DNA from: Escherichia phage p000y
Length of the DNA: 64,000 nucleotides
Sequence record: MK047718.1
Reading direction: 5' to 3' (one strand)
In this document: positions 1-64,000 of the stretch, piece after piece
Numbering within the stretch: the first letter of the stretch is position 1
Layout of the letters: every line of letters begins with the position of its first letter
Made by a program: the position numbers and the translations under genes
Notes under the pieces: model-generated
What the model saw: only the letters and a program-made list of their open reading frames with translations
What the model was told of the DNA's origin: nothing
The model's database searches: none

Positions 1-2
1 GC

Positions 3-1397
3 CATAACGTAATTGTTAACTGGTGTGATATTATTCCTGACTTTGGTTCATGGTCTTGGAATGTTAACGCAATCTATGTTAAGGGTGATGAATGTCGATA
101 TAATTTCGATGGTGAAAATATCACTAACGTAGGTTCAACAGGTGGTAATGTTGTAGGAATTTATCAGTTCAAAGACTGGGAATTCTACATGGGTTCTACT
201 GATGAGGAAATTCACGAATACTGCAAAGGTCGTGATTTCGTAGAATTCCTTTACGGCAGTGCATTCAATAAATCAGAGCTTATGAATCTAATTGATTTAG
301 GTGATATGCCTAAACTTGAAAAGGCTCATGAAGTTCGTGAACTGAATCGTAGTTTTAATGCAGTTGAAATTGGCGAAGAAACTGTAACTAAATTCGCGTT
401 AACCGAACAAGGTCGAGCTCTTCAAAAAGATGAGATTTCATGGTATTTGAAAGTGAAATCAGATTCAGTTCCTCAGTTAGTTTCGGTAAATGAAAATAAT
501 TTTGAAATGGAACGTATTAAAGGTAAGCCGGCATTTGAATATATTAAATCCAAATCAAGTCTTGCTCGTCCACAAATTGTTGATGCAATTTTAGATGCAC
601 TGAAATTCAGCACGGACACTTATTTTGTAAGTCCTGAAACTGTTCGCCGTGATTTCACTAAAGAGTTCTATACGAAAGTTATTGATCGTTGTGAAAGCAT
701 TCAGCCATTGATTGATTCATTTGGTAAAATCACACACGTGAACTACACTAAAATTGGACGTCTGAAGCCAATGTTGAAACAAGCTTTAGAACATCTTATT
801 CGTTATCATAACCGTTCTCAGGGACAGTACTCTGTTATTCATGGTGACCCGAACTTCAGTAATACTATGATTACCGATAACGGCGAAGTCAAGTTTATCG
901 ACCCTCGTGGATATTTTGGTGAAACCAAGATTTACGGGCCAAAATTATATGATGAAGCTAAAGTGCTTTATGCTGTTTCAGGTTATGATGAATTCAATGC
1001 TAATCCGACCTGGGGACAGTTTACTATTGATGAAACAACTTGTAATGTGACTATTAACATCAATCCATTAGTTTACAAATATGGAAAGATGAGTTCGTTT
1101 AACGAGTATCATCATTTGGCTGTAGCAATTATCTGGATTGCATTAGGTGGTTATTTCAAGAATAATCCACTTAAAGCGGTTGCCGCATATTATAAAGGTA
1201 TGGAACTTCTGACTAAGCAATTACGTAACATGGGCCGTGTACTTCAAGACGGCTCTATTAGTTATGACGTAGCAGAACCTGTAACGGCTACTCTGATTAC
1301 AAAAAATCCTGGTAAATGGGTACTAACTGATAAAGAAACTGGTGTTTCCTATCGTCCAATCGGCGGCGATATCACTCATCAATGGGAACGAATCTAA
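3..1397 (+). CDS. Kinase-fold protein (APH/choline-kinase-like), probably 5'-truncated by the window edge
   Basis: Frame is open from nt 3 with no stop before the ATG at 189 and no clear SD at 189. Brenner-type motif HGDPNFSN...KFIDPRGYFG typical of APH/ChoK-like phosphotransferases. Confidence 0.5.
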   Translation, partial: HNVIVNWCDIIPDFGSWSWNVNAIYVKGDECRYNFDGENITNVGSTGGNVVGIYQFKDWEFYMGSTDEEIHEYCKGRDFVEFLYGSAFNKSELMNLIDLGDMPKLEKAHEVRELNRSFNAVEIGEETVTKFALTEQGRALQKDEISWYLKVKSDSVPQLVSVNENNFEMERIKGKPAFEYIKSKSSLARPQIVDAILDALKFSTDTYFVSPETVRRDFTKEFYTKVIDRCESIQPLIDSFGKITHVNYTKIGRLKPMLKQALEHLIRYHNRSQGQYSVIHGDPNFSNTMITDNGEVKFIDPRGYFGETKIYGPKLYDEAKVLYAVSGYDEFNANPTWGQFTIDETTCNVTININPLVYKYGKMSSFNEYHHLAVAIIWIALGGYFKNNPLKAVAAYYKGMELLTKQLRNMGRVLQDGSISYDVAEPVTATLITKNPGKWVLTDKETGVSYRPIGGDITHQWERI

Positions 1398-1783
1398 TGC
1401 ACCGTGTAGAAAACATGCTTAATCTTTGTTTTGATGTCGATGATTGTATAACAGAGTGGAATAACAATCGTGATTACGTGAACTTCAAACCAGACGTCGA
1501 AATGGTGTCTGCCATTAATGCCCTGTATGATGCAGGGCATACCATAACGCTTTACACTGCCCGTGGTATGAAGTCGGTAGGTCCTGGTCGTATAGCAATT
1601 GACATTCTCCCAAGTCTGATTCAGAACTTGGAAAACATTGGTTTGAAGTACCATAATTTGCTAACACATAAACCAGTATATGATTGGATTATCGACGACA
1701 AAGCTATGCGTCCTGACGAATTCAAAGCTCTTATGAATAAAGGCGAATTCGAAACATTTAAATCATATAAACCAAATCTATAA
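1397..1783 (+). CDS. Small HAD-superfamily phosphatase-like protein
   Basis: TAATG overlap with the upstream ORF. N-terminal FDVDDCIT (DxDx motif I), later TARG and IDDKA motifs consistent with a capless HAD fold. Track start 1382 is an alternative. Confidence 0.5.
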   Translation: MHRVENMLNLCFDVDDCITEWNNNRDYVNFKPDVEMVSAINALYDAGHTITLYTARGMKSVGPGRIAIDILPSLIQNLENIGLKYHNLLTHKPVYDWIIDDKAMRPDEFKALMNKGEFETFKSYKPNL

Positions 1784-1829
1784 TAATTTAAGTAAGACCT
1801 GCAAAAACCATCGCATCAATTAACGCGAG

Positions 1830-2999
1830 ATGCAAAAAATGAATACTTTTAAAATCGGAACGAATTTTGATTTAGCTCTTCTTGATAAAATCGTAGAGCT
1901 CAATAAAACCTATCCTAATAGCTTGATAAACGAAGTATATGGCTCTACAAGAGAAATGGCTTTTGTAGCAGCCAGACCTGATTTTAGGCTTCCTGACGTT
2001 GACAAAAAGATGTTAGAAGACTACGTTAAACGTTGTAACGAATTAGGTATTTGCTTTAACTATACACTCAACACGATAAATCCTGGTTCAAAAAGAGAAC
2101 TAGTTGAGTGGAAGAAGAAAGCTATTCAGGATTATGTTCAGTATCTTTGGTCAATAGGCGTATGGCGTATTACTATCGCTAACCCTGTTGTTATGGAAAT
2201 TGTTCGTGAAGTCAATAAAGATATTGAGATTGAAGTTTCAACAATTCTACATGTCGATGCGGTAACTCAAATCAAATACTTACATGACCAATATAACATC
2301 AAAAAGGTCTGTTGCGGAATTCATAAGAACCGTTCAGTTTCTTTCCTGAAGCGTGCAGCAGAGTTTTGCAATAAGAACAATATAATATTTGAAGTTCTTG
2401 TAAATGAGTTCTGTTCTAATGCTGGTAAAGGGTATACAACACATTGTAGTTATCGTGACTCTTGCTATATTTTCCATAGTACTGATGTTACCGCTGATGA
2501 TGCTAAATCCTTAAATGGATATCCTATGCAGCACTGTATTAAAGCTCGTGATACAGACCCATTTAACTGGTTGAGAACTCGTTTTGTTCGTCCTCAAGAT
2601 TTGAAACTTTATAATGATATTGGTATCACTCAATTCAAAGTTTCAGGACGTACAGGTAGCACAGACTACATTTTGAAAGTTCTTGAAGCATACGCTTCTG
2701 AAAAGTTTGAAGGTAATTTGTTAGAACTGTGGAAGCCTTTAGAGACTATTTTCACTCTTGAAAATGAGACTGAGTTTTCACATACAGTAAATATTGAAAC
2801 CTCTTTGTTAGATGGCTTTTTAGAAAAAAGGTGGTTCAGACATCCAGATTTTGATTGTGCTAATGAAATCTGTGGGTCAACGTGTACATATTGTGAAAGG
2901 TATTATAAACGTCAATTATCTAAAAACGGGTTAGCAGAAAACTCCATATCTATTATTGATATAACTAACTCTGATGACGCTTTGAGGTACCCGGAATGA
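1830..2999 (+). CDS. Cys-rich 389-aa enzyme, peptidase-U32-like (RlhA/TrhP/UbiU family) by motif resemblance; alternatively an Fe-S protein with C-terminal CxxxCxYC
   Basis: Segments EVYGSTRE, FEVLVNEFCSNAGKGYTTHCSYRDSCY and ITQFKVSGRTGSTDYILKV resemble U32 TIM-barrel motifs as I recall them. C-terminal CANEICGSTCTYC cluster. Family call is unverified. Confidence 0.4.
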   Translation: MQKMNTFKIGTNFDLALLDKIVELNKTYPNSLINEVYGSTREMAFVAARPDFRLPDVDKKMLEDYVKRCNELGICFNYTLNTINPGSKRELVEWKKKAIQDYVQYLWSIGVWRITIANPVVMEIVREVNKDIEIEVSTILHVDAVTQIKYLHDQYNIKKVCCGIHKNRSVSFLKRAAEFCNKNNIIFEVLVNEFCSNAGKGYTTHCSYRDSCYIFHSTDVTADDAKSLNGYPMQHCIKARDTDPFNWLRTRFVRPQDLKLYNDIGITQFKVSGRTGSTDYILKVLEAYASEKFEGNLLELWKPLETIFTLENETEFSHTVNIETSLLDGFLEKRWFRHPDFDCANEICGSTCTYCERYYKRQLSKNGLAENSISIIDITNSDDALRYPE

Positions 3000-3235
3000 T
3001 TTCTAGAAAAAGTTTTAATTATAAACTTAACGAAGAGATTTTGACTATGAAACTGAACACTAACGAACAAATTCTTAAAAAGGCCCTTATGGGCCTGTTT
3101 GAAACCAAAGCGGCTAAAGTGATTAAAGAACCTGTTCAATTGGAATACTACACTGATGCATTCCTTCATAGTGTTCTTGGAAGTATAGATTCTGAAGCTT
3201 TACGTTATATCAACATTGTCAAGAAATTCAAATAA
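2996..3235 (+). CDS. Hypothetical protein (79 aa)
   Basis: ATGA overlap with the upstream gene; same-strand packing. Confidence 0.4.
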   Translation: MISRKSFNYKLNEEILTMKLNTNEQILKKALMGLFETKAAKVIKEPVQLEYYTDAFLHSVLGSIDSEALRYINIVKKFK

Positions 3236-3277
3236 GCTTTACGAATTGAGTATATAATAAATTGTATTGAGGTAAAC

Positions 3278-3994
3278 ATGGGAAAACATAACACAATGAA
3301 ATATATCAAAGCCGCAGATTTTCAAACCGCATTTAAAGCAGTCAATCGTGAAATTTTAGAAAACCCGGAATTCGTAACTGATTCTCGTATTGGACGTTGT
3401 AATGAAATTGGGTCTATGACAGTAGTTGTTGACACTCCATCATCATTCAAAATGACCGACCCACGTATTAACCGCATCTCTTATGAATATGCCGAAGACT
3501 TCTGGAAGTTTATGATTTCTGGTGGTACCAACGCAGAAGAAGCGTTTAAGGCATATCCTAATGTCGCTAAATTTATTTCTAAACCAAAATCAGATGTTTT
3601 GCCGGCGAACTTCAACACTTTCTATGGTCCTCGCATTGCGGCCCAATTACCAACTCTTCTAAAAGAACTTAAAGAAAAACCTAACTCTCGAAGAGTTGTG
3701 TTCCAAATTCTAGAAAGTTCTGATCAGGCTTTGCTTGATTCGGACGAAACACTTGAATATCCATGTACTGACTCAGTAACTTATTATATTCGTGATGGTA
3801 AGCTTTATACCCACTGTCATATGCGTTCTCAGAACTGTGCTGTTGTTATGCAGTTGGATTTTTATCTCCAAGGAAAATTACTTCATTATATCGCTAACGA
3901 ATGCGGTGTAGAAGTTGGTGATTATACTCATACCATGGTAAGTGCCCATGTGTTTGAACGTGATTTTGATTATGTTAAAGGATTCCTTGACTAA
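3278..3994 (+). CDS. 42: Deoxypyrimidylate hydroxymethylase of the thymidylate-synthase family (gp42-like dCMP hydroxymethylase)
   Basis: PNSRR, PCTDSVTYYIRD (catalytic Cys) and MRSQN...QLD motifs align with T4 gp42 PDSRR, MCTNTVQYLIRD, MRSND...RND. Sits directly upstream of the uvsX block as in T4. Appears more diverged than neighbouring core genes. Confidence 0.75.
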   Translation: MGKHNTMKYIKAADFQTAFKAVNREILENPEFVTDSRIGRCNEIGSMTVVVDTPSSFKMTDPRINRISYEYAEDFWKFMISGGTNAEEAFKAYPNVAKFISKPKSDVLPANFNTFYGPRIAAQLPTLLKELKEKPNSRRVVFQILESSDQALLDSDETLEYPCTDSVTYYIRDGKLYTHCHMRSQNCAVVMQLDFYLQGKLLHYIANECGVEVGDYTHTMVSAHVFERDFDYVKGFLD

Positions 3995-4893
3995 TGGCTA
4001 TTTTCCGCGTACCAATCTTGAGTATGCGGTCTTATGAAACTGGACAGTATGCTATCCTTAAGGATGGCAACTTCCAACTTCATTTGCACCGTGCTAATCC
4101 GGGTGATGTGATTACATATCCACGTAATGCATCTGATATTAAAGAATGCGAACGTCTTTTCCCAGAATTTAAGTTTGTTCCATTATGGTATAAAGATAAC
4201 GCGTATAACACTCGTAAATATTTCTGGACTGAAAATGAATTTGTGGTTGATTCATTAATTGATTATTATGATTGTGATTTTCTAATCACAGATATCACTG
4301 GTTATGGCGGCGCTTTTGATGTGGAATTCAATTTCAATATCACTGCAGACCCTAATAAACCACGTTTTTATATTGATGAATTCTTAAAAACCGACATGTT
4401 GTCTGTTAATCGTTCACTTCAAACTACTGTGTTGAATGAACGTCAAAAAGAAGTGCTGGTTAACGCAGGTGCAGATGGTAATAAGATTATCGTAACGCAG
4501 AAAGTTATACGTCCTTCCATCATGCAGCGTCTTGTAGGTGATTTGGCTCCTATTCATCTAGATGGTATTTTTCATCCATTTCGAATTAGTGACCCATGTT
4601 ATCGTTTTGAACAAGTGGTTGAATGTGCAATTCAATTAGGTCAACCGCTTTATATAACCGATCCAAATAATAGCTTCGACAGAAATAAGTATCCTGAAGA
4701 AGCGCTGATTCGAATTTTTAAACCAACTAAAACTGAGTACTATCAAATTCTTAAAGGACGTCCGAAAATTCAATATTTCGAAAATCCTGAAGAAGTATTC
4801 CATCCAGGTCTTGGTGAGTTCATCTACTTTAATGCTTTAATTTCTTCGCCGTATAATATACCTAAATACGAAGATGTCGTAATCGAGGAATAA
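3994..4893 (+). CDS. Hypothetical protein (299 aa) in the position T4 uses for beta-glucosyltransferase
   Basis: TAATG-coupled to gene 42. No resemblance to T4 beta-GT that I can see. Contains a YYDCDFLITD (DxD-like) segment. Function is inferred only from position. Confidence 0.5.
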   Translation: MAIFRVPILSMRSYETGQYAILKDGNFQLHLHRANPGDVITYPRNASDIKECERLFPEFKFVPLWYKDNAYNTRKYFWTENEFVVDSLIDYYDCDFLITDITGYGGAFDVEFNFNITADPNKPRFYIDEFLKTDMLSVNRSLQTTVLNERQKEVLVNAGADGNKIIVTQKVIRPSIMQRLVGDLAPIHLDGIFHPFRISDPCYRFEQVVECAIQLGQPLYITDPNNSFDRNKYPEEALIRIFKPTKTEYYQILKGRPKIQYFENPEEVFHPGLGEFIYFNALISSPYNIPKYEDVVIEE

Positions 4894-4894
4894 A

Positions 4895-5443
4895 ATGGCT
4901 AAAATTATTTTAGTAGATGGCCCGGATAATGCTGGTAAAACAACTTTCATTAATGACATAATGGAAATTAGTGAAAGATATGTAAAGATTGATTTCCCTA
5001 AACGAACAGTTGATGGACGTTTCGATGTTAAGTCTCGAAATGAAGTTGGCTGTTTCGAAACGATGTTGAATTATTTAGACCCTACTAAGATTTATCTGTT
5101 AGACCGTGGATATATTAGTAACTGGGTTTATGGACGTATTCGACAAGATGCGGACTCGATTCTTGACGTTTATGAACAGGACTATGTTCGTCTTTGCCAA
5201 AACCATGATGTGTTCACAATTATTTTAACACGTAACGAAATGACTGAAAGTTTTGAAGACGACCTTATTACTTTGTCTTCATTCGGTTTTAATACAGTCA
5301 TTTCACATTTTGAAGAGTTTGCAATTCATAACAAAATCCAAACGTATCAATTACTTAATCATGATGGTGCTAACAAAGTTATAGGATTTAATGCAAGCGA
5401 ACGTAATTATTTGATTACAGAAATTATCAAATGGGCTCGTTAA
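4895..5443 (+). CDS. P-loop nucleotide kinase, thymidylate-kinase-like
   Basis: Walker A GPDNAGKTT and LLDRGYISNWVYG (TMK-like DR(Y/H)xxSxxxYxG) motifs; 182 aa. Confidence 0.5.
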   Translation: MAKIILVDGPDNAGKTTFINDIMEISERYVKIDFPKRTVDGRFDVKSRNEVGCFETMLNYLDPTKIYLLDRGYISNWVYGRIRQDADSILDVYEQDYVRLCQNHDVFTIILTRNEMTESFEDDLITLSSFGFNTVISHFEEFAIHNKIQTYQLLNHDGANKVIGFNASERNYLITEIIKWAR

Positions 5444-5461
5444 GAGCCATTTAAAGTTTTA

Positions 5462-5488
5462 AATGCTGTATAACCCTTAGTATATAAT
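5462..5488 (+). promoter_or_regulatory. Candidate MotA-dependent middle promoter upstream of uvsX
   Basis: MotA-box-like aaTGCTgtA with TATAAT starting 19 nt after the TGCT core; same spacing as the candidate upstream of gene 39. Confidence 0.4.
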
Positions 5489-5541
5489 CATCTTATCTTT
5501 TAAACATGAGTAAAATATAATGATGCCTATGGAAAAATACA

Positions 5542-6714
5542 ATGTCTGATTTAAAATCTCGTCTGATTAAAGCTTCTACTTCTAAAATGACTGCAGACTT
5601 GACTAAGTCTAAGCTGTTTAATAATCGTGATGAAGTCCCTACTCGTATTCCGATGTTGAATATTGCATTAGGTGGTGCACTGAATGCCGGGTTGCAATCA
5701 GGCTTAACTATTTTTGCTGCTCCTTCTAAACACTTTAAAACGTTGTTTGGGCTGACCATGGTTGCAGCATATATGAAGAAATATAAAGATGCAATCTGTT
5801 TGTTTTATGACTCAGAATTCGGTGCTTCAGAATCTTATTTTCGTTCAATGGGTGTTGATTTAGACCGTGTAGTTCATACTCCGATTCAATCTGTCGAACA
5901 ACTTAAAGTTGATATGACTAATCAGCTTGACGCGATTGAACGCGGTGATAAAGTTATTATCTTTATCGATTCAATCGGTAATACTGCATCTAAGAAAGAA
6001 ACCGAAGATGCGTTGAACGAGAAAGTTGTAGGTGATATGTCTCGTGCTAAGGCACTTAAATCTCTGTTTCGCATTGTGACCCCGTATCTGACTATTAAAG
6101 ATATTCCGTGTGTTGCAATTAACCATACCGCAATGGAAATCGGCGGACTATATCCTAAAGAGATTATGGGTGGTGGTACAGGTATTCTTTACTCTGCTAA
6201 CACTGTATTCTTTATCTCTAAACGTCAGGTTAAAGAAGGTACAGAATTGACCGGTTATGACTTCACGTTGAAAGCAGAAAAATCTCGTACAGTTAAAGAG
6301 AAATCTACTTTCCCAATCACAGTTAATTTTGATGGTGGTATCGACCCATTCAGTGGCTTGTTAGAAATGGCAACTGAAATTGGTTTTGTAGTTAAGCCTA
6401 AAGCCGGGTGGTATGCTCGTGAATTCCTTGACGAAGAAACAGGTGAAATGATTCGTGAAGAGAAATCATGGCGTGCTAAAGCTACTGATTGTGTAGAATT
6501 CTGGGGACCGTTGTTTAAACACAAACCTTTCCGTGACGCAATTGAAACTAAATATAAACTAGGTGCTATCTCTTCTATTAAAGAAGTTGATGACGCTGTT
6601 AATGACCTTATTAATTGCAAAGCAACAACTAAAGTTCCGGTTAAAACTTCTGATGCTCCGTCTGCAGCAGATATAGAAAACGACCTTGATGAAATGGAAG
6701 ATTTCGATGAATAA
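5542..6714 (+). CDS. uvsX: UvsX RecA-like recombinase
   Basis: 390 aa; strong similarity to T4 UvsX from the N-terminus onward; synteny 42-uvsX-40-41. Confidence 0.95.
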   Translation: MSDLKSRLIKASTSKMTADLTKSKLFNNRDEVPTRIPMLNIALGGALNAGLQSGLTIFAAPSKHFKTLFGLTMVAAYMKKYKDAICLFYDSEFGASESYFRSMGVDLDRVVHTPIQSVEQLKVDMTNQLDAIERGDKVIIFIDSIGNTASKKETEDALNEKVVGDMSRAKALKSLFRIVTPYLTIKDIPCVAINHTAMEIGGLYPKEIMGGGTGILYSANTVFFISKRQVKEGTELTGYDFTLKAEKSRTVKEKSTFPITVNFDGGIDPFSGLLEMATEIGFVVKPKAGWYAREFLDEETGEMIREEKSWRAKATDCVEFWGPLFKHKPFRDAIETKYKLGAISSIKEVDDAVNDLINCKATTKVPVKTSDAPSAADIENDLDEMEDFDE

Positions 6715-7048
6715 TCTCGATGATTTAAATCTAGAAATCGTTGATGAATCCCCTTCTTCGGAAGGGGAAGACATTCGCAAAGAACGAGTGTTTAATGAAT
6801 CTCTTAAAATTGTCCGTTCAGCAATGGAAAATGTCATTCAAGAGATTCTGATTACGCTTGAAGATGGTTCTCATCATATAGTCTATATTACAAAACTAGA
6901 CTGGGTTGGTGGTAAAATCGTAATGGACTTTGCAGTTCTTGACCAGGGCAGAAAAGCAGAACTTGCACCACATGTTGAAAAATGTGTTACAATGCAAGTA
7001 CAACAAGCTTTTAATGAACGGACCAAGAAAAAATTTAAATTCTTTTAA
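6707..7048 (+). CDS. 40: gp40 head vertex assembly chaperone (position-based)
   Basis: ATGA overlap with the uvsX stop; about 113 aa; lies between uvsX and 41 as in T4. Track start 6686 is a TTG. Confidence 0.5.
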   Translation: MNNLDDLNLEIVDESPSSEGEDIRKERVFNESLKIVRSAMENVIQEILITLEDGSHHIVYITKLDWVGGKIVMDFAVLDQGRKAELAPHVEKCVTMQVQQAFNERTKKKFKFF

Positions 7049-7057
7049 GGAGTTATC

Positions 7058-8500
7058 GTGGTAGAAATTATTTTGTCTCATCTAGTATACGACCAGGCTT
7101 ATTTTTCTAAGGTCTGGCCTTATATGGATTCTGAGTATTTTGAGCGTGGACCGGCAAAAAATGTCTTTAAAATTATAAAGAGCCACGTTAACGAATATAA
7201 TGCAATGCCATCTATCAATGCGTTAAAGGTGGCTTTAGATAACAGTTCTTTAACTGAAGCCGAATATAAAGGAACTTCAGACCTAATTGAAAAATTGGCT
7301 GATACTCCTGAAGACCATGAGTGGTTGGTTAAAGAAACTGAGAAATATGTCCAGCAAAAAGCGATGTATAATGCTACATCCAAAATCATTGAGATTCAGT
7401 CTAATGCTGAACTACCTCCAGAACAACGTAACAAGAAAATGCCTGACGTAGGAGCTATTCCTGATATTATGCGTCAAGCACTTTCAATTTCGTTCGATAG
7501 TTATGTTGGACATGACTGGATGGAAGACTATGAAGCACGCTGGCTTTCTTATCTAAATAAAGCACGTAAGGTCCCGTTCAAATTAAACATTCTTAATAAA
7601 ATCACCAAAGGTGGCGCAGAAACAGGTACACTGAACGTTTTAATGGCCGGTGTTAACGTTGGTAAATCTTTAGGCCTTTGTTCACTTGCTGCAGATTATC
7701 TTCAAACAGGACATAATGTTCTTTATATTTCCATGGAAATGGCTGAAGAAGTTTGTGCTAAGCGTATAGATGCAAACATGCTTGACGTATCACTCGATGA
7801 TATCGATGATGGTAACGTATCTTATGCTGAATATAAAGCCAAGATGGAAAAATGGCGTTCAAAAACAACATTAGGACGTTTAGTAGTTAAACAGTATCCT
7901 ACTGGTGGAGCTAATGCTAATACATTTCGTGCATTGCTTAATGAGTTAAAACTTAAGAAGAACTTTGTGCCATCTGTAATCATGGTTGATTACTTAGGTA
8001 TTTGTGGGTCTTGTCGTATCAGAGTTTACACTGAAAATAGCTACACATTAGTTAAAGCTATCGCAGAAGAACTTCGTGCATTAGCAGTAGAATCTGAAAC
8101 AGTTCTATGGACTGCAGCTCAAGTAGGACGTGCAGCATGGGATGCTTCAGACATGAACATGAGTGATATCGCAGAATCGGCAGGTTTACCAGCAACGGCA
8201 GATTTCATGTTGGCTGTAATTGAAACCGAAGAACTTGCACAAGCTGAACAACAACTTATCAAACAAATCAAATCACGATACGGCGATAAGAATAAGTGGA
8301 ATAAATTCCTGATGGGTGTACGTAAAGGCAATCAGAAATGGGTTGAGATTGAGCAAGAAGGCATGAACACACCTAACACAGTAAATGAAAACGCAGGTGC
8401 TCAGATGCGTCAGGCAGAGGTGAATCGTACGGAACGCGTAGGTAAAGCCAAAGCAACACGTGCTGACCTAGATAGCTTAGCCAATGAGTTAAAATTTTAA
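7058..8500 (+). CDS. 41: gp41 replicative DNA helicase (DnaB-like)
   Basis: GTG start with AAGGAG SD; 480 aa, near-identical to T4 gp41 over long stretches (MVEIILSHL..., GVNVGKSLGLCSLAADYLQ). Confidence 0.95.
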   Translation: MVEIILSHLVYDQAYFSKVWPYMDSEYFERGPAKNVFKIIKSHVNEYNAMPSINALKVALDNSSLTEAEYKGTSDLIEKLADTPEDHEWLVKETEKYVQQKAMYNATSKIIEIQSNAELPPEQRNKKMPDVGAIPDIMRQALSISFDSYVGHDWMEDYEARWLSYLNKARKVPFKLNILNKITKGGAETGTLNVLMAGVNVGKSLGLCSLAADYLQTGHNVLYISMEMAEEVCAKRIDANMLDVSLDDIDDGNVSYAEYKAKMEKWRSKTTLGRLVVKQYPTGGANANTFRALLNELKLKKNFVPSVIMVDYLGICGSCRIRVYTENSYTLVKAIAEELRALAVESETVLWTAAQVGRAAWDASDMNMSDIAESAGLPATADFMLAVIETEELAQAEQQLIKQIKSRYGDKNKWNKFLMGVRKGNQKWVEIEQEGMNTPNTVNENAGAQMRQAEVNRTERVGKAKATRADLDSLANELKF

Positions 8501-8506
8501 TAAAAA

Positions 8507-8525
8507 GGAGACTTCGGTCTCCTTT
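8507..8525 (+). terminator. CUUCGG-tetraloop hairpin downstream of gene 41 (weak U tract)
   Basis: GGAGAC-TTCG-GTCTCC followed by TTT. Confidence 0.4.
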
Positions 8526-8588
8526 CGGGGTTTACATCTTCCTCTAGGCATGATATGATGAACTTACACCAACCAAGAGGAAAACATT

Positions 8589-8963
8589 ATGAATATGTCT
8601 CAAGCAATTTTTACTGCAATCACCGAAAACACAACTGTTGAAGTAGTTTCTCCACTGGCAACCTACGTTATTCTTGCTCCTAAAACTATTGTATCTCGTA
8701 TGGAAAACATGGGCAAACGTATCGTACAAATAGTTGGAGCTGGAAATCAAAAACTTGATTATCTACGAACCATCAAAGCTTATGAACATTTCCAACTCGA
8801 AAAAGGTTCTCCTATCCAGGTAGAACTCGTAAATGGTGATATCGTTCGAGCAATGTTCCATCATTTCTATGCATTGAATGACCCATCTAAAGCGGTTCGT
8901 TTAATTGCATACGACGCAAACCAAAAAGAAATCAACGCAGATGTATCTAAATTACGTTTTTAA
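8589..8963 (+). CDS. Hypothetical protein (124 aa)
   Basis: ORF with an upstream early-promoter-like element and a purine-rich RBS. Confidence 0.5.
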   Translation: MNMSQAIFTAITENTTVEVVSPLATYVILAPKTIVSRMENMGKRIVQIVGAGNQKLDYLRTIKAYEHFQLEKGSPIQVELVNGDIVRAMFHHFYALNDPSKAVRLIAYDANQKEINADVSKLRF

Positions 8964-9018
8964 GTTTACTTCTCCAGTAGTTGTGTTATTATAGACCTAT
9001 CAACTACTGGAGAACAAA

Positions 9019-9336
9019 ATGAAAACCATCGATTGTAAAGCAGAATTTAAGATTTTTTATCACGGTTCAAGTAGTTCAGCTAACATCGAAAACATGCTTT
9101 GTCCTCCTGAGGAAACAGGAGTTCTGTCTGAAACTGGACGTAAGAAAAACTTGGATCGTGTATTCTTTACTGAAGATATCGGTTTAGCAAAGATTTATGC
9201 AGGACGAGCGGCACGCTCTTATGGAGGTGAACCACGTCTCTATCGAGTAATTTCTCCGGTAGACGTAGTTCAAATGAATAATACTAAAGGTGCTACAGTT
9301 TATCACGCTGAATGGGCATTTTGCGAGGAAATATGA
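9019..9336 (+). CDS. Hypothetical protein (105 aa) with a YHGS motif
   Basis: RBS GGAGAA upstream. Contains FYHGSSS and KIYAGRAA segments. Confidence 0.5.
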   Translation: MKTIDCKAEFKIFYHGSSSSANIENMLCPPEETGVLSETGRKKNLDRVFFTEDIGLAKIYAGRAARSYGGEPRLYRVISPVDVVQMNNTKGATVYHAEWAFCEEI

Positions 9337-9521
9337 GCAAATTAACTAAAATTACTTTTATTGGCTGGTTTAAAAGCGGTGAGATGTTCACTAAAGATAT
9401 CATGTTATCAGGTGATCGTGAAGAAATCGAGTGGGTTGCGGTACAACTTGCTGAAGTAAACAATGCATTAGTTAAAGCATTTATTAATGACGAGAAAGTT
9501 TTTGAAGCAGATTTTCGATAA
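9333..9521 (+). CDS. dmd: Dmd (discriminator of mRNA degradation), inhibitor of RnlA/LsoA toxins
   Basis: MSKLTKITFIGWFKSGEMFTKDI...EVNNALVKAFINDEKV closely matches T4 Dmd as recalled; GAGGAA SD; ATGA overlap with the previous ORF. Confidence 0.8.
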   Translation: MSKLTKITFIGWFKSGEMFTKDIMLSGDREEIEWVAVQLAEVNNALVKAFINDEKVFEADFR

Positions 9522-9534
9522 TTTTAAAATAACT

Positions 9535-9564
9535 GTTTACAAGCACCGCATACTGTGTTACTAT
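9535..9564 (+). promoter_or_regulatory. T4-type early promoter
   Basis: GTTTAC, 18-nt spacer, TACTAT; followed by an RBS and the lipoprotein gene. Confidence 0.5.
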
Positions 9565-9592
9565 CTTTCTATCAACTACAGAGGAAATTGAA

Positions 9593-9961
9593 ATGAAAAA
9601 ATTAATCGCTTTAGCAATGGTATTTGGATTAACCGGATGTGGTGCCCACGGCTTTATCCCTAATAACGTTGGCCAACTGATTTACAATCCGAATGTTAAA
9701 CAGTACGACCAACCTAAAGTTGAAGTGGAAGATCCGGTTACTGTAGGTAATCGAATGATTCAAGCTGATGCTCATGCTCAACGTTATCGTGATTCTGATA
9801 CTGTAGCATTGTCAAAAGAACAACGCGTTAAAGAACATTGTCTACAGGCTACTGAAATCGCATTCATTCGCTATGTTGAAACAACTGGTAAAGAGCCTAC
9901 CCAGAAACAAATCGCGAATAACTACGTCCAGTGTATTGAACGTTTAAACAAATTTAATTAA
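9593..9961 (+). CDS. Putative lipoprotein (122 aa)
   Basis: Signal peptide with lipobox LTGC (MKKLIALAMVFGLTGCGA); own early promoter at 9535-9564. Confidence 0.55.
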   Translation: MKKLIALAMVFGLTGCGAHGFIPNNVGQLIYNPNVKQYDQPKVEVEDPVTVGNRMIQADAHAQRYRDSDTVALSKEQRVKEHCLQATEIAFIRYVETTGKEPTQKQIANNYVQCIERLNKFN

Positions 9962-10022
9962 TTGGTTTACGCAAAAGTTAAAACAAGATACTATAAACAT
10001 AACAAATCAAGAGGAAATTAAC

Positions 10023-10271
10023 ATGGAATTATTCGTAGCTAGTTCAGTAGCAGTTTTAATCGCAGGTATTGGTTCAATCATCATTTACATGTTGCCTTGG
10101 GTAATCGCACTTATTCGTGGCACAAAAAGCACAACAGCAATCTTCTTTGTATCTTTACTCTTTAACTGGACGATGATTGGTTGGATTGGAACTTTAATTT
10201 GGTCTATCGTTGCCGAAAAGAAATCTGCTCAGCAGCCTCAACAAGTAATTATTATTCGCGAAAAAGAATAA
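10023..10271 (+). CDS. Small membrane protein (82 aa, two predicted TM segments)
   Basis: Hydrophobic segments VASSVAVLIAGIGSIIIYMLPWVIALI and AIFFVSLLFNWTMIGWIGTLIWSIV; RBS GAGGAA. Confidence 0.5.
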   Translation: MELFVASSVAVLIAGIGSIIIYMLPWVIALIRGTKSTTAIFFVSLLFNWTMIGWIGTLIWSIVAEKKSAQQPQQVIIIREKE

Positions 10272-10275
10272 ACTT

Positions 10276-10305
10276 GTTTACATTATAGATGGACTATAGT
10301 ATAGT
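10276..10305 (+). promoter_or_regulatory. T4-type early promoter with inverted repeat GGACTA/TAGTCC flanking the -10
   Basis: GTTTAC...ggactatagtatagtagtcc; upstream of sp. Confidence 0.55.
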
Positions 10306-10334
10306 AGTCCTATCAAATCAACTAAGGAGTTAAA

Positions 10335-10628
10335 ATGAAAAAGTTATCATTGGCAGCAATCTTACTTGCAGTATCATGTGCACCGGCTCCAGTTACGGCA
10401 GGTTATGATAAAGACCTCTGTGAGTGGTCAATGACTGCAAATCAAGAAGATGTTGAACAACAAATCTTCTCTGATATCATGAACATCACTAAACGAGACC
10501 GTCCTAATATGGTTAATAAAGTTGTTGAACAACTTAAGTCTGGTGGTATCATGCAGTACAACTATGTTTTGTATTGTGACCCTAATTTCGATAACAAAGA
10601 TATCGTAACCGAAATCACAGGTGAATAA
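10335..10628 (+). CDS. sp: Spackle (periplasmic inhibitor of the gp5 lysozyme, superinfection exclusion)
   Basis: Signal peptide plus AGYDKDLCEWSMTA...GGIMQYNYVLYCD matches T4 Sp as recalled; AAGGAG SD. Confidence 0.8.
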   Translation: MKKLSLAAILLAVSCAPAPVTAGYDKDLCEWSMTANQEDVEQQIFSDIMNITKRDRPNMVNKVVEQLKSGGIMQYNYVLYCDPNFDNKDIVTEITGE

Positions 10629-11280
10629 TATGATTTATTATATGCACAAAAACGCACCATTTAAATATGGTAAATTTCCTAATGCACAATGTTATAATAT
10701 AACGCCGAACGAAAATAATAACGGATATCATATTGGTGTAATTTTTGTAATTGTTAAAGATAACGAAATCATTGCCTGGGCCGATTTTAAAGGTACAACA
10801 TATGATGTTAATCCTGTGCCTTTCACATATTACAATATAATGGATTTGGCATATGATTATAATTGGTTTAATCATGACACGTTGGCTCATATTGAAGGTG
10901 TAGGATTTGACATCTCTTATTCTAGCTATTCATTATGTCCTATGAGCCGAGCTCACGGTAAAGATGTATCATATCTTTCAATTCGGAAACGTGTAAACTT
11001 CAAACGTAGTACAGAGTATGTTGGTGGACTCTTTGTTAAAGATAATAAAATAACCCGTATTAGTTATCCTTTAAGTGTAGGTCAAAAAGATGTTGACGTT
11101 GATTTGGACTTAACTGAAAATAACATTAATCGTATTGCTTCTGTATATTTTGATATCGATGAAAAAATTGTAGTGTGTGGATACGAATTACCACCTGAAG
11201 AAAAGGCTGAAGCAATTGAAGTCGAATTAGAAATTTCTGTTGATGACCAAATATTTAATGCATTTATGAATCGAGGTTAA
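10621..11280 (+). CDS. Hypothetical protein (219 aa)
   Basis: Overlaps the sp stop; same-strand packing; lies in the 61.x interval. Confidence 0.5.
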   Translation: MNNMIYYMHKNAPFKYGKFPNAQCYNITPNENNNGYHIGVIFVIVKDNEIIAWADFKGTTYDVNPVPFTYYNIMDLAYDYNWFNHDTLAHIEGVGFDISYSSYSLCPMSRAHGKDVSYLSIRKRVNFKRSTEYVGGLFVKDNKITRISYPLSVGQKDVDVDLDLTENNINRIASVYFDIDEKIVVCGYELPPEEKAEAIEVELEISVDDQIFNAFMNRG

Positions 11281-11281
11281 A

Positions 11282-11479
11282 ATGACTACTGCAATTTGCA
11301 CTGGTTCTAAAATTAGTGTTTTTACAAGTTTTGAAGATTATGAAGTTGTTTCAAAACACCAATGCCATATTAGCGTAAAAGCTAATGACGGTGTAATTTG
11401 GAATATTCCACAGTATGAAGGCACTACATATGAAGTCACAGATATAAATGGTAACAAAGCAATCTTTGTAATTGATTAA
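11282..11479 (+). CDS. Hypothetical protein (65 aa)
   Basis: Tightly packed ORF starting 2 nt after the previous stop. Confidence 0.4.
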   Translation: MTTAICTGSKISVFTSFEDYEVVSKHQCHISVKANDGVIWNIPQYEGTTYEVTDINGNKAIFVID

Positions 11480-11498
11480 ATATACTCAGGAGGTACCT

Positions 11499-11966
11499 AT
11501 GGGTATTATTAACACTGCAATAGATTCTGTTTACGCATATAAGTTTATTCGACTAATGCAAAAACCTTTTACCGAATGGAAAGCATACGAAGCCAAAATC
11601 ATCGATGAACGTGGAAGTGTTCTTAAACGCCCTTCCACTCCTGAAGAGAAAGCGGCTTATACACCTTTTCATGCTTCAGTTCGTTCAATGAAGCGAATGA
11701 TGAACACTGTTCCAGGTCTTAATGGAATGGCATCAATGATGTCTGCCTGGAGTGCTGTAGCATCCCGCTATAACATTACAGAAGAACAGCAGAAAGAAAT
11801 ATTTAAAGAACTCCCTTTATTTGAGGATATGGTGGCTGGTGATTCAGGTGGCAGCCCTCAAGCTATTGCATCAGGAACAACCACAGGTGCAGTCGTAAAT
11901 AAAGGTCCAGAACAAATTCCTTCCAAGAAAAGAAAGCGAATTAAAGTAAATATTAATAAGTTGTGA
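11499..11966 (+). CDS. Hypothetical protein (about 155 aa)
   Basis: ATG at 11499 preceded by a strong SD (CAGGAGG) with 5-nt spacing; track start 11472 is a TTG inside the previous ORF. Confidence 0.5.
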   Translation: MGIINTAIDSVYAYKFIRLMQKPFTEWKAYEAKIIDERGSVLKRPSTPEEKAAYTPFHASVRSMKRMMNTVPGLNGMASMMSAWSAVASRYNITEEQQKEIFKELPLFEDMVAGDSGGSPQAIASGTTTGAVVNKGPEQIPSKKRKRIKVNINKL

Positions 11967-12005
11967 TATGATGGCCTTATTAATTTAAGGCCTCTGGAGA
12001 ATACT

Positions 12006-13028
12006 ATGGCTGAATGGATAGATAATGAATTTGCTTATCGTGCGTTTTCTCACCTCCCTCGTTTTAGACAAATCAATAATTCAAGCACATTTAAATTAAC
12101 GTTTCGTTGTCCAGTTTGTGGCGACTCCCAGACAGATGCAATGAAAGCTCGCGGATGGTATTATGGCGGTACTCCTGGTAATGTACATTGCTATAACTGC
12201 CAATACCACAATACAATTTCCGGATACTTAAAAGAGTATGATGAAGAGCTTTATCGCGAATATCTAATGGAAGTTCGTAAAGAAAAAGCTAGAATGGAAC
12301 CGAAGATTGAAAAGGTTCCTGAACATAAACCAGAACCGGAGAAAAAGACTATAAATTCTTTGCCGTCTTGTTCTCGTCTGGACAAACTGCCTGAAGAGCA
12401 TCCTATTGTGAAATATGTTAAGTCTCGGTGTATTCCTAAAGAATCGTGGAATAGATTATGGTTCACATTAGAATGGCCTAAATTGGTCAACAAGATTCAA
12501 CCTGGTACGTATAAGAAAGAGATTCCCGAGCCACGTTTAGTGATTCCTATTTTTAATAAAGACGGGAAGGCCGAGTCATTCCAAGGACGTGCACTTCGTA
12601 AAGATGCTCCTCAGAAATATATCACTATTAAAGCGTTTGAGTCTGCAACAAAAATTTATGGTGTTGAACGTGTTAAGGAAGGAGACGTCTGGGTAATGGA
12701 AGGCCCTATTGATAGTTTATTCATACCCAATGCAATCGCTATTACAGGCGGCTCAATAGATTTAGATGTGGTACCATTTAAAGAACGTCGGGTATGGGTA
12801 ATGGATAATGAACCTAGGCATCCAGATACTATAGCTCGCATGAAGCGATTAGTTGATGCAGGCGAACGTGTCATGTTCTGGGACCGAGCTCCATGGAGAT
12901 CAAAGGATGTGAATGATATGGTAATGAAAGAAAATGCAACACCACAAGAAATTTTAGAATATATGAAACAGAATATTTCAAGTGGGTTGCATGCTAAAAT
13001 GAGATTATCTCGTTATTCGAAGATTTAA
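12006..13028 (+). CDS. 61: gp61 DNA primase
   Basis: 340 aa; N-terminal zinc ribbon CPVCGDS...CYNC; TOPRIM-like VMEGPIDS and DNE motifs; synteny with 41. Confidence 0.9.
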   Translation: MAEWIDNEFAYRAFSHLPRFRQINNSSTFKLTFRCPVCGDSQTDAMKARGWYYGGTPGNVHCYNCQYHNTISGYLKEYDEELYREYLMEVRKEKARMEPKIEKVPEHKPEPEKKTINSLPSCSRLDKLPEEHPIVKYVKSRCIPKESWNRLWFTLEWPKLVNKIQPGTYKKEIPEPRLVIPIFNKDGKAESFQGRALRKDAPQKYITIKAFESATKIYGVERVKEGDVWVMEGPIDSLFIPNAIAITGGSIDLDVVPFKERRVWVMDNEPRHPDTIARMKRLVDAGERVMFWDRAPWRSKDVNDMVMKENATPQEILEYMKQNISSGLHAKMRLSRYSKI

Positions 13029-13222
13029 ACAAGCCCTATAATAGCAAAGGCCAAATCAACTACAGTATCCAATGGAACAGAAGGAACTATAATACCATGG
13101 GCAACTAACAATGGTGCAATCCCGAAGTTCCATGAAATAATGCCACCTACAACTATTGCAGCGATAGCAGTTTTCTTTTTATTGCCTTTAATAGCGTTGA
13201 TTAACGATGGAAGTTTAAACAT
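13025..13222 (-). CDS. Small hydrophobic membrane protein (65 aa) on the opposite strand
   Basis: Fills the 61-56 gap exactly. Minus-strand start is preceded by TAAGGAGAT (strong SD). Two hydrophobic segments. Confidence 0.4.
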   Translation of the reverse strand: MFKLPSLINAIKGNKKKTAIAAIVVGGIISWNFGIAPLLVAHGIIVPSVPLDTVVDLAFAIIGLV

Positions 13223-13310
13223 AATATCTCCTTAGTTACCTATTATTTATTACGCTTTATAAAATTAATGTTAGAATTAACTCTCTTATATTGAATTGAA
13301 AGGAAAAATA

Positions 13311-13832
13311 ATGGCACACTTTAACGAATGTTCACAACTTATTTCCGGTGTTGATAAAGCAGAAGAAGCTTATTTTAATGCTCTGATTCACGAAGATAAA
13401 GACCCACTGCAGGTAATGCTTGATATGCAGAAATCTTTACAGGTTCGTCTGGCAAATGACAAGCCTGAACATAACAAACATCCTGATGAATTGGCCACTG
13501 CTGGTGATGTTGTTGATTGGCTGCGTAATCAGAAAGATTATATTGATGATGAATTTCGTGAACTGCTGACTTCACTTGGTGGTATGAGCAACGGTGAAAA
13601 AGCCGCCAGCAGTGTATGGAAGCCGTGGAAGGCACAACATGCTGAATATCGTAATCGTCGTATTGATGAACTGTCTCCTGAAGACCAGCTCGAAATTAAA
13701 TTCGAAATGATTGATATTCTGCACTTCGTTCTGAACATGTTCCAAGGTCTGGGTCTTTCTGCTGAAGAAATCTTTAAACTGTATTATCTGAAGAATGCTG
13801 AAAACTTTGCTCGTCAAGACCGAGGTTATTAA
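13311..13832 (+). CDS. 56: gp56 dCTPase (dCTP/dCDP pyrophosphatase, MazG-like)
   Basis: MAHFNEC...DPLQVMLDMQ...ETAGDVVDWLR...EEIFKLYYLKNAENFARQDRGY near-identical to T4 gp56 as recalled. ATG 13311 with AAGGA SD; track start 13296 is a TTG. Confidence 0.9.
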   Translation: MAHFNECSQLISGVDKAEEAYFNALIHEDKDPLQVMLDMQKSLQVRLANDKPEHNKHPDELATAGDVVDWLRNQKDYIDDEFRELLTSLGGMSNGEKAASSVWKPWKAQHAEYRNRRIDELSPEDQLEIKFEMIDILHFVLNMFQGLGLSAEEIFKLYYLKNAENFARQDRGY

Positions 13833-14005
13833 TGGCTCGTTTAAATAAACGTCAGCTTAAGAAAGCTCATAAGAAACGTATTGACCAACTATTTAAAAAT
13901 GATAACAGTGAGCTTATTTGTAAGCTCCTGTCTAATCAACTTCAGCATGTTAGTCAATTATCAGACCATCTACATATGGTTGATTGGGTTGCAAATGAAA
14001 CTTGA
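13832..14005 (+). CDS. Hypothetical basic protein (57 aa)
   Basis: TAATG overlap with the gene 56 stop; basic N-terminus MARLNKRQLKKAHKKR. Confidence 0.3.
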   Translation: MARLNKRQLKKAHKKRIDQLFKNDNSELICKLLSNQLQHVSQLSDHLHMVDWVANET

Positions 14006-14219
14006 TTTTTATGCATGGCAAAAAGCCGGGAGACCGGCTAATAAAGCATTCGGCTCTGATGGATATAATACTAGACTCCACTGGAAATTTAATACTCCAG
14101 ATGATTATTCTCCGGTAATAATTAACGGTGATGTTGTTATATTAGCTAAATTCGGATATTTTATTGTCCCGAAGAAATTCATTATAAATACACCTGTAAT
14201 TAAACAACAAAGGAGTTAA
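13995..14219 (+). CDS. Hypothetical protein (74 aa)
   Basis: ATG overlaps the previous ORF end; contains the soc late promoter. Track start 13881 is less likely. Confidence 0.3.
   Translation: MKLDFYAWQKAGRPANKAFGSDGYNTRLHWKFNTPDDYSPVIINGDVVILAKFGYFIVPKKFIINTPVIKQQRS
14183..14190 (+). promoter_or_regulatory. T4 late promoter (TATAAATA) for soc
   Basis: Exact TATAAATA 32 nt upstream of the soc ATG. Confidence 0.65.
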
Positions 14220-14221
14220 TT

Positions 14222-14458
14222 ATGGGTGGTTATGTAAACATCAAAACCTTTACGCATCCTGCTGGTGAAGGTAAAGAAGTTAAAGGTATGGAAGTTTCTG
14301 TTCCGTTTGAAATCTATTCTAACGAGCATCGTATTGCAGATTCTCATTACCAAATCTTTCCATCAGAAAAGGCAGCTTATTCTACTGTAGTTTCTGATGC
14401 AGCTGACTGGAAAACTAAGAACGCTGCAATGTTTACCCCTACACCAGTAAGTGGTTAA
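14222..14458 (+). CDS. soc: Soc small outer capsid protein
   Basis: GYVNIKTF...HYQIFPSEKAAYSTV matches T4 Soc; late promoter TATAAATA 32 nt upstream; terminator follows. Confidence 0.85.
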   Translation: MGGYVNIKTFTHPAGEGKEVKGMEVSVPFEIYSNEHRIADSHYQIFPSEKAAYSTVVSDAADWKTKNAAMFTPTPVSG

Positions 14459-14467
14459 ATAATTTAA

Positions 14468-14492
14468 GGAATCCTTCGGGATTCCTTTTTTT
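14468..14492 (+). terminator. Intrinsic terminator after soc
   Basis: GGAATCC-TTCG-GGATTCC followed by T7. Confidence 0.75.
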
Positions 14493-14559
14493 GTTTCTAC
14501 AGTTTACAACCACTAAAAACTGTGTTAAGATATTCTTACTTACTCAAGAGGAGAACAAT

Positions 14560-14787
14560 ATGTTAAATCGTTGGATTAAACCTAATAACACATTAGGTGC
14601 TTTGATTGCTCAAGAAGTTTCGTTGAAATACGGTCTTGGATATTACGATGATGTAGTCGTACACTCATTCATGATGGATGGTGAAGACGTCAAATTTAAT
14701 GCCGAAATCCGTTGGGATGACGGTGGTGTTCGTTTTGTTCGAGGAACAATTAATGCTTACGATGCTGAAGAAGTTGTTTGCTGTTAA
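14560..14787 (+). CDS. Hypothetical protein (75 aa)
   Basis: ATG 14560 after AGAGGAG SD; the track N-terminal extension overlaps the promoter. Confidence 0.4.
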   Translation: MLNRWIKPNNTLGALIAQEVSLKYGLGYYDDVVVHSFMMDGEDVKFNAEIRWDDGGVRFVRGTINAYDAEEVVCC

Positions 14788-14800
14788 ACCAGGCGAAGGT

Positions 14801-14989
14801 ATGATGCCTATTCCTGATACACACGAAAAAAGTTGGGAATACATTGGTGACGGCATGATGGAAGAAGTTATTCGTCCTAAGTCTGCTTCAAACTCTTCAA
14901 GTTATAATCATTCATACGTATCGTCTTGGCCTGGTGATTCCGGGTCAAGTTATTCTGATTGTGGTTCAAGCTCAGGGAGCTGCGAATGA
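14801..14989 (+). CDS. Hypothetical Ser-rich protein (62 aa)
   Basis: ATG 14801 with GAAGG SD; the longer track ORF (14678) overlaps the previous gene. Confidence 0.35.
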   Translation: MMPIPDTHEKSWEYIGDGMMEEVIRPKSASNSSSYNHSYVSSWPGDSGSSYSDCGSSSGSCE

Positions 14990-15165
14990 ACAAGATAGTT
15001 AAATGGTTTAAAAGCTGGGACGATGGTGTCGGTCCAGAAGATTGGCTGGATGTTCTTGAAGAGAATATGGCTAAAGAATTCCAGAAACATGAAGAAAAGC
15101 TCGTCGAAGATGAAGGCGAACGTATTGTAAAACTTTATATGGGTGAACCATCGAGGAAATTATAA
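14986..15165 (+). CDS. Hypothetical protein (59 aa)
   Basis: ATGA overlap; GGGAG SD. Confidence 0.35.
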   Translation: MNKIVKWFKSWDDGVGPEDWLDVLEENMAKEFQKHEEKLVEDEGERIVKLYMGEPSRKL

Positions 15166-15629
15166 TGGATGCTATGCTATTTAAAATGTATTTGCTTGAA
15201 GCCAAGTCATTTAAACATATACCAGTAGAAGATAAGACTCCACTAGAAATAGCTATTCTCATTAACAAAAGTCTAAATAATCCGCAATATATCGTAGAAG
15301 AATTCTGCAAATTGCAGATTCCTAAAGGTTACAAAATTCGTGTAGAGCGAGTTGGAGCTATTACTCGTTCTAAAAATTCTCCGTTTAGTCTTGAAGAAGG
15401 CATAAAGGACTTAGGTTATGAATCTACGGAAAATGCAGTTTATGTGAATCCTGAAAAGCGTTTAGACCTGTTTGAAAAGCGAGACCATAAGTATTTTGCC
15501 AAAAAATACTTTATTACATCATTAGCAGATTTAATCCATTTGCAACGAGCTATTTGGAAATTTTTTAAGACAAAAGGTGTAGCACTAGAAACGTTCTCTG
15601 AACCTGCTAGTTTTTATCTCGGTGAATAA
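15165..15629 (+). CDS. Hypothetical protein (154 aa), in the position of T4 mrh
   Basis: ORF in the soc-modA interval; the name is positional only. Confidence 0.45.
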   Translation: MDAMLFKMYLLEAKSFKHIPVEDKTPLEIAILINKSLNNPQYIVEEFCKLQIPKGYKIRVERVGAITRSKNSPFSLEEGIKDLGYESTENAVYVNPEKRLDLFEKRDHKYFAKKYFITSLADLIHLQRAIWKFFKTKGVALETFSEPASFYLGE

Positions 15630-15630
15630 T

Positions 15631-15810
15631 ATGGACCTTATGAGTATGTTTGATGAGCCTGAAGTTGAGGCTCCTAAAGTGCATCGTAGTGAACTTGTTG
15701 ATGAACTAGATAGTATTATACAGCGTCATGGCTTTAGTTTACCATTAGATGTCCTGAAAGACCTCGCCTCTTATTATGATGACCCTCCACCATGGAGTCC
15801 ATGGAAATGA
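15631..15810 (+). CDS. Hypothetical acidic protein (59 aa)
   Basis: ATG immediately after the upstream stop; track start 15622 is a GTG. Confidence 0.35.
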   Translation: MDLMSMFDEPEVEAPKVHRSELVDELDSIIQRHGFSLPLDVLKDLASYYDDPPPWSPWK

Positions 15811-16026
15811 AAGAGAAATTGAAAGAGAAATTCTTACTAGAAATCAAGGAAAAAGACTTTGAGACATGGTATCGAATGGTGAAAGGGTTGACATTGCTTT
15901 TTAAAGCATCCTTATTCATGTTAGAACAACCTGGTCCTGATGGACCTTTAGTAGGAAAGCTTAAAAAGTAGTTTACATTCCCTCCTCTCGTGTTATGATA
16001 GGCTTATCTTTAAATGGAGGTCTATC

Positions 16027-16608
16027 ATGACATGTCAATCTGAACTTCAAGAACGTGAATACCTAACAAATCTGATTGATAGCAAATTCACCCGCCAAGA
16101 ACAAAACATTCTCTGGGCTTGCACCGATTCTAAGGAAGACCCAGATTTCCACTATGAATTAGACCATCTTGTTCGTAAGCATATGACTTCTACAGTACCA
16201 GTAGAACTCTACCGTGGTGTAACTCCAGAAGAAGTAGAACGTCTTTCCCTTCTTTCTGTTGGATGCCATTGGTCTCCTGGACGAGTAACATCGTTCACAA
16301 CTGATTTCGGTACGGCTCGTCAATTCTCCGGGAGATGGGAATATCAGACGTACACTATTCTTAGTCTCAGGAATGCTCCATTCATTTTTGATTACTACCA
16401 AAACATGGTTAACATTGTACTCGCCGGAAAGAACCCTAAACATGTTATGGAAGAAACGCGTGTTGACGTCTTAGATATGATTGAATCTGAACAAGAGTAC
16501 ATGGTCTCAAGTATCTCTAGATTTGAGATTGTGGAAATTGAAGACTTAGAATATGACCCTTTATCTCGATTATACAAAATCATTCATTTGAAAATGTTGA
16601 ATTTTTAG
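16027..16608 (+). CDS. modA: ADP-ribosyltransferase, ModA-like
   Basis: R-S-E ART signature: LYRG (Arg), SFTTDFGTA (STS-like) and ESEQEYMV (ExE); tandem paralog follows; position matches T4 modA. Confidence 0.6.
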   Translation: MTCQSELQEREYLTNLIDSKFTRQEQNILWACTDSKEDPDFHYELDHLVRKHMTSTVPVELYRGVTPEEVERLSLLSVGCHWSPGRVTSFTTDFGTARQFSGRWEYQTYTILSLRNAPFIFDYYQNMVNIVLAGKNPKHVMEETRVDVLDMIESEQEYMVSSISRFEIVEIEDLEYDPLSRLYKIIHLKMLNF

Positions 16609-16665
16609 TGTACAAACTCTTCCGATGATGATACTATAGACCTATCAACCACAGGAGAAACCTAA

Positions 16666-17274
16666 ATGTTTATGCCGTATAACGAGTGTGAAATTGAAGA
16701 AATGGTTCGTCGTGCTCAAAACCCTGAATATCAAGATGAATTGCAGTATGAAATTGATAGTCAATTCAGTGACATTGAACAAAGTGTACTGTGGCGGTGT
16801 ATGGAAAACAAGCCAGACTGTATTCAACAGGAGTTAAGTTCAATCGTTCGTAGAAATTGGACGTCTTCTGTTCCTGAGACAATGTATCGTGGAATCTCTA
16901 AGAAAACTATGGCCGCACTCGATGATAAAGGCATTGGTAGTATTATTAAATTTGACAGAGTAATGAGCTTCAGCCCAGTGTTCGGTGTAGCACGTAACTT
17001 TGCTTCGTATAATTTTTACGGAACATTTAATATGTTCTGCATCAAAGATGCACCATTTGCTTTCAACTTCCGTGAACATATGCTTAACATGATTCTGGCT
17101 GCGCCATCTTGTGAGTTCAATGGAGCTTTCCCTGAAGCGACAAGACGGTCTAATGCTAGACTTATATCCGACGAATGTGAATTTATGCTCCCTATAGGGA
17201 CTACACTGCGTGTAGATTCTATTATTCAAGATGGACGTTATACAATCTGGAATCTGTCTATTGTCAGTTACTGA
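16666..17274 (+). CDS. modB: ADP-ribosyltransferase, ModB-like
   Basis: Paralog of the previous gene: MYRG, SFSPVFGVA and DECEFMLP motifs; 202 aa. Confidence 0.6.
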   Translation: MFMPYNECEIEEMVRRAQNPEYQDELQYEIDSQFSDIEQSVLWRCMENKPDCIQQELSSIVRRNWTSSVPETMYRGISKKTMAALDDKGIGSIIKFDRVMSFSPVFGVARNFASYNFYGTFNMFCIKDAPFAFNFREHMLNMILAAPSCEFNGAFPEATRRSNARLISDECEFMLPIGTTLRVDSIIQDGRYTIWNLSIVSY

Positions 17275-17427
17275 CTGAATTGGAATAACCGGATGGAACT
17301 CAGAACCATTATAACACATAAAAAATTAAAGCATTTTACGAAAAAAGAGTGTACACTACCTGAGGGCATGATATTATAGACTTATCAGCTAAATGACCTT
17401 AACGTCCGTAAGACAGAGGAAAATATT

Positions 17428-18174
17428 ATGTTATCAAATAATAAAATTAACAAAATCAATCGTCGTCTTGACCACACCAGAGCTTCTGCGAAGAGACGCT
17501 CTAAGGATTTTAACTTAGACTTTAATTACCTTAAAAACATTCTTGATCAAAAGGTCTGCGCTTACTCAGGCGAATCTTTCAATAACTCTGTTGAAGGTGA
17601 GAAATTATCCTTAGAACGTTTTAATAACGATATCGGCTACATTAAAGGTAATGTTATCCCAGTTAAGAAAAAATATAACACGGCTCGTTCTGATTTAACA
17701 TTAGAAGAACTTATTGAGAAACGTGACGCTGTTGCAAGACGTATTGCTAATCCTTCTGCCCGTAAAGTAGAGAAACTTAATCTCGACGAGAAGAAATGGG
17801 CCCAAATTAAAAAGGTTTATGATACTATTTTAAAAATACGAGCAAAACGTGAAAATCGTGTTAAGCATATGGCGAACATGATGAAAAATCAACCTTTATC
17901 TAACGAATCTAAACTTAGAATTGTTGCTTTGAAAGCACGCATTAATGGCTCACATCAAGCAGAAGGCCATGAACTTACTAAACTCAACGTTCTTCTTAAA
18001 GGCTCTGACTGGAAAACTAAAACTAAATTAACTGACGCTGAATCGCTTTTCGATACATATGATAAAGTTATCCAAGGTCTGCAACGTTTTGAAAAGATTG
18101 GTTTCATTGGTAAATTAAAATTGAAACGTGGCTTACCACTTAGCGCATCATTATTCCAACTGATTAAAGGTTAA
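17428..18174 (+). CDS. Hypothetical protein (248 aa), in the position of T4 srd; N-terminal region resembles a degenerate HNH-like motif
   Basis: CAYSGESF...LSLERFNNDIGYIKGNVIPV; lies between modB and dda.1 as srd does in T4. Confidence 0.4.
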   Translation: MLSNNKINKINRRLDHTRASAKRRSKDFNLDFNYLKNILDQKVCAYSGESFNNSVEGEKLSLERFNNDIGYIKGNVIPVKKKYNTARSDLTLEELIEKRDAVARRIANPSARKVEKLNLDEKKWAQIKKVYDTILKIRAKRENRVKHMANMMKNQPLSNESKLRIVALKARINGSHQAEGHELTKLNVLLKGSDWKTKTKLTDAESLFDTYDKVIQGLQRFEKIGFIGKLKLKRGLPLSASLFQLIKG

Positions 18175-18176
18175 TT

Positions 18177-18488
18177 ATGGTTTATGTATATGCAATAGTT
18201 TATCGAGATATGGAAGGATTTACTGTCCCGGTTCCACTTGATGAGCATCGTCCTGCAGTATTTTTTAGAAAGGATATTGCAGATAAAGTTTTCGATACTT
18301 TGAAAACACAGTATAAAACAGATTTAAAAATGGGAGTTCTAAGAATGGTCGAAACTCCGCGTAAGTTTTGGTTTAATAAGCTTGAAATGAAACACGTTAA
18401 ACTAGATGCGGAGACGCAAAGATTGTATCAACGAATTCTGGACACAGGCCGTATTGTTAGTATTCCAATTGCAGGGACTTTACGATGA
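18177..18488 (+). CDS. Hypothetical protein (103 aa), dda.1 position
   Basis: Tightly packed upstream of dda; ATGA overlap at its 3' end. Confidence 0.5.
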   Translation: MVYVYAIVYRDMEGFTVPVPLDEHRPAVFFRKDIADKVFDTLKTQYKTDLKMGVLRMVETPRKFWFNKLEMKHVKLDAETQRLYQRILDTGRIVSIPIAGTLR

Positions 18489-19798
18489 CATTTGATGATT
18501 TGACTGAAGGTCAGAAAAACGCCTTCAACGTTGTTATGAACGCTATTAAAGAAAAGAAACATCACGTAACTATTAATGGGCCCGCTGGTACAGGTAAAAC
18601 AACCCTTACTAGATTCATCGTTGAAGCTCTTATTTCTGCCGGAGAATCAGGTATTATTTTAGCAGCCCCTACACATGCTGCTAAAAAGGTTCTAAGCAAA
18701 CTTGCTGGTCAAGAAGCATCGACTATTCATAGCATTCTTAAAATCAACCCAACTACATACGAAGAAAACGTATTGTTTGAACAGAAAAAGGTTCCCGACT
18801 TAGCCTTGTGTCGTGTACTGTTATTTGATGAAGCGTCAATGTGCGACCGTTCTCTGTTTAAAATAATGTTAGCTAGTATCCCTAAATGGTGTACAGTAAT
18901 TGGAATCGGCGACCGATGCCAGATTCGTCCGGTAGACCCAGGCGAATCAACTGCGTATCTAAGTCCTTTCTTCACTCACAAAGACTTCGTGCAATGCAAC
19001 CTTACAGAAGTTAAACGTAGCAATGCACCAATTATTGATGTTGCGACTGATATTCGTAATGGCAAATGGATTTACGATAAAGTAGTTGATGGACACGGTG
19101 TTCATGGATATACAGACCTTAAATCCTATATGATGAACTATTTTAACGTCGTTAAAACTCCTGAAGACCTTTTCGAAAATCGAATGATGGCATTCACAAA
19201 TAAGTCGGTGGACAAGTTGAATTCAATTATTCGCCGAAAACTTCTTGAAACAGAAAAACCGTTTATTAAAGACGAAGTCATTGTTCTACAAGAGCCATTT
19301 ACTAAGACATATAAACTAGATGGCAAAAATATGACCGAAATGCTTTTCAATAACGGGCAATTCGTTCGTATTCGAGATGCTGTAGAAACGTCTACATTCG
19401 TTAAAGCACGTGGTGTTTCAGGCGAATATATGATACGATACTGGAATCTTACAGTAGAAACATATGGGGATGATGAAGAATACATCCGCGAAGATATAAA
19501 GGTTATTTCTTCTGAAGAAGAGCTTTATAAATTCAATTTGTTTTTGGCTAAGACCGCAGAAACATACAAATTCTGGAATAAAGGCGGTAAAGCTCCATGG
19601 AGCGAATTCTGGGATGCTAAACGTATGTTCACTAAGGTGAAGGCACTACCAGTATCAACCTTCCATAAGGCCCAGGGCATGTCCGTCAATACAGCCTTTG
19701 TTTATACTCCGTGTATCCATTACGCTGATTCAGAATTAGCTAAACAGTTATTGTATGTCGGCACAACTCGTGGTCGTTTTGACGTCCATTTTATTTGA
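18485..19798 (+). CDS. dda: Dda DNA helicase (SF1)
   Basis: 437 aa; Walker A GPAGTGKTT, DEASM motif; length and position match T4 Dda. Confidence 0.9.
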   Translation: MTFDDLTEGQKNAFNVVMNAIKEKKHHVTINGPAGTGKTTLTRFIVEALISAGESGIILAAPTHAAKKVLSKLAGQEASTIHSILKINPTTYEENVLFEQKKVPDLALCRVLLFDEASMCDRSLFKIMLASIPKWCTVIGIGDRCQIRPVDPGESTAYLSPFFTHKDFVQCNLTEVKRSNAPIIDVATDIRNGKWIYDKVVDGHGVHGYTDLKSYMMNYFNVVKTPEDLFENRMMAFTNKSVDKLNSIIRRKLLETEKPFIKDEVIVLQEPFTKTYKLDGKNMTEMLFNNGQFVRIRDAVETSTFVKARGVSGEYMIRYWNLTVETYGDDEEYIREDIKVISSEEELYKFNLFLAKTAETYKFWNKGGKAPWSEFWDAKRMFTKVKALPVSTFHKAQGMSVNTAFVYTPCIHYADSELAKQLLYVGTTRGRFDVHFI

Positions 19799-19807
19799 GA
19801 GAAAATT

Positions 19808-20485
19808 ATGAGCACTGATGTTATTATAGATTTTGAAACATTCGGCAATACATCAAAAGCGGCTGTTATTGACCTTGCGGTTATTGCATATAATTCCGAC
19901 CCTGAAGTTGTTGAATCATTTGAAGAACTTGTTCAACGAGGTAAGCGAATTAAATTTAATTTAGCTTCTCAGAAAGGGAAGCGAGTTTTCGCTAAATCCA
20001 CTATGAAATGGTGGAAAGAACAATCAGCAGAAGCACGTAAAAACCTGGCTCCGTCTGAAGACGATGTCACTACGCTTGAAGGTATTAAAATCTTTTTAGA
20101 TTATTGTCGAGCTAATAAAGTTGACCAATGGAAATCACAGATGTGGTGCCGTGGTATGAGCTTTGACTTCCCGATCTTGGTCGATTTGATTCGTGATCTC
20201 TATCGTGATGAAGGTGTTCTTGAACCAGATATTGATACTGATAAATTAGAACCTGTTAAATTCTGGGCTCAACGTGATATTCGTACGGCAATCGAAGCTT
20301 ACTCGTTGACACGAGGATTAAGTATGTGTCCATTACCGATGGGTACGCTAAAAGGATTCGTTGCCCATGATAGTATTCACGATTGTGCTAAAGATATTTT
20401 GATGTTAAAATATGCTCAGCGTTATGCGCTTGGCCTTGAAGATGTCCCTGAGAATCCTGACCCGTTAAGTGTAAAACAGCGATAA
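19808..20485 (+). CDS. dexA: DexA exonuclease A (DnaQ-like 3'-5' exonuclease)
   Basis: 225 aa; N-terminal IIDFETFG exonuclease motif; follows dda as in T4. Confidence 0.8.
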   Translation: MSTDVIIDFETFGNTSKAAVIDLAVIAYNSDPEVVESFEELVQRGKRIKFNLASQKGKRVFAKSTMKWWKEQSAEARKNLAPSEDDVTTLEGIKIFLDYCRANKVDQWKSQMWCRGMSFDFPILVDLIRDLYRDEGVLEPDIDTDKLEPVKFWAQRDIRTAIEAYSLTRGLSMCPLPMGTLKGFVAHDSIHDCAKDILMLKYAQRYALGLEDVPENPDPLSVKQR

Positions 20486-20490
20486 AACCA

Positions 20491-20520
20491 GTTTACAACC
20501 AAGGATGGTTGGAGTATAAT
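20491..20520 (+). promoter_or_regulatory. T4-type early promoter with spacer hairpin AACCA-AGGA-TGGTT
   Basis: GTTTAC, 18-nt spacer, TATAAT. Confidence 0.55.
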
Positions 20521-20550
20521 CTTTCTATCTTAACCAAACAGGAAAACATT

Positions 20551-21045
20551 ATGAATATCAATACCACGGCTACTTACATCCTGAAAGATGAAAAACAAAT
20601 CAACTGGTACGGTGCTTCAGTGCGAGCTTATGAAAAGTTTTGTGAAATTTTAGGTGCCACTCAAGGTAATAGTTTCACTATTGTTAACTTCATCAAACAA
20701 GTTGAAGGCCCTTGGTTATTCTTAGAAATTAAAAATTCATATGGTATAATTTCTACTACCGCCCTTCCAAGCACCGACTTTGAACTGTTGATTGAAGAAG
20801 TAGAACCCGTTAAAGATATCTGTATTGATATGGATATCGCTTGTATGTACGGTACTCTGATTAAGCCTATTGAGCCTACTGATTTGTTGTGTAAATATGT
20901 TTCAATTCGACGCCCATTCGCTGGTCCAGTAAATGGATGGGTAACTGACCAATGGATTGAAGACGGTGTTGAACTTCTGAACGTTGTTCATGCAGGTGAT
21001 TTTAGTGTAGTTCCACGTAGTGCTGTGGTTAATATCCTTAATTAA
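20551..21045 (+). CDS. Hypothetical protein, paralog family member 1 (about 164 aa)
   Basis: ATG 20551 after an early promoter and RBS; shares the C-terminal motif DQWIEDGVELLNVVHAGDFSVVP with the next two ORFs. Confidence 0.5.
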   Translation: MNINTTATYILKDEKQINWYGASVRAYEKFCEILGATQGNSFTIVNFIKQVEGPWLFLEIKNSYGIISTTALPSTDFELLIEEVEPVKDICIDMDIACMYGTLIKPIEPTDLLCKYVSIRRPFAGPVNGWVTDQWIEDGVELLNVVHAGDFSVVPRSAVVNILN

Positions 21046-21107
21046 TGTTGTACATCCAAGGACGGATGGAGTATAATGAATTCAACTTAAACAAAGAGAG
21101 AGAAATT

Positions 21108-21563
21108 ATGATTACTATTGGTGAAATTAAGCGTGTATCGTCTGCATCTCGTTCTAAAGCTGCAGGTCGTCTAGTTGAAGTGGTAGGACTTCGTACTAAT
21201 GGTACTGGTCGTGTTAAAGAAGTTAAAGTTCGAATCATTCCTAGTTCTGGAAAAACTGAAACTCAGTACGCTTACGTAAGTCCTAAATTCTTGGAAACTC
21301 ATGTGAGCGCTCATTTTGCTTCTACTGAACCTAATGTACAGTTCAAATGGGCCTTGTGTAAAGGTGTTGAATTCCAGACTGATAAAGAATTTGACTTCAT
21401 CGATGAATACGGTTATCCAAGCAAAACTGATACTATGTGTGGCTTCATTAGTGACCAATGGGTTGAAGATGGTGAAAAGTTATACAATATCGTATTCTTA
21501 GGTGACTTCCGAGTTGTTAAAGAATCTGAAATCACTCGCTATGTGTCTCCTCGTAAAGCTTAA
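21108..21563 (+). CDS. Hypothetical protein, paralog family member 2 (about 151 aa)
   Basis: ATG 21108 after AGAGAGAGAA RBS; VSSASRSKAAGRLVEV and DQWVEDGEKLYNIVFLGDF shared with neighbours. Confidence 0.5.
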   Translation: MITIGEIKRVSSASRSKAAGRLVEVVGLRTNGTGRVKEVKVRIIPSSGKTETQYAYVSPKFLETHVSAHFASTEPNVQFKWALCKGVEFQTDKEFDFIDEYGYPSKTDTMCGFISDQWVEDGEKLYNIVFLGDFRVVKESEITRYVSPRKA

Positions 21564-21572
21564 GGAATTATT

Positions 21573-21992
21573 ATGAATATTGTAAATCTCTCTACAGGTG
21601 ATTACGTATATGTATCTGTTGCTTCTCGCTCTAAAGTTGCCGGGAAGTTGGTTGAAGTTCTTTCTGTGAGTGATCCGGTTTTTGGTCGTAACCAAGTTAA
21701 AGTTCGTGATGCTAATGGTAATATTGGCTACATCTCAAGCCAGTTCATTGAGCCAGAAGAACGTGCGTTCAAATGGAAACTGTGCAGGTCAGTTTTAGTT
21801 GTAAAAGACCATGAATTTACTATTGCTGCCGCAACTGATGGGTCTCCATGGACAACGAATCAAGTCGCTGGTTTTATTTCAGACCAATGGGTTGAAGATG
21901 GTGTTAAGCTTTATAACATCGTTTTCGCCGGACAGTTCATGGTAGTTCCTGAATTCCAAATCAAAGGATATAGCCAAGCATCTTTTGCATAA
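21573..21992 (+). CDS. Hypothetical protein, paralog family member 3 (139 aa)
   Basis: VSVASRSKVAGKLVEV and DQWVEDGVKLYNIVFAGQF shared with the two upstream ORFs. Confidence 0.5.
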   Translation: MNIVNLSTGDYVYVSVASRSKVAGKLVEVLSVSDPVFGRNQVKVRDANGNIGYISSQFIEPEERAFKWKLCRSVLVVKDHEFTIAAATDGSPWTTNQVAGFISDQWVEDGVKLYNIVFAGQFMVVPEFQIKGYSQASFA

Positions 21993-22051
21993 AGTTGTTT
22001 ACTTCTCCTCCGGTTTTGATATTATAACCATATCAACCAGAGGAGAATAAT

Positions 22052-22576
22052 ATGTTAGTTTACCGCGTAGAACGTAGTTTTTGTACTCAACGTGAATCAT
22101 TACCAGGAATTGCTATCGAAGACGGTAAAGCCGTCAGAATTTGGGAAACCTCTTGGAATAAAGAACCTCGCTCGCCATACGGTTGGTCGGGCACCGACAA
22201 CTCTGAAGAAACATGGGAGTTCCTTGATAAGCATGGAATACTCTCAGGTAACTTCTACCATCACGGCGACAACTATAATGTCCCTAATCGTCCTACAGTA
22301 AATGAAGACAAACTCCTTGAACAAAATATCTTAAGATACCATAGAATTGAGTACACATTTGAATTGAGTGAAGATTGGGCTCAAGGGTTCTATTTTGGAT
22401 TTGAAAGCGTTGACGCGGTTTATGCATGGTTTGATGACCAGGTGGATGTTGAACTCTTGAAAGCTAAAGGATACTACATCGCGGTCTATGAAGCACCTGA
22501 TTTCATCCTCGGAAGTTGTCAATTAATGTTCAGACGTTCATTGGCAGAACAAGTTGATTTTATTTTGCTAAAATGA
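22052..22576 (+). CDS. Hypothetical protein (174 aa)
   Basis: Early promoter plus AGAGGAGAA RBS upstream. Confidence 0.5.
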   Translation: MLVYRVERSFCTQRESLPGIAIEDGKAVRIWETSWNKEPRSPYGWSGTDNSEETWEFLDKHGILSGNFYHHGDNYNVPNRPTVNEDKLLEQNILRYHRIEYTFELSEDWAQGFYFGFESVDAVYAWFDDQVDVELLKAKGYYIAVYEAPDFILGSCQLMFRRSLAEQVDFILLK

Positions 22577-22605
22577 TGTACAACAACTATGGTTTATGAT
22601 ACTAT
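22577..22605 (+). promoter_or_regulatory. T4-type early promoter
   Basis: TGTACA, 17-nt spacer, TACTAT; conserved downstream ...TATAGACCTATCAA motif. Confidence 0.45.
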
Positions 22606-22633
22606 AGACCTATCAAATCAAGAGGAGAATATT

Positions 22634-22861
22634 ATGAAATGTCAAATCATTAAAAACGTAACTACTGATTCAAACATCGATGAGTTTGAAGATGTTCTGT
22701 TTAATCCTGATTTAGTTGTTGTACAGAAAAACTGGACCGGATTTTTATGCTACACCGAAGTGGTTTACGTTTACGAAAAACTCGGCGATGAAATGCCTAT
22801 CTATGGTATCTTCCGTGAAATCACTGAAAACGGTACAACTTATTGGAAGGAAACTTACTAA
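22634..22861 (+). CDS. Hypothetical protein (75 aa)
   Basis: ATG 22634 after AGAGGAGAA RBS; the track N-terminal extension overlaps the promoter. Confidence 0.45.
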
Positions 22862-23271
22862 TGGCTAATAAATTCCGCGTTAACTCATGGTACCAATTTA
22901 AAGATAAACGTGCCCAAGAAGAGTTTATTAAGGACCACACCGATAATGGTATTTATGCACGACGTCTTGGCATGGAACCATTTAAAGTATTAGATGTTGA
23001 CCATCTTGGTCGTCCTACTAAAATTGTGACATCTACTGGCATGGTTGGATACGCGACAGGTGGTGATATCCTTGATGAAAACTTTATCTGGCTCTCCACG
23101 AATGAAGCAGAGTTTTTTGATGAAGTGGGAAATCCGTATCAAGCGTCCGAAGAGCAAGATTCTGGTGAACTTGACGAATTGTCTGAATTTCCGGTGATGA
23201 CAATTACTATCGAAAATAACGACCAGGCATGGTCTTTGTATCAAATGTTGAAAGCACATTTTAAGGAATAA
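22861..23271 (+). CDS. Hypothetical acidic protein (136 aa)
   Basis: TAATG overlap at 22861; track start 22843 is a TTG. Confidence 0.45.
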
Positions 23272-23273
23272 TA

Positions 23274-23453
23274 ATGCCGTTATACGACTATAAATGCCAA
23301 TCTGAAGATTGCGGACATGAATATGAAAAAATTAAAAGGATTTCTGAACGAGAAAACGATGTTTGCCCTGAATGTCATCGTCTGTCTACTCGTCGGGTTT
23401 CTGCTCCTAAACATGTGAACGGTGGTTTTTACGACTTACTTAAGAAGGGTTAA
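23274..23453 (+). CDS. Zinc-ribbon protein (FmdB-like CxxC...CxxC, about 59 aa); below the ORF-track size cutoff
   Basis: Translation MPLYDYKCQSEDCGHEYEKIKRISERENDVCPECHRL...; coordinates are approximate to within 1-2 nt. Confidence 0.45.
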   Translation: MPLYDYKCQSEDCGHEYEKIKRISERENDVCPECHRLSTRRVSAPKHVNGGFYDLLKKG

Positions 23454-23455
23454 TT

Positions 23456-23878
23456 ATGGCTTTTAAAGGTTTTGAAGTTGGTAAGAAATATCGTATTATC
23501 AAAGGACAGGAAGATAATTTCTTGAGAATTCTTAATACGACTGGTAAACGTCTTAACACTACTCTGCATACAGTTTTATTATCAAGAGATTTTATTGTAG
23601 AAGAGATGATTGGTTATGGTGTTTCAATGATTGCCGCTGAAACCGATGGACCTGGACGTACAATCATTAGTATGCAAGGTGATATTCTGATTTATGGTGC
23701 AGAATTTAAATTCTTTGAAGAAGTTCCGGAACAAGATACAGCTGTCGATTTCAAAAAAGGCTCTATAGAATTTGTTGATGGTTCGGTGATCGTATCAGGC
23801 GATGTGGTCATTACAGTTAAAAGTGAACAAGGGCGTTTGGCTGCAATTGATGCACTTCAGAAAATTAAATTTAAATAA
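23456..23878 (+). CDS. Hypothetical protein (140 aa)
   Basis: ORF followed by a GGGCTTCGGCCC-TTTTT terminator. Confidence 0.5.
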   Translation: MAFKGFEVGKKYRIIKGQEDNFLRILNTTGKRLNTTLHTVLLSRDFIVEEMIGYGVSMIAAETDGPGRTIISMQGDILIYGAEFKFFEEVPEQDTAVDFKKGSIEFVDGSVIVSGDVVITVKSEQGRLAAIDALQKIKFK

Positions 23879-23895
23879 GGGCTTCGGCCCTTTTT
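23879..23895 (+). terminator. Intrinsic terminator upstream of the gene 39 middle promoter
   Basis: GGGC-TTCG-GCCC followed by T5. Confidence 0.65.
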
Positions 23896-23919
23896 GCTTT
23901 AGATTTCGGATGATAGAAT
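23893..23919 (+). promoter_or_regulatory. Candidate MotA-dependent middle promoter upstream of gene 39
   Basis: MotA box ttTGCTTtA followed by TAGAAT at the expected -10 distance. Confidence 0.4.
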
Positions 23920-23941
23920 ACCTTCATAACGAGGAGACAAC

Positions 23942-25759
23942 ATGATTAAAAATGAAATTAAGGTATTGTCAGATGTAGAACATATTAAGAAACGTAGTGG
24001 TATGTATATTGGTTCTTCTGCTAAAGAAGCACATGAGCGTTTTTTGTTTGGTAAATATCAACAAGTTGAATATGTTCCAGGTCTGGTTAAATTAATCGAT
24101 GAGATTATTGACAACTCGGTTGATGAAGCTATTCGTACATCATTTAAGTTTGCAAATAAAATTGATGTGCAAATTAAAAATAATCAAGTTTCGGTGGAAG
24201 ATAACGGACGTGGTATTCCTCAAGGTTTAGTTACCGACCAAACAGGTGAACAAATTCCTGGTCCTGTAGCAGCCTGGACTATTCCAAAGGCCGGTGGTAA
24301 CTTTGGTGATGACTCTGAACGCAAGACTGGTGGTATGAACGGCGTCGGGAGTAGTTTAACTAATATCTTCTCTACGTTGTTTACAGGCATCACGTCAGAT
24401 GGCGAAAATGAAATCACTGTTAACTGTTCAAACGGAATGGAAAACAAATCATGGTCTTCTAAGAAATCTAAAGGTAAAGGCACTAAAGTAATCTTCACTC
24501 CTGATTTCTCTTCATTTGAAGAGCATAATTTATCTCAAATTTATTTAGATATTACTTTAGACAGACTTCAAACATTGGCAGTCGTTTATCCTGATATCAA
24601 GTTCACATTTAATGGTAAAAAGGTTGATGGTAATTTTAAACGATTTGCTAAACAATTTGGTGAAGATAACATCATTCAAGAAAATGATAAAGTCTCTATA
24701 GCATTCACAACATCACCAGATGGCTTCCGTCATTTAACTTATGTGAATAACATCCATACTAAAAATGGTGGTCATCATGTTGAATGTGTAATGGATGATA
24801 TCTGCGAACATCTTTTGCCTGGTATTAAAAAGAAATATAAGGGTATTGAAGTCACTAAAGCTCGTGTTAAAGAATGCCTCACAATGTTGATGTTTATTAG
24901 AGACATGAGCAATATGCGTTTTGATTCTCAGACTAAAGAACGTTTAACGTCAACGTATGGTGATATTCGTAATCATATCCAATTAGATGCTAAGAAAATT
25001 GCTCAGGCACTTCTTAAAAACGAAGCCTTGATTATGCCTATTGTTGAAGCAGCATTAGCTCGTAAATTGGCGGCAGAAAAGGCTGCAGAAACTAAAGCAG
25101 CTAAAAAGGCAACTAAAGCTAAGGTTCATAAGCATATTAAAGCTAACCAATGTGGTAAAGACGCAGATACGACATTGTTCTTAACAGAAGGTGATTCTGC
25201 AATTGGTTATCTCATTGATGTTCGTGACCGTGAACTACACGGCGGATTCCCATTACGTGGTAAGGTGATGAATAGCTGGGGTATGTCATATGCGGATATG
25301 ATGAAGAACAAAGAGCTCTTTGATATCTGTGCTATCACAGGTCTTATTCTTGGTGAAAAGGCCGAGAATACGAACTATCGTAATATTGCAATTATGACTG
25401 ACGCAGATCACGACGGTCTTGGAAGTATCTATCCGGCTTTGCTTGCTTTCTTTAGTAATTGGCCTGAATTGTTTGAACAAGGACGTATTCGCTTTGTTAA
25501 AACACCTGTAATTATTGCACAAATTGGCAAAACTCAAAAATGGTTTTATACTGTAGCTGAGTATGAAGAAGTTAAAGATACACTGCCTAAGCATAGTATT
25601 CGATACATCAAGGGATTAGGCTCCCTTGAAAAGTCAGAGTATCGTGAAATGATTCAGAACCCTGTGTACGACGTAGTTAAACTTCCTGAAAATTGGAAAG
25701 AACTCTTTGAAATGTTGATGGGTGATGATTCAGAACTTCGTAAAGAATGGATGTCCTAA
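23942..25759 (+). CDS. 39: DNA topoisomerase II large subunit (GyrB-like), continuous 39/60 fusion
   Basis: 605 aa; GHKL ATPase motifs (IDEIIDNSVDEA, GGMNGVGSS), TOPRIM (LTEGDSA) and the C-terminal part corresponding to T4 gp60 in one uninterrupted frame. Confidence 0.9.
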   Translation: MIKNEIKVLSDVEHIKKRSGMYIGSSAKEAHERFLFGKYQQVEYVPGLVKLIDEIIDNSVDEAIRTSFKFANKIDVQIKNNQVSVEDNGRGIPQGLVTDQTGEQIPGPVAAWTIPKAGGNFGDDSERKTGGMNGVGSSLTNIFSTLFTGITSDGENEITVNCSNGMENKSWSSKKSKGKGTKVIFTPDFSSFEEHNLSQIYLDITLDRLQTLAVVYPDIKFTFNGKKVDGNFKRFAKQFGEDNIIQENDKVSIAFTTSPDGFRHLTYVNNIHTKNGGHHVECVMDDICEHLLPGIKKKYKGIEVTKARVKECLTMLMFIRDMSNMRFDSQTKERLTSTYGDIRNHIQLDAKKIAQALLKNEALIMPIVEAALARKLAAEKAAETKAAKKATKAKVHKHIKANQCGKDADTTLFLTEGDSAIGYLIDVRDRELHGGFPLRGKVMNSWGMSYADMMKNKELFDICAITGLILGEKAENTNYRNIAIMTDADHDGLGSIYPALLAFFSNWPELFEQGRIRFVKTPVIIAQIGKTQKWFYTVAEYEEVKDTLPKHSIRYIKGLGSLEKSEYREMIQNPVYDVVKLPENWKELFEMLMGDDSELRKEWMS

Positions 25760-25782
25760 GCTCCTTCGGGAGCTTCATTTTA
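25759..25782 (+). terminator. Hairpin terminator after gene 39
   Basis: AAGCTCC-TTCG-GGAGCTT followed by a T-rich tract. Confidence 0.5.
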
Positions 25783-25801
25783 ATTTTAATAAGGCTTAAT
25801 T

Positions 25802-26902
25802 ATGAAAGTTATGTTTATCCCATCTCGCGCAGTCCCATTTAACCCAGAACGTGTACAAGGTGGTCTTGAAGCAGTACATTTAAATGTGTTGAAATATTTA
25901 GTTTCTATCTGTGCTGATATTGATTATATCGGTTTTGATAATGACACATTTGGTGATTGGAAGGTTAATCATCATCCTGTTGGTCATCTGACAAAATTCA
26001 GTCTAGGTATGAGTTATACTATGGCTCGTAAGATTGTTGAACTAGCCGGCATCCATGAATACGATTTCGTTGTTACTATGGAACCGACTAAACTAACCGT
26101 TCAGGCAATTAAAGACGCAGGCCTCTCTAAAGTTCATAAGAATTTTATGGCAACACCATTTGAACCGGTATCTCGTGGCATTGTTCAAATTTGGGACCAG
26201 ACTATTCAAATTCATAAGAATGGTGGTAAGAGTTATGCTCCTACTAAAGCCTTCCGTGAATTTGAACGCAAATATTGTTATATGACTTCAGGTCTGACTG
26301 ACAAAATTGATTATGATTATTGGCGAGCAAATCCGTTGTTTGAAGCCGAAGATTATCCGGTTATTTGTTTGAATGAGAAACCTGAAGTTCTTCCGGCGAC
26401 GGATCTGATTATTAGTGCACAACGTTATGACACTAAAATGCGTCGTACTGATGTTGCTCTTGAAGCGATTAAAGCACTAGGCGAAAATGGTGCAGGATAC
26501 TGTCCTAGTAAATGGGCACCACCAGCTAAATATCCTGTTATTATTGATGCTCCACACAGTGAAATCATGGAACGCCTTAAAACAGCTAAAGCACTTATTA
26601 ATACGTGTCCTGACACAGGTACGGTAGAGAATAGTTCTATTGAAGCCATCTCTAAAGGTGTCCCTGTAATCCAGTTAGTTTTTAAGGATTATCCTCATGC
26701 GACATTTGAATACGACCCAGATACTGTGCGTGTAGAAATTGATTCCTCTACTCCTAAGAAAGAAGTAGTTGCGCTTTACACAAAAGCTGTATTAGAATTC
26801 ACTGACACATACGAAGCTCGAGTTAAACGTGCTGAAGCAGTATGGAAGAAGTATAACCGAGATGCAGTTGTTGCGATGTGGGATAAAATCTTCACAGCGT
26901 AA
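25802..26902 (+). CDS. GT-B fold glycosyltransferase (GT4-like), candidate DNA sugar transferase
   Basis: C-terminal DTGTVENSSIEAISKGVPVI resembles the GT-B EX7E / donor-binding segment; 366 aa; inserted between 39 and rIIA. Confidence 0.55.
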   Translation: MKVMFIPSRAVPFNPERVQGGLEAVHLNVLKYLVSICADIDYIGFDNDTFGDWKVNHHPVGHLTKFSLGMSYTMARKIVELAGIHEYDFVVTMEPTKLTVQAIKDAGLSKVHKNFMATPFEPVSRGIVQIWDQTIQIHKNGGKSYAPTKAFREFERKYCYMTSGLTDKIDYDYWRANPLFEAEDYPVICLNEKPEVLPATDLIISAQRYDTKMRRTDVALEAIKALGENGAGYCPSKWAPPAKYPVIIDAPHSEIMERLKTAKALINTCPDTGTVENSSIEAISKGVPVIQLVFKDYPHATFEYDPDTVRVEIDSSTPKKEVVALYTKAVLEFTDTYEARVKRAEAVWKKYNRDAVVAMWDKIFTA

Positions 26903-26918
26903 ATCCTGAATAGCCTGA

Positions 26919-26969
26919 GGCACTATTACACATAAGATGATAGATTATATGGTCTTTAGTAATAGTGCC
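26919..26969 (+). repeat. 11-bp perfect inverted repeat GGCACTATTAC / GTAATAGTGCC with a 29-nt spacer
   Basis: Read directly; lies between the glycosyltransferase gene and the rIIA.1-like ORF. Confidence 0.5.
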
Positions 26970-26994
26970 CTAGGAATCTACTGAAGAGAATATT

Positions 26995-27195
26995 ATGAGA
27001 ACATATAACGTGGACTTGGAACTTTTTGATAAAGCAGTGCTCCGGGAATTCCGGCTTATCCAAAGATTTTTTGATATTGAGTCAGCAGAGTCCTTTAAAG
27101 AACGCTTTAAAGAAATTCGATATAAAATACAAACTGATACAGCTACTAAAGAAGAACTTCTCGAAGTGGCAGAAATTTTTAAACGTAACTTGTGA
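26995..27195 (+). CDS. Hypothetical protein (66 aa), rIIA.1 position
   Basis: RBS GAAGAGAA; immediately upstream of rIIA. Confidence 0.4.
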   Translation: MRTYNVDLELFDKAVLREFRLIQRFFDIESAESFKERFKEIRYKIQTDTATKEELLEVAEIFKRNL

Positions 27196-27207
27196 TGAGA
27201 GAAAAAT

Positions 27208-29421
27208 ATGATTATTGAAACGGCTAAAGAAACAATTATTGGTTCAGGCGGTAAGAGCACAGCATTTACTATTCAAGGCAATAGCAAAGTTTATAAGATT
27301 TTGTCTAATGACCTTTATACAAACAAAGAATTGGCTTGTGTACGTGAATTAATCACAAACTGTATCGATGGACAAATTCTTAATGGTTGCACCGACAAGT
27401 TTATTGTTCAGGCTCCAGGTCGTTTAGACCCACGTTTTGTAGTTCGAGACTTTGGTCCTGGTATGAGTGATTTCACCATTCGAGGTAATGATGAAGAGCC
27501 AGGAATCTATAACTCATATTTTGCTTCAACTAAAACATCGAGTAACGATTTCATTGGTGGTTTCGGTCTCGGTTCTAAAGCTCCATTAGCATATACTGAT
27601 ACGTTTAACCTTACGTCTTATCACAACGGTGAAGTTCGTGGTTACGTAATTTACCAAGATGACACGGGTCCACAAATTAAGCCAACCTTTGTAGATAAGA
27701 TGGGCCCTGATGACAGTACGGGTGTAGAAGTAGTTGTACCGGTTAACCCAGAAGATTTTGAAAAGTTCGCATCCGAAATTGCTTATGTTATGCGTCCTCT
27801 CGGCGATATTGCAGAAGTTCGTGGTGTTAAAGATATTAAATACTTTCCTGAATTTGACGATGTATATTTGGCCAAGGAAGCTCCATGGGGTGAACGTGGT
27901 AATATCATGGCTGTTTATGGTGGTATTGTATATCCAATCGGAAGTGTTATTAAAGAACAAACATGGATGATGACACGATGCACTACAGCTTATATTAAAT
28001 TCCCTATGGGTGAACTAGATGTAGCCCCGTCTCGTGAAGCATTGTCATTTGATAAACGTACAGTAGCAAATATCCATAAACGCGTTGCAGAAATCGATGC
28101 AAAATTATTTGCTGAAGATTCTAAGAAATGGATTGATTGTGAATATCCACGTCATGTATTCCGTGAAATCGATTCTCTTGGTTACTCTGCTCGTAAATAT
28201 ATGGAAAAGGCCGGGTCTAATATTGAATCACTGAAATACTCTAAAGAACAACTAACTTATTCTGAGTTGTACAAACGTTTTAAAATGGGGCCTGAGTGGT
28301 GTAATCTTGGTGTCGTATACGATATCGTTGAATCCCCTCGTCTTCGTCGTATTCGTGAAAGCGGTAGCTCAACGGCAACCATTTCAATTAACAGTCTGAT
28401 TGGCATTAACATTAAAAACGTTGAAATTGTTATTGACGACGTTAAGGGACGCGTTCCATTAATGCGAGCTCTTAATTCAATTGAAATGTCTAAAGACGAG
28501 GTTAAATTAACCGGTAAAGTTCCACGCGGTTTTGGTAAAAGCGTACTATTCGTTGACCCTACAGACGAAGATGCAATGAAACTTCTGGAACGCCTTAAAG
28601 TTATCTTTGATGGCGACAACATTAACATGTACAAGACTTCAGAGCTTTTACAAATCGTTAAGCCATGGATTGAAGTCAAGACTCGTTCTAATGGGCCTCG
28701 TCCTAAATCCCCAAGTGCTCATCGGTTCTTTAAGAATGAAAACGATGTTTGGGTATCAGAAGACCTCTTTATTCCGGCAAGTGAAGCAGATGAAATCCAA
28801 GGTTATGCTATAGTTCGTAATCGTTCTAATGCTGAATGTCTTGACTCAGATAAAGGTTGGTTGAACTATGACTCCAATTTCTTGACCCGTATTGCTGATT
28901 TGTCAGGTATTAAAGAGTTCACTGTAGTTCGTCCACAGATTGCTAAGAAAGTTCGTAAACTTGGTGAAGTAGAATGCTTGTTCGAAAAATCAATTAATGA
29001 CTATATTACGCTAATCGATAAAGTAGATTATGATGAGTATGTATCACCAAGTCGTAGAGCACAGCCCTATCTAAACCATATTACTCGTAATGAAGAGCTT
29101 AACTTCCTTAGTAAGTATTTTAGCTCTAAGAACAAAGAAATCAGTAAAGACTTTGCAAAACTCTCCACAGTAAATAATCGCTGGGGATGGAATCGATTCG
29201 CAGGTGCTACTAATACAGACCTGAATAAGAAGTTAGAATTGTGTGCTAAAATTTTCGATAAGCTTAAAGATAATGCTTACGATAATGATGATAAAATGGT
29301 TATTGAATTCGAAACCAATTATCATATTGTGTCAGACTACATGGGACGACGTGGTACTCTTTCCAAAGAACAGGTCGCTCAAATCGTTAAATTCATGAAG
29401 GCCGTGGAAGCGGCCAAATAA
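27208..29421 (+). CDS. rIIA: rIIA (membrane-associated lysis inhibition / exclusion protein with a GHKL-like N-terminal domain)
   Basis: 737 aa; N-terminal ATPase-like motifs (ELITNCIDG, GGFGLGSK); size and position match T4 rIIA. Confidence 0.85.
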   Translation: MIIETAKETIIGSGGKSTAFTIQGNSKVYKILSNDLYTNKELACVRELITNCIDGQILNGCTDKFIVQAPGRLDPRFVVRDFGPGMSDFTIRGNDEEPGIYNSYFASTKTSSNDFIGGFGLGSKAPLAYTDTFNLTSYHNGEVRGYVIYQDDTGPQIKPTFVDKMGPDDSTGVEVVVPVNPEDFEKFASEIAYVMRPLGDIAEVRGVKDIKYFPEFDDVYLAKEAPWGERGNIMAVYGGIVYPIGSVIKEQTWMMTRCTTAYIKFPMGELDVAPSREALSFDKRTVANIHKRVAEIDAKLFAEDSKKWIDCEYPRHVFREIDSLGYSARKYMEKAGSNIESLKYSKEQLTYSELYKRFKMGPEWCNLGVVYDIVESPRLRRIRESGSSTATISINSLIGINIKNVEIVIDDVKGRVPLMRALNSIEMSKDEVKLTGKVPRGFGKSVLFVDPTDEDAMKLLERLKVIFDGDNINMYKTSELLQIVKPWIEVKTRSNGPRPKSPSAHRFFKNENDVWVSEDLFIPASEADEIQGYAIVRNRSNAECLDSDKGWLNYDSNFLTRIADLSGIKEFTVVRPQIAKKVRKLGEVECLFEKSINDYITLIDKVDYDEYVSPSRRAQPYLNHITRNEELNFLSKYFSSKNKEISKDFAKLSTVNNRWGWNRFAGATNTDLNKKLELCAKIFDKLKDNAYDNDDKMVIEFETNYHIVSDYMGRRGTLSKEQVAQIVKFMKAVEAAK

Positions 29422-29430
29422 GGAAACATT

Positions 29431-30357
29431 ATGTACAATATCAAATGCTTGTCCCAAGAAGAACAGTTAGAAGCTTACAGACTGGTTGAATCAGGTCAAT
29501 GGACCCGTCGGGAAATTGCTGATTACTTCGACATTTCAACAGATACTCTTCGTAAGATTGTTAAGAATTTTAAAGCCGAAGATGAGACTTCGAAAGTTGA
29601 AGAAGTTCCAGAAAATGATGAACCTATTATCGGCGGCCATCGTCCTGAAATCGTATGGAACGCGTCATCTAAATTTATTTCAATTATTGAAGGACGCGTA
29701 GCATATAATGCGACTCCATCAAGTCATGCAAATTTTGAAGAAATTAAAGCTAATCTGGTCGCAGGAAACCTTAGTAAAGCTGTCGAACTTATTAACATCA
29801 AGAAAGCTATTAGTAAGTTTGTTGACGGTAATGTTGTTATTGAAGGTGGTAGTTTATTTTATCAAGGTATAGAGATTCGTTCAGGGCTGGTTAACCGTAT
29901 TATTGATTCCATGGAAAAAGGCGAAGACTTTAAATTCTATCTGCCATTCCTTGAAAACCTGTTAGAAAACCCAAGTGAAAAAGCTGTACAACGTTTATTC
30001 GACTTCTTGGTTGCAAACGATATTGAAATCACTGAAGATGGTCATTTCTATGCGTGGAAAGTAGTTCGTAAGGACTATTTAGACTGCTATAGTGGTACAT
30101 TCGATAACTCACCAGGTAAAGTTGTTTCAATGCCTCGTACTCGTGTTAACGATGATGATACTCAAACCTGCTCCCGTGGTCTACATGTTTGTGCTAAATC
30201 TTATATTCGCCACTTTGGTTCAAGCTCAGATAAAGTTGTTAAGGTTAAAGTTCATCCACGTGATGTTGTATCTATCCCAGTTGACTACGGCGATGCTAAG
30301 ATGCGTACTTGTCGTTACGAAGTAATTTCAGACGTTACTGAATTATTTGCAGAATAA
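29431..30357 (+). CDS. rIIB: rIIB
   Basis: 308 aa; MYNIKCL...WNASSKFISI...SLFYQGIEIRSGLV...FYLPFLENLLENPS...KVVSMPRT...CSRGLHVC matches T4 rIIB as recalled. Confidence 0.85.
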   Translation: MYNIKCLSQEEQLEAYRLVESGQWTRREIADYFDISTDTLRKIVKNFKAEDETSKVEEVPENDEPIIGGHRPEIVWNASSKFISIIEGRVAYNATPSSHANFEEIKANLVAGNLSKAVELINIKKAISKFVDGNVVIEGGSLFYQGIEIRSGLVNRIIDSMEKGEDFKFYLPFLENLLENPSEKAVQRLFDFLVANDIEITEDGHFYAWKVVRKDYLDCYSGTFDNSPGKVVSMPRTRVNDDDTQTCSRGLHVCAKSYIRHFGSSSDKVVKVKVHPRDVVSIPVDYGDAKMRTCRYEVISDVTELFAE

Positions 30358-30362
30358 TAATT

Positions 30363-30384
30363 GGGGACTTCGGTCCCCTTTTTT
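30363..30384 (+). terminator. Intrinsic terminator after rIIB
   Basis: GGGGAC-TTCG-GTCCCC followed by T6. Confidence 0.75.
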
Positions 30385-30398
30385 CTTTAGGGGTAATT

Positions 30399-30686
30399 AT
30401 GATTCATCCATTTGACGTATCAGAATCCAAAATTGCTAATCTTCGTGGTCATCATAAGTGTAAATCGGTTTATTGTGCTAAATTGGTAAAACACCCAGGT
30501 GATGCACACTATGGCTGGTTAGAATGCGACGAAGTTGTTAATGAAATTCCACCTGTAGATGCTGAATATCTTGAAGAAGGTGACCGCATTTATTTTGGCG
30601 AACTACACATCAGAGGTATCTATGGTAAAGACGAACTTGGGATTGTTGAGACTGAAGAGTCTTCCGACATTTATTCTGTCGAATGA
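30399..30686 (+). CDS. Hypothetical Cys/His-rich protein (95 aa)
   Basis: AGGGG RBS; HHKCKSVYCAKLVKHPGDAHYGWLEC. Confidence 0.45.
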   Translation: MIHPFDVSESKIANLRGHHKCKSVYCAKLVKHPGDAHYGWLECDEVVNEIPPVDAEYLEEGDRIYFGELHIRGIYGKDELGIVETEESSDIYSVE

Positions 30687-30702
30687 GTTTTTGACTAGTG
30701 AA

Positions 30703-31179
30703 ATGAAGGTGAAGATTGCTGACACTGCTCGATATTCGTTGAGCCAAAATCCAGGTCAAATAAAAGAAGACGTTGTTCGACGTTGTAAGGTTGCAGTCTT
30801 TGCAGAGTATGTAGTAGCAAATTGGCTAGACGGATATGTTAATAAAGGTAATGAAGACGTAGAAGACCCGTACACGTATGCATGGGACGTTTTAGCTCAT
30901 CCTAAGTACTGTGGTCTACGCGTAGAAGTAAAGACCCATCAGATGGATTCGAAATGGATTTCGGTTACCACAGGATACGGTGGTGATTATCCGGGTGGTA
31001 ATGGAATCAATATAGGGCCCTTCTTGAATCATCGAGTCGCAGATTGTATTATTATATTAGATGTCAAAGAAACCTCACCTGACGTCTTCTCTTATTCTAT
31101 AAAGTTCGTGGGAGACCATGAAGACCTAAAGAAAATCGTCCGTAAGAGCAACTACAACGGATGGTATCTTCATCTTTAA
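30703..31179 (+). CDS. Hypothetical protein (about 159 aa), possible PD-(D/E)xK-like nuclease in the denB position
   Basis: ATG 30703 placed 16 nt after the previous stop; WDV...RVEVK is a possible D...ExK motif. The track start 30559 would overlap the previous gene. Confidence 0.35.
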   Translation: MKVKIADTARYSLSQNPGQIKEDVVRRCKVAVFAEYVVANWLDGYVNKGNEDVEDPYTYAWDVLAHPKYCGLRVEVKTHQMDSKWISVTTGYGGDYPGGNGINIGPFLNHRVADCIIILDVKETSPDVFSYSIKFVGDHEDLKKIVRKSNYNGWYLHL

Positions 31180-31191
31180 TTTCATAAAAGT

Positions 31192-31221
31192 GTTTACAAC
31201 TAAGTAGGACTATGATATAGT
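31192..31221 (+). promoter_or_regulatory. T4-type early promoter with inverted repeat GGACTA/TAGTCC
   Basis: GTTTAC...taggactatgatatagtagtcctatc. Confidence 0.55.
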
Positions 31222-31247
31222 AGTCCTATCTAAAAGAGGATAACATC

Positions 31248-31511
31248 ATGAAATTTAAATTTTTCTACGCAAAACATAAAGTAACAGGCGAATTTGTTTC
31301 AATGTACAACACTGCAGATGACGAAGGGATGATTTATACCCATTTGGGTCTATCTCATTGGGACTCAGACGTGCCTTATATGTCATCTGAAGCCGAAATA
31401 ACTCGTTTAGTTAACGGACATATGAACGACCATTTTAGTGTTATTCTTTCTAAAGACCTTAAAGAGGTTATCAACAAAGGATATATGGAACTTGCGGAAG
31501 TTGAGATATGA
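31248..31511 (+). CDS. Hypothetical protein (87 aa)
   Basis: Early promoter 31192-31221 plus AGAGGA RBS. Confidence 0.45.
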   Translation: MKFKFFYAKHKVTGEFVSMYNTADDEGMIYTHLGLSHWDSDVPYMSSEAEITRLVNGHMNDHFSVILSKDLKEVINKGYMELAEVEI

Positions 31512-31700
31512 GCTCTAAAATGTGGATCGGAATATGGTTGCTTAGTATCCCTATGATTTGTATAATATTTTCAATTGCATTGAGGTACTTATGAAAAATG
31601 CACTTATTGTATTAAGAACAATTTGTGATACGGGTTTTTACATTGCATGTTCGTTCACTGGAACATGGTTGGCTTTAACATATTTTAATGTAATTTAATT

Positions 31701-31730
31701 GTTTACAACAAGGTAGGATTATGGTATAGT
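31701..31730 (+). promoter_or_regulatory. T4-type early promoter with inverted repeat GTAGGA/TCCTAC
   Basis: GTTTAC...gtaggattatggtatagtagtcctac. Confidence 0.55.
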
Positions 31731-31758
31731 AGTCCTACTGAAACATGAGGAACACAAA

Positions 31759-31959
31759 ATGGCTAAGCTTTTTAAAGATGTTGAAATTGGTGAAAAATTT
31801 GTTCTGAATAACGGTCAGCAGCTTATTCGTGTAGCTTCTATCGCCGGACAAACTCATAACTGTATCGCCCCAACGTGTTGGACTCGATTCTTTATTGAAG
31901 ATGACACTGAATGTTTAACTGTTGAAGAGCTTTTTGAACGTTCCGATATAGCCGAATAA
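31759..31959 (+). CDS. Hypothetical protein (66 aa)
   Basis: Early promoter 31701-31730 plus GAGGAA RBS. Confidence 0.45.
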   Translation: MAKLFKDVEIGEKFVLNNGQQLIRVASIAGQTHNCIAPTCWTRFFIEDDTECLTVEELFERSDIAE

Positions 31960-31961
31960 AA

Positions 31962-31991
31962 TTGTACAAACTCTTGAGAGCAGAGTATAAT
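31962..31991 (+). promoter_or_regulatory. T4-type early promoter with inverted repeat GAGAGCA/TGCTCTC spanning the -10 TATAAT
   Basis: TTGTAC...gagagcagagTATAATgctctc; upstream of ndd. Confidence 0.55.
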
Positions 31992-32035
31992 GCTCTCATG
32001 GATTACAAAAACATTAATCAATTGAGGAAATTAGC

Positions 32036-32482
32036 ATGTCCAAATATTTAACTCGTAAAGACCTTCTGGCAGTTGGTGGTGAAGTTGTTGCCGTAGTTCG
32101 TAATGGCGAATACGGTTCTGAAGTTTCTAAAGAGTTTCGTTCTCGTGAAGGTTTTTACTTCTTTGTTAAAGGCTCATCCGATTGGCGACAAGTAGCAGCA
32201 CGATTCTTTGTAGGACGTCAACGTTCTAAACAAGGGTTGGATGCAATTCTTTCTCACATTCGTCAAGGCCGTTCGCAACTAGCCCGCACTATGGGCACTA
32301 ACAATATTGAATATGATGTAATCTTTGTTGCAGCTAAGAACATGAAACCACTGACCACTGGTTATGGTAAAGGTCAATTGGCTCTGGCATTCACTCGCAA
32401 CCATACATCAGAATATCAAACACTCACTGAAATGAACCGTCTTCTGGCAGATAATTTCAAATTCATTCTTCAGAGTTACTAA
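32036..32482 (+). CDS. ndd: Ndd nucleoid disruption protein
   Basis: [12 protein letters not shown]...[33 protein letters not shown]...[45 protein letters not shown] matches T4 Ndd as recalled. Confidence 0.85.
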
Positions 32483-32534
32483 TTTATACAGGCCTATTAA
32501 GTTGGGCCTTTAATTTATTTTTGAGGTAATTAAA

Positions 32535-32681
32535 ATGATAGCATGGATTATTGCATTGCTGTGTTGGACATTTTTATTCGTTAGCACTTTAGTTACAGGC
32601 GAAACAACAGTATTTCAACAGGCCATATCACAAGGTACCTTAGCGGTCTTAGCTCTTCTTAACGTGTTAAAAGGCGAGTAA
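32535..32681 (+). CDS. Small hydrophobic protein (48 aa), possibly ac-like; below the track cutoff
   Basis: GAGGT RBS; MIAWIIALLCWTFLFVSTLV... Confidence 0.3.
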   Translation: MIAWIIALLCWTFLFVSTLVTGETTVFQQAISQGTLAVLALLNVLKGE

Positions 32682-32821
32682 TGATTAAGAAAATCTTAGC
32701 AGGAGCCTTCGGGCTCTTGTTGTTGCTTACGGTTCTGTACTACGGTGTGATGTTTGGACTAATCCAAGTAGTGCTTTTCATTTCAGATGTTATAATGGAT
32801 ATTCGTTCATTAATATGGTGA
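32681..32821 (+). CDS. Small hydrophobic protein (46 aa); below the track cutoff
   Basis: TAATG overlap; MIKKILAGAFGLLLLLTVLYYGVMFGLIQVVLF. Confidence 0.3.
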   Translation: MIKKILAGAFGLLLLLTVLYYGVMFGLIQVVLFISDVIMDIRSLIW

Positions 32822-32825
32822 AAAT

Positions 32826-34151
32826 ATGCAATTGAATTCTCGTAATCTAAAAAGTATTATTGATAACGAAGCCTTAGCATATGCGATGTACACCGTTGAA
32901 AACCGTGCAATCCCAAACATGATTGATGGATTTAAGCCGGTTCAACGTTTTGTGGTCCATCGTGCGTTAGATTTGGCTCGTGGTAATAAAGAAAAATTTC
33001 ATAAACTTGCGTCAATTGCAGGCGGTGTTGCAGATTTAGGTTATCACCATGGTGAATCTTCTGCACAAGATGCAGGTGCATTGATGGCTAACACATGGAA
33101 CAACAACTATCCACTGTTAGATGGCCAAGGCAACTTTGGTTCTAGAACAGTCCAAAAAGCTGCAGCATCTCGTTATATTTTTGCTCGTGTAAGTAAAAAT
33201 TTCTATAACGTATATAAAGATACTGAATATGCTCCAGCTCATGAAGATAAAGAACACATTCCACCAAAATTCTATCTTCCTATTATTCCGACAGTTCTTT
33301 TGAATGGCGTCTCTGGTATTGCAACCGGTTACGCAACAAATATTCTGCCTCATAGTTTTAAATCGGTAAAAAAGGCTGTATTACAAGCTCTTCAAGGTAA
33401 AAATGTCACTAAGCCAAAAGTTGAATTCCCGGAATTCCGTGGTGAAGTACATGAAGTTGATGGGCGTTATGAGATTCACGGAACGTATAAGTTCACATCT
33501 CGCACTCAAATGCAGATAACTGAAATCCCATATAAATTCGACCGTGAAACGTATGTGAGTAAGGTTCTTGACCCGTTGGAAGACAAAGGTCTAATCTCAT
33601 GGGAAGATGATTGTGGTGAACACGGCTTTGGGTTTAAGGTGAAGTTCCGTAAAGAGTACTCGCTTCCTGATGATGAAGAGCTACGTCATGAAAAAATCAT
33701 GAAAGATTTTAGTCTCATCGAACGTCGTTCACAAAACATCACAGTGATTAATGAAAAGGGTAAATTAGCTGTCTACGATAACGTAGTGGACTTAATCAAA
33801 GATTTTGTTGAAGTCCGTAAGACTTACGTTCAGAAACGTATTGACAACAAAATCCTTGAATCTGAAAAAGCATTTAAACTGGCTTTTGCTAAGGCACACT
33901 TCATCAAAAAAGTTATCAACGGTGAAATTGTGATTCAGGGCAAGACTCGTAAAGCTTTGACTGAAGAGCTAGCACAAATAGAAATGTATAAAGAACATGT
34001 CGATAAACTGGTAGGTCTTAACATCTTCCATATCACTTCCGATGAAGCACGTAAACTAGCCGAAGAAGCTAAAGCTAAGAAAGAAGAAAATGAGTATTGG
34101 AAGTCTACTGATGTTGTGACAGAGTACACTAAAGACTTGGAGGCACTTTGA
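32826..34151 (+). CDS. 52: DNA topoisomerase II medium subunit (GyrA-like)
   Basis: 441 aa; N-terminal ENRAIPNMIDGFKPVQRF, typical of type IIA topoisomerase A subunits; position matches T4 gene 52. Confidence 0.9.
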   Translation: MQLNSRNLKSIIDNEALAYAMYTVENRAIPNMIDGFKPVQRFVVHRALDLARGNKEKFHKLASIAGGVADLGYHHGESSAQDAGALMANTWNNNYPLLDGQGNFGSRTVQKAAASRYIFARVSKNFYNVYKDTEYAPAHEDKEHIPPKFYLPIIPTVLLNGVSGIATGYATNILPHSFKSVKKAVLQALQGKNVTKPKVEFPEFRGEVHEVDGRYEIHGTYKFTSRTQMQITEIPYKFDRETYVSKVLDPLEDKGLISWEDDCGEHGFGFKVKFRKEYSLPDDEELRHEKIMKDFSLIERRSQNITVINEKGKLAVYDNVVDLIKDFVEVRKTYVQKRIDNKILESEKAFKLAFAKAHFIKKVINGEIVIQGKTRKALTEELAQIEMYKEHVDKLVGLNIFHITSDEARKLAEEAKAKKEENEYWKSTDVVTEYTKDLEAL

Positions 34152-34228
34152 GTGCCCTAGCCTTAGGATTTCTCGGTGCAATAGCTGCACTAGTGATTTG
34201 GCTGTATTGGTTGGACAAACATGATTAG

Positions 34229-34247
34229 GGAGCTTCGGCTCCTTTTT
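34229..34247 (+). terminator. Intrinsic terminator after gene 52
   Basis: GGAGC-TTCG-GCTCC followed by T5. Confidence 0.65.
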
Positions 34248-34268
34248 GTGCATTTTTCTCACAAAACA

Positions 34269-34298
34269 GTTTACACGTGCTTCAAACATGATATTATA
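34269..34298 (+). promoter_or_regulatory. T4-type early promoter upstream of motA
   Basis: GTTTAC, CACGTG palindrome in the spacer, A/T-rich -10. Confidence 0.45.
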
Positions 34299-34336
34299 AA
34301 CCTATCAAAACAAAACAACCGAATTGGAGAAATAAA

Positions 34337-34969
34337 ATGTCTAAAGTTACTTACATCATCAAAGCTTCTGAAAACGCTCTGAATGAAAAAACTGCTGCAA
34401 TAATGGTTTATATCATTAAGAACAACTTCACCACTGCTGCCAATGTCCGTGAAGCTCTGGAAGCAGAATACAATGCATCGGTTGTTAACTCTAACATTGG
34501 TGTATTGATTAAGAAAGGTTTGGTCGAAAAATCCGGTGATGGACTTGTAGCAACAGGCGAAGCAATGGATATTATCCAAAAAGCTGCAGACCTATTTGCT
34601 CAAGAAAATGCTCCAGAACTTCTTCAGAAACGTAACACCAGAAAAGCACGTGGAGTTACTCCTGAAATGCATGAATTAGCAAACTTTGTTTTTGAAAATA
34701 TTAAAGATAAAGTTGAAGTTAAAGAAATTGGTGAAAACCGTAGTAACTTAGAAGTTCGATTTGCAAAACGAGTTCTAGGTATTCGTCAGATCGAAATTCG
34801 TCGAGATGGCGCTCTTAGAATCTTTGCATACAACATGTCAGAAACTGAATCAAAGCTGTTTACTTCTCTTGAAAATGATGTTAAGATTAAGATCGGTGGT
34901 AAATATACTTACATTGACTTCCCTAATGTGTCCAAAGAAATCATTACCCTTGTAACTAACGTACTGTGA
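34337..34969 (+). CDS. motA: MotA middle-transcription activator
   Basis: MSKVTYIIKAS...VVNSNIGVLIKKGLVEKSGDGL...QENAPELL matches T4 MotA as recalled; 210 aa. Confidence 0.9.
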   Translation: MSKVTYIIKASENALNEKTAAIMVYIIKNNFTTAANVREALEAEYNASVVNSNIGVLIKKGLVEKSGDGLVATGEAMDIIQKAADLFAQENAPELLQKRNTRKARGVTPEMHELANFVFENIKDKVEVKEIGENRSNLEVRFAKRVLGIRQIEIRRDGALRIFAYNMSETESKLFTSLENDVKIKIGGKYTYIDFPNVSKEIITLVTNVL

Positions 34970-34979
34970 GGAATACATA

Positions 34980-35309
34980 ATGAATAAGCTGAATATTATT
35001 AACGAACTTCGTAAATGTGCAGAACCTACTCAGGAAGGATGGGATATTTGGTACCACGGGGCTTATTTAGGGACAATTGTAAAGATTAAAGCAGGCCAAT
35101 ATACGGTTATTCGTGAAAATAATGACGCGCCATTTGGCCTTCGTAAAAACTACATGGCAGCGATCAGTTCATTTGTTGATGCAGCTTACGAAATCTATAA
35201 AGAAGATTATAAAGAATATCAGCAGTCACAACCGGTTATTCGTTCAATTGGTGTTAACAAAGCTCAGCAGAAAACTTTGTGGCAACGTATTAAAGGATGG
35301 TTTAAATGA
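34980..35309 (+). CDS. Hypothetical protein (109 aa)
   Basis: ORF in the motA-asiA interval. Confidence 0.5.
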
Positions 35310-35767
35310 AAACTTTTAAAGAACGTTTAGCTCTGTTAGATAAAGCTTTGACGCGTGAGACTCCGGAAAGTCTGGCTGCTAAATTAGCTTCTTACGGTGG
35401 TGAATATACAGAACAAAATGTTTTAGATGAAGTTCCTGAAATCTGTTGGCAGACTCTGTATTGGGATGAAAACCAAAAGTATCAACGACGAATTGTCTGC
35501 GCAGCCAACCGTTTTAAATTAAAAGATGGACGAACTCTTATTATTCCAGGTGCTCGTCATTATTCTAAAGATATGGCAGAAGTTTTAGATGTAGTTAAAC
35601 CTCAATTAGTTACTCAACAAGTTTGTGATGATGACCAAGGGTTTATTGACCAGTATAGTAATTATTGGACACGTGAAGAAGCAATGATTATTGCAACTTA
35701 CGCTGGACAAGTACGTATTGAACGTGGTGGTAATGAAAAAGAACTTTACTCTGAGGACCTTTACTAA
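35306..35767 (+). CDS. Hypothetical protein (153 aa)
   Basis: ATGA overlap; contains IVCAANRF...PGARHYS...[16 protein letters not shown]. Confidence 0.5.
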
Positions 35768-36048
35768 TGAATCTTAAACAACTCCAGATTGATGCTATTG
35801 AAGCCCACATTAATCATATCAAACGCCTGAATGCTATGATGGAAGAAAATTATGGTATGTATGCTAATCAGCCTGGTTGGGATGCTTTAGACCATCCTTA
35901 TTTGGTTAATTTATGTAAAGGTGATACGTTAGCAATTATTCGTGATGGGTTAAAACCTTTCTTGCGCGACATGTATATTAAAATGAACGAAGAAATTATT
36001 AGCTCGTTGCAATATCAATTAAGGAAATTAGATGATGAGAATAATTGA
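35767..36048 (+). CDS. Hypothetical protein (93 aa), in the arn-region
   Basis: TAATG overlap; T4 has arn and arn.x genes in this interval. Confidence 0.45.
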   Translation: MNLKQLQIDAIEAHINHIKRLNAMMEENYGMYANQPGWDALDHPYLVNLCKGDTLAIIRDGLKPFLRDMYIKMNEEIISSLQYQLRKLDDENN

Positions 36049-36250
36049 TTCTAAAGCAGATTATTTTAATTCTGTTAATGATAAGAATAAAGCTTTAATT
36101 CGCCACTTTATTACTGAGATGGGTTATACTGACTCTAAAGATTTGAAAGAGCACATTATCGAATGTTCTGTGGCTAAAAAGTTTTCTTTCACAGACAAAT
36201 GTTTAAATGAGGTTATAAATCATTATGAACAATCTTGTAGCAAAACATGA
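36032..36250 (+). CDS. Hypothetical protein (72 aa)
   Basis: Overlapping, tightly packed ORF. Confidence 0.4.
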   Translation: MMRIIDSKADYFNSVNDKNKALIRHFITEMGYTDSKDLKEHIIECSVAKKFSFTDKCLNEVINHYEQSCSKT

Positions 36251-36633
36251 TTTCAATAAGGCTTCTGTCCATAAGGACAAAAAGAAATCAGAACTTCAAT
36301 CTAAACGTAAACAAAAACATAAGGGTAAAGACTATGCTTACTAAAATCAAAGAAAATCCTGCCACTGAACTTGTTATTCGATGTGAAGAACTTGCAGAGC
36401 TTTATCAGGTTAACCGAGAAGTGTGTCGTAGTGTTATCGTAGATATGGAAGATGAAGTCTGTTCTCGTATTCCTTTTAGTGTCGATTTCAATCACATGAA
36501 GCCCGGTGAAATCACTATCGTCTTTGGTTCTGACTATACTGAAGAACGGGCTCTTAACGTCCTAGAATATGAAATGTCGTTTTTCGACATACAGGACTAT
36601 ATTGATAGTTATAAGGAACGATATGAGTCATAA
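36247..36633 (+). CDS. Hypothetical protein (128 aa; alternative start at 36334)
   Basis: ATGA overlap at 36247; an internal ATG at 36334 has an AAGGG SD. Confidence 0.45.
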   Translation: MISIRLLSIRTKRNQNFNLNVNKNIRVKTMLTKIKENPATELVIRCEELAELYQVNREVCRSVIVDMEDEVCSRIPFSVDFNHMKPGEITIVFGSDYTEERALNVLEYEMSFFDIQDYIDSYKERYES

Positions 36634-36784
36634 TCTTCAGAACGTAGTAGAGGCCGAACGTGAGCGCGAGGCTTTAGTCTATAATGAACTATTAGTTCAA
36701 TTCTTGGTCTTACACTCGTATGAACAGGAAGACTATACCAATTACGTTAAAAGCGTAGAAAAAGCCGTTTACAATCAACACTGA
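36623..36784 (+). CDS. Hypothetical protein (53 aa)
   Basis: ATG 36623 with AAGGAA SD; the track start 36569 lies inside the previous ORF. Confidence 0.35.
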   Translation: MSHNLQNVVEAEREREALVYNELLVQFLVLHSYEQEDYTNYVKSVEKAVYNQH

Positions 36785-36830
36785 TAATGGTACTATATCC
36801 ATATCAACTAAGTGGAATGAATAAAACGTT

Positions 36831-37103
36831 ATGAATAAAGACATTGAAATCGTACGTGAAATTATTACTATTGCTTCTATTTTGATTAAATTCTCTAGGG
36901 AAGATATTGTTGAAGACCGAGCAAGTTTCATCGGATTCTTGAATGAGATTGGAATTAAAAAAGATGGTCGGCAGCTAAATCAGAATTCTTTTAGAAAACT
37001 AATTACAAATTTAACTGCCGAAGAAAAGAAAACACTGATTAGTGAATTCAATGAAGGTTTTGAAAATATTTATCGTCATTTAGCGATGTATTCTAACAAC
37101 TAA
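36831..37103 (+). CDS. asiA: AsiA anti-sigma70 factor
   Basis: MNKDIEIVREIITIASILIKFSREDIVEDRA...NEGFENIYRHLAMYSNN near-identical to T4 AsiA as recalled. Confidence 0.9.
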   Translation: MNKDIEIVREIITIASILIKFSREDIVEDRASFIGFLNEIGIKKDGRQLNQNSFRKLITNLTAEEKKTLISEFNEGFENIYRHLAMYSNN

Positions 37104-37766
37104 TTATTTAGCCCTTCCTAGTATTCGGATCGCTTGGTTACATATAGCCGCTAAGCGATCTTCCTCAAGTATATTATTATTCCCCTTATACCAATACATC
37201 GTCACAGTTCCAGCATAGATGTTATCCAAATTAAAGTATGGACAACTATACATATAAGAAAGTTCGGCAGTTTTAGATTTTGTAGGCAAAAATGCAAATT
37301 CTGATTTAGACGAGAAATGACGGCCACTTAAATGAATTATATATTCATTGGCCGTTTTATCCACCGGGAATCCGCCAAGGGACTTTTCAGAAATTGTGCT
37401 AGGTAGTTTGCCTTCATAAGCTATAAGGTCGACAAAATAATTTAAGTTTTTAGGTCTGAAAGAATACACAGCACTAAAATCTGCACCAGATGAGATATGA
37501 ACTATTTGCAGTTGTTCTAGAGCCGCAGATTCAAAACGTAAAGCTCGTTCTTTTTGGATTATTTCAGTATAAGTATCATACTTAGCTCTTACATAATAAT
37601 CCAGCAAAATACTTCCTTTGTACCATATTAGTGCCATTAGGAACAAAAGAATAATTACCGCTACTCGGGACATTAAAACCTTTCCAGTAGCGTTATCTTT
37701 GAAAATACGATCTAGCAACCCAAATAGAATATCACTAGGCGAAAATGACACTTTTGGTGTTGCCAT
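37104..37766 (-). CDS. t: Holin T
   Basis: SFSPSDILFGLLDRIFKDNATGKVL...FSAVYSFRPKNLNYFVDLIAYEGKLPSTISEKSLGG...YMYSCPYFNLDNIYAGT matches T4 holin T as recalled. Confidence 0.9.
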   Translation of the reverse strand: MATPKVSFSPSDILFGLLDRIFKDNATGKVLMSRVAVIILLFLMALIWYKGSILLDYYVRAKYDTYTEIIQKERALRFESAALEQLQIVHISSGADFSAVYSFRPKNLNYFVDLIAYEGKLPSTISEKSLGGFPVDKTANEYIIHLSGRHFSSKSEFAFLPTKSKTAELSYMYSCPYFNLDNIYAGTVTMYWYKGNNNILEEDRLAAICNQAIRILGRAK

Positions 37767-37775
37767 AATACCTCC

Positions 37776-38327
37776 TTACTTAAAGATATTTATAATCGCT
37801 TTGATAATAGATTTGTTTTCAAGGTCAGGGAATTTAGGGAATTCGCCGCCAAGATGTTCATGTTTTTCTAAAAGGGCAAAGAATTTTTTGAGCTCTTTAA
37901 ATTTTCGTTTTTCTTCTCTATTAGCAACCTCTGCGTCAATAAGAGAACTTAAAACACTGAATAATTTATAGAGTTCATGAATTTTCTTATCACGTTGAAC
38001 TACGCGTTTATATGCTTCATCTTCCTTCCACCCGTCGTCGGTCCAAATGTCAAATTCACCAGGTTCTTCCGTAGTAACATTTTGAAGAGCACCCGGAGTG
38101 TCAATAACAATTTTTTGCTTATCATAAGTCCATACTGTTTTTCCACGATGGTCTTCAACATATACCCATTCTTGTTCGTGTTCATCAAATAAAACAGCAT
38201 AGCCTTCTTTAGGGTCTAAAGGTTTTTTTGGTGTTGAATGAGCCGGAAATCCTACACCTTTTAATGGTTTATAATTTTCTTCTTTGTAAAATTCTTTAGT
38301 GTCAAAATAATAATGATAGAGTTTCAT
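37776..38327 (-). CDS. 38: gp38 tail fibre assembly chaperone (T4 type)
   Basis: MKLYHYYFDTKEFYKEENYKPLKG...DIWTDDGWKEDE...FALLEKHEHLGGEFP matches T4 gp38 as recalled; 183 aa. Confidence 0.85.
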   Translation of the reverse strand: MKLYHYYFDTKEFYKEENYKPLKGVGFPAHSTPKKPLDPKEGYAVLFDEHEQEWVYVEDHRGKTVWTYDKQKIVIDTPGALQNVTTEEPGEFDIWTDDGWKEDEAYKRVVQRDKKIHELYKLFSVLSSLIDAEVANREEKRKFKELKKFFALLEKHEHLGGEFPKFPDLENKSIIKAIINIFK

Positions 38328-38357
38328 ATTATAAAAAGGGACCGAAGTCCCTTCTCC
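38328..38357 (-). promoter_or_regulatory. Hairpin between an SD and the gene 38 start codon (split ribosome-binding site, or 37/38 terminator)
   Basis: - strand reads UAA(37 stop)GGAGAA-GGGACUUCGGUCCC-UUUUUAUAAU-AUG(38). Confidence 0.5.
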
Positions 38358-41300
38358 TTATGCTAAACGAACGATATAGTTAAAAGCAACGTTTTTAACT
38401 GTGTTTTCTGTATTTCCTGTGGCATTTACAGTTATTGTATGTCCATGGGAACCAATCGCTACCGAATGAGAGTGGGCACCAATACCTACAGTATGTGTAT
38501 GGGCACCAATACCTACAGTATGCGCGTGGTTACCTGTGGTACTTGTGGTTCCTGACCAAGAGTGTGTATGGTTACCTTCTGAAGAAGTTTTGGCCATATT
38601 CGACGATGCGGTAGCACCACTCACGGTTGCAGTGAATTTAGCGTTACCGTTTGGACCCGCACTATTGTATCCATCATAGAATACGCTAGTGGGTATGCCG
38701 CCTTGTACCTGAGGACCTGAGCGCGCATGTTGGTGGTTACCTGCAGCACTTGTAGTTCCACTCACCGTATGGTTATGGTTACCTGTGGTATTACTGGTCT
38801 TAGTACCATAATCAAAGCTTGAAGTCGTTTTGCTACCGTAATCAAAACTAGAAGTGGTCTTAGTACCCAAATCTGTGCTTGATGCACTTGCACTATGGCT
38901 ATGTGACTTAACACCGTCTGCTTCTGTACTCAATACAGCACGCCCAGATGGTTTACCCTTGATAGTTTGACCACGCATATCAGGCAGAGTGCCGGAAGGA
39001 TACACCGCAGCTAACTTAGGATACAAGTCAGCATCAAATGTTTGACCTTCCATTATGGCATAACCTTCAGGAGGTGTATCAGTAGGCCAAGGAATCGGAG
39101 CACCGATTGGGTAACTCGAGACAATATCCGTCTTAAGGTTATTTATTGTTGTATTCAAGTTAGCAAAATTACCAGAACCACCAGTGATATTACCATCAGT
39201 ACCAATACGAACATTACCAGCGCCTAATTTACCAGGAGAATAAAAATCACCGTTTTTATTAAATTCCCATCCAAGATCCTTTATAACAGCACCAGTAGAA
39301 ACGCCGTCACCACCTTCGTGATAATGAACTCTAAAGTTACCACCATTAATTAAAGTACCAATAGAATAGCAACTATTATTTTGAACGTATCTTTGTTTCA
39401 CAATAGGAACATAAGTGCTTGTATCTGTTCTATCAATATTCATATAGAACGGAGCACGAACGTTTTCATTATTTTGTGAAGCAAAAGAACCGGCTCCAGC
39501 AGGTCGTGCAGTATCAGTACATTCAGCGTCGATATATGCCGATTGTCCTAATTGCATACGGTAATTAGGAGAAATACGACTATTACTAGTGATAACAACA
39601 AGTTTATTATCATTATCGACCGTTACCATATTACCGCCAGCACCATCATCGCCTAATGTAACGGAATGGCGCATTTGTACCATACCGTTGTTAAGAGAAA
39701 CACTCAATGGGCGAAGGTTAGAAATACCACCACTTTCACCTGCATCTTTAAGTGTAGGTATAATATGCAAAGACGCTTCAGAACGACGGAAAATAGCTCC
39801 ATATTCAGCATTGTAAATACGGAAAGCATCTGCGGTATTACCGATTTTAACTTGACCGGTAATAGAACCACCGCCGGATAAAACAAGCCCGTTATCCATA
39901 GTAACTTGTCCGGATAATGTACTTAATCCATTAACTCTAAGACTTCCATCGGTGATAATGCTCCCTCTTGCATTCAGTTGTCCATTAATTTGTGTTACAA
40001 CAGGTCCCACAGTTTCTGAACCGGTTGGAGCTACGCGCTGAGAATAAAAATAATATCCCTGCCCGTCAGCTACTTCAAAAACTGTTTCACGAGTACGATC
40101 GCCGGATGCGTTAAATGAATTACCCCATGCTTTAACAGTTACGTAGCTTTTATTCTGCCCAGCACGAGTACCACCTTCCCACAAAATTTGCTTAGTGCCA
40201 TCAACTGTAGTAGTTGGAGCGAATGTTAGCCCAGCAGTAGAATTATTAGCTGCTAAATATACACCATTATATATTGAAAGCTGCTTAGTGGATGTAATAC
40301 CGCCATCAGCATAAAACATCACATTATTTGCACCGGTTACCAATTTCAAAATACCCGGGTTAATTTCCATACCTTGTTGGGTATTGATATTCATCTGACC
40401 TGTACCACGGAAATAATGGGAAAATTTACCGCCAGAATTATATCCGATGTGGGTTTGACCATCACCTGCATTGTTTGTATCAGCCTGGGTTTGAACCGAT
40501 AAAAGCGCGGCGTTGGTTCCAGGCATTGTCCAGGTTCCGCCTTGGTCTTCTGAGCGTCCAAATAATGCTTTACGAGTACTACGGAAACTATCAGGAGTAA
40601 TAGAAGCAACAGAATTCCAATTACCTACTAAATCATAAACGCCTTGCTTAATATATTTTAAACCAGTTGCAGCATCGCCCAAAGCAATATATCTTTCTCC
40701 CATTGGAGTAGGAGAGCCGTAGTTGTTAGTATTTTCGTCAGCAGTAATTGTGCCAATAGCAAGTGAACGACGTAATACCATTGCTCCATCATTACGAAGA
40801 CCCATTAATTTAGTAGTAAGTGTATTTCCGGTCCACCAAGAAATTTCATCATTCTTACCAGTTTGAGCTGAAGCGATTTCATGGTAAATGGTTCCACCTG
40901 ATTTAGCTCGAACTTTACGAAGATAGTTTATACCATTTTCTTCACCTGTTCCAGGATAAACATATTGAACTAATGACTGCGAATCGTATTGTCCAAATGC
41001 TTTTGTGTCTAAAACAATGGTTTTCGTATTAACTTGTGGAGCAGAAACTATACCATTAGCGGAGTTAATATTGCCTGACGCAGAAATATTACCTTTGCTG
41101 ACAAATAAATCACCAGTGTCAACTTGGAAATTACCATTACGATTAAAAGTCCAATATTTCGAATCCCCAGTTTCATCAATATAATGGAACTTAAAACTGC
41201 CTTCAGCAACCAATGTACCCGCTGAAAACGTACCATCTTTATAACGTTGCTTAATGAGTGGATGATATTCTGAAATAGAAGTAGTTGAACTTAAATCTGT

Positions 41301-41633
41301 AAAGATAGGAGCTTTATTTAGGTGTTGATTTGCCCACGCGCCATTACCAGCTGTTTTAGGTAAAAATTCAATATATTTTCCTGCATAAACAAACTGATTT
41401 CCATTGAGATTATATGTGCCGTTTTGTAAATAATCACCATTTTGAGTTACATTACCGTTAATATCCCCGCCCTTAGCAAAACCTAGGCTAATAATATTAC
41501 CGAGGTCATCTTTAGTAAAAAGAGTTCGATCTTTTAAGTTTATCGCTAATTCGCCTTCGGCTAATTGTGCTGCAGTAGGATTAACTCCTGCCACTTTGCT
41601 TCTTTTAAATTGTATCTGTTTTAATGTAGCCAT
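38358..41633 (-). CDS. 37: gp37 long tail fibre distal subunit (receptor binding)
   Basis: 1091 aa; C-terminal His-box repeats ([41 protein letters not shown]) like the iron-binding needle of T4 gp37; synteny 34-35-36-37-38. Confidence 0.9.
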
Positions 41634-41641
41634 AAGTCCTC

Positions 41642-42304
41642 TTAATAATAGCCGAAATCTTGAACAGAATCTTTAATTACAATCTGGTCGAAACGAGGAA
41701 CATGATTAGCCTCGGAGGCCGGATTCTGTGAGAAAAAGTTTGGTGCTGTTAAAGTACCAGTCATGGTATCGCCTTTACGCAATACACGGGAATTTGCGTT
41801 ATCCGTAACAATATTTATTCGTCCATCAACATAATCTTTACGAGTAAGGTCATTTGCTGCTATAGGAGCAGTAGCGTTAGAACGGACAGGACCAATTGCA
41901 TAAAAACCGCCCTTAGTGCTGATATCACCGGTACGAGCGTTAATTACAACAGTTCGGTCCGCTGAACCTTGTGATGACTTAAAACCAATACCATTCCACG
42001 AAACGATGTCAATATTTGCCATATCAAAAGTAGCTGCATCACCGTTACCTGGATAAACACCACACTGTTGACTACTACCTACAGTAGGAACATGTACTCC
42101 TCCATTAAATCGAACAGTTGCAGCGTAAGTACCACCATTAGCTTTAGAAACGAAATCGTTATCAGCCGCTTGTGGTTTATTATATTCTGAATAAAGTTTA
42201 AACGTTTTATACAGGACGTCATCACCTGCTGGCATTAAAGGGAAATTACCTTGATGCCATATGACAGCACCGCCAGTTGTACTACCAGCTTTTAAATCGG
42301 CCAT
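41642..42304 (-). CDS. 36: gp36 long tail fibre distal connector
   Basis: 220 aa; position between 35 and 37; late promoter upstream; N-terminal segment similar to the gp37 N-terminus (GSTTGGA...). Confidence 0.8.
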
Positions 42305-42328
42305 AGTTGTCTCCTTATATGTATACCA

Positions 42329-42336
42329 TATTTATA
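42329..42336 (-). promoter_or_regulatory. T4 late promoter (TATAAATA) for gene 36
   Basis: Exact TATAAATA on the - strand about 25 nt upstream of the gp36 start. Confidence 0.65.
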
Positions 42337-42337
42337 C

Positions 42338-42361
42338 AAAAATGGGAGACCGAAGTCTCCC
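42338..42361 (-). terminator. Hairpin terminator between 35 and 36 (- strand)
   Basis: On the - strand GGGAGAC-TTCG-GTCTCCC then AUUUUU, immediately upstream of the gene 36 late promoter. Confidence 0.55.
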
Positions 42362-42366
42362 TAAAT

Positions 42367-43494
42367 TTATTCTGATGCTTCTTTAAATTCTTGTCCAAAT
42401 ACCTTACCAGTATCAGTTGAAGATTGAGTAGGTAATGTCATTATGTCTGGAGCACTTAAAGATTCTGAAACATAATTTACACGAATACCATTTATACCAA
42501 ACTCAGCAGGTTTTGAAACGCTTCCATTACATGATACTTCAGTGAATATAACGTTTCTTAATCCGCCTTGCCCGACTGGAGCTGTACGATAACAATAAAT
42601 CGTGAACCCGTCAGCACCAGCAGGAATTTCTATGTAGTCTTCATATATCTTCCATTCACCTGCGCCCCCATCAAAGTTTATATCCTTAAATGAAATAGGT
42701 GAAGTAGAAGGAGATTTAAAGAAACGAATAGAAAGTCGTGTCGTCCCTTGTGCTAACAAATCGGCATCGGCCATTAGTTGGAATTTCATATAAAGGAAAT
42801 CTCCAGGCTTCAATTTATACCCAGCGAGAGGTGTAATAAGGGATGTTGTAGGCATCCTTTTAATTTCATTATTAGTACCTCCAATGGCAGATAAAAATGT
42901 GTCTGACGATTCATACGTACGTCTAGGGAAGCCGGTAGCACCAATATCATCGATCGTGTCGTACACAACATCAAGTGGTGTACTATAGTCGGTTGAAGTT
43001 TTCTTATTACTATACTTAATATGTTCTAGTGCTATAGCATTCTTACCAGAAATATAAAATGCAGAATAAGAAATGTCCACTATATTTAAAACTTGTTGAG
43101 CTAATGGAATAGCAGAACTCCCAGCTTTAGTAAACCATGCAAGAACTTCTGGTGGAAAGTTTGTTTTAGCGTTAGTAACAAGAGCAAATATAAAATTTGA
43201 AGCATATGTGTCCATGAAAGTAACAAATGCACTTGACGTGGTGTCGTTTTCAGTAGAGAAATTATATGTCTTAGATTCAACTACTGCACCTGTTGTAGGA
43301 TTTATTACACGAACGTTTAATCCAACGGAAAAAACCTGGGACCCAAGTGGATTATCCTGGAACTTAATATAAGCAGGAGATGTTGATAGCGGGCAAGAGC
43401 CCGCTATGCTTAATTTAAATCGTACTGAATTGCTTTCCGATAAAAATGGCGTTTGGACGTATCCTTGTCCAAACTTAGCCATAAATTTTTCCAT
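42367..43494 (-). CDS. 35: gp35 long tail fibre hinge
   Basis: 375 aa; between 34 and 36. Confidence 0.8.
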   Translation of the reverse strand: MEKFMAKFGQGYVQTPFLSESNSVRFKLSIAGSCPLSTSPAYIKFQDNPLGSQVFSVGLNVRVINPTTGAVVESKTYNFSTENDTTSSAFVTFMDTYASNFIFALVTNAKTNFPPEVLAWFTKAGSSAIPLAQQVLNIVDISYSAFYISGKNAIALEHIKYSNKKTSTDYSTPLDVVYDTIDDIGATGFPRRTYESSDTFLSAIGGTNNEIKRMPTTSLITPLAGYKLKPGDFLYMKFQLMADADLLAQGTTRLSIRFFKSPSTSPISFKDINFDGGAGEWKIYEDYIEIPAGADGFTIYCYRTAPVGQGGLRNVIFTEVSCNGSVSKPAEFGINGIRVNYVSESLSAPDIMTLPTQSSTDTGKVFGQEFKEASE

Positions 43495-43502
43495 AATACC
43501 TC

Positions 43503-46500
43503 TTATTCAATCCACTCGAATTTAACAGATTTATTCACAGGGTCTGGAATAATGCGGACATTACCAATCCTTAAGAAATCCCTTATTGTCAAGTTTCCGA
43601 TTGTTGCATTATCAGAAGGTAAAGCACCAATATCAGATGGCTGAGGAGGGTTACCCCCATCAAATACTTGAACAAAACTTGACCAAGAATTTTTAGTTTT
43701 CTGCCATGTACGAGTCCAACGGGTTGTACGTGCTTCTGGGGTTGTTGGATAAGTAATCCAATCTTGGTAAAGTGAATCAAGTGTGTTACCAAACTGAGTC
43801 AGTGTACCAGGAGATTTAACTTCTTCGCCACGTTCTAAGTATGGAAGCCCAGTCACTTCATTAGTTTTTTCAACCATTTTAAAATAACCTGGGAACTGGT
43901 TATAAGTGGCTGAATCGTTAATATCAATTGACCAGAATCCTACATTATCAGATGTTGGCGCACGGGTATATAAATCGGATGTTTTAGTACCCTGAGAACG
44001 AATTCTCGAGTTAACAGTCAAACCGCCAGAATTTATAGTAGCACCTTTGGCAATGATTAAGCTTTCACCAATCGTAACTTGACCGGATTGATTATTAATT
44101 GATAATGGACGTAATCCATTAAATCCACCGGTCTGATCACCAGATGCAGTAAGCATAAAATATGTGCTGCCACCATCATTGCGAATAAAGAATCCGTAAT
44201 CACCACTAATTGCTCTGAAAGCATTTGCAGACTTGCTAATGAATTCGCCATTGGCTGTAACTGAACGACCAAATGTTGCAACGCCATTCGCATTTAACAT
44301 GCCGGATGCGTTAACATTTATTGGCATCACAGTACCATTGATACTAAACGTTATATTCCCGGCTTTATTACGTTGAGAATAAAAGTGATTAGATGTTTCA
44401 TCGCCAACTTCAAATACAGTAGAACGTGTTGTATCTGAACCACCACCAAATTCATTTCCCCAAACTCTGATAGTCATCGTCTGTGCTGGGTTAGTTCCAG
44501 TTTGAGGTCCTTTCTCAAAAATCAGACGAGTTGCCGTTCCAGTATTAGAAATAGTTAATGTACTATTTGCCGAAACTGAACCACCAAACGTAGCAGTACT
44601 AGATGATACAAGAGGGGCACTCAGATTCGTTTGTTGGGTTAAGGTTAGTGAACCATTAACCGTCTGTGCAATGTCCCTACGAATGAACTGAGATGAATCT
44701 AGGCCATCTAATAAATTTGCGTCAGCAGCTTTTGCTTTTAATGGCAAATAGTTAGCAAGTACACGGTTTAATTCATATGGAGAAATAGCATAACTATTTT
44801 TTTCATATGATTCTAAAGGTTGTGTTGAACCAACTGTATCATTACCAACGAATGTAATTGAACCAGATGAAGTTTTAACAAAACCTCTTATTGCAGTAGT
44901 AGCAGCCCATGTCGGTTCATTCTGGACAATCCATTTTAAATTCTTAGGAGATACAGCAGTATTAGCAGAAGTTCCTGTTACAGTTTCAGCCTGAGTAGCA
45001 ACCTTAATTACGCCTTCAGACGTTTCAGTGGACTTAGTCCCTAAAAGCTTTTTAGGAGTAATAAGAACATCATCTAAAGTTCCTGCATTAGATTCTGCTT
45101 GGGTCGCTACACGAAGTGTACCACGTTGTGTTTCATTTGCTTTAGAAATATCAAGAGTATAATGGTTCCACAAGGTTCCTTCTTCAATAAGTCCGGAATC
45201 AGAATTAACACTGGTACGGTCAGAAGAATCAAAATGAGTTTTAATTTTCAGTGGAGTTGAGATACGAGTATCATCAGTTCCAGTATCAAATTCAACTTGC
45301 GTAGCAAGTTCGGCTATGCCGGATAATCCTTCCGTAGCTTTCCTATCATTTAACGTCTTAGGCGTTACTGCACGTGTATAATCAGTCCCAGCATTAGTTT
45401 CTGTTTGCGTAGCAATTTCAATTAAACCAATACGTCCATCAGTAGAAGTTTTCTTATGTAGTGTTTCAGGAGTTACTACAGCGTGAGAATAACCTGCTTG
45501 AGATTGGCCGGCAATTACTTCACTATCAACAGCTAAAATTACTGCACCTTGTTGAGCATAAGTTGCTTTATATTGGTCAAGGGCTTTAGGAGAAATAGTT
45601 AAATTATTTACGGTTTTATTATAAACGTTAGTGCCTGCGGTACCACGAGTTTCAGCAGGAGTAGCAGAAGTAGTTGATACATATTTAACTATACCAGATA
45701 GTGTTTCAGAACCCTGACGGGCCTGTAATTTCTTAGGCGTAATAATCGTTGTGTCATCAAGACCAGCATCGGTTTCAGCCTGAGTAGCAATTTCAGCAAG
45801 ACCGCGACGAGTTTCAGTTGCTGTACGCCCATTTAGTTTTTTAGGCGTAACAATAGTATCGTCCACAAATGTTGCTGTGGAATTCTGGTTAACTTGTGCT
45901 GTTGTAGCAATTTTAGCGATACCACGTCGAGCTTCAGTTGCTGTACGATTTGCCAACGTTTCAGGAGTAATAGCCACTTCTTTAGCCGGAGTATTCTCTA
46001 AATCAACATTTGCTTGCGCTTGAGTAGCAAGAGCAATAACACCTAAACGAGCTCGTGTAGCATCAGTTCCAGCATCAACACGTTCTACCGTAGGGACGTT
46101 TTGTTGAACGACCCAATAACGTGTACCAGCAACGGTGTCTTCGATATACGCTAATTCTAATACAGGAACATATGAAGTAGTGCCATTGAATTCTAGTTCA
46201 GTAACAGAGACCCATTGAGCATCAGGTGGATATTCAGAACGTTTAGGGAACTGAAGCAATGCAACAGAAGAAGCAATTGTATCACCTTCGGCAGCTTTAA
46301 TTTTTACTGTTTGGCCTTTACGCATGTAGTTCATTGAAATTTTAACAGTGTCACCACTCAAAATTCCGGAAGGCAGCGTAAGATTAATAGTTCCGGCTGT
46401 AGCGTTATTTGTGCCAAAAATAAGAACTTCTTCATTTGGACGAATATTTGAATCCGCACGGATAATACGAAGACGCGATTTCTGGTCGCCTTCCCATATA

Positions 46501-47378
46501 CGCCATAAACTATTTGCAGCATCAAAAACAAAAAACGCGTCAGAGTCATTTCTGCCTTCGGCAATATGAGTCCCGACTTCACCAATAGACGTTGTATCAT
46601 CAAATGTTTTAACAATTGTATGATACAGTGGGTTTAATTTATCTAAATCAACTAGGTGGATTATATCACCGTTGTTAGCATTACGTGGAAGTGTAATGTT
46701 GATTGGTGCTGCACTAGTAAAACGACGAACGATAAAATCATTTGCTTGTGCTTGATATGGTGTCGCAGGTGTAACAGTGATTGATTCTTTACCATAATCG
46801 GTAATATACATCTGCCACAAACGATTACTAAACACAAACAATAGTTGTGAACGTGGGCGCGTCATTAAAACCGTACGAACTTGTTCACCTCTAAAGTTTA
46901 AAATACTCTGTACAGACGCGTTAATCTGTACTTTAACTGTCCCGGTTCTTCCACCAATATCAGCCAAAACAACAGTATCACCATCAACCGGCGTATTTGG
47001 CAACGTGAAAACCATATCATTGCCGGCACCAGTGTTAACCGAAATAGATTCACCTGAAGAAAGTTGATAAGTCCCAGAAGCGACAGTTATCCATTGTGCA
47101 TCAGTACGAACTGCACGCCATTGTAAAAGGTTAAATGCCCCGGAAGGAGACACGATATCATTTATTGCTTGATATAAACGGTTGTCATAAAGAACAACAA
47201 ATCCTTTGTTATATCCACGCGTAGAATCATATACTTGAACGGTGTTTTCTTGTACCAGGAAGTCAACGTTTACGCCATCAGTACCTACTGTACGGTCGGC
47301 TAATGCTACGTTAACAATCTTGTCGCCACCGGCGTCCAGACCGTCTTCGGCTCTGAACTTACGTTTGATGTCGGCCAT
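43503..47378 (-). CDS. 34: gp34 long tail fibre proximal subunit
   Basis: 1291 aa with internal repeats (...RGIAKIATTAQV / RGLAEIATQAET / SGIAELATQVEF...); late promoter TATAAATA about 30 nt upstream. Confidence 0.9.
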   Translation of the reverse strand: MADIKRKFRAEDGLDAGGDKIVNVALADRTVGTDGVNVDFLVQENTVQVYDSTRGYNKGFVVLYDNRLYQAINDIVSPSGAFNLLQWRAVRTDAQWITVASGTYQLSSGESISVNTGAGNDMVFTLPNTPVDGDTVVLADIGGRTGTVKVQINASVQSILNFRGEQVRTVLMTRPRSQLLFVFSNRLWQMYITDYGKESITVTPATPYQAQANDFIVRRFTSAAPINITLPRNANNGDIIHLVDLDKLNPLYHTIVKTFDDTTSIGEVGTHIAEGRNDSDAFFVFDAANSLWRIWEGDQKSRLRIIRADSNIRPNEEVLIFGTNNATAGTINLTLPSGILSGDTVKISMNYMRKGQTVKIKAAEGDTIASSVALLQFPKRSEYPPDAQWVSVTELEFNGTTSYVPVLELAYIEDTVAGTRYWVVQQNVPTVERVDAGTDATRARLGVIALATQAQANVDLENTPAKEVAITPETLANRTATEARRGIAKIATTAQVNQNSTATFVDDTIVTPKKLNGRTATETRRGLAEIATQAETDAGLDDTTIITPKKLQARQGSETLSGIVKYVSTTSATPAETRGTAGTNVYNKTVNNLTISPKALDQYKATYAQQGAVILAVDSEVIAGQSQAGYSHAVVTPETLHKKTSTDGRIGLIEIATQTETNAGTDYTRAVTPKTLNDRKATEGLSGIAELATQVEFDTGTDDTRISTPLKIKTHFDSSDRTSVNSDSGLIEEGTLWNHYTLDISKANETQRGTLRVATQAESNAGTLDDVLITPKKLLGTKSTETSEGVIKVATQAETVTGTSANTAVSPKNLKWIVQNEPTWAATTAIRGFVKTSSGSITFVGNDTVGSTQPLESYEKNSYAISPYELNRVLANYLPLKAKAADANLLDGLDSSQFIRRDIAQTVNGSLTLTQQTNLSAPLVSSSTATFGGSVSANSTLTISNTGTATRLIFEKGPQTGTNPAQTMTIRVWGNEFGGGSDTTRSTVFEVGDETSNHFYSQRNKAGNITFSINGTVMPINVNASGMLNANGVATFGRSVTANGEFISKSANAFRAISGDYGFFIRNDGGSTYFMLTASGDQTGGFNGLRPLSINNQSGQVTIGESLIIAKGATINSGGLTVNSRIRSQGTKTSDLYTRAPTSDNVGFWSIDINDSATYNQFPGYFKMVEKTNEVTGLPYLERGEEVKSPGTLTQFGNTLDSLYQDWITYPTTPEARTTRWTRTWQKTKNSWSSFVQVFDGGNPPQPSDIGALPSDNATIGNLTIRDFLRIGNVRIIPDPVNKSVKFEWIE

Positions 47379-47408
47379 TCGTTTTTCCTTTATTGTTTCA
47401 ATAATACT

Positions 47409-47416
47409 TATTTATA
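47409..47416 (-). promoter_or_regulatory. T4 late promoter (TATAAATA) for gene 34
   Basis: Exact TATAAATA on the - strand about 30 nt upstream of the gp34 start. Confidence 0.7.
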
Positions 47417-47419
47417 CCA

Positions 47420-47449
47420 GTTTACGCTTTCAAATGAGTGTGTTACTAT
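47420..47449 (+). promoter_or_regulatory. T4-type early promoter upstream of rnh
   Basis: GTTTAC, 18-nt spacer, TACTAT. Confidence 0.45.
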
Positions 47450-47481
47450 AGACAAGTTGACTAACTGAACAAGAGGTTCAT

Positions 47482-48399
47482 ATGGATTTAGAAATGATGT
47501 TGGATGAAGATTACAAAGAAGGTATTGCGCTTGCCGACTTTAGTAACATTGCACTGGCAGCCGCATTAAACAACTTTGAAGACGGCGATAAAATTACAGT
47601 TCCAATGGTTCGCCATGTAATCTTGAATTCAATTCGTAAAAACGTAGTGATGTTCCGTAAGCAAGGCTATACAAAATTTGTATTGTGTATGGATAATGCT
47701 ACTTCGGGTTATTGGCGTCGAGACTTTGCTTACTATTACAAGAAAAATCGTAAAACCGATCGTGAAGCTTCAAAGTGGGATTGGGAAGGATATTTTACTG
47801 CACTCCATCAAGTTGTTGATGAGATTAAGAAATACATGCCATACGTTGTAATGGATATTGACAAGTATGAAGCGGATGACCATATCGGTGTATTAACTAA
47901 ATATTTGTCATTAGCTGGACATAAAGTATGTATTGTTGCATCAGATGGTGACTTTACACAATTACACAAATATCCTAACGTTAAACAGTGGTCGCCACCA
48001 CAGAAAAAATGGGTTAAAATTAAGAATGGTTCTGCTGAAATTGATTGCATGACTAAAATTCTTAAAGGTGACCGTAAGGATGGTGTTGCATCTGTTCGAG
48101 TTCGTGGCGACTTCTGGTTTACCAGAGTTGATGGTGAACGAACTCCGAGTATGAAAACATCGATTATTGAAGCAATTGCCAATGACCGTTCTCAAGCTGA
48201 AGTATTATTAAGTGCAGAAGAATATAAACGGTATCAAGAAAATTTGGTTCTCATTGATTTTGATTATATCCCTGATAATATTGCTTCAACCATTATAGAG
48301 TATTATAACTCGTATAAACAACAACCTAAAGGCAAGATTTATTCATACTTTGTAAAATCTGGTCTTTCTAAATTAACAAGTGTAATTAATGAATTCTGA
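47482..48399 (+). CDS. rnh: RNase H (FEN-family 5'-3' exonuclease)
   Basis: 305 aa, same length as T4 RNase H; acidic motifs (CMDNATSGYWRRD, DKYEADDHIGVL, ASDGDFTQL). Confidence 0.9.
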   Translation: MDLEMMLDEDYKEGIALADFSNIALAAALNNFEDGDKITVPMVRHVILNSIRKNVVMFRKQGYTKFVLCMDNATSGYWRRDFAYYYKKNRKTDREASKWDWEGYFTALHQVVDEIKKYMPYVVMDIDKYEADDHIGVLTKYLSLAGHKVCIVASDGDFTQLHKYPNVKQWSPPQKKWVKIKNGSAEIDCMTKILKGDRKDGVASVRVRGDFWFTRVDGERTPSMKTSIIEAIANDRSQAEVLLSAEEYKRYQENLVLIDFDYIPDNIASTIIEYYNSYKQQPKGKIYSYFVKSGLSKLTSVINEF

Positions 48400-48406
48400 G
48401 GTAAAC

Positions 48407-48676
48407 ATGGCTAAGAAAGAAGCAGTTGAATTTAATCAAGATGTGCACGGTGAAGAACTGGCTAAACTAGTCAAGGAAGCTTCCGATAACAAACTTAAAA
48501 TTTCTGGTTATAATGAACTGATTAAAGACATTCGTACTCGTGCTAAAGAAGAGCTTGGTGTTGATGGAAAAATGTTTAATCGTTTGTTAGCTCTTTATCA
48601 TAAAGACGCTCGTGACCAATTTGAAGCTGAAAACGAAGAGGTAGTCGAGCTTTATGACACAGTTTTCACTAAGTGA
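48407..48676 (+). CDS. dsbA: DsbA double-stranded DNA binding protein (late transcription)
   Basis: MAKKEAVEFNQDVHGEELAKLVKEASDNKLKISGYNELIKDIRTRAKEELGVDGKMFNRLLALYHKD matches T4 DsbA as recalled; GAGGT SD. Confidence 0.8.
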   Translation: MAKKEAVEFNQDVHGEELAKLVKEASDNKLKISGYNELIKDIRTRAKEELGVDGKMFNRLLALYHKDARDQFEAENEEVVELYDTVFTK

Positions 48677-48992
48677 TATTAAACCGGTTGATGAGGCCGG
48701 TTTATCTGAACAAGAATTAGCAGTAAAACACGATAAAGATGATATCGCTAAATTGCTTGACCGACAAGAAAACGGATTCATTATCGAATCCATGGTTGAA
48801 CAATTTGGTATGTCTTATTTAGAAGCAACAACTGCTTTCTTGGAAGAAAATTCTATTCCAGAAACACAATTTGCTAAATTTATTCCTACAGGAATTGTTG
48901 AAAAAATTACAAGCGAAGCAATTGACGAAAACATGCTTCGCCCATCAGTTGCTCGTGGTGAAAAAACTAATACGTTAGATTTCTTATTATGA
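48654..48992 (+). CDS. 33: gp33 late transcription co-activator
   Basis: MTQFSLSDIKPVDEAGLSEQELAVKHDKDDIAKLLDRQENGFIIESMVEQFGMSYLEATTAFLEENSIPETQFAKFIP matches T4 gp33 as recalled. Confidence 0.9.
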   Translation: MTQFSLSDIKPVDEAGLSEQELAVKHDKDDIAKLLDRQENGFIIESMVEQFGMSYLEATTAFLEENSIPETQFAKFIPTGIVEKITSEAIDENMLRPSVARGEKTNTLDFLL

Positions 48993-49642
48993 TTAAAATA
49001 CGCATGCCTCCTGATGGAGAACGTTATATTAACGGAAAATCGGTATACAAACTATACTTGATGTGCAAACAACATTTTAATGGTCGGTATGACGTAATCA
49101 AATATAACTGGTGCATGCGTGTTTCGGATAATGCGTATCAAAAACGCCGAGATAAATATTTCTTTGAAAAACTAGCAGAGAAATATAAATTGAAGGAACT
49201 CACCTTGATATTCATAAGCAACTTAGTTGCTAACCAAGACGCATGGATTGGTGAGATATCAGACGCTGATGCATTAGTTTTCTATAGGGAATATATTGGA
49301 CGTCTCAAACAAGCTAAAGAGACGTTTTCTGAAGACGTACGTAACATCTACTATTTCAGTAAGAAAGTTGAAGTTAGTGCGCTTCAAGAGATATTTGATT
49401 ATAATAACAACGTTCAGTCGAGCTACATATTCAAATTGCTACAAAGCAATATAATTTCATTTGAGACTTTCTTATTGTTAGACTCGTTTTTGAATATTAT
49501 AGATAAGCACGACGAACTCACTGACAATTTAGTGTGGCAAAATTATTCTACCAAATTAAAGGCATATCGAAAAATACTTCAAATCGATGGAAATGCTGCT
49601 AAGAAATTGTTCATAGAAACAATCAAATCATGTAAGTATTAA
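48989..49642 (+). CDS. 59: gp59 helicase loader
   Basis: 217 aa (T4 gp59 is 217 aa); ATGA overlap with 33; position before 32. Confidence 0.85.
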   Translation: MIKIRMPPDGERYINGKSVYKLYLMCKQHFNGRYDVIKYNWCMRVSDNAYQKRRDKYFFEKLAEKYKLKELTLIFISNLVANQDAWIGEISDADALVFYREYIGRLKQAKETFSEDVRNIYYFSKKVEVSALQEIFDYNNNVQSSYIFKLLQSNIISFETFLLLDSFLNIIDKHDELTDNLVWQNYSTKLKAYRKILQIDGNAAKKLFIETIKSCKY

Positions 49643-49671
49643 GCTTTATTTCTTGTGTGTTAAAATTACTT

Positions 49672-49679
49672 TATAAATA
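49672..49679 (+). promoter_or_regulatory. Late-promoter-like TATAAATA upstream of gene 32
   Basis: Exact TATAAATA about 90 nt upstream of the gp32 ATG. Confidence 0.45.
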
Positions 49680-49689
49680 AATCATACCA

Positions 49690-49767
49690 GCTACGAGGTA
49701 TAAGTGTCGTAGCAACCAACTGTAAATAAATTAAATAATTTAAATAATCTAAATAAAGGTAAATATA
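49690..49767 (+). promoter_or_regulatory. Gene 32 translational operator (autoregulatory leader): hairpin plus repeated TAAATAA elements
   Basis: Stem GCTACGA/TCGTAGC (49690-49713), then five direct TAAATAA-like repeats with about 9-nt period running up to the ATG; matches the known architecture of the T4 gene 32 leader. Confidence 0.6.
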
Positions 49768-50670
49768 ATGTTTAAACGTAAATCTACTGCTGACCTCGCT
49801 GCTCAAATGGCTAAACTGAACGGTAACAAAGGTTTCTCTTCAGAAGATAAAGGCGAATGGAAGCTGAAGCTAGATGCATCCGGTAATGGTCAAGCGGTAA
49901 TTCGTTTCTTGCCAGCAAAAACTGATGATGCACTACCATTTGCAATTCTTGTTAACCACGGTTTCAAGAAAAATGGTAAATGGTATATTGAAAATTGCTC
50001 TTCTACACATGGTGATTACGACTCTTGTCCTGTATGTCAGTACATTAGTAAAAATGACCTGTACAATACCAACAAAGCTGAATATTCTCAACTGAAACGT
50101 AAAACTTCTTATTGGGCTAATATTCTGGTTGTTAAAGACCCTCAAGCTCCAGATAATGAAGGTAAAGTATTTAAATATCGTTTCGGTAAAAAGATTTGGG
50201 ACAAAATCAATGCAATGATTGCAGTTGATACCGAAATGGGTGAAACTCCAGTTGATGTTACTTGTCCGTTTGAAGGTGCTAACTTCGTTCTGAAAGCTAA
50301 GCAGGTTTCTGGTTTTAGCAACTATGACGAATCTAAATTCTTGGGTCAATCTGAAATTCCTCGTATTAATGACGAAGCATTCCAGAAAGAACTATATGAC
50401 CAGATGGTAGACCTTACCACTTTGACGGCTAAAGACCAGTTCAAATCCTTTGAAAAATTAAATGAATCTTTCGCTAAGGTTCTTGGTACTGCCGCTCTTG
50501 GTGGTGCAGCAGCCGCAGCAGCTTCTGTTGCAGATAAAGTTGCTTCTGACCTTGACGATTTTGATAAAGACATGGAAGCCTTTAGTTCTGCAAAAACTGA
50601 AGATGACTTCATGAGTTCTACCTCATCCTCTGATGATGGTGACCTCGATGACCTGTTAGCTGGTCTATAA
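49768..50670 (+). CDS. 32: gp32 single-stranded DNA binding protein
   Basis: [36 protein letters not shown]...[12 protein letters not shown]... near-identical to T4 gp32; operator-like leader upstream; terminator downstream. Confidence 0.95.
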
Positions 50671-50676
50671 TAAATC

Positions 50677-50698
50677 GGGAGACTTCGGTCTCCCTTTT
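50677..50698 (+). terminator. Intrinsic terminator after gene 32
   Basis: GGGAGAC-TTCG-GTCTCCC followed by T4. Confidence 0.7.
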
Positions 50699-50783
50699 GA
50701 GTATCTGTAAATTGCCGAAAAAGTTGTTTACTTCTTCCCTGGATGTATTAGTATAGACATATCAACAACATGAGGAAATCAAA

Positions 50784-51188
50784 ATGGAAATCGGAAAATC
50801 TTATATCATTAACCCTTTATTTAAAGACGACTTTGTTCAAGAAGCACCACATAATAACGCTAAGATGTTAAAACTGATTGAACTCCATGGGCCTAGTTTT
50901 GTTGTAAACGGAATGGAACCTGATTACGATAGCGATACGCCAAACGTAGTAAGTGTAACTATGGAAGATGGTACTGTATGTTCTGCCGGTGGTGAAATTG
51001 AAACTTATTTTGAGATTTATCCTGATGAGTTCAAATACTTTATTGAGTACTTTACTGAGGTAGATTTAGTAAAGCCTCAACCTACTAACGAAGGTATAAC
51101 TTTAGGTGTAACAAAAATCCATTGTATCGTAGATGAAACCAACGTCGACGAAATCATCGAACTTTTGCAAAAAACTTTTAAAAAGTAG
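50784..51188 (+). CDS. Hypothetical protein (134 aa)
   Basis: Early promoter and RBS upstream; 32-frd interval. Confidence 0.5.
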   Translation: MEIGKSYIINPLFKDDFVQEAPHNNAKMLKLIELHGPSFVVNGMEPDYDSDTPNVVSVTMEDGTVCSAGGEIETYFEIYPDEFKYFIEYFTEVDLVKPQPTNEGITLGVTKIHCIVDETNVDEIIELLQKTFKK

Positions 51189-51216
51189 TTTACAATCAGA
51201 TAGGGTTATGTTATAG
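51187..51216 (+). promoter_or_regulatory. T4-type early promoter with inverted repeat GATAGGG/CCCTATC
   Basis: GTTTAC...gatagggttatgttatagtagccctatc. Confidence 0.55.
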
Positions 51217-51251
51217 TAGCCCTATCAAATAAAAGTGAAGAGGAGAATAAA

Positions 51252-51494
51252 ATGAGATTGCAACGCCAGAGCATCAAAGATTCAGAAGTTAGAGGTAAAT
51301 GGTACTTCAACATCGTTGGTAAAGATGCTGAACTCCTTGAACAAGCTGAAGAAGCTTTACGTGAAATGGGTTGGAACGAAGAATGTGATGGATGTCCACT
51401 CTACGAAGATGGTATATCATCCGGATTCTGGATTTATCACTCGGATGTCGACCAATTTAAAGCTGATTGGAAAATTGTGAAAAAGTCTGTTTGA
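51252..51494 (+). CDS. Hypothetical protein (80 aa)
   Basis: Early promoter 51187-51216 plus GAGGAGAA RBS. Confidence 0.5.
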   Translation: MRLQRQSIKDSEVRGKWYFNIVGKDAELLEQAEEALREMGWNEECDGCPLYEDGISSGFWIYHSDVDQFKADWKIVKKSV

Positions 51495-51503
51495 GGAAAT
51501 ACA

Positions 51504-51755
51504 ATGAAAACACTAAATTTACTTAAGGTTGGGGAAGACATAGATATTGCTGATATCTACAAAAATCTAACTTATTATGATAATTTATTTGTCGTTCAAA
51601 CCTTAAATGGCGATTATTACACTGTTTCTTTAGTGCGAAATAAATTTAAAAACAAATTTTACTTTTGTATTTATAATTATCACGGCCAACGCTCTAGCAA
51701 TTATATTGAACCATCTGACATATTTTATATTGAGGAATTAAAATGCTTAAATTAG
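51504..51755 (+). CDS. Hypothetical protein (83 aa)
   Basis: GAGGAA RBS; packed before frd. Confidence 0.45.
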   Translation: MKTLNLLKVGEDIDIADIYKNLTYYDNLFVVQTLNGDYYTVSLVRNKFKNKFYFCIYNYHGQRSSNYIEPSDIFYIEELKCLN

Positions 51756-52330
51756 TATTCGCATGCGCACCATCTAAAACAGTTGATGATAAACTGGAAT
51801 ATGCTTTTGGATTAGGTGATGGACTTCCATGGAAGCATATCAAACAAGATATGAGTAACTTTGTTGCTCGCACTAAAAACACTGTAATGGTTATGGGTGC
51901 TAAGACTTTTGCATCATTACCTCGTCTACTCCCAGATCGTACTCATGTAGTTGTCACCGATATGTCTAGAAAACTGCCTAGGACTAAAAGCGACGAACTT
52001 GCACGGTTCTATATCACCCAAGCAGAATTTATTACCCTGGTGACTGGTAGTGAAATTAACTTGTTCGGCCCTTCAACAGACGTACCATTTAAACTTTCTA
52101 CTGAACATGTTGATGTATCTGTTATCGGTGGCCCGGCTCTATTAAAACAAGCACTGCCTTATGCCGATGAAATTGTGATGACTAAAATCATTAAGAAATG
52201 TCGTGTTAATTCAGACGTTCAACTTGATAAAGATTTCATCCAAGATATTATGCTTCAACGTTCTATGGTAGAATCTCATTACTACAGAATCGATGAACTC
52301 ACCGAAATTACTGAGAGCGTATATAAATGA
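51743..52330 (+). CDS. frd: Dihydrofolate reductase
   Basis: MLKLVFA..PSKTVD...FGLGDGLPW...MGAKTF.SLP.LLP.R.HVVV...VIGGPALL...LPYADE matches T4 Frd; 195 aa. Confidence 0.85.
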   Translation: MLKLVFACAPSKTVDDKLEYAFGLGDGLPWKHIKQDMSNFVARTKNTVMVMGAKTFASLPRLLPDRTHVVVTDMSRKLPRTKSDELARFYITQAEFITLVTGSEINLFGPSTDVPFKLSTEHVDVSVIGGPALLKQALPYADEIVMTKIIKKCRVNSDVQLDKDFIQDIMLQRSMVESHYYRIDELTEITESVYK

Positions 52331-53187
52331 AACAATACCAATACCTGATTAATGATATCCTAGAAAATGGCTACGAAACAGACGACCGTACAGGCACAGG
52401 AACAATTGCCCTGTTCGGAACTAAATTACGTTGGGACCTGACTAAAGGATTCCCTGCAGTAACAACTAAGAAATTAGCATGGAAAGCTTGTATTGCCGAG
52501 TTACTGTGGTTCATGTCTGGTTCTACCAATGTTAATGATTTACGTATTCGTACTCACGGTAGTCTTATTCAAGGTAAAACTATTTGGGACGACAACTATG
52601 AAAATCAGGCAAAAGACCTTGGATATCATAGCGGCGAACTTGGTCCTATTTATGGTAAGCAATGGCGTGATTTTGGCGGTGTAGACCAATTGGTCAAAAC
52701 TATCGACCGCATTAAAGCTCTTCCTAATGATCGTCGTCAAATTGTTTCTGCCTGGAATCCGGCTGAAATAAATCAAATGGCACTTCCTCCTTGCCATATG
52801 TTCTATCAGTTCAATGTGCGTAATGGTCATCTTGATTTACAATGGTACCAGAGAAGTGTTGATGTTTTCTTGGGCTTGCCGTTCAACATTGCCTCGTACG
52901 CTGCCTTGACTCATATTGTAGCTAAGATGTGTAATCTTATCCCGGGTGATTTAGTGTTCTCAGGCGGCAACACGCATATCTACAGCAATCATGTCGAGCA
53001 ATGCAAAGAAGTTCTTCGTCGTGAACCTAAAGAGTTATGTTCTCTTGAAATTAATTGGCCTAGTAATTTTGAGAATTGGCCTACAAAAATCCAAATGGAC
53101 TGGGTTACTGGAACGATGACACATTCTGATTTCGTTCTTAAAAATTACGAATCTCATCCAGCTATCAAAGCTAAAATGGCGGTATAA
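52327..53187 (+). CDS. td: Thymidylate synthase (uninterrupted, no intron)
   Basis: 286 aa; LPPCHMFYQF, QRSVDVFLGLPFNIASYA; a single continuous ORF. Confidence 0.9.
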   Translation: MKQYQYLINDILENGYETDDRTGTGTIALFGTKLRWDLTKGFPAVTTKKLAWKACIAELLWFMSGSTNVNDLRIRTHGSLIQGKTIWDDNYENQAKDLGYHSGELGPIYGKQWRDFGGVDQLVKTIDRIKALPNDRRQIVSAWNPAEINQMALPPCHMFYQFNVRNGHLDLQWYQRSVDVFLGLPFNIASYAALTHIVAKMCNLIPGDLVFSGGNTHIYSNHVEQCKEVLRREPKELCSLEINWPSNFENWPTKIQMDWVTGTMTHSDFVLKNYESHPAIKAKMAV

Positions 53188-53188
53188 A

Positions 53189-53443
53189 ATGATTTTACGT
53201 TTTATTAATTCATATGGCACCACAATTTTTGAAATGAAAAATCCAAGTGAACTGGATATCCCTTCACCAAATAGTGAAATCACAGTTAAAGGTGAACGAT
53301 TCATTTGTTATTCACATGAACGAATTTATGAATATCGTGAATTCTGTGGTGGATTCGGTATAGAAAAAGAACCGTTGGTTTATTTTAATATCACGGTCTT
53401 GACTCCTAAAGAATACGAAGAAATTATTGCAGAGGACATGTAA
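53189..53443 (+). CDS. Hypothetical protein (84 aa)
   Basis: ORF packed between td and nrdA. Confidence 0.45.
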   Translation: MILRFINSYGTTIFEMKNPSELDIPSPNSEITVKGERFICYSHERIYEYREFCGGFGIEKEPLVYFNITVLTPKEYEEIIAEDM

Positions 53444-53748
53444 TGAAAATGTGCCGCGTTGTGAATAAATATAAATCCGATTTTGATGTTAATATTCATC
53501 GTGGCACATTCTGGGGAAATTATGTAGGCAAGGATGCCTCTTCCCGAGAAGAAGCTATTGAGCTTTTCAAAAAGGATTTTATTAAGAGAATTAAGTGTGG
53601 AGAAATCACAAAAGCTCATCTAGAACCTTTACGTGGTATGCGTCTGGGATGCACATGTAAACCAAAAGCCTGTCATGGTGATATAATATCTCTAGTGGTT
53701 AATAAACTTTTTAAAGACGAATTTAATATAGAGGACATATGCAAGTAA
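53443..53748 (+). CDS. Hypothetical protein (101 aa) with a GCTCKPKACHGD motif
   Basis: TAATG overlap; CxC...CH motif suggests a small metal-binding domain. Confidence 0.45.
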   Translation: MKMCRVVNKYKSDFDVNIHRGTFWGNYVGKDASSREEAIELFKKDFIKRIKCGEITKAHLEPLRGMRLGCTCKPKACHGDIISLVVNKLFKDEFNIEDICK

Positions 53749-55994
53749 CTAAGAGCAGTGGCGTATCCCAAAATTTTGATGCACAGAAAATTATCCAAGT
53801 TCTGACCTGGCAATGTGAAGGAACACAAATTGACCCATATGAATTGTACGAAGAAATTAAGACCCATCTTGTCGACGGGATGAGCACCAAAGATATTCAG
53901 AAGATTTGTATTAAAGTTGCAGCTAACTCGATTTCTGTCGAAGAACCTGATTATCAGTATGTCGCCGCCAAAGGGCTAATGTTTGCACTTCGTAAAGATG
54001 TGTATGGCCAGTTTGAACCGCCTGCTTTTATCGACCATATTTCTTATTGTGTTAATGAAGGCAAATATGACCCTGAGCTGTTGTCTCAATATTCAGCAGA
54101 AGAAATCATTTATCTCGATTCACAGATTAAACATGAACGAGACTTTGACCTGACTTATGCTGGTGCTATGCAACTTAAAGAAAAATATCTAGTTAAAGAT
54201 AAAACAACTGGGAAGATTTATGAAACTCCCCAGTTTGCTATCATGGCTATTGGCATGGCCTTACACCAAGACGAAACTCATGACCGTTTGAAACATATTA
54301 TTCGTTTTTATGATGCCGTTTCTACTCATCAAGTTTCATTGCCAACCCCAATTATGGCAGGTGCTCGTACTCCGACTCGCCAGTTTTCTAGTTGTGTAGT
54401 TATTGAAGCCGGTGATTCCTTAAAATCTATTAACAAAACTTCAGCATCAATTATTGAATATATTTCTAAACGAGCTGGTATTGGTATCAACGTTGGTATG
54501 CTTCGTGCAGAAGGTTCTAAGATCGGTATGGGTGAAGTTCGACATACGGGTGTTATTCCGTTCTGGAAACATTTCCAAACTGCAGTAAAATCTTGTTCTC
54601 AAGGCGGTATTCGTGGTGGTGCTGCTACAGCATATTATCCGATGTGGCACTTAGAAGTAGAGAACCTATTAGTTCTGAAAAATAACAAAGGCGTGGATGA
54701 AAACCGTATTCGACATATGGACTACGGAATTCAGATTAATGACCTTATGATGGAACGCCTTGGTAAAAATGATTATATTACTTTATTTAGCCCTCACGAA
54801 ATGTCAGGCGAACTATACTACTCGTTCTTTGAAGATCAAGATAAATTCCGTGAGCTTTATGAGAAAGCTGAAAAAGACCCAACAATCAGAAAGAAAAGAA
54901 TCAAAGCACTAGAACTCTTTGAATTGTTCATGACTGAACGTTCTGGCACCGCTCGAATTTATCCGCAATTCGTTGATAACACGAACAACTACACTCCATT
55001 TATTCGTGAAAAAGCTCCAATTCGTCAGAGTAACTTATGTTGTGAAATCGCTATTCCAACTAATGATGTGAATGGTCCTGATGCTGAAATTGGTTTATGC
55101 ACATTATCTGCTTTTGTATTAGATAAATTTGATTGGCAAGACCAAGATAAAATTAATGAACTTGCTGAAGTACAAGTACGTGCACTTGATAACCTGTTAG
55201 ACTATCAAGATTATCCGGTTCCAGAAGCTTTAAAAGCTAAAAAGCGTCGAAACCTCGGTGTTGGTGTGACGAACTATGCCGCATGGTTAGCTTCTAACTT
55301 TGCTTCATATGAAGACGCTAACGATTTGACTCATGAATTGTTTGAGAGATTGCAATATGGCCTTATCAAAGCATCAATCAAACTCGCCAAAGAAAAAGGA
55401 TGTTGCGAGTATTATTCAGACACTAAATGGTCTAGAGGCGAATTACCTATCGACTGGTACAATAAAAAGATTGACCAAATCGCAGCCCCGAACTACGTCT
55501 GTGACTGGGAAGAACTTCGAGCTGAACTCAAAGAACATGGAATTCGTAACTCAACGTTGTCTGCACTCATGCCTTGTGAGTCAAGCAGTCAAGTATCAAA
55601 CTCTACAAACGGGATTGAGCCACCACGTGGTCCAGTAAGTATTAAAGAATCTAAAGAAGGCAACTTCCGACAGGTTGTTCCTAATATCGAACATAACATG
55701 AGTCTTTACGACTACGCGTGGAAACTTGCTAAGAAAGGTAATAAACCTTATTTGACCCAAGTTGCTATCATGTTGAAATGGGTGTGCCAATCTGCTTCTG
55801 CTAATACTTACTATGACCCTGCAGTATTTGAGAAAGGTAAAGTGCCAATGTCAGTAATGCTTGACGATCTGCTTTACTTCTGGTACTTTGGCGGAAAAAA
55901 CCTCTACTATCATAACACTCGTGATGGGTCCGGTACAGACGACTATGAATTAGAAACACCTAAAGCAGAAGATTGTTCTGCTTGTAAGCTTTAA
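53739..55994 (+). CDS. nrdA: Ribonucleotide reductase alpha subunit (class Ia)
   Basis: 751 aa; N-terminal ATP-cone; active-site NLCCEI and C-terminal CxxC (CSACKL). Confidence 0.95.
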   Translation: MQVTKSSGVSQNFDAQKIIQVLTWQCEGTQIDPYELYEEIKTHLVDGMSTKDIQKICIKVAANSISVEEPDYQYVAAKGLMFALRKDVYGQFEPPAFIDHISYCVNEGKYDPELLSQYSAEEIIYLDSQIKHERDFDLTYAGAMQLKEKYLVKDKTTGKIYETPQFAIMAIGMALHQDETHDRLKHIIRFYDAVSTHQVSLPTPIMAGARTPTRQFSSCVVIEAGDSLKSINKTSASIIEYISKRAGIGINVGMLRAEGSKIGMGEVRHTGVIPFWKHFQTAVKSCSQGGIRGGAATAYYPMWHLEVENLLVLKNNKGVDENRIRHMDYGIQINDLMMERLGKNDYITLFSPHEMSGELYYSFFEDQDKFRELYEKAEKDPTIRKKRIKALELFELFMTERSGTARIYPQFVDNTNNYTPFIREKAPIRQSNLCCEIAIPTNDVNGPDAEIGLCTLSAFVLDKFDWQDQDKINELAEVQVRALDNLLDYQDYPVPEALKAKKRRNLGVGVTNYAAWLASNFASYEDANDLTHELFERLQYGLIKASIKLAKEKGCCEYYSDTKWSRGELPIDWYNKKIDQIAAPNYVCDWEELRAELKEHGIRNSTLSALMPCESSSQVSNSTNGIEPPRGPVSIKESKEGNFRQVVPNIEHNMSLYDYAWKLAKKGNKPYLTQVAIMLKWVCQSASANTYYDPAVFEKGKVPMSVMLDDLLYFWYFGGKNLYYHNTRDGSGTDDYELETPKAEDCSACKL

Positions 55995-56048
55995 GACTTT
56001 TTATTATAATTTACTCATGGATGAGTTAATAACTAAGTGAGAAATATA

Positions 56049-57227
56049 ATGAGTACAGTTTTTAACACACAACAAGTCGATGTTTTGAATGAACCGATGT
56101 TCTTTGGTTCTGGTCTTGGCCTCGCACGGTATGATATTCAGCGTCATAAAGTTTTTGAAGAGCTTATCGAAAAGCAGCTCTCGTTCTTTTGGCGTCCCGA
56201 GGAAGTAAACTTGATGTTGGATTCGGCCCAGTTTAATAAGCTTCCACAGTTCCAACAGGACATCTTTACCAACAACCTTAAGTATCAATCATTATTAGAT
56301 TCTATCCAAGGTAGAGCACCATCTGCGGTACTTATGTCATTGCTTTCAGACCCTTCATTAGATACATGGGTTGCTACATGGACTTTCAGTGAAACTATTC
56401 ACTCTCGTTCATATACTCATATTATGCGAAATCTTTATACAGATCCATCGAAGGTGTTTGATGAGATTGTATTAGATGAAGCTATTATGAAGCGTGCCGA
56501 ATCTATCGGACGATATTATGATGATGTTCTGGTTAAAGCTCGTTATTGGGAAAACGCTAAAGCTGATATCGAATACCAAAAAGAAATTAATGCAGACGAA
56601 GACGTTATTGAAGATGCTATTGAGCATGAGACATATTGGAAGCGTGAGCTAATGAAATCTCTTTACCTCTGTTTGCACGTTATTAATGCCTTAGAAGCTA
56701 TTCGTTTTTATGTATCTTTCGCATGCACCTTTAACTTCCACAAGAATATGGAAATCATGGAAGGTAATGCCAAGATTATGAAGTTCATTGCTCGTGATGA
56801 ACAGCTCCACCTCAAGGGCACTCAATATATTATTCGCGCTTTACAAGATGGCGAAGACGGTGATGAATGGGTCAAAATTGCTCAAGAGTGTGAACAAGAA
56901 GCAGTTGATATTTTCATGGAAGTTAACGCTCAAGAAAAAGAATGGGCTGAACACTTGTTTAAAGATGGTGCTCTTCCAGGTCTAAATGTTAAAATCCTAA
57001 GTGAATTTGTGGATTATCTTACCGTGTCTCGTATGCGTAGTTGTGGTCTGCCATGTCCTCTTAAAGACGTATCAACTCGTCATCCTATTCCATGGATTCG
57101 TGAGTATTTGAACTCTGATTTGGTTCAAGCAGCCCCACAAGAAGTTGAAATCAGTTCTTATCTTGTCGCACAAATTGATAATGATGTAGACCAAAATGTA
57201 ATCAATTCATACAAAAAATATTTCTAA
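56049..57227 (+). CDS. nrdB: Ribonucleotide reductase beta subunit (uninterrupted, no intron)
   Basis: About 392 aa; di-iron ligand motifs (ETIHSRSYTHI, EGNAKIMKFIARDEQLHL); ATG 56049 (the track start 56037 is 4 codons upstream). Confidence 0.9.
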   Translation: MSTVFNTQQVDVLNEPMFFGSGLGLARYDIQRHKVFEELIEKQLSFFWRPEEVNLMLDSAQFNKLPQFQQDIFTNNLKYQSLLDSIQGRAPSAVLMSLLSDPSLDTWVATWTFSETIHSRSYTHIMRNLYTDPSKVFDEIVLDEAIMKRAESIGRYYDDVLVKARYWENAKADIEYQKEINADEDVIEDAIEHETYWKRELMKSLYLCLHVINALEAIRFYVSFACTFNFHKNMEIMEGNAKIMKFIARDEQLHLKGTQYIIRALQDGEDGDEWVKIAQECEQEAVDIFMEVNAQEKEWAEHLFKDGALPGLNVKILSEFVDYLTVSRMRSCGLPCPLKDVSTRHPIPWIREYLNSDLVQAAPQEVEISSYLVAQIDNDVDQNVINSYKKYF

Positions 57228-57253
57228 GGACGGGACTTCGGTCCCACTTTATT
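57225..57253 (+). promoter_or_regulatory. Hairpin between an SD and the denA start codon (split ribosome-binding site)
   Basis: UAAGGAC-GGGACUUCGGUCCC-ACUUUAUU-AUG; same architecture as at gene 38. Confidence 0.45.
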
Positions 57254-57664
57254 ATGAAAGATATCGCCGCCGAATATTCCTTTATTAAATATACAGAATT
57301 GGAGCTATTAGAAGATGCAACAATTAAAACAGTTGATGTCCCTAATAAGAAAAATGTCATATATGCTATTGCTATAGATGACGAACTTGTGTATATTGGT
57401 AAAACCAAGAATTTAAAGAAACGCATTAACTATTATCGAACAGCCATAAATCGAAAAGACCAGACTTCAGATTCAAGAAAATCACTTATGATTTTGGATG
57501 CCTTAATGCAAGGCAAAAAGGTTGAATTCTGGGCCCGCCAATGTTTTGACCTTTCAGTCACCAACGAACTTGGTTCAATGACCATCGCAACAATGGACCT
57601 TGAAGAACCACTTTTTATCAAAAAGTTCAACCCGCCTTGGAATATCCAACATAAGAAAAAGTAG
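57254..57664 (+). CDS. denA: Endonuclease II (DenA), GIY-YIG family
   Basis: 136 aa (T4 DenA is 136 aa); GIY-YIG-like VIYAIAIDDELVYIGKTKNLKKRINYY; position after nrdB. Confidence 0.8.
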   Translation: MKDIAAEYSFIKYTELELLEDATIKTVDVPNKKNVIYAIAIDDELVYIGKTKNLKKRINYYRTAINRKDQTSDSRKSLMILDALMQGKKVEFWARQCFDLSVTNELGSMTIATMDLEEPLFIKKFNPPWNIQHKKK

Positions 57665-57693
57665 TTTACATACCACAAGGATTGTGGTACAAT
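57664..57693 (+). promoter_or_regulatory. T4-type early promoter with spacer hairpin ACCACAA-GGA-TTGTGGT
   Basis: GTTTAC, 18-nt spacer, TACAAT; upstream of rnlA. Confidence 0.55.
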
Positions 57694-57710
57694 TTAAAAA
57701 AACTAACTGA

Positions 57711-58844
<1,134 letters not shown>

Positions 58845-58856
58845 CGGTTTACAAAC

Positions 58857-58886
58857 ACCAAGGATGGTGATACTATGGGTTTATCA
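58857..58886 (+). promoter_or_regulatory. T4-type early promoter with spacer hairpin CACCA-AGGA-TGGTG
   Basis: GTTTAC, 18-nt spacer, TACTAT; upstream of the alc-like gene. Confidence 0.55.
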
Positions 58887-58905
58887 ACAACACGAGGAGA
58901 AAATT

Positions 58906-59406
58906 ATGAATATGCAATTGATTACTAACGATATGGTCGTAAACGCTTTTGGAGACACAACTGACGGAATCCGGGTCTTTAAGAAAGGACGTCCAGTTGG
59001 TTATCTTACTGACCTACGGGTTACACTGGCCAAAAATCTTAAAAAGAAAGTAAAACAAAAAGAGTATTCAACCCGATACGCTGAAGAGAAACGCGAAGCG
59101 ATGCCAGAAGCAGTTAATGCTATGGTAGAATTTCTTCAAAACAATTTGACTAAATATGACGCTAATGTGTTCATTAATATTAGTCAACCAAACGTACATA
59201 TCGCAGGTATAAAATTCTACATTATTTGCGACCCTCTTACCGACAAATTCAACCGTCTCGGAATTTCAAGTCCATATCATACAGCAGAAGAGTTGTGTGT
59301 ATTGTTTGAATCGTACAAAATCCAGTGTGATGGTTTGAAAACCGTTCTTATCAATGGATTATCCCGAGATGAAATCATTGAGATTATTAAAACATGCTTA
59401 AAGTAA
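58906..59406 (+). CDS. alc: Alc-like protein (position- and size-based)
   Basis: ATG 58906 after GAGGAGAA RBS; 166 aa against T4 Alc 167 aa; between rnlA and the spanins. Confidence 0.5.
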   Translation: MNMQLITNDMVVNAFGDTTDGIRVFKKGRPVGYLTDLRVTLAKNLKKKVKQKEYSTRYAEEKREAMPEAVNAMVEFLQNNLTKYDANVFINISQPNVHIAGIKFYIICDPLTDKFNRLGISSPYHTAEELCVLFESYKIQCDGLKTVLINGLSRDEIIEIIKTCLK

Positions 59407-59750
59407 ATCCTATTTACGCTATAGTAGCAGCTTTTGCTCTAGTTTCTACGGTAACAATAGTTGTCTTAAACAACAAAGTTGATTCGTTGAATACTGAATT
59501 AGCTTCTGTCAAAGAGACTGCTAAAAACAATGCTAAAGTATTAGATGACTTCAAGGTTCAATATCAGTCAATCGAAGAAATGACTTATAAGAACCGTGTT
59601 TTAGTTGACCAACTTAAGGCCGAAAATGAAAAGCTCCGTAAGGATTCGAAGAAGAAGAACGTGGTGGCAAGTAAGCCAGGATTGGTCGAAAAACAAATCA
59701 ACAGGTCCTTCGATTCCTTTGCAGAAGACCTCAGGAAGCTCTCAGAATGA
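59394..59750 (+). CDS. i-spanin (PseT.3-like, N-terminal TM anchor plus coiled coil)
   Basis: N-terminal TM segment IYAIVAAFALVSTVTIVVL; charged helical remainder; adjacent o-spanin-like lipoprotein. Confidence 0.55.
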   Translation: MLKVNPIYAIVAAFALVSTVTIVVLNNKVDSLNTELASVKETAKNNAKVLDDFKVQYQSIEEMTYKNRVLVDQLKAENEKLRKDSKKKNVVASKPGLVEKQINRSFDSFAEDLRKLSE

Positions 59751-60037
59751 TTAAATTAACTGTGGCTGTATTATCTATTGGTCTCCTAGTTGGATGTACT
59801 CAGGATGTGCCAGTAAGCCCTAAAGAAACTTTACATCCTTCATGGCCTACGCCTATTTCCGAATACAACCAGAAATGGCAAGTAAAGGTTATTGATGGTA
59901 ATCCGTGGGTTGGAATGCCATTTGAAGACTCTCAAGAATTTCGTATCTGGTTAAACGACGTAAAAAGATATATACATGACCAGAAGACTATGTTATGTTA
60001 TTATCGTAGTGGTTTAAAAGAGGAAAAATGCCAATGA
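59747..60037 (+). CDS. o-spanin outer-membrane lipoprotein (PseT.2-like)
   Basis: Lipobox LLVGC (MIKLTVAVLSIGLLVGCTQ); ATGA overlap with the i-spanin. Confidence 0.55.
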   Translation: MIKLTVAVLSIGLLVGCTQDVPVSPKETLHPSWPTPISEYNQKWQVKVIDGNPWVGMPFEDSQEFRIWLNDVKRYIHDQKTMLCYYRSGLKEEKCQ

Positions 60038-60252
60038 CTAAAGAACAGCATGAATACATTAAAGGGCTTATCTATGAATCTGAAATGGCGGCTATGATTT
60101 ATGGACGCCAGATTCAACGATTAGAATCTTTGCCTCCGACTAATGACCGCTTGTTAGTTCAGTCTCGTGCTAATCTGAAAAATGAATATCAGAATAAGTG
60201 GGCAGTAGCGACTAAAGCTCTTCATGAGTATATTGAATCTTTAGTAAAATAG
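60028..60252 (+). CDS. Hypothetical protein (74 aa)
   Basis: Overlapping start; pseT.1-like position. Confidence 0.45.
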   Translation: MPMTKEQHEYIKGLIYESEMAAMIYGRQIQRLESLPPTNDRLLVQSRANLKNEYQNKWAVATKALHEYIESLVK

Positions 60253-60281
60253 TTTACAAACTCTCAGGAGCAGAGTATAAT
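60253..60281 (+). promoter_or_regulatory. T4-type early promoter with inverted repeat GGAGCA/TGCTCC spanning the -10 TATAAT
   Basis: GTTTACaaactctcaggagcagagTATAATgctcc; near-duplicate of the promoter at 31962. Confidence 0.55.
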
Positions 60282-60309
60282 GCTCCTATGGATAATTGAG
60301 GAAATCTAA

Positions 60310-60608
60310 ATGAAAACATTACTAGAGAATTACATCAAACGGTCTGATGAGTATATTGATATCTGTCGTGGAATGTCACTTGGCAATTATGACAAAGATG
60401 CAGCAAAGGCACTAGATGAAGCAGGTAAAGCTCTTCGTAAAGCTGCTAAAGAAAAAGGGTTGGATTTGCAACAACTCAAAAGTCATATGATTAAATTTAT
60501 TTCTTCAAACGTTAGAAGTACGTCAATTAATAAAAACGTTGCTGAAATTAATAAAGACCGGCGCGAGCATAACATTCGTATTCTTGAAATTTTCTTAGGA
60601 ATAAAATA

Positions 60609-60609
<1 letters not shown>
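60310..60609 (+). CDS. Hypothetical protein (99 aa)
   Basis: Early promoter 60253-60281 and GAGGAAA RBS. Confidence 0.45.
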
Positions 60610-61696
<1,087 letters not shown>

Positions 61697-61888
61697 ATGA
61701 AACGATTATATGAAGTGATTGAGGCCATCGAACATCATAAAGAATATTTGTTTGTAGCCTGGCCTTTAGTAAATGGACAGTTCGGTATTGATGTGCTGGA
61801 CTATGAGCATGAAGAACGTTTGGACGGCGGTATATTTGATAACGTCGACCAGGCAATTGAATGGTTAAATGAAAACTATGTACGATAA
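61697..61888 (+). CDS. Hypothetical protein (63 aa)
   Basis: Starts immediately after the pseT stop. Confidence 0.4.
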   Translation: MKRLYEVIEAIEHHKEYLFVAWPLVNGQFGIDVLDYEHEERLDGGIFDNVDQAIEWLNENYVR

Positions 61889-62093
61889 ACATCATGAAAT
61901 AGAAGATGAAGCATACAAAATGCTTCGTAAACTAGTGGGACTTAATATGAGTCCTACATTAATCAACAAACTCGCAGGAATTCGTAATGATCTGAATACT
62001 CGTTACAAAGGTGAATATCATGTAGAGTTTGTTCCTGTAGGTGAACCAACCGAGCGATTTGTTGTTCGAGTTAAAGTAAATACTGTGCACTGA
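61869..62093 (+). CDS. Hypothetical protein (74 aa)
   Basis: Overlapping, packed ORF. Confidence 0.4.
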   Translation: MKTMYDKHHEIEDEAYKMLRKLVGLNMSPTLINKLAGIRNDLNTRYKGEYHVEFVPVGEPTERFVVRVKVNTVH

Positions 62094-62100
62094 GGTAATT

Positions 62101-62376
62101 ATGTTCCCAACTTATTCTGAAATTGTAAAGGTAGTCTTCAGTCAGATTATTGCTAATAATATGTTTGAAGTGCTTGATAATGCAGCCGAACTCAGAGTTC
62201 ATGCTCAAGTAACTCATGTACTCAATGCTTTGCTCCCAGACCAAGTAGATTCTATTGCTATTACTCTTCTCCCTGGATCTGCACACGTCATCGTGGTATT
62301 TGATCTTGACGGCGATTTAGTTATCCAATGTGATATCAATTTCGGTACACAAAAAATTGAATGCAAAGCAATTTGA
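62101..62376 (+). CDS. Hypothetical protein (91 aa)
   Basis: GAGGTAA RBS. Confidence 0.45.
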   Translation: MFPTYSEIVKVVFSQIIANNMFEVLDNAAELRVHAQVTHVLNALLPDQVDSIAITLLPGSAHVIVVFDLDGDLVIQCDINFGTQKIECKAI

Positions 62377-62378
62377 TG

Positions 62379-62408
62379 GTTTACAACATGGTGGAGTTGT
62401 GATACTAT
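62379..62408 (+). promoter_or_regulatory. T4-type early promoter
   Basis: GTTTAC, 18-nt spacer, TACTAT; ACAAC/GTTGT inverted repeat in the spacer. Confidence 0.45.
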
Positions 62409-62436
62409 AACTCTACCAACAAATGAGGAAATAGAA

Positions 62437-62673
62437 ATGCTAAGTGAAAACCCAATTACAGTACACGAATTTCAGATTAAAGTAAAAGAATTTGCTCAAG
62501 CACTCATCAATAAAGTGTCTGAACGTTTCCAAGATGCAACATTACGAGTTATTCAAGAATCTCCACGTTCTTTTCTCATAATCGTTAATCCTAAAGATGG
62601 TGACCAAATTACTAATCTTAAATTAGGCAGTGATGGTCTTGTTGAAGCAACTCGAGTATATGGAACACTATAA
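62437..62673 (+). CDS. Hypothetical protein (78 aa)
   Basis: Early promoter 62379-62408 and GAGGAAA RBS. Confidence 0.45.
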   Translation: MLSENPITVHEFQIKVKEFAQALINKVSERFQDATLRVIQESPRSFLIIVNPKDGDQITNLKLGSDGLVEATRVYGTL

Positions 62674-62793
62674 TGAGAGCTATCTCATTACTATCGAGAA
62701 TGGTCATAAATCTGAGCACTACCAACTTAGCCTGTCTAATCCGGTTAAAGGTATTGTTGAATCAGAATCTGTTTATATCTCCTAAGGATTGTT

Positions 62794-63786
62794 ATGTTAC
62801 CTGTCGTCGGAAAACTTATTTCTCCAAAAGAACTGGCTGAGATTATTCCTTTGTCGGAAGCTTACGCATCACAAGTGGCTTCTCATCGCGAACAAGTTAA
62901 TTCGATTATGAACGGTGAAGACCCACGCAAACTTATTGTTGTAGGTCCTTGTTCAATTCATGACCCTATTGCTGCTGTTGAATACGGCAAACGTCTGGCT
63001 GAACTTCAAACTCGTCTTCCTAATGTTCTGTTAGTGATGCGCGTTTATTTTGAAAAGCCTCGAACTACCGTAGGTTGGAAAGGTCTTGTAAATGATCCAT
63101 ATCTTGACGGAAGTTTTGATATGAACCACGGTCTTATAGTTGCACGAACATTGTGTCGTAAACTTCTACGTATGGGACTTCCATTAGCAACTGAAGTATT
63201 AGACCCATTCACGATTAAGTATCTTTCTGGTATTTTCTCATGGGTTGCTATTGGCGCCCGTACGACTGAAAGTCAGACACATCGTGAAATTGCTTCAGGT
63301 CTACCGATGTGCGTAGGCTTCAAGAACGCAACCAATGGTTCTATTAAAGTAGCTACAGACGCGATGTATAGCGCCGCCTGGCCTCATCGGTATATGGGTA
63401 TGGACGTCGATGGTACTGTAGGCATTGTTGAAGCTGAAGGTAATCAGAATACGCATATCGTATTGCGTGGCGGGACCAACGGCCCGAACTATCATTCTTC
63501 TGATATTCAAGAAGCTTCTAACAAAGCAAGTGCAGTAGGTCTGAATCATTATGTAATGGTTGACTGTAGCCATGCAAACGCTGCTGGGCATTATAGCAAT
63601 CAAATTGGTATTGGTAAAAATTTAGCAGCTAATGATTTGGTCAAAGGAATTATGATAGAATCATTCCTACATGAAGGAAATCAAAAAATTTCTGATAATA
63701 TGTCCTATGGCGTTTCCGTTACCGATGCGTGCATCAGTTGGGAACAAACTAAAGAGCTGTTAACTTATATTAATAAGGTTCAATAA
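62794..63786 (+). CDS. 3-deoxy-D-arabino-heptulosonate-7-phosphate (DAHP) synthase, class I (AroG/AroF/AroH-like)
   Basis: LIVVGPCSIHDP, VMRVYFEKPRTTVGWKGLVNDP, GARTTESQTHRE, GFKN.T.G, IVLRGG, VMVDCSHAN and ESFLHEGNQ align with E. coli AroG motifs as recalled; 330 aa. Confidence 0.85.
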   Translation: MLPVVGKLISPKELAEIIPLSEAYASQVASHREQVNSIMNGEDPRKLIVVGPCSIHDPIAAVEYGKRLAELQTRLPNVLLVMRVYFEKPRTTVGWKGLVNDPYLDGSFDMNHGLIVARTLCRKLLRMGLPLATEVLDPFTIKYLSGIFSWVAIGARTTESQTHREIASGLPMCVGFKNATNGSIKVATDAMYSAAWPHRYMGMDVDGTVGIVEAEGNQNTHIVLRGGTNGPNYHSSDIQEASNKASAVGLNHYVMVDCSHANAAGHYSNQIGIGKNLAANDLVKGIMIESFLHEGNQKISDNMSYGVSVTDACISWEQTKELLTYINKVQ

Positions 63787-64000
63787 TGAAAGCTAGCACA
63801 TATCTTCAAATTGCTTATTTGATTTCTCAAGAATCAAAATGTTGTTCATGGAAAGTTGGTGCCGTCATTGAAAAAGATGGACGCATTATTTCTACAGGTT
63901 ATAATGGCTCTCCTTCAGGTGGTACAAACTGTTGCGAACATGCATCCGAAAACGGTTGGTTGAAGAATAAACCAAGCCCGGTCATCGTTGCTGGGCATAA
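63786..64000 (+). CDS. cd: dCMP deaminase (3'-truncated by the window end)
   Basis: MKASTYLQIAYLISQESKCCSWKVGAVIEKDGRIISTGYNGSPSGG matches the T4 Cd N-terminus as recalled; TAATG overlap. Confidence 0.85.
   Translation, partial: MKASTYLQIAYLISQESKCCSWKVGAVIEKDGRIISTGYNGSPSGGTNCCEHASENGWLKNKPSPVIVAGH

Follow-up and report, generated by a model that had tools for sequence, protein, structure and literature searches.

A putative motB.1-motB-motB' cassette with a common C-terminal domain in Escherichia phage p000y

Three tandem genes of Escherichia phage p000y (here A, B and C) are, by sequence comparison, the motB.1, motB and second motB copy already described for RB69-like T4-type phages, and probably encode small host-takeover proteins, putatively early, with one C-terminal domain in common. 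The reading developed here, to which we give a probability of roughly 0.75, is that they form a Mosigvirus early cassette, motB.1-motB-motB', of two-domain proteins that would function as described for T4 MotB. The arrangement is known from RB69 and T4, and nothing is added here to the published picture of it; the value of the trio is as an example of the MotB/MotB.1 family that is correctly placed and delimited. The analysis covered one stretch of 64,000 nucleotides from sequence record MK047718.1, referred to below as the window.

Gene identity and genomic setting

The window is Mosigvirus (RB69-like), and the three ORFs were confirmed in it on the plus strand. The features discussed below are:

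20492-20520, plus strand: promoter-like site TTTACA-17-TATAAT before A (11 of 12 sigma-70 consensus positions)
20551-21045, plus strand: gene A, motB.1 ortholog, 164 aa (phrog_2333, PF17613, alignment to T4 MotB.1)
20551-20799, plus strand: predicted A N-terminal domain, residues 1-83, strands and one helix (AF2)
20824-20871, plus strand: A linker motif IDMDIACMYGTLIKPI, in a segment predicted to be disordered (AF2 pLDDT, motif comparison)
20875-21042, plus strand: predicted A C-terminal domain, residues 109-164, MotB.1 subtype of the MotB-type domain (hhalign, AF2)
21049-21077, plus strand: promoter-like site TGTACA-17-TATAAT before B (10 of 12 sigma-70 consensus positions)
21108-21563, plus strand: gene B, motB ortholog, 151 aa (PF17613, phrog_1671, alignment to RB69 and T4 MotB)
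21573-21992, plus strand: gene C, second motB paralog, 139 aa (PF17613, phrog_1671, identity to B)
22003-22047, plus strand: stem-loop bounding the cassette on its 3' side (folding energy)

Pfam family PF17613 (motB) is matched by all three proteins above its curated cut-off of 25 bits: by B over residues 1-146 (E 1.8e-38, 132.4 bits), by C in two stretches (E 1.2e-22, 80.9 bits), and by A with 35.2 bits confined to residues 84-159. B and C fall into the MotB-like phrog_1671 (E 7.3e-65 and 7.6e-50, respectively), and A matches phrog_2333 over its full length, residues 1-164 (E 6.6e-82). In T4 the alignment partners are MotB.1 for A (43% identity) and MotB for B and C (48% and 44%); among other phages, A is 97% identical to Escherichia phage SF gp181 and 70% to RB68 motB.1, and B is 96% identical to RB69 MotB. 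Searches with the trio proteins found no match in NCBIfam and, by sequence, no solved structures.

The gene order dda-dexA-[A-B-C]-motB.2-cef-goF-39.2-x-39 is common to the window, RB69 and other Mosigviruses, and two motB genes plus a motB.1 with a common C-terminal domain have been recorded for RB69 (Patterson-West et al., 2021; PMC7827196, section 3.2). A preliminary description of this DNA had noticed tandem paralogs in the variable interval between dexA and gene 39 and proposed a role in host interaction, but did not recognise the named motB/motB.1 family. The placement agrees with ORF positions and synteny, and the proposed role with the nature of T4 MotB, a toxic, abundant early DNA-binding protein (PMC6070864, PMC7827196).

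Several GenBank records start B at 21045, giving a protein of 172 aa. The start at 21108 is the better choice, since the strong sigma-70-like promoter at 21049-21077 falls inside the 172-aa extension.

Shared and unshared domains

The C-terminal blocks are DQWIEDGVELLNVVHAGDFSVV in A, DQWVEDGEKLYNIVFLGDFRVV in B and DQWVEDGVKLYNIVFAGQFMVV in C, the last with GQF in place of GDF. The preliminary description proposed pairwise and profile alignment of these blocks, and both gave significant similarity: BLASTP E-values are 1e-30 for B-C (43% identity, full length), 3e-11 for A-C and 3e-10 for A-B, and profile-profile comparison of MotB with MotB.1 (hhalign) pairs residues 112-163 of A with residues 82-146 of B (probability 98.5%, E 1.8e-15, 52 columns). 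The N-terminal motif SRSK(A/V)AG(R/K)LVEV, also ascribed to all three, belongs to B and C; A has no SRSK anywhere, and its N-terminal domain has no sequence relation to those of B and C. The picture of three paralogs with common blocks at both ends therefore holds for B and C, and A belongs to the MotB family through its C-terminal domain only.

Each protein is predicted to fold into two small beta-barrels with a flexible linker between them. In B and C, the KOW-like N-terminal domain with its SRSKAAGxLVEV and VKVR motifs is present and the C-terminal core FKW...DQWVEDGxKLYNxVF is complete; A has the MotB.1 subtype of this core. The AF2 model of B (mean pLDDT 83.7) has an N-terminal domain at residues 1-62, a disordered segment at 66-75 and a C-terminal domain at 78-146 with pLDDT above 90. 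In the model of A, the N-terminal domain (block-mean pLDDT 80-87) has predicted strands at 8-11, 42-49, 55-61, 67-73 and 80-83 and a helix at 26-37; an LSm-like fold of the MotB.1/GoF/Frd.2 family, a bent beta-sheet of five strands, has been described for the N-terminal domain of T4 MotB.1 (PMC12152347), and that of A is probably the same domain. Residues 86-106 have pLDDT below 50. The C-terminal domain (block-mean pLDDT 85-90) has strands at 116-119, 127-137, 140-147 and 150-155, a short helical turn, and a strand at 159-161.

The MotB-type C-terminal domain is joined to at least four N-terminal architectures, and that of A is 74-88% identical to C-terminal domains carrying quite different N-terminal parts. 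The linker motif of A, D(M/T)D(I/V)A(S/C/H)MY.., recurs at the start of the 180- and 250-aa architectures, and distant family members carry it between their KOW-like and C-terminal domains. A search of 1.84 billion protein representatives with the C-terminal-domain profile gave only 34 matches, and the family is narrow: about 25 of the cluster representatives are genuine, and in most of these a KOW-like domain precedes the C-terminal one. The long matches (532-862 aa) are confined to 4-7 short, repeated segments; P0243, which was inspected, is a repeat protein built of GYATEQWV-like units and was rejected as a homolog. In a six-frame motif scan of the whole window, DQW[IV]EDG was confined to A, B and C, and a fourth short motif copy like the RB69 “29-aa peptide” was absent.

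The second motB gene

Gene C appears to be an old, conserved MotB paralog with a clade of its own. It keeps all 35 of 35 invariant MotB columns; copies at 80% identity or more are present in 207 phage records, orthologs include RB69p010 and RB51ncORF010c, and among the matches listed the ortholog is always in the second-MotB place. No homologs at 60-80% identity were found in the phage record search, and in a rough neighbour-joining tree (no bootstrap) C lies outside all canonical MotBs. This clade, the identity gap and the outside branching rule out a recent tandem duplication of B and C. C differs from B in being near-neutral (pI 5.8, net charge -1). It begins after a gap of 9 nt, and no plus-strand promoter-like site was found between the two genes, so that C is probably co-transcribed with B.

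Boundaries, selection and exchange

A and B are preceded by promoter-like sequences of the early (sigma-70) type, suggesting early transcription, with starts predicted near 20527 and 21084. The site before A sits in the dexA-A intergenic region, that before B starts 4 nt past the A stop codon, and at neither is there a significant stem-loop (z -0.32 each). At the 3' edge, the segment 21985-22051, which holds the stem-loop, has a minimum free energy of -19.6 kcal/mol (z -4.55, matched by none of 200 shuffles). Within this stem-loop lies a further promoter-like site, TTTACT-16-TATTAT (21998-22025). The 3' arm of the stem-loop pairs with the Shine-Dalgarno sequence of the motB.2-like gene that follows (ATG 22052), and may mask it when transcripts read through.

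In pairwise comparison with nine related phages, dN/dS ranges from 0.05 to 0.32 in A, from 0.06 to 0.28 in B and from 0.10 to 0.30 in C; the values are 0.02-0.04 for dda and 0-0.07 for dexA. The trio is under purifying selection, weaker than that on dda and dexA, and the term “diversifying” earlier applied to these paralogs does not fit values of 0.05-0.32.

Positions 20550-22000 are 85-99% identical in nucleotide sequence to Tequatrovirus CAM-21, versus 73-77% for dexA; identity jumps from about 75% to above 95% in the dexA-A intergenic region, and the similarity stops at the 3'-edge stem-loop. RB51 holds the same trio. These patterns show that the trio has been inherited and exchanged as one block between Mosigvirus and Tequatrovirus.

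Interrupted motB.1 in reference genomes

The T4 reference MotB.1 has 119 aa and lacks most of the C-terminal domain. The 1-nt insertion behind this form is found only in AF158101/NC_000866 and is absent from 11 other T4 records; in T4D and T4B stocks, motB.1 is expected to read GACCAATGGATTGAAGATGG, with a 143-aa ORF. In the RB69 reference, two single-base insertions divide motB.1 into ORFs of 132 and 29 aa. Neither is present in the window or in phage mobillu, and close RB69 relatives encode an intact MotB.1; the RB69 “29-aa peptide” is the tail of a split motB.1 and not a separate short gene. Both reference genes are broken within the conserved C-terminal domain, and experiments based on them therefore used a truncated MotB.1; the plasmid-expressed protein of Kim et al. 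(2025; PMC12152347) is such a form, truncated in the C-terminal domain. Full-length motB.1 may be hard to clone, and toxicity might then account for the frameshifts in the two Sanger-era references.

Possible functions

On the reading preferred here, the MotB C-terminal domain is preceded in B and C by a KOW-like domain (SRSKAAGxLVEV...VKVR), and a C-terminal domain of the same type is preceded in A by an unrelated, LSm-like one. By extension from its T4 ortholog, B would be produced in large amounts from the first minute after infection, bind host and phage DNA tightly and with no sequence preference, and alter the seating of H-NS on DNA, with derepression of silenced genes; it would be toxic to the cell and raise burst size about two-fold. 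T4 MotB is purified together with H-NS/StpA and raises the expression of host genes that H-NS represses, and no interaction between MotB and H-NS was seen without DNA (PMC6070864, PMC7827196). MotB has also been proposed to compact the nucleoid (Son et al., 2021, as cited in PMC13096335).

How the work might be divided between domains is suggested by charge. The N-terminal domain of B is basic (net +7, pI 10.4), which fits non-specific DNA binding; C (-1) and A (-9) fit less. From net charge alone, DNA binding by B may therefore lie mainly in this KOW-like domain, and C, being near-neutral, probably binds DNA less strongly and serves a specialised or modulatory purpose. For A, deletion of T4 motB.1 gave no phenotype (Kim et al., 2025; PMC12152347), suggesting that A may contribute little in laboratory conditions.

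The C-terminal domain, with its DQWxEDGxxLxNVV motif, is the most conserved part of these proteins and is acidic (net charge -2 in A, -4 in B, -1 in C). We think it could be a common protein-interaction or assembly module, linking the KOW-like heads of B and C and the LSm-like head of A with one shared partner or with one another. Against this, the C-terminal domain of T4 MotB is slightly basic (+1), not acidic, and the dependence of the MotB/H-NS interaction on DNA lends no support to H-NS as its direct partner. In its strict form, in which the domain is an acidic SH3/Tudor-like module for homo- or hetero-oligomerisation or for one common host partner, and not a DNA-binding OB-fold, this idea is tentative and rather unlikely. 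In the published view, either the KOW or the C-terminal domain, the latter termed an OB-fold, could bind DNA (Patterson-West et al., 2021; PMC7827196).

Another possibility, also unlikely in our estimate, builds on that OB-fold: the trio would be redundant non-specific DNA binders, with the C-terminal domain itself binding DNA and the extra copies raising the dose, or broadening the conditions, of nucleoid coating. The acidity of this domain in A and B, and its charge of -1 in C, speak against this, and a pI of 4.5 and net charge of -9 for the whole of A would be unusual in a non-specific DNA binder. The predicted C-terminal domain also matches SH3-like topology more closely than OB topology: strand 4 follows strand 3 with no intervening helix, and a short helical turn separates the final two strands. 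B and C are only 43% identical to each other, yet each is 84-99% conserved within its own clade, pointing to distinct roles.

An anti-defence role, suggested in the preliminary description, or a counter-silencing one, with each member directed against a different host factor, the C-terminal domain as scaffold and the N-terminal domain giving specificity, is quite improbable, although several features would suit it: the surrounding region is variable, non-essential and rich in host-takeover genes, the same C-terminal domain is found on at least four N-terminal architectures, phage genera exchange the cassette, and H-NS, whose targets MotB derepresses, is a xenogeneic silencer. Against it, dN/dS (at most 0.32) gives no sign of positive or diversifying selection, and the proteins are not known to inhibit any defence system; neither essentiality nor reduced plating efficiency is reported for T4 motB.1 (PMC12152347), the effect of motB on burst is only two-fold (PMC6070864, PMC7827196), and MotB does not bind H-NS when DNA is absent. 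The chance that the shared blocks are fortuitous or low-complexity similarity, or that the ORFs are not genes, is negligible: both are ruled out by the pairwise (E 1e-30 to 3e-10) and profile E-values, Pfam and PHROG matches, orthologs in the hundreds, dN/dS well below 1 and confident AF2 models.

Comparison with known systems

T4 MotB has the two-domain architecture common to B and C, the invariant motifs SRSK..G..VE, VKVR, FKW and DQWxExGxKLYNxVF kept in both, and the same position between dexA and cef. It differs in its linker (B lacks about 11 residues of it, and C lacks about 23 residues), in its single copy, versus two in the window, and in its pI (9.2, versus 5.8 for C). T4 MotB.1 resembles A in its phrog_2333 membership, its slot directly upstream of motB and its N-terminal plus MotB-type C-terminal domains, but the T4-type protein has 143 aa and lacks the linker motif IDMDIACMYGTLIKPI present in the 164 aa of A. 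RB69 and RB51 have the same three genes in the same order as the window, and RB51ncORF010c is 90% identical to C; motB.2 is upstream of the trio in RB51 and CAM-21, and downstream in the window.

The proposed outcome, early relief or alteration of H-NS silencing, resembles that of T7 gp5.5 and T4 Arn, but those two proteins target H-NS itself by direct binding and MotB works by way of DNA; no relation in sequence or fold was seen between them and the trio. In some respects the trio resembles the PeSL (promoter-early stem-loop) cassettes of Arbiol et al. (2010) and Comeau et al. (2014): early-promoter regions flank it, it has been exchanged as a block between phage genera, and its 3' boundary at 22003-22047 has a promoter-like site inside a strong stem-loop (z -4.55). 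The promoters before A and B differ from these in lacking a significant stem-loop (z -0.32 each); the GGGG...CCCC stem is absent from the trio boundaries.

Implications

For the MotB/MotB.1 family, the distribution of charge and the predicted topology suggest that the two domains have separate tasks. If the C-terminal domain did prove to be a connector, which we regard as doubtful, these genes would amount to a modular phage chromatin kit that phage genera pass on as a unit, its one connector carrying either DNA-binding (KOW-like) or RNA-binding (LSm-like) heads that can be interchanged; a corollary would be that MotB.1 assays with cloned genes have so far followed the frameshifted T4 reference and not the full-length protein. 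The interrupted reference versions of motB.1, and the exchange of the motB.1-motB-motB' block between genera, could be useful to those working on MotB proteins.

Gene content and family identity

The window belongs to a T4-type phage and is oriented in the direction of early transcription; megablast places it among the Mosigviruses (RB69-like), with 96-97.6% identity across 19800-24000 to LH01, FL31, mobillu, JS09 and ATK47. The genes considered here (A, B and C, together the trio) and their surroundings are:

18485-19798, dda, 5' of the trio
19808-20485, dexA, 5' of the trio
20492-20520, promoter-like site of A (TTTACA-17-TATAAT)
20551-21045, + strand, A, motB.1 ortholog, 164 aa
21049-21077, promoter-like site of B (TGTACA-17-TATAAT)
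21108-21563, + strand, B, motB ortholog, 151 aa
21573-21992, + strand, C, second motB paralog, 139 aa
22003-22047, stem-loop 3' of C
22052-22576, motB.2-like gene, 3' of the trio
22634-22861, cef, 3' of the trio
22861-23271, goF, 3' of the trio
23274-23453, 39.2-type zinc-ribbon gene
23456-23878, goF-like paralog
from 23942, gene 39

The trio is a real, well-delimited example of an established family, in an arrangement that has already been described. All three proteins pass the 25-bit cut-off of the Pfam motB family, PF17613 (B 132, C 81 and A 35 bits, the last only over residues 84-159). B and C align to T4 MotB and fall in phrog_1671 (MotB-like); A is an ortholog of T4 MotB.1 (43% identity) and falls in phrog_2333. 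RB69 carries the same gene set: motB.1, motB (96% identical to B) and RB69p010. A published comparison divided 102 homologs between a MotB and a MotB.1 group, with a common C-terminal domain and unlike N-terminal domains (Patterson-West et al., 2021; PMC7827196, section 3.2), and recorded for RB69 a 29-aa peptide in addition to one motB.1 and two copies of motB (PMC7827196). Kim et al. [quoted passage not shown] Both goF (E 7e-39) and the gene at 23456-23878, two positions downstream (E 4e-19), match phrog_622, and the latter has in addition a weak match (E 0.0026) to the MotB.1 family, phrog_2333. The dexA-39 interval thus holds several LSm-like GoF/MotB.1 family members beyond the MotB trio.

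Shared and unshared domains

The preliminary description had the three proteins sharing both an N-terminal and a C-terminal block, a structural observation that is two-thirds right. The C-terminal block is common to all three and highly significant: BLASTP matches of A to B and to C are confined to the last 30-36 residues (E 3e-10 and 3e-11), and profile-profile comparison of MotB with MotB.1, using 24-sequence alignments of each family, aligns B 82-146 to A 112-163 over 52 columns (probability 98.5%, E 1.8e-15). Its proposed spelling with GDF does not extend to C, which has GQF. The N-terminal motif SRSK(A/V)AG(R/K)LVEV is found in B and C, which are 43% identical over their whole length (E 1e-30), but not in A, where the N-terminal domain is a different one.

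AlphaFold2 models were built from family alignments. In the model of B (mean pLDDT 83.7), a beta domain at the N-terminus (1-62) is joined by a disordered linker (66-75) to a C-terminal domain (78-146) whose pLDDT exceeds 90. In that of A (mean pLDDT 78.1), residues 1-83 form a beta-plus-helix N-terminal domain, residues 86-106 are disordered and residues 112-161 make up the C-terminal domain. B combines a strongly basic N-terminal domain (net +7, pI 10.4) with an acidic C-terminal one (-4); C as a whole is near-neutral (pI 5.8), and A is acidic along its entire length (net -9, pI 4.5).

The MotB.1-type C-terminal domain (consensus PTDLLCKxVxIRRPF..GWVTDQWIEDGVELLNVVHAGDFSVVPRSAV) is 74-88% identical among proteins of ~101, 143-145, 164-169, 180 and 250 aa whose N-terminal parts differ. 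A profile of the C-terminal domain only, searched against 1.84 billion representative proteins, gave just 34 matches at E ≤ 0.001, ~25 of them genuine, each 100-250 aa. The more distant genuine matches all combine a KOW-like N-terminal domain (for example MKIGSRVYVSILSRSKVAGE), the linker motif D(T/M)D(V/I)A(S/H)MY and the C-terminal domain. In A this motif reads IDMDIACMYGTLIKPI (residues 92-107, window 20824-20871), within the predicted disordered segment; its wider form, D(M/T)D(I/V)A(S/C/H)MY(G/L)T.(I/V)KP(L/I), is conserved in further proteins, including P0141, P0137, P0231 and P0236. It lies in the linker of A and of the distant KOW-type relatives; in the 180- and 250-aa forms it is N-terminal. 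It looks like a candidate short linear interaction motif.

Selection, age and exchange

The same description called the paralogs "diversifying", which their substitution patterns do not support. In pairwise Nei-Gojobori comparisons with nine related loci, dN/dS is 0.05-0.32 for A, 0.06-0.28 for B and 0.10-0.30 for C, compared with 0.02-0.04 for dda and 0-0.07 for dexA: purifying selection acts on the trio, somewhat less strictly than on the core genes. Of the 773 phage records with any MotB-like match, 207 contain a C-type ortholog of at least 80% identity, and nothing falls at 60-80%. Together with the position of the C clade outside all canonical coliphage MotBs in a neighbour-joining tree (a rough one, without support values), this gap indicates that the B/C duplication is old.

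The trio is also present in some Tequatroviruses, including RB51 and CAM-21. Protein identity to CAM-21 is 95% for A, 89% for B and 90% for C, and 69%, 68% and 41% for the flanking dexA, cef and motB.2. Sliding nucleotide comparison delimits a high-identity block at ~20550-22000, which ends at the promoter region 5' of A on one side and at the stem-loop 3' of C on the other; the trio is 85-99% nucleotide-identical to some Tequatroviruses, dexA is 73-77% identical, and sequence 3' of the trio is unalignable. A high-identity trio between diverged flanks indicates that the whole cassette has been exchanged between genera, which fits the general modular shuffling at early-promoter regions described for T4-type hyperplastic regions (PMC2839356). 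The promoters before A and B differ from those of promoter-early stem-loop (PeSL) cassettes in lacking the defining stem-loop. The motB.2 gene precedes the trio in RB51 and CAM-21 and follows it in the window.

Expression signals

C lies 9 nt beyond B and has no promoter of its own. Several GenBank records start B at an upstream ATG (172 aa), an extension covering 21045-21107; since the promoter-like site at 21049-21077 would then be inside the gene, the 21108 start is favoured and the 151-aa form is the likely product. The stem-loop 3' of C is strong: 21985-22051 folds at a minimum free energy of -19.6 kcal/mol (z -4.55). It encloses a further promoter-like site (TTTACT-16-TATTAT, 21998-22025), and its 3' arm base-pairs with AGAGGAGAA, the Shine-Dalgarno sequence of the motB.2-like gene (ATG 22052). 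Translation of that gene may be masked on read-through transcripts and unmasked on transcripts begun inside the loop. The GGAG of this Shine-Dalgarno is also a potential RegB site.

Interrupted motB.1 genes in reference genomes

The T4 reference (NC_000866.4 / AF158101.6; motB.1 at NC_000866.4 3792-4151, minus strand) reads GACCAATGGATTGGAAGATGG in motB.1, with an extra G (…CAATGGATTGGAAGATGG…) that truncates the protein at 119 aa (…DQWIGRWR*) within the conserved C-terminal domain, the remainder of which is intact in the next frame. The extra G is absent from eleven other T4 records and from RB55 and RB59, where motB.1 runs uninterrupted for 143 aa (e.g. KJ477684.1 390-821); in tblastn, only the two reference records required two pieces to cover the gene. 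Kim et al. (2025; PMC12152347) designed mutated motB.1 fragments on NC_000866.4 coordinates and gave the protein as 13.8 kDa, the mass of the 119-aa form, so the published MotB.1 work used a form truncated in its C-terminal domain.

In the RB69 reference (NC_004928.1 3377-3873, minus strand), two single-base insertions in the C-terminal domain, relative to window 20840-21050, divide motB.1 into a 132-aa ORF and the 29-aa ORF RB69p012; in the window and in phage mobillu the gene is one intact 164-aa ORF. The 29-aa "Category 3 peptide" (Patterson-West et al., 2021) is thus the MotB.1 tail and not a gene of its own. Both references date from the Sanger era, and in both the frameshifts fall in about 60 bp of one and the same domain, which could reflect sequencing errors or clone-library selection against a toxic insert. 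A further interruption in the MotB.1-type family occurs in the T6 record (NC_054907.1 288-827), where a 180-aa gene is split into 55- and 116-aa ORFs. The T2 record has no annotated motB.1-type gene between a dexA-sized ORF and motB, and a motif scan of the part of the record covered found no MotB.1-type C-terminal domain.

Possible functions

T4 MotB is made early and abundantly, is strongly toxic in E. coli, and increases burst size two-fold; it binds host and glucosyl-hmC DNA tightly and independently of sequence, copurifies with H-NS and StpA only when DNA is present, alters the H-NS footprint, and up-regulates 75 host genes, one third of them H-NS targets (PMC6070864, PMC7827196). According to the title of Son et al. 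(2021) and a passage in PMC13096335, later work proposes compaction and restructuring of the nucleoid by MotB. Deletion of T4 motB.1 is without phenotype, and in an RNA reporter assay the effect of plasmid-expressed MotB.1 was far below that of GoF(D25Y) (PMC12152347).

By homology, B most likely acts as T4 MotB does, and the preliminary suggestion of host-interaction factors was right in spirit. From the charge distribution we infer a division of labour between domains that exceeds the published view: the basic KOW-like N-terminal domain of B would carry DNA binding, and the common acidic C-terminal domain would be an interaction or assembly module for the three proteins. In C all of the invariant MotB residues are retained but the positive charge is gone, so that C is more likely to have a specialised or modulatory function than to be merely redundant.

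Follow-up and report, generated by a model that had tools for sequence, protein, structure and literature searches.

Between the topoisomerase gene 39 and rIIA of Escherichia phage p000y lies an ATG-initiated open reading frame (ORF) of 366 amino acids. The question that this locus raises is which sugar its product might transfer, and onto which acceptor. The window analysed here is the whole stretch of 64,000 nucleotides from sequence record MK047718.1. The ORF and its surroundings are arranged as follows:

23942..25759: gene 39, encoding a 605-aa gyrase-B/Toprim protein, upstream of the 366-aa ORF
25760..25775 (+): UUCG-loop hairpin GCUCCUUCGGGAGC with a U-rich tract after it, directly 3' of the gene 39 stop codon; terminator-like
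25802..26902 (+): the 366-aa ORF, a glycosyltransferase gene
26612..26671 (+): donor-binding segment DTGTVENSSIEAISKGVPVI, residues 271-290 of the 366-aa protein, including the family-invariant E281
26914..26974 (+): strong hairpin in the 92 nt that separate the glycosyltransferase gene from rIIA.1
26995..27195: rIIA.1, downstream of the 366-aa ORF (Pfam T4_RIIA1, E=2e-30)
27208..29421: rIIA, downstream of rIIA.1

The locus and its known Mosigvirus gene

The sequence-only reading had placed a glycosyltransferase gene between gene 39 and rIIA, and this placement stands, with gene 39 before the ORF and rIIA.1 and rIIA behind it. It also stated correctly that the T4 glucosyltransferase genes lie elsewhere, a-gt adjoining gene 47 and b-gt adjoining gene 42. 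The further remark that T4 has only rIIA.1 in this interval is true only when the count starts where the topoisomerase coding sequence ends, since gene 39 is unsplit in the window and split into 39 and 60 in T4; otherwise 60, 60.1 and mobA lie in between (T4 order: rIIA, rIIA.1, 60, 60.1, mobA, 39). Some 397 records of more distant T-even phages show rIIA.1 and rIIA contiguous with the gene 39 end and no gene of similar size between them, and the 366-aa gene is thus an insertion relative to those phages.

An AAGG Shine-Dalgarno sequence (25791-25794) precedes the ORF, and its 42-nt leader is kept in six Mosigvirus genomes, among them AV114, where a homing-endonuclease gene lies upstream of this leader. 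The hairpin behind gene 39 folds with -10.5 kcal/mol (z=-1.6 against shuffles). The one in the spacer before rIIA.1 reaches -28.6 kcal/mol (z=-4.4, with 1 of 200 shuffles equally stable) and is nearly identical in Bas46, HY126, SSE1 and RB69. A promoter scan around the 366-aa gene returned six sites against 6.3 expected from shuffled sequence, i.e., no excess.

The window belongs to a Mosigvirus (RB69-like) genome, and the gene is the already described RB69ORF003c/gp3-type glycosyltransferase of RB69-like phages; no new biology comes from the window in this respect. DNA identity to RB69ORF003c is about 98%, and 155 phage records carry the gene at 90-99% DNA identity. It appears to be present in all of the approximately 155 Mosigvirus records, and a flank-junction query revealed no apparent Mosigvirus genome that naturally lacks it. 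The protein matches PHROG 8302 over residues 1-366 (E=2.5e-222) and PDB entry 9iqz (E=2e-195), which together with 9ir0 represents the 'phage HY126 glycosyltransferase', apo and 'with UDP', a near-identical orthologue. Over the 366 residues there are three differences from RB69 and nine from HY126. RB69 ORF003c, Bas46 bas46_0103 and the HY126 glycosyltransferase are the same gene at the same gene 39/rIIA.1 position (96.6-98.1% nucleotide identity), from which the window copy departs by strain-level substitutions only. Residue 37 is a cysteine in the window protein and a glycine in the five other Mosigvirus orthologues compared.

[quoted passage not shown] An arabinosyltransferase function was predicted for RB69ORF003c in 2018, at a time when no other glycosyltransferase had been recognised in RB69 (Thomas et al., 2018; PMC6024577), bas46_0103 is annotated in Bas46 as 'putative hmC-arabinosyltransferase', and RB69ORF003c is treated as RB69 gp3 in more recent work (Lee et al., 2026; PMC13326640). 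The protein is probably also the Aat of Bas46, i.e., Aat would be bas46_0103.

A variable interval, in which other T-even phages have nothing or small ORFs, and the homing endonuclease gene adjoining the glycosyltransferase gene in AV114 would both suit an insertion between gene 39 and rIIA.1 that is in decay or serves no function. The selection analysis effectively refutes this explanation. All six Mosigvirus orthologues examined are intact 366-codon ORFs with pairwise dN/dS of 0.05-0.17 at dS up to 0.32, and the gene is under strong purifying selection. Its apparent presence in all Mosigvirus records and the crystallisation of an orthologue with UDP bound likewise speak against an insertion without function.

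Fold and glycosyltransferase class

The prediction of a GT-B glycosyltransferase devoted to phage DNA sugar modification is supported; as to the fold, it agrees with the apo and UDP-bound crystal structures of the HY126 orthologue and with a Foldseek comparison. In the latter, 9ir0 and 9iqz ranked on top and all further matches (PimA, WaaG, BshA and WlaC among others, probability 1.00) were GT-B enzymes of GT4 type. Our own AlphaFold2 model, built from a six-sequence alignment and of poor quality (pLDDT 59.6, N-domain below 50), served only to retrieve these structural neighbours. A Pfam scan of the 366-aa protein gave zero families at E<=1 and no glycosyltransferase model, and family placement was therefore taken from PHROGs, PDB and phage genomes.

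The C-terminal donor-binding segment had been described as GT4-like. This is true of its structural neighbours and of the conserved E281, but the Pfam GT4 models are unmatched and the canonical E-x7-E motif is absent from the C-terminal domain, which reads E276-N-S-S-I-E281 with a spacing of four; no Glu lies eight residues to either side of E276 or E281. By HMMs and motif, the window protein falls outside CAZy GT4 and Pfam Glycos_transf_1 and Glyco_transf_4. Weak Pfam matches occur in one to three of 14 family members (GT4-conflict, 0.0011; Glycos_transf_1, 2.3e-5; Glyco_transf_4, 1.6e-7). In the alignment of these 14 sequences T274, E281, A282 and G286 are invariant and E276 is not, and Thomas et al. 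(2018; PMC6024577) matched E281 to E311 of T4 a-gt, a residue that binds ribose. The best structural neighbours outside the family (PimA, WaaG, BshA, MshA and WlaC) share with the window protein an architecture of two Rossmann domains and, in the segment that binds the nucleotide, a conserved C-terminal Glu. These bacterial enzymes are only 9-16% identical to it, however, and use lipid or small-molecule acceptors with retaining chemistry, whereas the bond attributed to the window enzyme is beta.

T4 a-gt and b-gt are likewise phage GT-B enzymes that transfer a UDP-sugar onto C5-modified cytosine in DNA after replication. A profile comparison with them detected no relation (hhalign probability 0.13% for a-gt and 0.17% for b-gt, a weak comparison as the templates were single sequences), while a fold-level HHpred similarity to 1XV5 was reported earlier (Thomas et al., 2018; PMC6024577). 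The T4 enzymes differ in sugar (glucose versus arabinofuranose), in modified base (5-hydroxymethylcytosine versus 5-hydroxycytosine) and in genome position, and they act on the base, whereas the probable acceptor of the window enzyme is a sugar hydroxyl.

DNA chemistry and the arabinosylation cluster

The suggestion that this phage arabinosylates rather than glucosylates its DNA fits the known chemistry of the genus, but its proposed acceptor, a hydroxymethyl-pyrimidine, does not. In Mosigvirus DNA, arabinose is ether-linked to 5-hydroxycytosine without a hydroxymethyl bridge, according to work of 2025-26, and the RB69 nucleoside structure has been solved by NMR. The window holds the corresponding gene cluster:

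3..1397 (+): C-terminal kinase part of the sugar kinase/UDP-arabinose pyrophosphorylase (RB69 gp52:53, HY126 AfhE), with weak kinase-family Pfam matches
1382..1783 (+): 133-aa homologue of RB69 gp51/HY126 AfhF, position matching RB69ORF051c
1830..2999 (+): 389-aa peptidase-U32-like homologue of RB69 gp50, a conserved member of the cluster (Pfam Peptidase_U32, E=7e-11)
3278..3994 (+): thymidylate-synthase homologue at the gene 42 position, 5-hydroxy-dCMP (5hodCMP) synthase (Pfam Thymidylat_synt, E=1.9e-15)
3994..4893 (+): 299-aa ORF, candidate first transferase, homologue of RB69 gp46:47, DLP3 gp79 and Thanatos TH1_063
4895..5443 (+): 182-aa putative nucleotide kinase, RB69 gp45 homologue, position and size matching RB69ORF045c (role: PMC13326640)

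The thymidylate-synthase homologue is identical to RB69 gp48 in 235 of 238 residues, and RB69 gp48 has been shown experimentally to make 5hodCMP, not 5hmdCMP (PMC13326640). From this match and from Mosigvirus DNA chemistry we infer that the acceptor is not 5-hydroxymethylcytosine. RB69 gp52:53/HY126 AfhE acts as a bifunctional sugar kinase/UDP-arabinose pyrophosphorylase and RB69 gp51/HY126 AfhF as a HAD-type sugar phosphatase in UDP-arabinose synthesis (PMC13326640). A suspected frameshift in the AfhE homologue was rejected: a single open frame runs from base 3 to 1397, and the gene is cut by the window edge. The U32-like protein has a counterpart of the same kind in Thanatos TH1_065. A single window thus contains the 5hodCMP synthase, the 299-aa candidate for the first transferase, genes of UDP-arabinose synthesis and the 366-aa glycosyltransferase gene.

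Homologues of the 299-aa ORF occur in 348 phage records of many genera and always adjoin the thymidylate-synthase homologue; no sequence similarity was found between the 299-aa ORF and the 366-aa protein. This type of protein has been proposed as the first (base-proximal, alpha) arabinosyltransferase (PMC13326640), although its Thanatos homologue TH1_063 reportedly showed UDP-xylose pyrophosphorylase activity in vitro (PMC12838424).

Family copy number and the proposed transfer of a second arabinose

The Aat/RB69 gp3/DLP3 gp76-gp77 family (PHROG 8302) is tiny, and a deep alignment is impossible. A word-indexed homologue search returned five clusters only, and an exhaustive profile search across 1.84 billion representatives only 12. 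Among phages, the family comprises 211 records, namely Mosigvirus, Acinetobacter phages with two copies each and one Tegunavirus record, compared with 348 records for the 299-aa protein and 373 for the 5hodCMP synthase, which span over a dozen genera. One member, P0009 (38% identical), sits within a block of virion structural genes on an unrelated phage contig.

The closest comparison is with Acinetobacter phage DLP3, which like Mosigvirus carries poly-arabinosylated 5-hydroxycytosine. Its gp77 (43% identity, E=1e-108) and gp76 (41%, E=4e-99), named beta-arabinosyltransferases 2/3, align end to end with the window protein and share its invariant residues, including R208, R214, T274 and E281. 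The DLP3 proteins are two tandem paralogues within the arabinosylation cluster, whereas the window has a single copy approximately 21 kb from its cluster. With UDP-Araf, gp76 and gp77 together add arabinose to RB69 DNA in vitro; each is inactive alone, and the third sugar is added in vitro only when the two are combined (PMC13326640). Lee et al. implied that the protein found in the window is a specific orthologue of gp77. We reject this, as it branches outside the gp76/gp77 duplication (bootstrap 100). Judged from this tree, the duplication is younger than the split from the Mosigvirus lineage and the window enzyme is co-orthologous to both paralogues. Linkage specificity therefore cannot be transferred to it by orthology.

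Across the phages compared, the copy number of the family tracks the number of arabinoses, with zero, one and two copies for one, two and three sugars. Mono-arabinosylated LC53 has none: a filter-free six-frame HMM scan of its 172,075-bp genome gave a best E of 0.21, with positive controls at 496-595 bits, and the interval from its topoisomerase gene to rIIA.1 holds just two small ORFs. Nor was any Shewanella-phage match obtained in the family search of phage records, giving zero copies for mono-arabinosylated Thanatos. Thanatos TH1_065 (378 aa, at the position of DLP3 gp77) was considered as a hidden member and rejected, being Peptidase_U32-like with an hhalign probability of 0.14%. RB69, NP and Bas46, whose DNA carries mono- plus di-arabinose, have one copy each, and tri-arabinosylated DLP3 has two. 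In this comparison the family is confined to phages with at least two arabinoses per cytosine, and a copy number that rises with the extra arabinoses and is zero in single-arabinose phages fits a chain-extending, second-sugar role.

We therefore posit, at a probability of roughly 80%, that the 366-aa enzyme adds a second arabinose onto arabinosyl-5-hydroxycytosine in phage DNA, as Lee et al. have proposed for RB69 gp3 (PMC13326640; a proposal only). According to this model, 5-hydroxy-dC would replace dC, made as 5hodCMP by the thymidylate-synthase homologue (3278..3994). The first arabinofuranose would be joined in alpha configuration to the C5 oxygen; the 299-aa protein (3994..4893) is the most likely enzyme for this step. 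The 366-aa enzyme, UDP-sugar-dependent and of the GT-B type, would then use UDP-arabinofuranose to place another D-arabinofuranose on O3 of the first one, in beta configuration and on DNA, to yield beta-D-Araf-(1->3)-alpha-D-Araf-O5-cytosine. The beta-1,3 bond, the action on DNA and the donor UDP-Araf are what we infer for this enzyme. The bulk of the added sugar may give stronger protection against host DNA-targeting defences.

A functional analogue of such a second transferase is the gentiobiosyl-forming beta-alpha-glucosyltransferase of T2/T6, which builds a disaccharide on phage DNA by adding to the first sugar. It handles a hexose and belongs to a different protein family, whereas the window enzyme would handle a pentofuranose; gentiobiosyl data support the comparison (PMC13390438).

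The sequence-only reading had assigned to the enzyme the transfer of a sugar onto the base itself. An enzyme that places the first arabinose directly on the modified cytosine would agree with Thomas et al. (2018; PMC6024577) and with the Bas46 annotation, and no other glycosyltransferase was recognised in RB69 in 2018. The competing first transferase is moreover unproven, given the pyrophosphorylase activity of TH1_063 (PMC12838424), and no single DLP3 glycosyltransferase was active on 5hoC-DNA in vitro (PMC13326640). LC53 and Thanatos, however, have arabinosylated DNA without any family member, and the series of zero, one and two copies for one, two and three arabinoses follows the additional sugars. 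Bas46 remained viable after deletion of 'the arabinosyltransferase Aat' and became more sensitive to a defence system (PMC13216743), whereas Thanatos hardly propagated once its core pathway gene TH1_060 was lost (PMC12838424). We therefore consider the base-proximal role improbable and the second-sugar role the better account of the enzyme.

Less probable still is an enzyme that acts on a non-DNA target (for instance a virion protein or a glycolipid of the host envelope) or that uses a sugar other than arabinose. The nearest solved structures outside the family are lipid or LPS glycosyltransferases (PimA, WaaG), and the position of P0009 among virion genes would be in line with such a target. 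Among sequenced phages, however, the family occurs only in genomes with the 5hodCMP-synthase/arabinose cluster, in numbers that match the extra arabinoses, and the DLP3 paralogues are encoded within the arabinosylation cluster and, supplied with UDP-Araf, act on DNA in vitro (PMC13326640).

For the favoured second-sugar role, the stereochemistry has consequences for mechanism. With the first arabinose alpha and the second beta, a single UDP-Araf pool would imply two phage transferases with opposite stereochemical outcomes. Should UDP-alpha-D-Araf be the donor, as suggested by the MurU-like pyrophosphorylase domain, the 366-aa enzyme would be the inverting one. We tentatively raise the possibility, which we think rather doubtful, of an inverting beta-(1->3)-D-arabinofuranosyltransferase on the scaffold of retaining GT4 relatives, with a sugar tethered to duplex DNA as acceptor. 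If the enzyme is inverting, the nearly invariant D88 of the N-domain is a candidate catalytic base. A further idea is that family members are obligate dimers, a homodimer in the window phage and a gp76/gp77 heterodimer in DLP3; if true, the latter would account for the in-vitro requirement for the two DLP3 proteins together.

Work published in 2018-2026 already covers the gene, its fold and its proposed role. If the second-sugar role is true, family copy number would serve as a genomic predictor of DNA chemistry, with zero, one and two copies indicating mono-, di- and tri-arabinosyl DNA. Whether a phage used in therapy or as a model escapes a given restriction, CRISPR or glycosylase defence is decided by the sugars on its DNA, and the number of arabinoses appears to tune this protection against host defences.

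The glycosyltransferase gene and its surroundings

The sequence-only reading had placed a glycosyltransferase gene between gene 39 and the rII region, and its exact position was borne out:

25802..26902, + strand: glycosyltransferase ORF, 366 aa, ATG start (ORF call)
23942..25759: gene 39, 605-aa gyrase-B/Toprim protein, upstream
26995..27195: rIIA.1, downstream (Pfam T4_RIIA1, E=2e-30)

rIIA and rIIB follow downstream, the window is co-linear with Bas46, and the GC content of the gene is not unusual relative to its flanks. The T4 gene order is rIIA, rIIA.1, 60, 60.1, mobA, 39. The claim that T4 has only rIIA.1 in this interval holds only from the topoisomerase coding end, since genes 39 and 60 form a single unsplit gene in the window; otherwise 60, 60.1 and mobA also lie between rIIA.1 and 39. 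The T4 alpha- and beta-glucosyltransferase genes (a-gt, b-gt) lie where they had been said to lie, near gene 47 and next to gene 42. In a junction query built from both flanks, the flanks were contiguous in ~397 more distant T-even records, and in the high-identity Mosigvirus records displayed the query matched at two separate places.

Both sides of the gene carry hairpins. GCUCCUUCGGGAGC (25760-25775), which begins right behind the stop codon of gene 39 and ends 26 nt ahead of the glycosyltransferase start codon, folds into a UUCG-tetraloop hairpin followed by a U-rich tail. The 42-nt leader is kept even in AV114, whose upstream gene is a homing endonuclease, not gene 39. The 92-nt spacer before rIIA.1 holds a long hairpin (26914-26974, -28.6 kcal/mol, z=-4.4) with a perfect 12-bp core, AGGCACTATTAC/GTAATAGTGCCT, nearly unchanged in Bas46, HY126, SSE1 and RB69; no U-tract was found 3' of it. 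This hairpin may serve in RNA processing or stability, or may regulate rIIA.1 translation.

Fold and family

At the DNA level the gene shares 98% identity with RB69ORF003c and with 155 Escherichia/Shigella phage records of the genus Mosigvirus, and the Bas46 record already labels it 'putative hmC-arabinosyltransferase'. Across six orthologues dN/dS was 0.05-0.17 (dS up to 0.32). Codon 37 (25910-25912) encodes Cys in the window and Gly in all five other orthologues (RB69, Bas46, HY126, AV114, SSE1), which appears to be a strain-specific N-domain substitution.

No Pfam model matched the protein at E<=1, and PHROG 8302 ('unknown function') matched it end to end. A sequence profile search of the PDB returned a single overwhelming match, 9iqz/9ir0 (E=2e-195), titled 'phage HY126 glycosyltransferase' and the same 'with UDP' (titles via Foldseek; release July 2025). 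HY126 is a Mosigvirus whose orthologue occupies the same position and differs by 9 aa. The fold assignment rests on this solved orthologue, because the AlphaFold model of the window protein was poor (pLDDT 59.6). The structural comparison proposed earlier gave, after 9iqz/9ir0, only GT-B enzymes of GT4 type (WlaC, PimA, WaaG, BshA, tetrahydrobiopterin glucosyltransferase, SenB); profile comparison with T4 a-gt, T4 b-gt and the 299-aa ORF of the window found no sequence relationship. The canonical GT4 E-x7-E motif is missing, and the segment DTGTVENSSIEAISKGVPVI (residues 271-290) has E276-x4-E281 instead; R208, R214, T274 and E281 are invariant in 14 family members.

The HY126 GenBank translation (L004:3453-4553) reads L288-G289, whereas the 9iqz sequence and all other Mosigvirus orthologues read P288-V289; one of these two entries probably contains a mistake or a variant. 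With 12 representatives in 1.84 billion clustered proteins, the family is very small. One 38%-identical member, P0009 (L013:10001-11140, Logan contig SRR34261890_53613, an unrelated phage), lies among virion structural genes (M23 peptidase, gp13-like, DPBB, DUF4815, terminase), and the wider family may thus not be limited to DNA modification clusters.

The modified base and the pathway genes

Arabinose was detected in RB69 DNA by Thomas et al. (2018), who proposed ORF003c as the arabinosyltransferase on HMM and HHpred evidence (PMC6024577). Lee et al. (2026) revised the chemistry: in RB69 DNA, 5-hydroxycytosine bearing one or two arabinoses takes the place of all cytosine, an ether bond joins the sugar to C5, and gp48, a thymidylate-synthase homologue, acts on the nucleotide to install the hydroxyl (PMC13326640). 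By NMR the RB69 nucleoside is beta-D-Araf-(1->3)-alpha-D-Araf-O5-hydroxy-dC, and Acinetobacter phage DLP3 carries one more arabinose, beta-(1->5) (PMC13326640). For Mosigvirus NP, the Durham-collection paper independently found a 1:4 ratio of 5-ara-dC to 5-ara-ara-dC. Two arabinoses are added in Bas46 and Bas47, and one in LC53.

The window encodes the corresponding pathway:

3278..3994: 5hodCMP-synthase homologue, 3/238 residues different from RB69 gp48
3994..4893, + strand: first-transferase candidate, 299 aa
4895..5443: kinase
arabinosylation cluster: U32-like protein
arabinosylation cluster: small phosphatase homologue
at the window start, truncated: kinase half of the bifunctional UDP-arabinose enzyme

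The phage therefore makes 5-hydroxycytosine, not the hydroxymethyl-pyrimidine assumed earlier; its synthase matches RB69 gp48 at 235/238 residues. The sequence-only reading was right about enzyme class and general purpose and wrong about base, probable acceptor and presumed novelty. Publications already describe this gene and its structure and propose its role.

The 299-aa candidate has no Pfam match. In the GenBank RB69 record one extra T (GTAGTGTG vs window GTAGGTG, ~4537; L014:798-1698) divides its gene into ORF046c and ORF047c; the intact window ORF supports the published view that this split is a sequencing error. The LC53 cluster includes a chorismate-mutase-domain protein (L006:21181-21525), and a DAHP synthase is encoded elsewhere in that genome (L017:45375-46391); neither has a counterpart in the window's cluster.

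Which sugar the enzyme adds

In the scheme proposed by Lee et al., gp46:47 would be the first transferase, and the present gene, gp3, would encode 'beta-arabinosyltransferase 2'; their assays covered DLP3 proteins only, and gp76 and gp77 in combination, supplied with UDP-Araf, added a third arabinose to RB69 DNA (PMC13326640). The window protein is 43% identical to gp77 and 41% to gp76 over its full length. These two share 57% identity and group together, with bootstrap 100, to the exclusion of the window protein, which is therefore co-orthologous to both; orthology thus gives no linkage specificity.

Matches to the first-transferase candidate came from 348 phage records and matches to the synthase from 373, with hosts including Escherichia, Klebsiella, Serratia, Enterobacter, Proteus, Yersinia, Edwardsiella, Shewanella and Acinetobacter. 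The 366-aa family is found in 211: as a single copy in Mosigvirus, as two copies in each of 55 Acinetobacter phages, and in one record named Tegunavirus. LC53 has a complete arabinosylation cluster and only two small ORFs from the topoisomerase gene to rIIA.1. A family HMM scan, filters off, of all stop-to-stop segments >=60 aa in its full 172,075-bp genome found no member (best E=0.21, 6.5 bits; window, gp77 and gp76 as positive controls, 496-595 bits). LC53 and Thanatos lack the family, and copy numbers of 0, 1 and 2 match one, two and three arabinoses. A 378-aa Thanatos protein in the gp77 position was considered as a hidden glycosyltransferase and rejected as U32-like.

That arabinosylated phages exist without any family member is hard to reconcile with the main rival, in which the enzyme puts the first sugar on the base. 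This rival survives only through doubt about which protein makes the base-sugar bond: TH1_063 (L005:5995-6897), the Thanatos homologue of the 299-aa protein, reportedly acts in vitro as a UDP-xylose pyrophosphorylase (PMC12838424), and single DLP3 enzymes were inactive on 5hoC-DNA. We posit instead, with a probability of roughly 0.8, that the protein is a UDP-dependent GT-B enzyme that would extend the base-proximal alpha-arabinofuranose on DNA with a beta-(1->3) arabinofuranose. If a single UDP-Araf pool feeds both steps, the two transferases would have to differ in stereochemical outcome, the first sugar being alpha and the second beta.

Yersinia phage TG1 carries the first-transferase candidate only; if the match in the one 'Tegunavirus' record is real, di-arabinosylated DNA is expected in that phage. 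Bas46 deleted for 'the arabinosyltransferase Aat' is viable and becomes susceptible to a plasmid-borne defence (PMC13216743). For the phage, the second sugar would thicken the coat that blocks DNA-targeting defences.

Follow-up and report, generated by a model that had tools for sequence, protein, structure and literature searches.

The stretch of DNA analysed here, called the window below, comprises 64,000 nucleotides of Escherichia phage p000y (sequence record MK047718.1), and the site of interest is the junction between genes 37 and 38 on its minus strand. Read from the window, the minus strand from 38360 to 38325 is, as RNA, UAA-GGAG-AA-GGGAC(UUCG)GUCCC-UUUUUAUAAU-AUG, or in DNA letters TAA GGAG AA GGGAC TTCG GTCCC TTTTTATAAT ATG. 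The features of the junction are the following:

38358..41633, minus strand: gene 37-like open reading frame (ORF), long tail fibre distal subunit, 1091 aa, with its stop codon TAA at 38360-38358
38354..38360, minus strand: Shine-Dalgarno (SD) element UAAGGAG, 7 nt, which begins with the gene 37 stop codon (38358-38360)
38333..38356, minus strand: predicted extended stem, 10 bp, which adds A:U, A:U, G:U, A:U and G:U (GAGAA with UUUUU) to the core hairpin
38338..38351, minus strand: core hairpin GGGAC-UUCG-GUCCC, 5 bp with a C(UUCG)G tetraloop, pair probability about 1.00, with covariation
38351-38347, 38346-38343 and 38342-38338, minus strand: 5' arm, loop and 3' arm of the core hairpin
38328..38337, minus strand: spacer UUUUUAUAAU, A/U only, from the hairpin to the AUG, also the U-run of a putative terminator
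37776..38327, minus strand: gene 38, T4-type tail-fibre assembly chaperone, 183 aa, with its AUG at 38327-38325

The last 30 codons of the gene 37-like ORF are nearly identical to those of T4 gene 37, and across the junction the window is 85% identical in DNA to T4 and 100% identical to the Mosigvirus phage JK42. A first, sequence-only reading of this DNA had named the gene 38 ORF as the tail-fibre chaperone, and its Pfam match (Caudo_TAP) and 69% identity to T4 gp38, aligned from residue 1 (Met1), bear this out. The same reading placed the sole SD-like element about 26 nt from the AUG; the distance from GGAG (38357-38354) to the gene 38 AUG proved to be exactly 26 nt, and no SD core was found 3-12 nt upstream of that AUG. 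The UAAGGAG element offers seven contiguous complements to the 3' end of 16S rRNA. No further ATG, GTG or TTG lies in frame after the gene 37 stop and ahead of the gene 38 AUG, and an alternative gene 38 start was rejected on this ground together with the match of the N-terminus to T4 gp38 from its first residue. A gp37-gp38 read-through fusion, for which the two genes happen to be in frame here (33 nt), was also rejected, since the gap is 29-34 nt among relatives. The same lack of a conserved stop-AUG frame relation disfavours a T4 gene 60-type bypass, which was rejected because the last gene 37 sense codon is GCA and no GCN occurs within 50 nt after the stop. A RegB cleavage site was discarded as well: the bases following GGAG depart from the GGAGRAYARAA consensus, and resistance is reported for late mRNAs.

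The entire hairpin is flanked by the SD and the AUG. Its local fold is predicted at -14.3 kcal/mol (z = -2.4 versus shuffles), and with the core stem forming at a probability of about 1.00 the earlier description of a very stable tetraloop hairpin separating the two elements was accurate. Folding nevertheless corrects the simple picture in one respect: the stem extends to 10 bp through GAG-AA:UUUUU pairs, and the last three bases of the SD are therefore predicted to be paired in free RNA (p > 0.93). The predicted cost of opening the SD is about 4.3 kcal/mol, that of opening the SD together with the start region while the hairpin stays intact is 6.7 kcal/mol, and that of full melting is 17.6 kcal/mol. 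Measured around the folded hairpin, the SD-AUG distance is 7-8 nt with a stem of 7-8 bp, and 12 nt when only the five G/C-rich pairs are counted. An Rfam search (E <= 1) returned no match at the 37/38 site. It had further been suggested that RNA folding may gate the expression of gp38. This idea is weakly supported; no fold competing with the hairpin is predicted (hairpin p about 1.0), and the hairpin would be constitutive rather than a switch.

The site is orthologous to the region of T4 where translation of gene 38 starts, and we consider it probable that it works as a non-contiguous ('split') ribosome-binding site (RBS). Genes 36, 37 and 38 would be transcribed as one late mRNA, in which a strong SD, UAAGGAG, falls right at the gene 37 stop codon and is followed by the very stable C(UUCG)G hairpin (5-7 bp), an A/U spacer of 8-10 nt and the gene 38 AUG. 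A linear spacing of 26 nt exceeds the roughly 15 nt taken here as the upper limit and would be too far for initiation; with the hairpin folded and kept clear of the mRNA track, SD and AUG would come to within 7-8 nt (or 12) of each other, inside the working range, and to reach the SD the 30S would need to open no more than the three lowest pairs of the stem, which are weak (G:U/A:U). The hairpin probably has a second job, which may be protection of the 3' side of the gene 37 mRNA or a weak attenuation.

Published work on T4 provides the frame for this reading. Structure cuts a 22-nt spacing to 5 at T4 gene 38 and one of 27 nt to 11 at T4 gene 25, where destabilising mutations lower initiation (PMC3014915). 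The passage on 'noncontiguous or split' RBSs in PMC7297116 names Gold 1988 as the source for gene 38 and Nivinskas 1999 as that for gene 25, and the gene 38 mechanism is worded there as 'suggested'. Both reviews thus describe the T4 junction in this way, and the remark in the sequence-only reading that a split RBS is known for T4 gene 38 was correct. The T4 junction reads UAAGGAGAGGGGCUUCGGCCC(C)UUCUAAAUAUG, and p000y shares with it the junction and its flanking coding sequence, UAAGGAG over the gene 37 stop, the position of the C(UUCG)G hairpin and an A/U spacer ahead of the AUG. The two differ in several respects: a stem pair that is G:C in T4 is A:U in p000y, which is a compensatory change, an additional A stands between the SD and the stem in p000y, and the spacer is UUUUUAUAAU here versus UUCUAAAU in T4, the longer U-run here being more terminator-like. 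Along the linear sequence, SD and AUG are 26 nt apart in p000y, 22 nt in the T4 record AF158101.6 and 23 nt in the resequenced T4 record MT984581.

T4 gene 25, at the 26-25 junction, likewise has a hairpin between SD and AUG. Its split RBS goes back to Nivinskas et al. 1999 and Malys & Nivinskas 2009, as summarised in PMC3014915, according to which the arrangement is conserved in close T-even phages only and the RBS was, in the authors' word, 'accommodated' at the intercistronic junction. Gene 25 is, however, another gene with an unrelated sequence, and the mutational, reporter and DMS evidence belongs to it alone; that the hairpin enhances translation is something we infer for p000y from its proposal for T4 gene 38 and from the experimental test at the analogous gene 25. 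Hairpins of the C(UUCG)G type were found in the intercistronic regions of T4 mRNA in 1988 (PMC4371310), and the one described here has the same tetraloop, the same C:G closing pair and the same post-stop intercistronic location. As in the E. coli thrS and rpmE RBSs, a stable stem-loop appears to be tolerated in the ribosome-binding region and to arrange the mRNA elements (Sacerdot 1998; PMC7297116). The thrS stem-loop serves as an operator to which the gene product binds, and it parts an upstream single-stranded region from the SD, whereas here the stem parts the SD from the AUG and no regulator is implied. Because the hairpin-interrupted RBS is the same as that of T4 gene 38, in a close T4 relative belonging to Mosigvirus, the original observation stands and describes a known feature; the site is real and, judged from sequence, appears functional, and nothing in it is new in kind.

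Conservation was assessed over 14 junction variants drawn from five Tevenvirinae genera and from metagenomes. IMG/VR scans with gp38 and the conserved gene 37 end as queries gave just 2-3 relevant contigs, and one metagenome scan with the gp38 N-terminus as query gave 5 contigs and one new loop variant. Across the 14 variants 98.8% of stem cells are paired, and in slid registers the paired share falls to 74% or less. The pair adjoining the closing C:G is G:C in seven variants, A:U in six and C:G in one; the observed covariation score was reached by 1 of 500 shuffles, with covariation confined to one of the five core pairs and among related sequences, closely related because the tail-fibre cassette is exchanged between phages. 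The loop varies freely (UUCG, UUCU, UUAU, GUUA), and so does the length of the spacer between hairpin and AUG (7-11 nt among relatives). GGAG is invariant in 13 of the 14 variants and lies directly 5' of the stem in all 13 of T4 type. The folded SD-AUG distance holds at about 5-13 nt across the junction variants, and in the 13 split-type variants (all but Moon) 8-13 nt remain outside the core stem. The claim that a hairpin brings a distant SD to the AUG is supported by this stem covariation, by the orthology to the T4 37/38 junction and by the two reviews. Anatomy, orthology, conservation and covariation of the stem, folded spacing and energetics are all documented here for the site itself.

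In RB69 and the Citrobacter phage Moon the same hairpin follows gene 37, and the SD lies downstream of it at normal spacing. This order implies that the existence of the hairpin is independent of bridging SD and AUG; the hairpin is thus a positional element, and the split layout is best seen as an RBS fitted, or accommodated, around it. One rival explanation holds that the hairpin is chiefly a generic post-stop mRNA stabiliser or folding insulator. It would stop 3'->5' exonucleases once the A/U spacer has been cut, or shield the downstream RBS from gene 37 sequence, the bridging of SD and AUG being a secondary accommodation. The two phages just mentioned favour it, RB69 having an unrelated, adhesin-type gp38, as does the way in which the stem is held while the loop and the U-run drift. 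In the window as a whole, CTTCGG is commoner than expected by chance, with 29 occurrences against 15.2 +/- 3.8 in shuffles (0 of 100 shuffles reach 29), and 12 of the 29 form stems of at least 5 bp. Nine of these 12 follow a coding-strand stop codon by no more than 8 nt, all in sense orientation, which also favours the stabiliser. A stabiliser would nevertheless leave unexplained the invariant GGAG directly 5' of the stem in the 13 T4-type variants, the absence of an SD near the AUG and a folded spacing that stays at 8-13 nt despite indels. The two roles are compatible rather than exclusive, and we regard it as unlikely that stabilisation is the chief one.

The sequence-only reading had also proposed that the hairpin and the U-run could act as a terminator after gene 37. 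Taken as a full rival to the split RBS, this would make the site chiefly a leaky intrinsic terminator or attenuator, in which the hairpin and U5 set a low gp38:gp37 ratio and the position of the SD is incidental. Such a ratio would suit gp38, a non-structural chaperone of which less is needed than of gp37. Directly after the GC-rich stem comes UUUUUAUAAU (U5AUAAU), and the d'Aubenton-Carafa-type score, computed with an approximate form of the formula, is +10.5 for the 5-bp stem, within the range of the window's other post-stop hairpins. The score nevertheless depends on the stem end chosen and drops to -8 once the A:U pairs that use up the U-run are counted, and a terminator scan of the window did not call the site. 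The U-run is, moreover, lineage-specific. It is absent in T4, VR7, SP18, Moon and RB69; at the position of the tract T4 has UUCUAAAU, VR7 UUCUGAAU, Moon UCUGAGGA and RB69 UUGGAGGU, and terminator scores are negative for the T4, F2-type, VR7, SP18 and Moon variants. RB69 has GCCCCUUGGAGG, and TransTerm called no 37/38 terminator in that phage (PMC1524935 supplement 6). The GenBank record of NBG1 labels the identical sequence 'terminator', which is a computational call; in at least this one record the label probably overstates termination at the site.

Promoter context bears on the same question, and one further feature has to be added:

42329..42336, minus strand: nearest upstream exact late-promoter box, TATAAATA, ahead of gene 36

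This box is itself preceded by another CUUCGG hairpin (42361-42344). From 42329 to the gene 38 AUG no exact TATAAATA occurs, the nearest one-mismatch boxes lying >800 nt upstream, and a late promoter belonging to gene 38 itself was rejected for want of an exact box. Gene 38 must therefore be transcribed from 42329..42336 or from further upstream, via gene 37, and so depends on read-through from that gene; efficient termination would abolish an essential function. The terminator proposal is weakly supported, and we judge it very unlikely that termination is the main business of the site.

Alternatively, initiation might do without the distant SD and be driven by the A/U-rich spacer or by coupling to termination at gene 37. 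A ribosome ending at the gene 37 UAA would then be passed on to the AUG 33 nt downstream, or ribosomal protein S1 would bind the spacer, which is pure A/U. The overlap of the gene 37 stop codon with the SD is in keeping with coupling. In lambda, P2-like and Erwinia relatives of the stf/tfa cassette the two genes overlap as TAATG, and homology to lambda DNA stops exactly at the stop codon, so that coupling may be the ancestral state. Against this, GGAG stays invariant where the spacer and the loop vary, simple coupling would have a long way to span (29-34 nt, interrupted by a stable hairpin), and the reviews credit the SD plus structure (PMC3014915, PMC7297116). Reinitiation or S1 binding as the driver of gene 38 is in our view highly improbable, and the split RBS is the reading that we prefer.

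Most of the window's other CUUCGG hairpins are followed by a long gap and then a separate promoter or RBS, and among the 12 only those of gene 38 and denA sit between an SD and an AUG. The second site has the same architecture:

57225..57256: nrdB->denA junction, conserved in six genera

Across these six genera the denA stem shows covariation, and its 3' spacer is constant at 8-9 nt. MAFFT registered the six junctions poorly; the pair count was taken from 14-mers centred on the hairpin by hand, and for that reason it leans towards structure. A literature search for a denA split RBS returned nothing relevant. It is conceivable, if doubtful, that a stop/SD overlap, a tetraloop hairpin, an A/U spacer of 8-10 nt and an AUG form a reusable Tevenvirinae cassette (37->38, nrdB->denA) with a dual role. 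The hairpin would owe its conservation chiefly to a role where the upstream cistron ends, either protecting the mRNA 3' side or attenuating weakly, and it would refold behind the departing terminating ribosome and hand the 30S to the downstream AUG. Such a cassette, if real, would combine differential mRNA stability with termination-coupled initiation, and the T4-type layout, with the SD ahead of the hairpin, and that of RB69 and Moon, with the hairpin first, would be alternatives able to replace each other.

The value of the 37/38 site of p000y and its relatives is comparative. Natural variants make a ready mutational series for an element whose action at gene 38 is worded as 'suggested' in PMC7297116. 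Among them are exchanged stem pairs, four different loops, spacers of 7-11 nt and, in two phages, an SD on the far side of the hairpin. The variants also matter for annotation: in two RefSeq records an AUG that has arisen inside or beside the hairpin is annotated as the start.

The gene 37/38 junction, read on the - strand from 38360 to 38325, is TAA GGAG AA GGGAC TTCG GTCCC TTTTTATAAT ATG, and the sequence-only reading had both its layout and its position right. Two open reading frames meet there:

38358..41633, - strand, gp37-like ORF of 1091 aa, closed by the TAA of the junction
37776..38327, - strand, gp38 ORF of 183 aa, opened by the ATG of the junction

The 183-aa product aligns with T4 gp38 from residue 1 at 69% identity and matches the Pfam family Caudo_TAP. 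GGAG lies 26 nt from the AUG; no Shine-Dalgarno (SD) core was found 3-12 nt before this AUG, and no other in-frame start codon between it and the gene 37 stop. With that stop the GGAG makes up UAAGGAG, which is complementary over seven contiguous bases to the 16S rRNA 3' end. A gp37-gp38 read-through fusion was ruled out by the variable frame (gaps of 29-34 nt), as was a gene 60-like bypass, there being no landing codon that matches GCA. RegB cleavage is unlikely here: the 3' context is off consensus, and resistance has been reported for late mRNAs. Initiation of gene 38 could possibly be coupled to termination of gene 37, an arrangement compatible with a split ribosome binding site (RBS) in which the hairpin brings SD and AUG together.

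The junction is 100% identical to that of Shigella phage JK42 (Mosigvirus) and 85% identical to that of T4, which in AF158101.6 is UAAGGAGAGGGGCUUCGGCCCUUCUAAAUAUG. Genes 38 and 25 of T4 have been described as having 'noncontiguous or split' RBSs 'suggested' to act positively, the first credited to Gold 1988 and the second to Nivinskas 1999 (PMC7297116), and destabilising mutations lower initiation at a T4 split RBS (PMC3014915). Since two reviews describe the T4 site, the gene 38 element is already known, and by its sequence the site studied here appears to be the same split RBS in a close relative and not a new one. The main interpretation of the sequence-only reading, which itself pointed to T4 gene 38, is borne out. 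As a side observation, the 3' arm of the T4 hairpin is GCCC in AF158101.6 (locus L001, 530-545) and GCCCC in resequenced T4, MT984581.1 (locus L037, 189-203), and in all close relatives; with this extra C the classical '22 nt' T4 spacing becomes 23 nt in those records. The difference is due either to polymorphism or to an old error in sequencing.

In ViennaRNA the element folds at -14.3 kcal/mol (z = -2.4), with pair probabilities of about 1.00 for the five core pairs and two adjoining A:U pairs; three further weak pairs (G:U, A:U, G:U; p > 0.93) extend the stem over the last three SD bases. Freeing the SD would cost 4.3 kcal/mol, freeing SD and start region with the hairpin kept 6.7 kcal/mol, and melting the whole stretch from the SD to +15 17.6 kcal/mol. 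With the hairpin folded, SD and AUG are separated by 7-8 nt, or 12 nt if the G/C core alone is counted. No structure competing with the hairpin appears in the predicted fold, so the architecture is constant and not that of a switch; the proposal that folding gates gene 38 expression is not supported as a conserved function.

The same hairpin had also been proposed to terminate transcription after gene 37. Its U5 run makes the window's lineage more terminator-like than T4, the 5-bp stem scores +10.5 on a d'Aubenton-Carafa-type scale, and the GenBank record of NBG1 labels the junction hairpin as a terminator. Counting the A:U pairs that use up the U-run lowers that score to -8, and scores are negative for the T4, F2-type, VR7, SP18 and Moon variants. 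Our terminator scan of the window did not call the site, and TransTerm predicted no terminator between 37 and 38 in RB69 (PMC1524935 supplement 6). Exact late-promoter boxes on the - strand were found only before gene 34 (47409), gene 36 (42329) and t (37787); with none directly before it, gene 38 depends on read-through. At most, then, the hairpin is a leaky attenuator specific to the window's lineage, and termination is unsupported as a conserved function.

Junctions from Tequatro-, Mosig-, Gapriver-, Dhaka- and Moonvirus records and metagenome contigs gave 14 distinct variants. All 14 keep the stem (98.8% of cells paired), and pairing falls to 74% or less in slid registers. The pair beside the closing C:G is G:C in seven variants, A:U in six (window included) and C:G in one (ESCO47), a covariation score reached by only 1 of 500 shuffles; the remaining core pairs are invariant and hence uninformative either way. 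Loops are UUCG, UUCU, UUAU or GUUA, the 3' spacer is 7 to 11 nt long, GGAG is unchanged in 13 of the 14, and 8-13 nt lie outside the core stem in every variant except Moon.

Citrobacter phage Moon (locus L024, 360-403) reads UAAUAGAUU-GGGGCUUCGGCCCC-UCUGAGGAAACU-AUG and RB69 (locus L038, 6350-6392), whose gp38 is of an unrelated adhesin type, reads UAAUAAGA-GGGGCUUCGGCCCC-UU-GGAGGUG-UAU-AUG. In both, the hairpin GGGGCUUCGGCCCC directly follows the gene 37 stop and precedes a canonical SD, so the hairpin is a positional feature of the 37/38 boundary, independent of the split layout; its position is conserved whatever the RBS layout and gp38 type. Where lambda, P2-like and Erwinia phages carry relatives of this fibre/chaperone cassette (loci L021-L023), the two genes overlap as TAATG. 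The 3' end of gene 37 (38358-38480, - strand) shares 74-78% nucleotide identity with lambda stf and P2-like fibre genes, and this homology ends precisely with the stop codon. The T4-type junction thus has an insert of 26-31 nt, made up of SD, hairpin and spacer, that seems to be peculiar to T4-like phages.

Of the 98 ORFs in the window, only two, gene 38 and denA, have a stable hairpin between a distant SD and the start codon:

57225-57256, + strand, split-RBS-like site at the nrdB->denA junction (compared loci L034, L035, L036, L039, L040)

This site reads UAA-GGAC-GGGACUUCGGUCCC-ACUUUAUU-AUG, and its hairpin 14-mer is identical to that of gene 38. The order of elements, a stop that overlaps an SD-like AAGGA/GGAG, then a hairpin, 8-9 nt of spacer and AUG, recurs in RB59 (T4 species, GCAA loop), JS98, CF1, Klebsiella phage UTI-K4 and Erwinia phage Vettismorki, and three stem pairs covary. 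We found no description of a denA split RBS in the literature; only this site and the comparative junction series might repay further work. Loop or flank mutations have created an in-frame AUG inside or beside the hairpin in JS98 denA (locus L035, 146-176; GGAAUGGGG) and in E. coli O157 typing phage 6 (NC_041864; locus L019, 273-305), whose UUAU loop yields an AUG 9 nt after GGAG. RefSeq takes the upstream AUG as the start of O157 typing phage 6 gp38 and of JS98 denA, which lengthens the products by 6 and 8 residues; in both, the true start is more likely the conserved AUG.

CTTCGG occurs 29 times in the window against 15.2 +/- 3.8 expected, about twofold. In twelve copies the stem reaches 5 bp or more, always in sense orientation, and nine of these twelve hairpins begin no more than 8 nt past a stop codon:

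6749, 8504, 14466, 23877, 25758, 30363, 32697, 34227, 38333, 42344, 50677 and 57232, the twelve CTTCGG hairpins

The 37/38 hairpin, present without the split layout in Moon and RB69, fits this post-stop pattern, and we infer that it serves the end of the preceding cistron, either by protecting the mRNA on its 3' side or by attenuating weakly. The RBS of T4-type phages would then have been fitted around it, the idea that Malys & Nivinskas put forward for gene 25 (PMC3014915). The hairpins at 42344 and 50677 share the identical 18-mer GGGAGACUUCGGUCUCCC, the former at the 35/36 boundary:

42344-42361, - strand, CUUCGG hairpin GGGAGACUUCGGUCUCCC followed by AUUUUUGU, 3' of gene 35
42329-42336, - strand, late-promoter box TATAAATA, with a canonical gene 36 RBS, directly after the gene 35 hairpin

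This boundary (42329-42361) is a terminator-then-promoter junction; a predicted 35/36 terminator is reported for each of six T4-like genomes in a published comparison (PMC1524935).

Follow-up and report, generated by a model that had tools for sequence, protein, structure and literature searches.

The long tail fibre of phage T4 ends in the C-terminal tip of gp37, for which a crystal structure (2XGF) covers a collar (domain D10) and a needle with its head (domain D11). Domain D10 takes in residues 1010-1026, so that the C-terminal strand returns into the collar (PMC6957217), and tip residues 932-963 have been genetically mapped to the binding of LPS and OmpC (PMC6957217, PMC5221442). T4-type C-terminal tips have been described as OmpC-targeting, and infection by the phage FelixPlatter (Bas40) is OmpC-dependent (PMC8594841). 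The tips of WFbE185, G53, and G2285 carry seven to nine HxH motifs, or His boxes (PMC6563267), and gp267 of CkP1 carries eight (PMC10175313). In the T2/T6/S16-type fibre, gp37 is capped by a separate gp38 adhesin, a protein of some 260 aa with glycine-rich motifs (PMC3157838). A further related system is the side fibre Stf of the siphovirus lambda, in which a tail-fibre assembly gene (Tfa) follows stf.

We compared these systems with the distal fibre of Escherichia phage p000y (record MK047718.1), a phage of STEC O157:H7, in a window of 64,000 nucleotides, the whole stretch of DNA analysed. Gene 37, the long tail fibre distal subunit, was found on the minus strand at 38358..41633 (1091 aa plus stop in the ORF list), and an exact-sequence look-up identified its product as AYN56621.1 (100% identical). 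The gene for gp36 lies upstream, and those for gp38 and the holin t lie downstream. The interval 38358-38940 on the minus strand encodes the C-terminus of gp37, from about aa 898 to aa 1091. Judged from its sequence, this interval specifies the receptor-binding tip of the long fibre, a member of the T4-gp37/lambda-Stf family. The initial annotation had reached the same call for gp37, which is upheld by the match to 2XGF, the Pfam Collar domain, and the T4-type gp38 downstream; its coordinates and its reading frame on the minus strand were correct, and all the motifs that it cited were found in the gp37 translation. Chance, low sequence complexity, and a gene on the opposite strand were each rejected as the source of these motifs; the plus-strand ORFs over gene 37 were 60-75 aa long and unsupported.

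Layout of the tip and homology to the T4 needle

A phmmer search of the PDB with the C-terminal 300 aa of gp37 matched 2XGF with E=2.2e-89 (query 23-300, chain 2-242), and a tblastn comparison of the same query with T4 gave 60.5% identity over residues 2-300. The likeness proposed between the His-box array and the metal-binding T4 needle is thus one of homology, and the two tips are clearly not identical. Collar, both needle arms, and C-terminal strand are homologous, and the HxH positions are equivalent. Gaps in the alignment with 2XGF were confined to three places: p000y has one additional 10-aa unit of SFDYG type, one additional 9-aa unit of GIGAHxH type, and a different head (50 aa in p000y and 32 aa in T4), the sequences of which could not be aligned.

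The collar core (aa 844-891, 38961..39104, minus strand, as are all features of gene 37 below) was detected both in the 2XGF alignment and as a Pfam Collar hit (PF07484, E=3.3e-11) that passed the curated threshold. It corresponds to T4 domain D10 and directly precedes the needle. The outgoing, or ascending, arm (aa 911-969, 38727..38903) carries His boxes 1-3 (KSHSH, GNHNH, and GNHQH), whose T4 counterparts in the numbering of the 2XGF alignment are H883/885, H915/917, and H929/931; the numbering of the last pair agrees with that published (PMC6957217). The head (aa 970-1019, 38577..38726, 50 residues) was delimited by its position, equivalent to the T4 tip, and by its variability among relatives. 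The returning, or descending, arm (aa 1020-1067, 38433..38576) carries His boxes 4-8 (GNHTH, GNHAH, GAHTH, GAHSH, and GSHGH). It is followed by a C-terminal strand of 24 residues (38361..38432) that is near-invariant in the tip alignment. A conserved C-terminal stretch of 19 residues is present in p000y gp37 and ends 29 residues past the last HxH; of the 131 cluster representatives parsed, 127 had a 29-residue tail after the last HxH. An AlphaFold2 monomer model of aa 835-1091, built on a 23-sequence alignment, was poor (pLDDT 49.7, pTM 0.21), as expected of an intertwined trimer.

In total, eight HxH boxes were found in the p000y tip, at aa 911, 953, and 967 on the outgoing arm and at aa 1022, 1036, 1045, 1054, and 1063 on the returning arm. 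The array described initially is therefore real, but its list of seven had missed KSHSH at aa 911-913 (38895-38903). The three and five boxes flank the 50-aa head between aa 969 and 1020, which is free of histidine. All 16 histidines of aa 901-1091 belong to the eight motifs. A single HxH occurred in aa 1-900 of gp37, and at most one in every other ORF of at least 100 aa in the window.

Two families of repeat units in the arms

The tandem in-frame SFDYG repeat that had been reported for this interval exists as three 30-nt units, each encoding 10 aa (SSxDxGxKTx; 30 residues, 38793..38882), which form His-free layers of the outgoing arm. In order of translation, the units lie at 38853-38882, 38823-38852, and 38793-38822; T4 has two such units. 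At the DNA level the repeat is imperfect, with 19/30, 22/30, and 24/30 bases identical in the three pairs, and the adjacent units share 63-73% of their bases (19-22/30 nt) with diverged synonymous sites (3/8 shared codons). The repeat was not called by TRF, even at a minimum score of 30. It was nevertheless the top in-frame period-30 match of the whole of gene 37 (23/30, against a mean of 9.1 with sd 2.95).

The returning arm contains three tandem His-box units of 27 nt and 9 aa (GIGAHxHxV; 38433..38513), of which T4 has two. This repeat is stronger at the DNA level than the 30-nt repeat, and was called by TRF at 38445-38522 with 2.9 copies and a score of 93. Units 1 and 2 share 22 of 27 bases, and the first 14 nt are identical in the two GIGAH units. 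A repeat_region is annotated at the matching place in the records of phages mogra and moha.

Outside the T4-like phages, lambda Stf had an identical module layout: its C-terminus combines three SxDxGTKTT units with arms 56 and 41 aa long, eight HxH boxes, and the same C-terminal strand (61-65% identity over aa 48-300 of the 300-aa query). It differs from p000y in its 43-aa head (TSGLRMNSSGW...) and in an unrelated N-terminal fibre. Arms of 56/41 aa with eight boxes were also found in FelixPlatter, AndreasVesalius, slur03, VR7, CkP1, mogra, moha, and p000v. In WFbE185, the protein sequences of the two arms are those of p000y and the head allele is different. FelixPlatter has the same architecture with a different allele of the p000y head family. 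The p000y tip is an already known feature, in the common eight-site form found in lambda Stf and in most of the Mosigvirus and Tequatrovirus relatives compared, and it leaves the understanding of T4-type tail fibres unchallenged.

The two arms change length together

We carried out a census of 193 distinct complete tips, which are related sequences and so represent few independent length changes; 192 had a regular spacing of the returning arm. The length of the outgoing arm was predicted as 12 + 10k + 14b, where k counts the steps of 9 residues and b those of 14, with the returning arm as the only source for either value. The tip parser left out the first HxH gap when locating the head; this gap (three units, 42 aa) is longer than the head in VR7, SP18, CkP1, and two further tips (L010 and L011). 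The rule was exact in 184 of 192 tips and held within one residue in 189, while shuffled pairings of arms fitted it in 23% of cases on average and in 34% at most. This fit gives good support to the reading of the repeats as paired structural layers rather than free-running variable repeats. A true departure was seen in L002, with arms of 56/32 and an apparently intact gp37, gp38, and holin. Two other tips were not regarded as exceptions, namely P0282, which is truncated or frameshifted, and P0246, which has one outgoing HxH only.

It could be argued that unit numbers match between the arms through the shared ancestry of a few cassettes inherited whole, with no need for structural pairing. The census sequences are indeed related and fall mostly into four classes, entire tips are exchanged as units among phage genera and lambdoid prophages, and the mismatch in L002 occurs in an intact locus. 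We nevertheless consider this explanation unlikely. Ten (k,b) classes with 4 to 10 HxH boxes all obey the single linear rule, including rare long forms such as P0153, with five SFDYG-type units and five 9-residue steps, and P0270, with b=2. The T4 structure of Bartual 2010 is reported to have a hairpin needle geometry that needs arms of matched length. Three head families were each found on needles with seven and with eight boxes, and in every case the two arms both differed. On the published account of T4 (PMC6957217), too, a needle that folds as a hairpin requires such matching of the arms.

The initial annotation had instead proposed that the repeats are hotspots of length variation, lie in the receptor-binding part, and may mark host-range differences. 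Under this proposal they would be unstable and prone to slippage, with a copy number that shifts readily and alone alters host range. Several observations point in this direction: T4 carries two SFDYG-type and two nine-residue His-box units against three and three in p000y, two GIGAH units share the identical 14 nt noted above, L002 lacks exactly one His-box unit, and an assembly gap interrupts the tip region in the database record of O157 typing phage 13. Duplications in the T4 gp37 tip reportedly lead to host range expansion, as the title of a 1996 paper by Tetart et al. states.

However, three SFDYG units were present in 17 of 20 records of T4-like phages, from two genera with 80-96% DNA identity, including p000v, mogra, moha, JN02, WFbE185, FelixPlatter, slur03, VR7, and CkP1. 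Only T4, G2285, and BYEP01, with arms of 46/32, had two. In SP18, degenerate SFDYG units were found on an outgoing arm of about equal length (arms 55/41). Copy number differed only between discrete tip classes, in step with that of the returning-strand His-box units, and such coupling of the two arms, seen in 189 of 192 tips, is not expected from independent slippage. We therefore rejected a slippage-prone (contingency-type) coding repeat, given units that are 63-81% identical and a copy number that is constant in 17 of 20 records. The low similarity of adjacent SFDYG units, their diverged synonymous codons, and the absence of a TRF call for the 30-nt repeat likewise speak against instability. 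As to function, the repeats occupy the outgoing strand of the shaft and not the head, and it is in the 50-aa head that the candidate host-range differences fall. Thus, the proposal of hypervariable, host-range-determining repeats is quite improbable.

The head as a swappable cassette

Sequence variation among relatives was concentrated in the 50-aa head. We ran a three-way mosaic test on p000y, WFbE185, and mogra with 62 informative sites. The p000y sites sided with WFbE185 at aa 933-971 (15/15), with mogra at aa 976-1013 (14/14), and again with WFbE185 at aa 1019-1033 (16/16). The maximum chi-square of 35.3 was equalled in none of 1000 permutations, and the breakpoints, at aa 971/976 and 1013/1019, lie beside the flanking His boxes. 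The pattern shows an exchange of head cassettes among these three phages, any one of which could be the recombinant. The p000y head allele is that of p000v, moha, mogra, and vB_EQ1 (48-49 of 50 residues identical), and it shares 37 of 50 residues with the FelixPlatter head and differs at the other 13. We presume that aa 970-1019 are the receptor-binding surface and behave as a hypervariable cassette. By analogy with the T4-type tips, the receptor of p000y is probably OmpC and/or the LPS core.

A proposed metal-stapled needle

Metal binding, layer pairing, needle length, and receptor are here proposals, set beside the homology, motif layout, arm-length rule, and mosaic observed above. If p000y gp37 folds as its T4 homologue does in the crystal, three chains would form the collar, and each chain would run out along a thin needle and then back, so that the shaft has six strands. 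The metal ions, which are iron in T4, would lie on the three-fold axis, each held by six histidines, that is, one HxH box per chain; a homotrimer with octahedrally bound metal may be inferred for p000y from this analogy. The eight boxes would then correspond to eight metal sites, T4 having seven. At the turn, a loop of 50 residues would be the head that contacts the receptor and carries specificity, swapped between phages by recombination at the conserved flanking His boxes.

In the shaft, SSFDYGxKTT would be the His-free outgoing strand beside the returning strand GIGAHxHxV, one of each making one layer. With three such layers against two in T4, the p000y needle may be one layer, or about 3 nm, longer. 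This pairing of units is suggested by the coupling of their counts and by extrapolation of two published T4 contacts, G921-F970 and G964-H929 (PMC6957217). These contacts give i+j of about 1892; at this sum, His boxes 989-991 and 998-1000 face F902-D903-Y904 and T892-D893-L894.

It is extremely unlikely that the HxH array is mainly an iron carrier for siderophore mimicry and docking on iron-uptake receptors (a 'Ferrojan horse') rather than a structural staple: iron is the metal bound in the T4 needle (PMC6957217) and HxH counts are treated as iron-binding domains in marine phage fibres (PMC11705849), but the T4 ions are buried on the trimer axis, His-to-Ala changes abolish function, the known receptors for a tip of the p000y type are OmpC and LPS, and the window holds nothing that bears on iron uptake.

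Taken as a whole, we regard as highly probable the reading of a T4/lambda-type metal-stapled tip with paired layers, specificity in a swappable head, gp38 as a chaperone, and OmpC and/or LPS as receptor. Its value lies mainly in the correct annotation of the receptor-binding tip of p000y, which is a candidate for phage therapy of E. coli O157:H7. For engineering, head cassettes are exchangeable at the flanking His boxes, and any lengthening or shortening of the shaft should involve an SFDYG unit and a GIGAHxH unit, one of each, at once. A more speculative and rather doubtful extension is that needle length is quantised and selectable, with layers gained or lost as pairs only (4 to 10 metal sites), so that the p000y head, about 3 nm farther out than that of T4, would reach porins through thicker LPS or O-antigen. 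Here, the adaptive link of needle length to surface thickness is pure conjecture.

Gene 38 and the 37/38 intergenic region

Gene 38 (37776..38327, minus strand, 183 aa) matched the T4-type tail-fibre assembly chaperones (Pfam Caudo_TAP, PF02413). Its product is identical to AYN56620.1, and its alignment with T4 gp38 showed 66% identity across 179 aa (E=2e-90); in T4, too, the chaperone gene is found downstream of gene 37 and is followed by holin t. On this homology, p000y gp38 is a folding chaperone and neither an adhesin nor a fibre component. The T2/T6/S16-type fibre shares with p000y the gene positions 37, 38, and t and the role in primary receptor recognition. We rejected this adhesin type for p000y, since its gp38 is a 183-aa homologue of the T4 chaperone and its gp37 itself bears the needle and head.

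Between the two genes, a hairpin was found on the minus strand at 38333..38356, with the core GGGAC-UUCG-GUCCC and a fold of -15.7 kcal/mol (z=-3.25). It sits between an AAGGAG box, located at the stop codon of gene 37, and the AUG of gene 38. T4 has GGGGC-UUCG-GCCCC at the equivalent place, which differs from the p000y hairpin by one compensatory pair change. The hairpin of this intergenic region is labelled a putative terminator in the records of G2285 and WFbE185.

Gene context and identity of the gp37 tip

The gp37 tip occupies positions 38358-38940 on the minus strand, at the end of a 1091-aa open reading frame (38358..41633). By exact-sequence look-up, this protein is AYN56621.1, annotated as 'long-tail fiber protein' of Escherichia phage p000y, and the gene 38 product is AYN56620.1, also from p000y. 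The phage is a published T4-like myovirus that was isolated on E. coli and infects STEC O157:H7. DNA comparison of the window placed it in the genus Mosigvirus, with 95-97% identity to JN02, JS09, G53, and moha. A gp36 homologue lies upstream of gp37, and a 183-aa Caudo_TAP protein and holin T lie downstream, so that the gene order is 36-37-38-t as in T4-like phages. The gp38 protein shares 66% identity with the chaperone gp38 of T4, so p000y has the T4 arrangement, with the adhesin as part of gp37 itself. This differs from the arrangement in T2, T6, and S16, where gp38 is a separate adhesin (PMC3157838).

Compared with phage moha, gp37 was found to be mosaic over its full length. The first ~410 residues differ by one substitution, the middle (39140-40400, aa ~420-830) is strongly diverged with large gaps, and 89% identity is regained in the tip; the moha protein is 72 aa longer. 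The G+C content of the tip (38450-39200) is 44-50%, versus 33-40% in gp38, the holin, and elsewhere in the vicinity, which fits the long-held view that T4-type tips originate from lambdoid phages (PMC3157838).

The tip is a T4-like needle with eight HxH boxes

The last 300 residues of gp37 matched 2XGF, the crystal structure of the T4 gp37 receptor-binding tip, with E=2.2e-89. This homology bears out the initial annotation, which had recognised a T4-like metal-binding needle, the metal binding being predicted. All the motifs it quoted are present, and its His-box array is real, but there are eight HxH boxes rather than seven, the missed one being KSHSH at aa 911-913. All 16 histidines in the last 191 residues fall inside these boxes. 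Only one further HxH was found in the first 900 residues of gp37, and at most one in any other window ORF of at least 100 aa.

In T4, the tip is divided into a collar (D10; 811-881 and 1010-1026), a stem whose axis holds seven iron ions, and a tip subdomain (~932-959) whose residues determine LPS and OmpC binding (PMC6957217, PMC5221442). The alignment placed the T4 HxH boxes at 883/885, 915/917, 929/931, 966/968, 980/982, 989/991, and 998/1000, consistent with the residues H929, H931, G964, and F970 named in PMC6957217. It is unbroken apart from three places. Relative to T4, p000y has 10 more residues, making one extra SSFDYGxKTT unit, and 9 more, making one extra VGIGAHxHx unit; between His boxes 3 and 4 it has 50 aa versus 32 in T4, and these can hardly be aligned.

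Repeat units in the two arms

The needle comprises an outgoing arm (His boxes 1-3), a head (aa 970-1019), and a returning arm (His boxes 4-8). The outgoing arm contains three 10-aa SFDYG units, a degenerate one at aa 918 and two more at aa 928 and 938. Their DNA identity is 63-80% (19-22/30 nt for adjacent units), and TRF made no call for this 30-nt repeat. It is the top in-frame period-30 match of gene 37 (23/30, against a mean of 9.1 and sd of 2.95). Adjacent units use the same codon at just 3 of 7-8 identical residues; given this divergence in nucleotides and codons, the duplication is old. The stronger DNA repeat is a 27-nt unit encoding GIGAHxHxV in the returning arm (TRF score 93), which the mogra and moha records annotate as a repeat_region.

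Units 1 and 3 (38793-38882, minus strand) share 24/30 nt and the same codon at 7/7 shared residues; the middle unit has 3 of 7-8 codons in common with either. This pattern is a hint either of an origin other than plain stepwise duplication or of homogenisation between units 1 and 3. In KP869111.1 (E. coli O157 typing phage 13), a run of Ns lies in the outgoing arm between His boxes 2 and 3, where no gp37 CDS is annotated; the repeat-rich stretch is evidently a source of assembly trouble.

Arm lengths are coupled

We surveyed 20 T4-like phage records plus lambda, 31 IMG/VR loci, and 120 database proteins, taking arm length as the distance from first to last HxH within an arm. In p000y the outgoing arm spans 56 aa (3 HxH) and the returning arm 41 aa (5 HxH). 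The same 56/41 layout was found in lambda Stf, mogra, moha, p000v, JN02, phi25-307, WFbE185, FelixPlatter, AndreasVesalius, phage 212, SHSML-52-1, slur03, UGJNEcP2, vB_EQ1, VR7, and CkP1, and SP18 has 55/41. T4, G2285, and BYEP01 have a 46/32 form with 7 HxH. T4 is thus the shorter variant, and the p000y form is very common. Korf et al. reported 7-9 HxH in gp37 tips, those of WFbE185, G53, and G2285 among them, and inferred a T4-like needle; eight HxH and a predicted needle were described for CkP1.

We then searched 1.84 billion cluster representatives and pooled the matches with the earlier sets, giving 193 distinct complete tips. From just the numbers of 9-residue (k) and 14-residue (b) steps between His boxes of the returning arm, the length of the outgoing arm follows as 12 + 10k + 14b; the fit is exact for 184 of the 192 regularly spaced tips and within one residue for 189, versus a mean of 23% and a maximum of 34% for shuffled pairings. 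Ten (k,b) classes were found, spanning 4 to 10 HxH, with k=3, b=1 in p000y and k=2, b=1 in T4. The rule also holds for rare long forms, namely P0153, which combines 10 HxH with five SFDYG-type units and five 9-residue steps, and P0270, with b=2.

The T4 contacts G921-F970 and G964-H929 (PMC6957217) imply an antiparallel register of i+j ~1892. By extrapolation, His boxes 989-991 and 998-1000 would face F902-D903-Y904 and T892-D893-L894, respectively. One shaft layer probably consists of an SxDxGxKTT unit as the His-free outgoing strand and a GxGxHxH unit as the returning strand. Such pairing would give p000y one layer and one predicted metal site more than T4, and a needle longer by roughly 3 nm, taking a ~150 Å needle (PMC3004832) over ~50 outgoing residues.

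The only genuine exception among the 193 tips is a metagenomic IMG/VR locus (UViG_3300030021_000020, 3350-3873), which has three SFDYG-type units and one His-box unit fewer (56/32), with gp37, gp38, and holin intact. The mismatch may be compatible with a viable needle, result from a recent deletion, or be an artefact of assembly. The first 14 nt are identical in the two GIGAH units, making a deletion between them plausible.

Variation lies in the head

The SFDYG repeats had been proposed as length-variable host-range markers in the receptor-binding region. This did not hold, as their copy number is constant among phages with this tip type. Three head families (ARSGP..., SQTGPR..., and xSSG...FPNGYT...) are each found on 7-box as well as 8-box needles, and between the two needle forms of one family both arms always differ.

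Protein and DNA comparisons showed that the arms are conserved and the head is hypervariable. WFbE185 matches p000y exactly in the protein sequence of both arms and has a different, FelixPlatter-type head. The p000y-type head occurs in mogra, vB_EQ1, moha, and the sibling phage p000v (48-49/50 identical residues; 49/50 in p000v), with differences near the flanking His boxes. In a three-way comparison with 62 informative sites, p000y sides with WFbE185 at aa 933-971 (15 sites), with mogra at aa 976-1013 (14 sites), and again with WFbE185 at aa 1019-1033 (16 sites). The best two-breakpoint split (chi-square 35.3, equalled in 0 of 1000 permutations) places the breakpoints directly after His box 3 (aa 965-969) and directly before His box 4 (aa 1020-1024). 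The term 'His box', and the view of the boxes as recombination points, reportedly go back to Tetart et al. in 1996 and 1998. The breakpoints match the exchanges in or near conserved adhesin motifs found by Krisch's group, as summarised in PMC3157838. The tip feature, its fold, the HxH variability, and the p000y gp37 protein itself are all already public; the coupling of arm lengths and the clear-cut mosaic of head cassettes neatly illustrate known principles and are not discoveries.

FelixPlatter (Bas40) is OmpC-dependent, and T4-type C-terminal tips were described as OmpC-targeting in the BASEL paper. As the FelixPlatter head is identical to that of p000y at 37/50 residues, our best guess, purely by analogy, is that p000y would use OmpC, perhaps together with the LPS core as in T4.

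Hairpins at the tail-fibre locus

In the stretch from the gene 37 stop codon to the AUG of gene 38 (38325-38365, minus strand), an AAGGAG box is followed by a GGGAC-UUCG-GUCCC hairpin (-15.7 kcal/mol, z=-3.25) and a U-run. T4 has GGGGC-UUCG-GCCCC at the same site, with one compensatory pair change. T4 gene 38 is a classic example in which a hairpin spans the distance from a remote Shine-Dalgarno box to the start codon; other records label the hairpin at this site a terminator. At 42344-42361 (minus strand), just upstream of gene 36 and after gene 35, GGGAGAC-TTCG-GTCTCC forms a perfect hairpin with a T-run, in the same UUCG-loop style.
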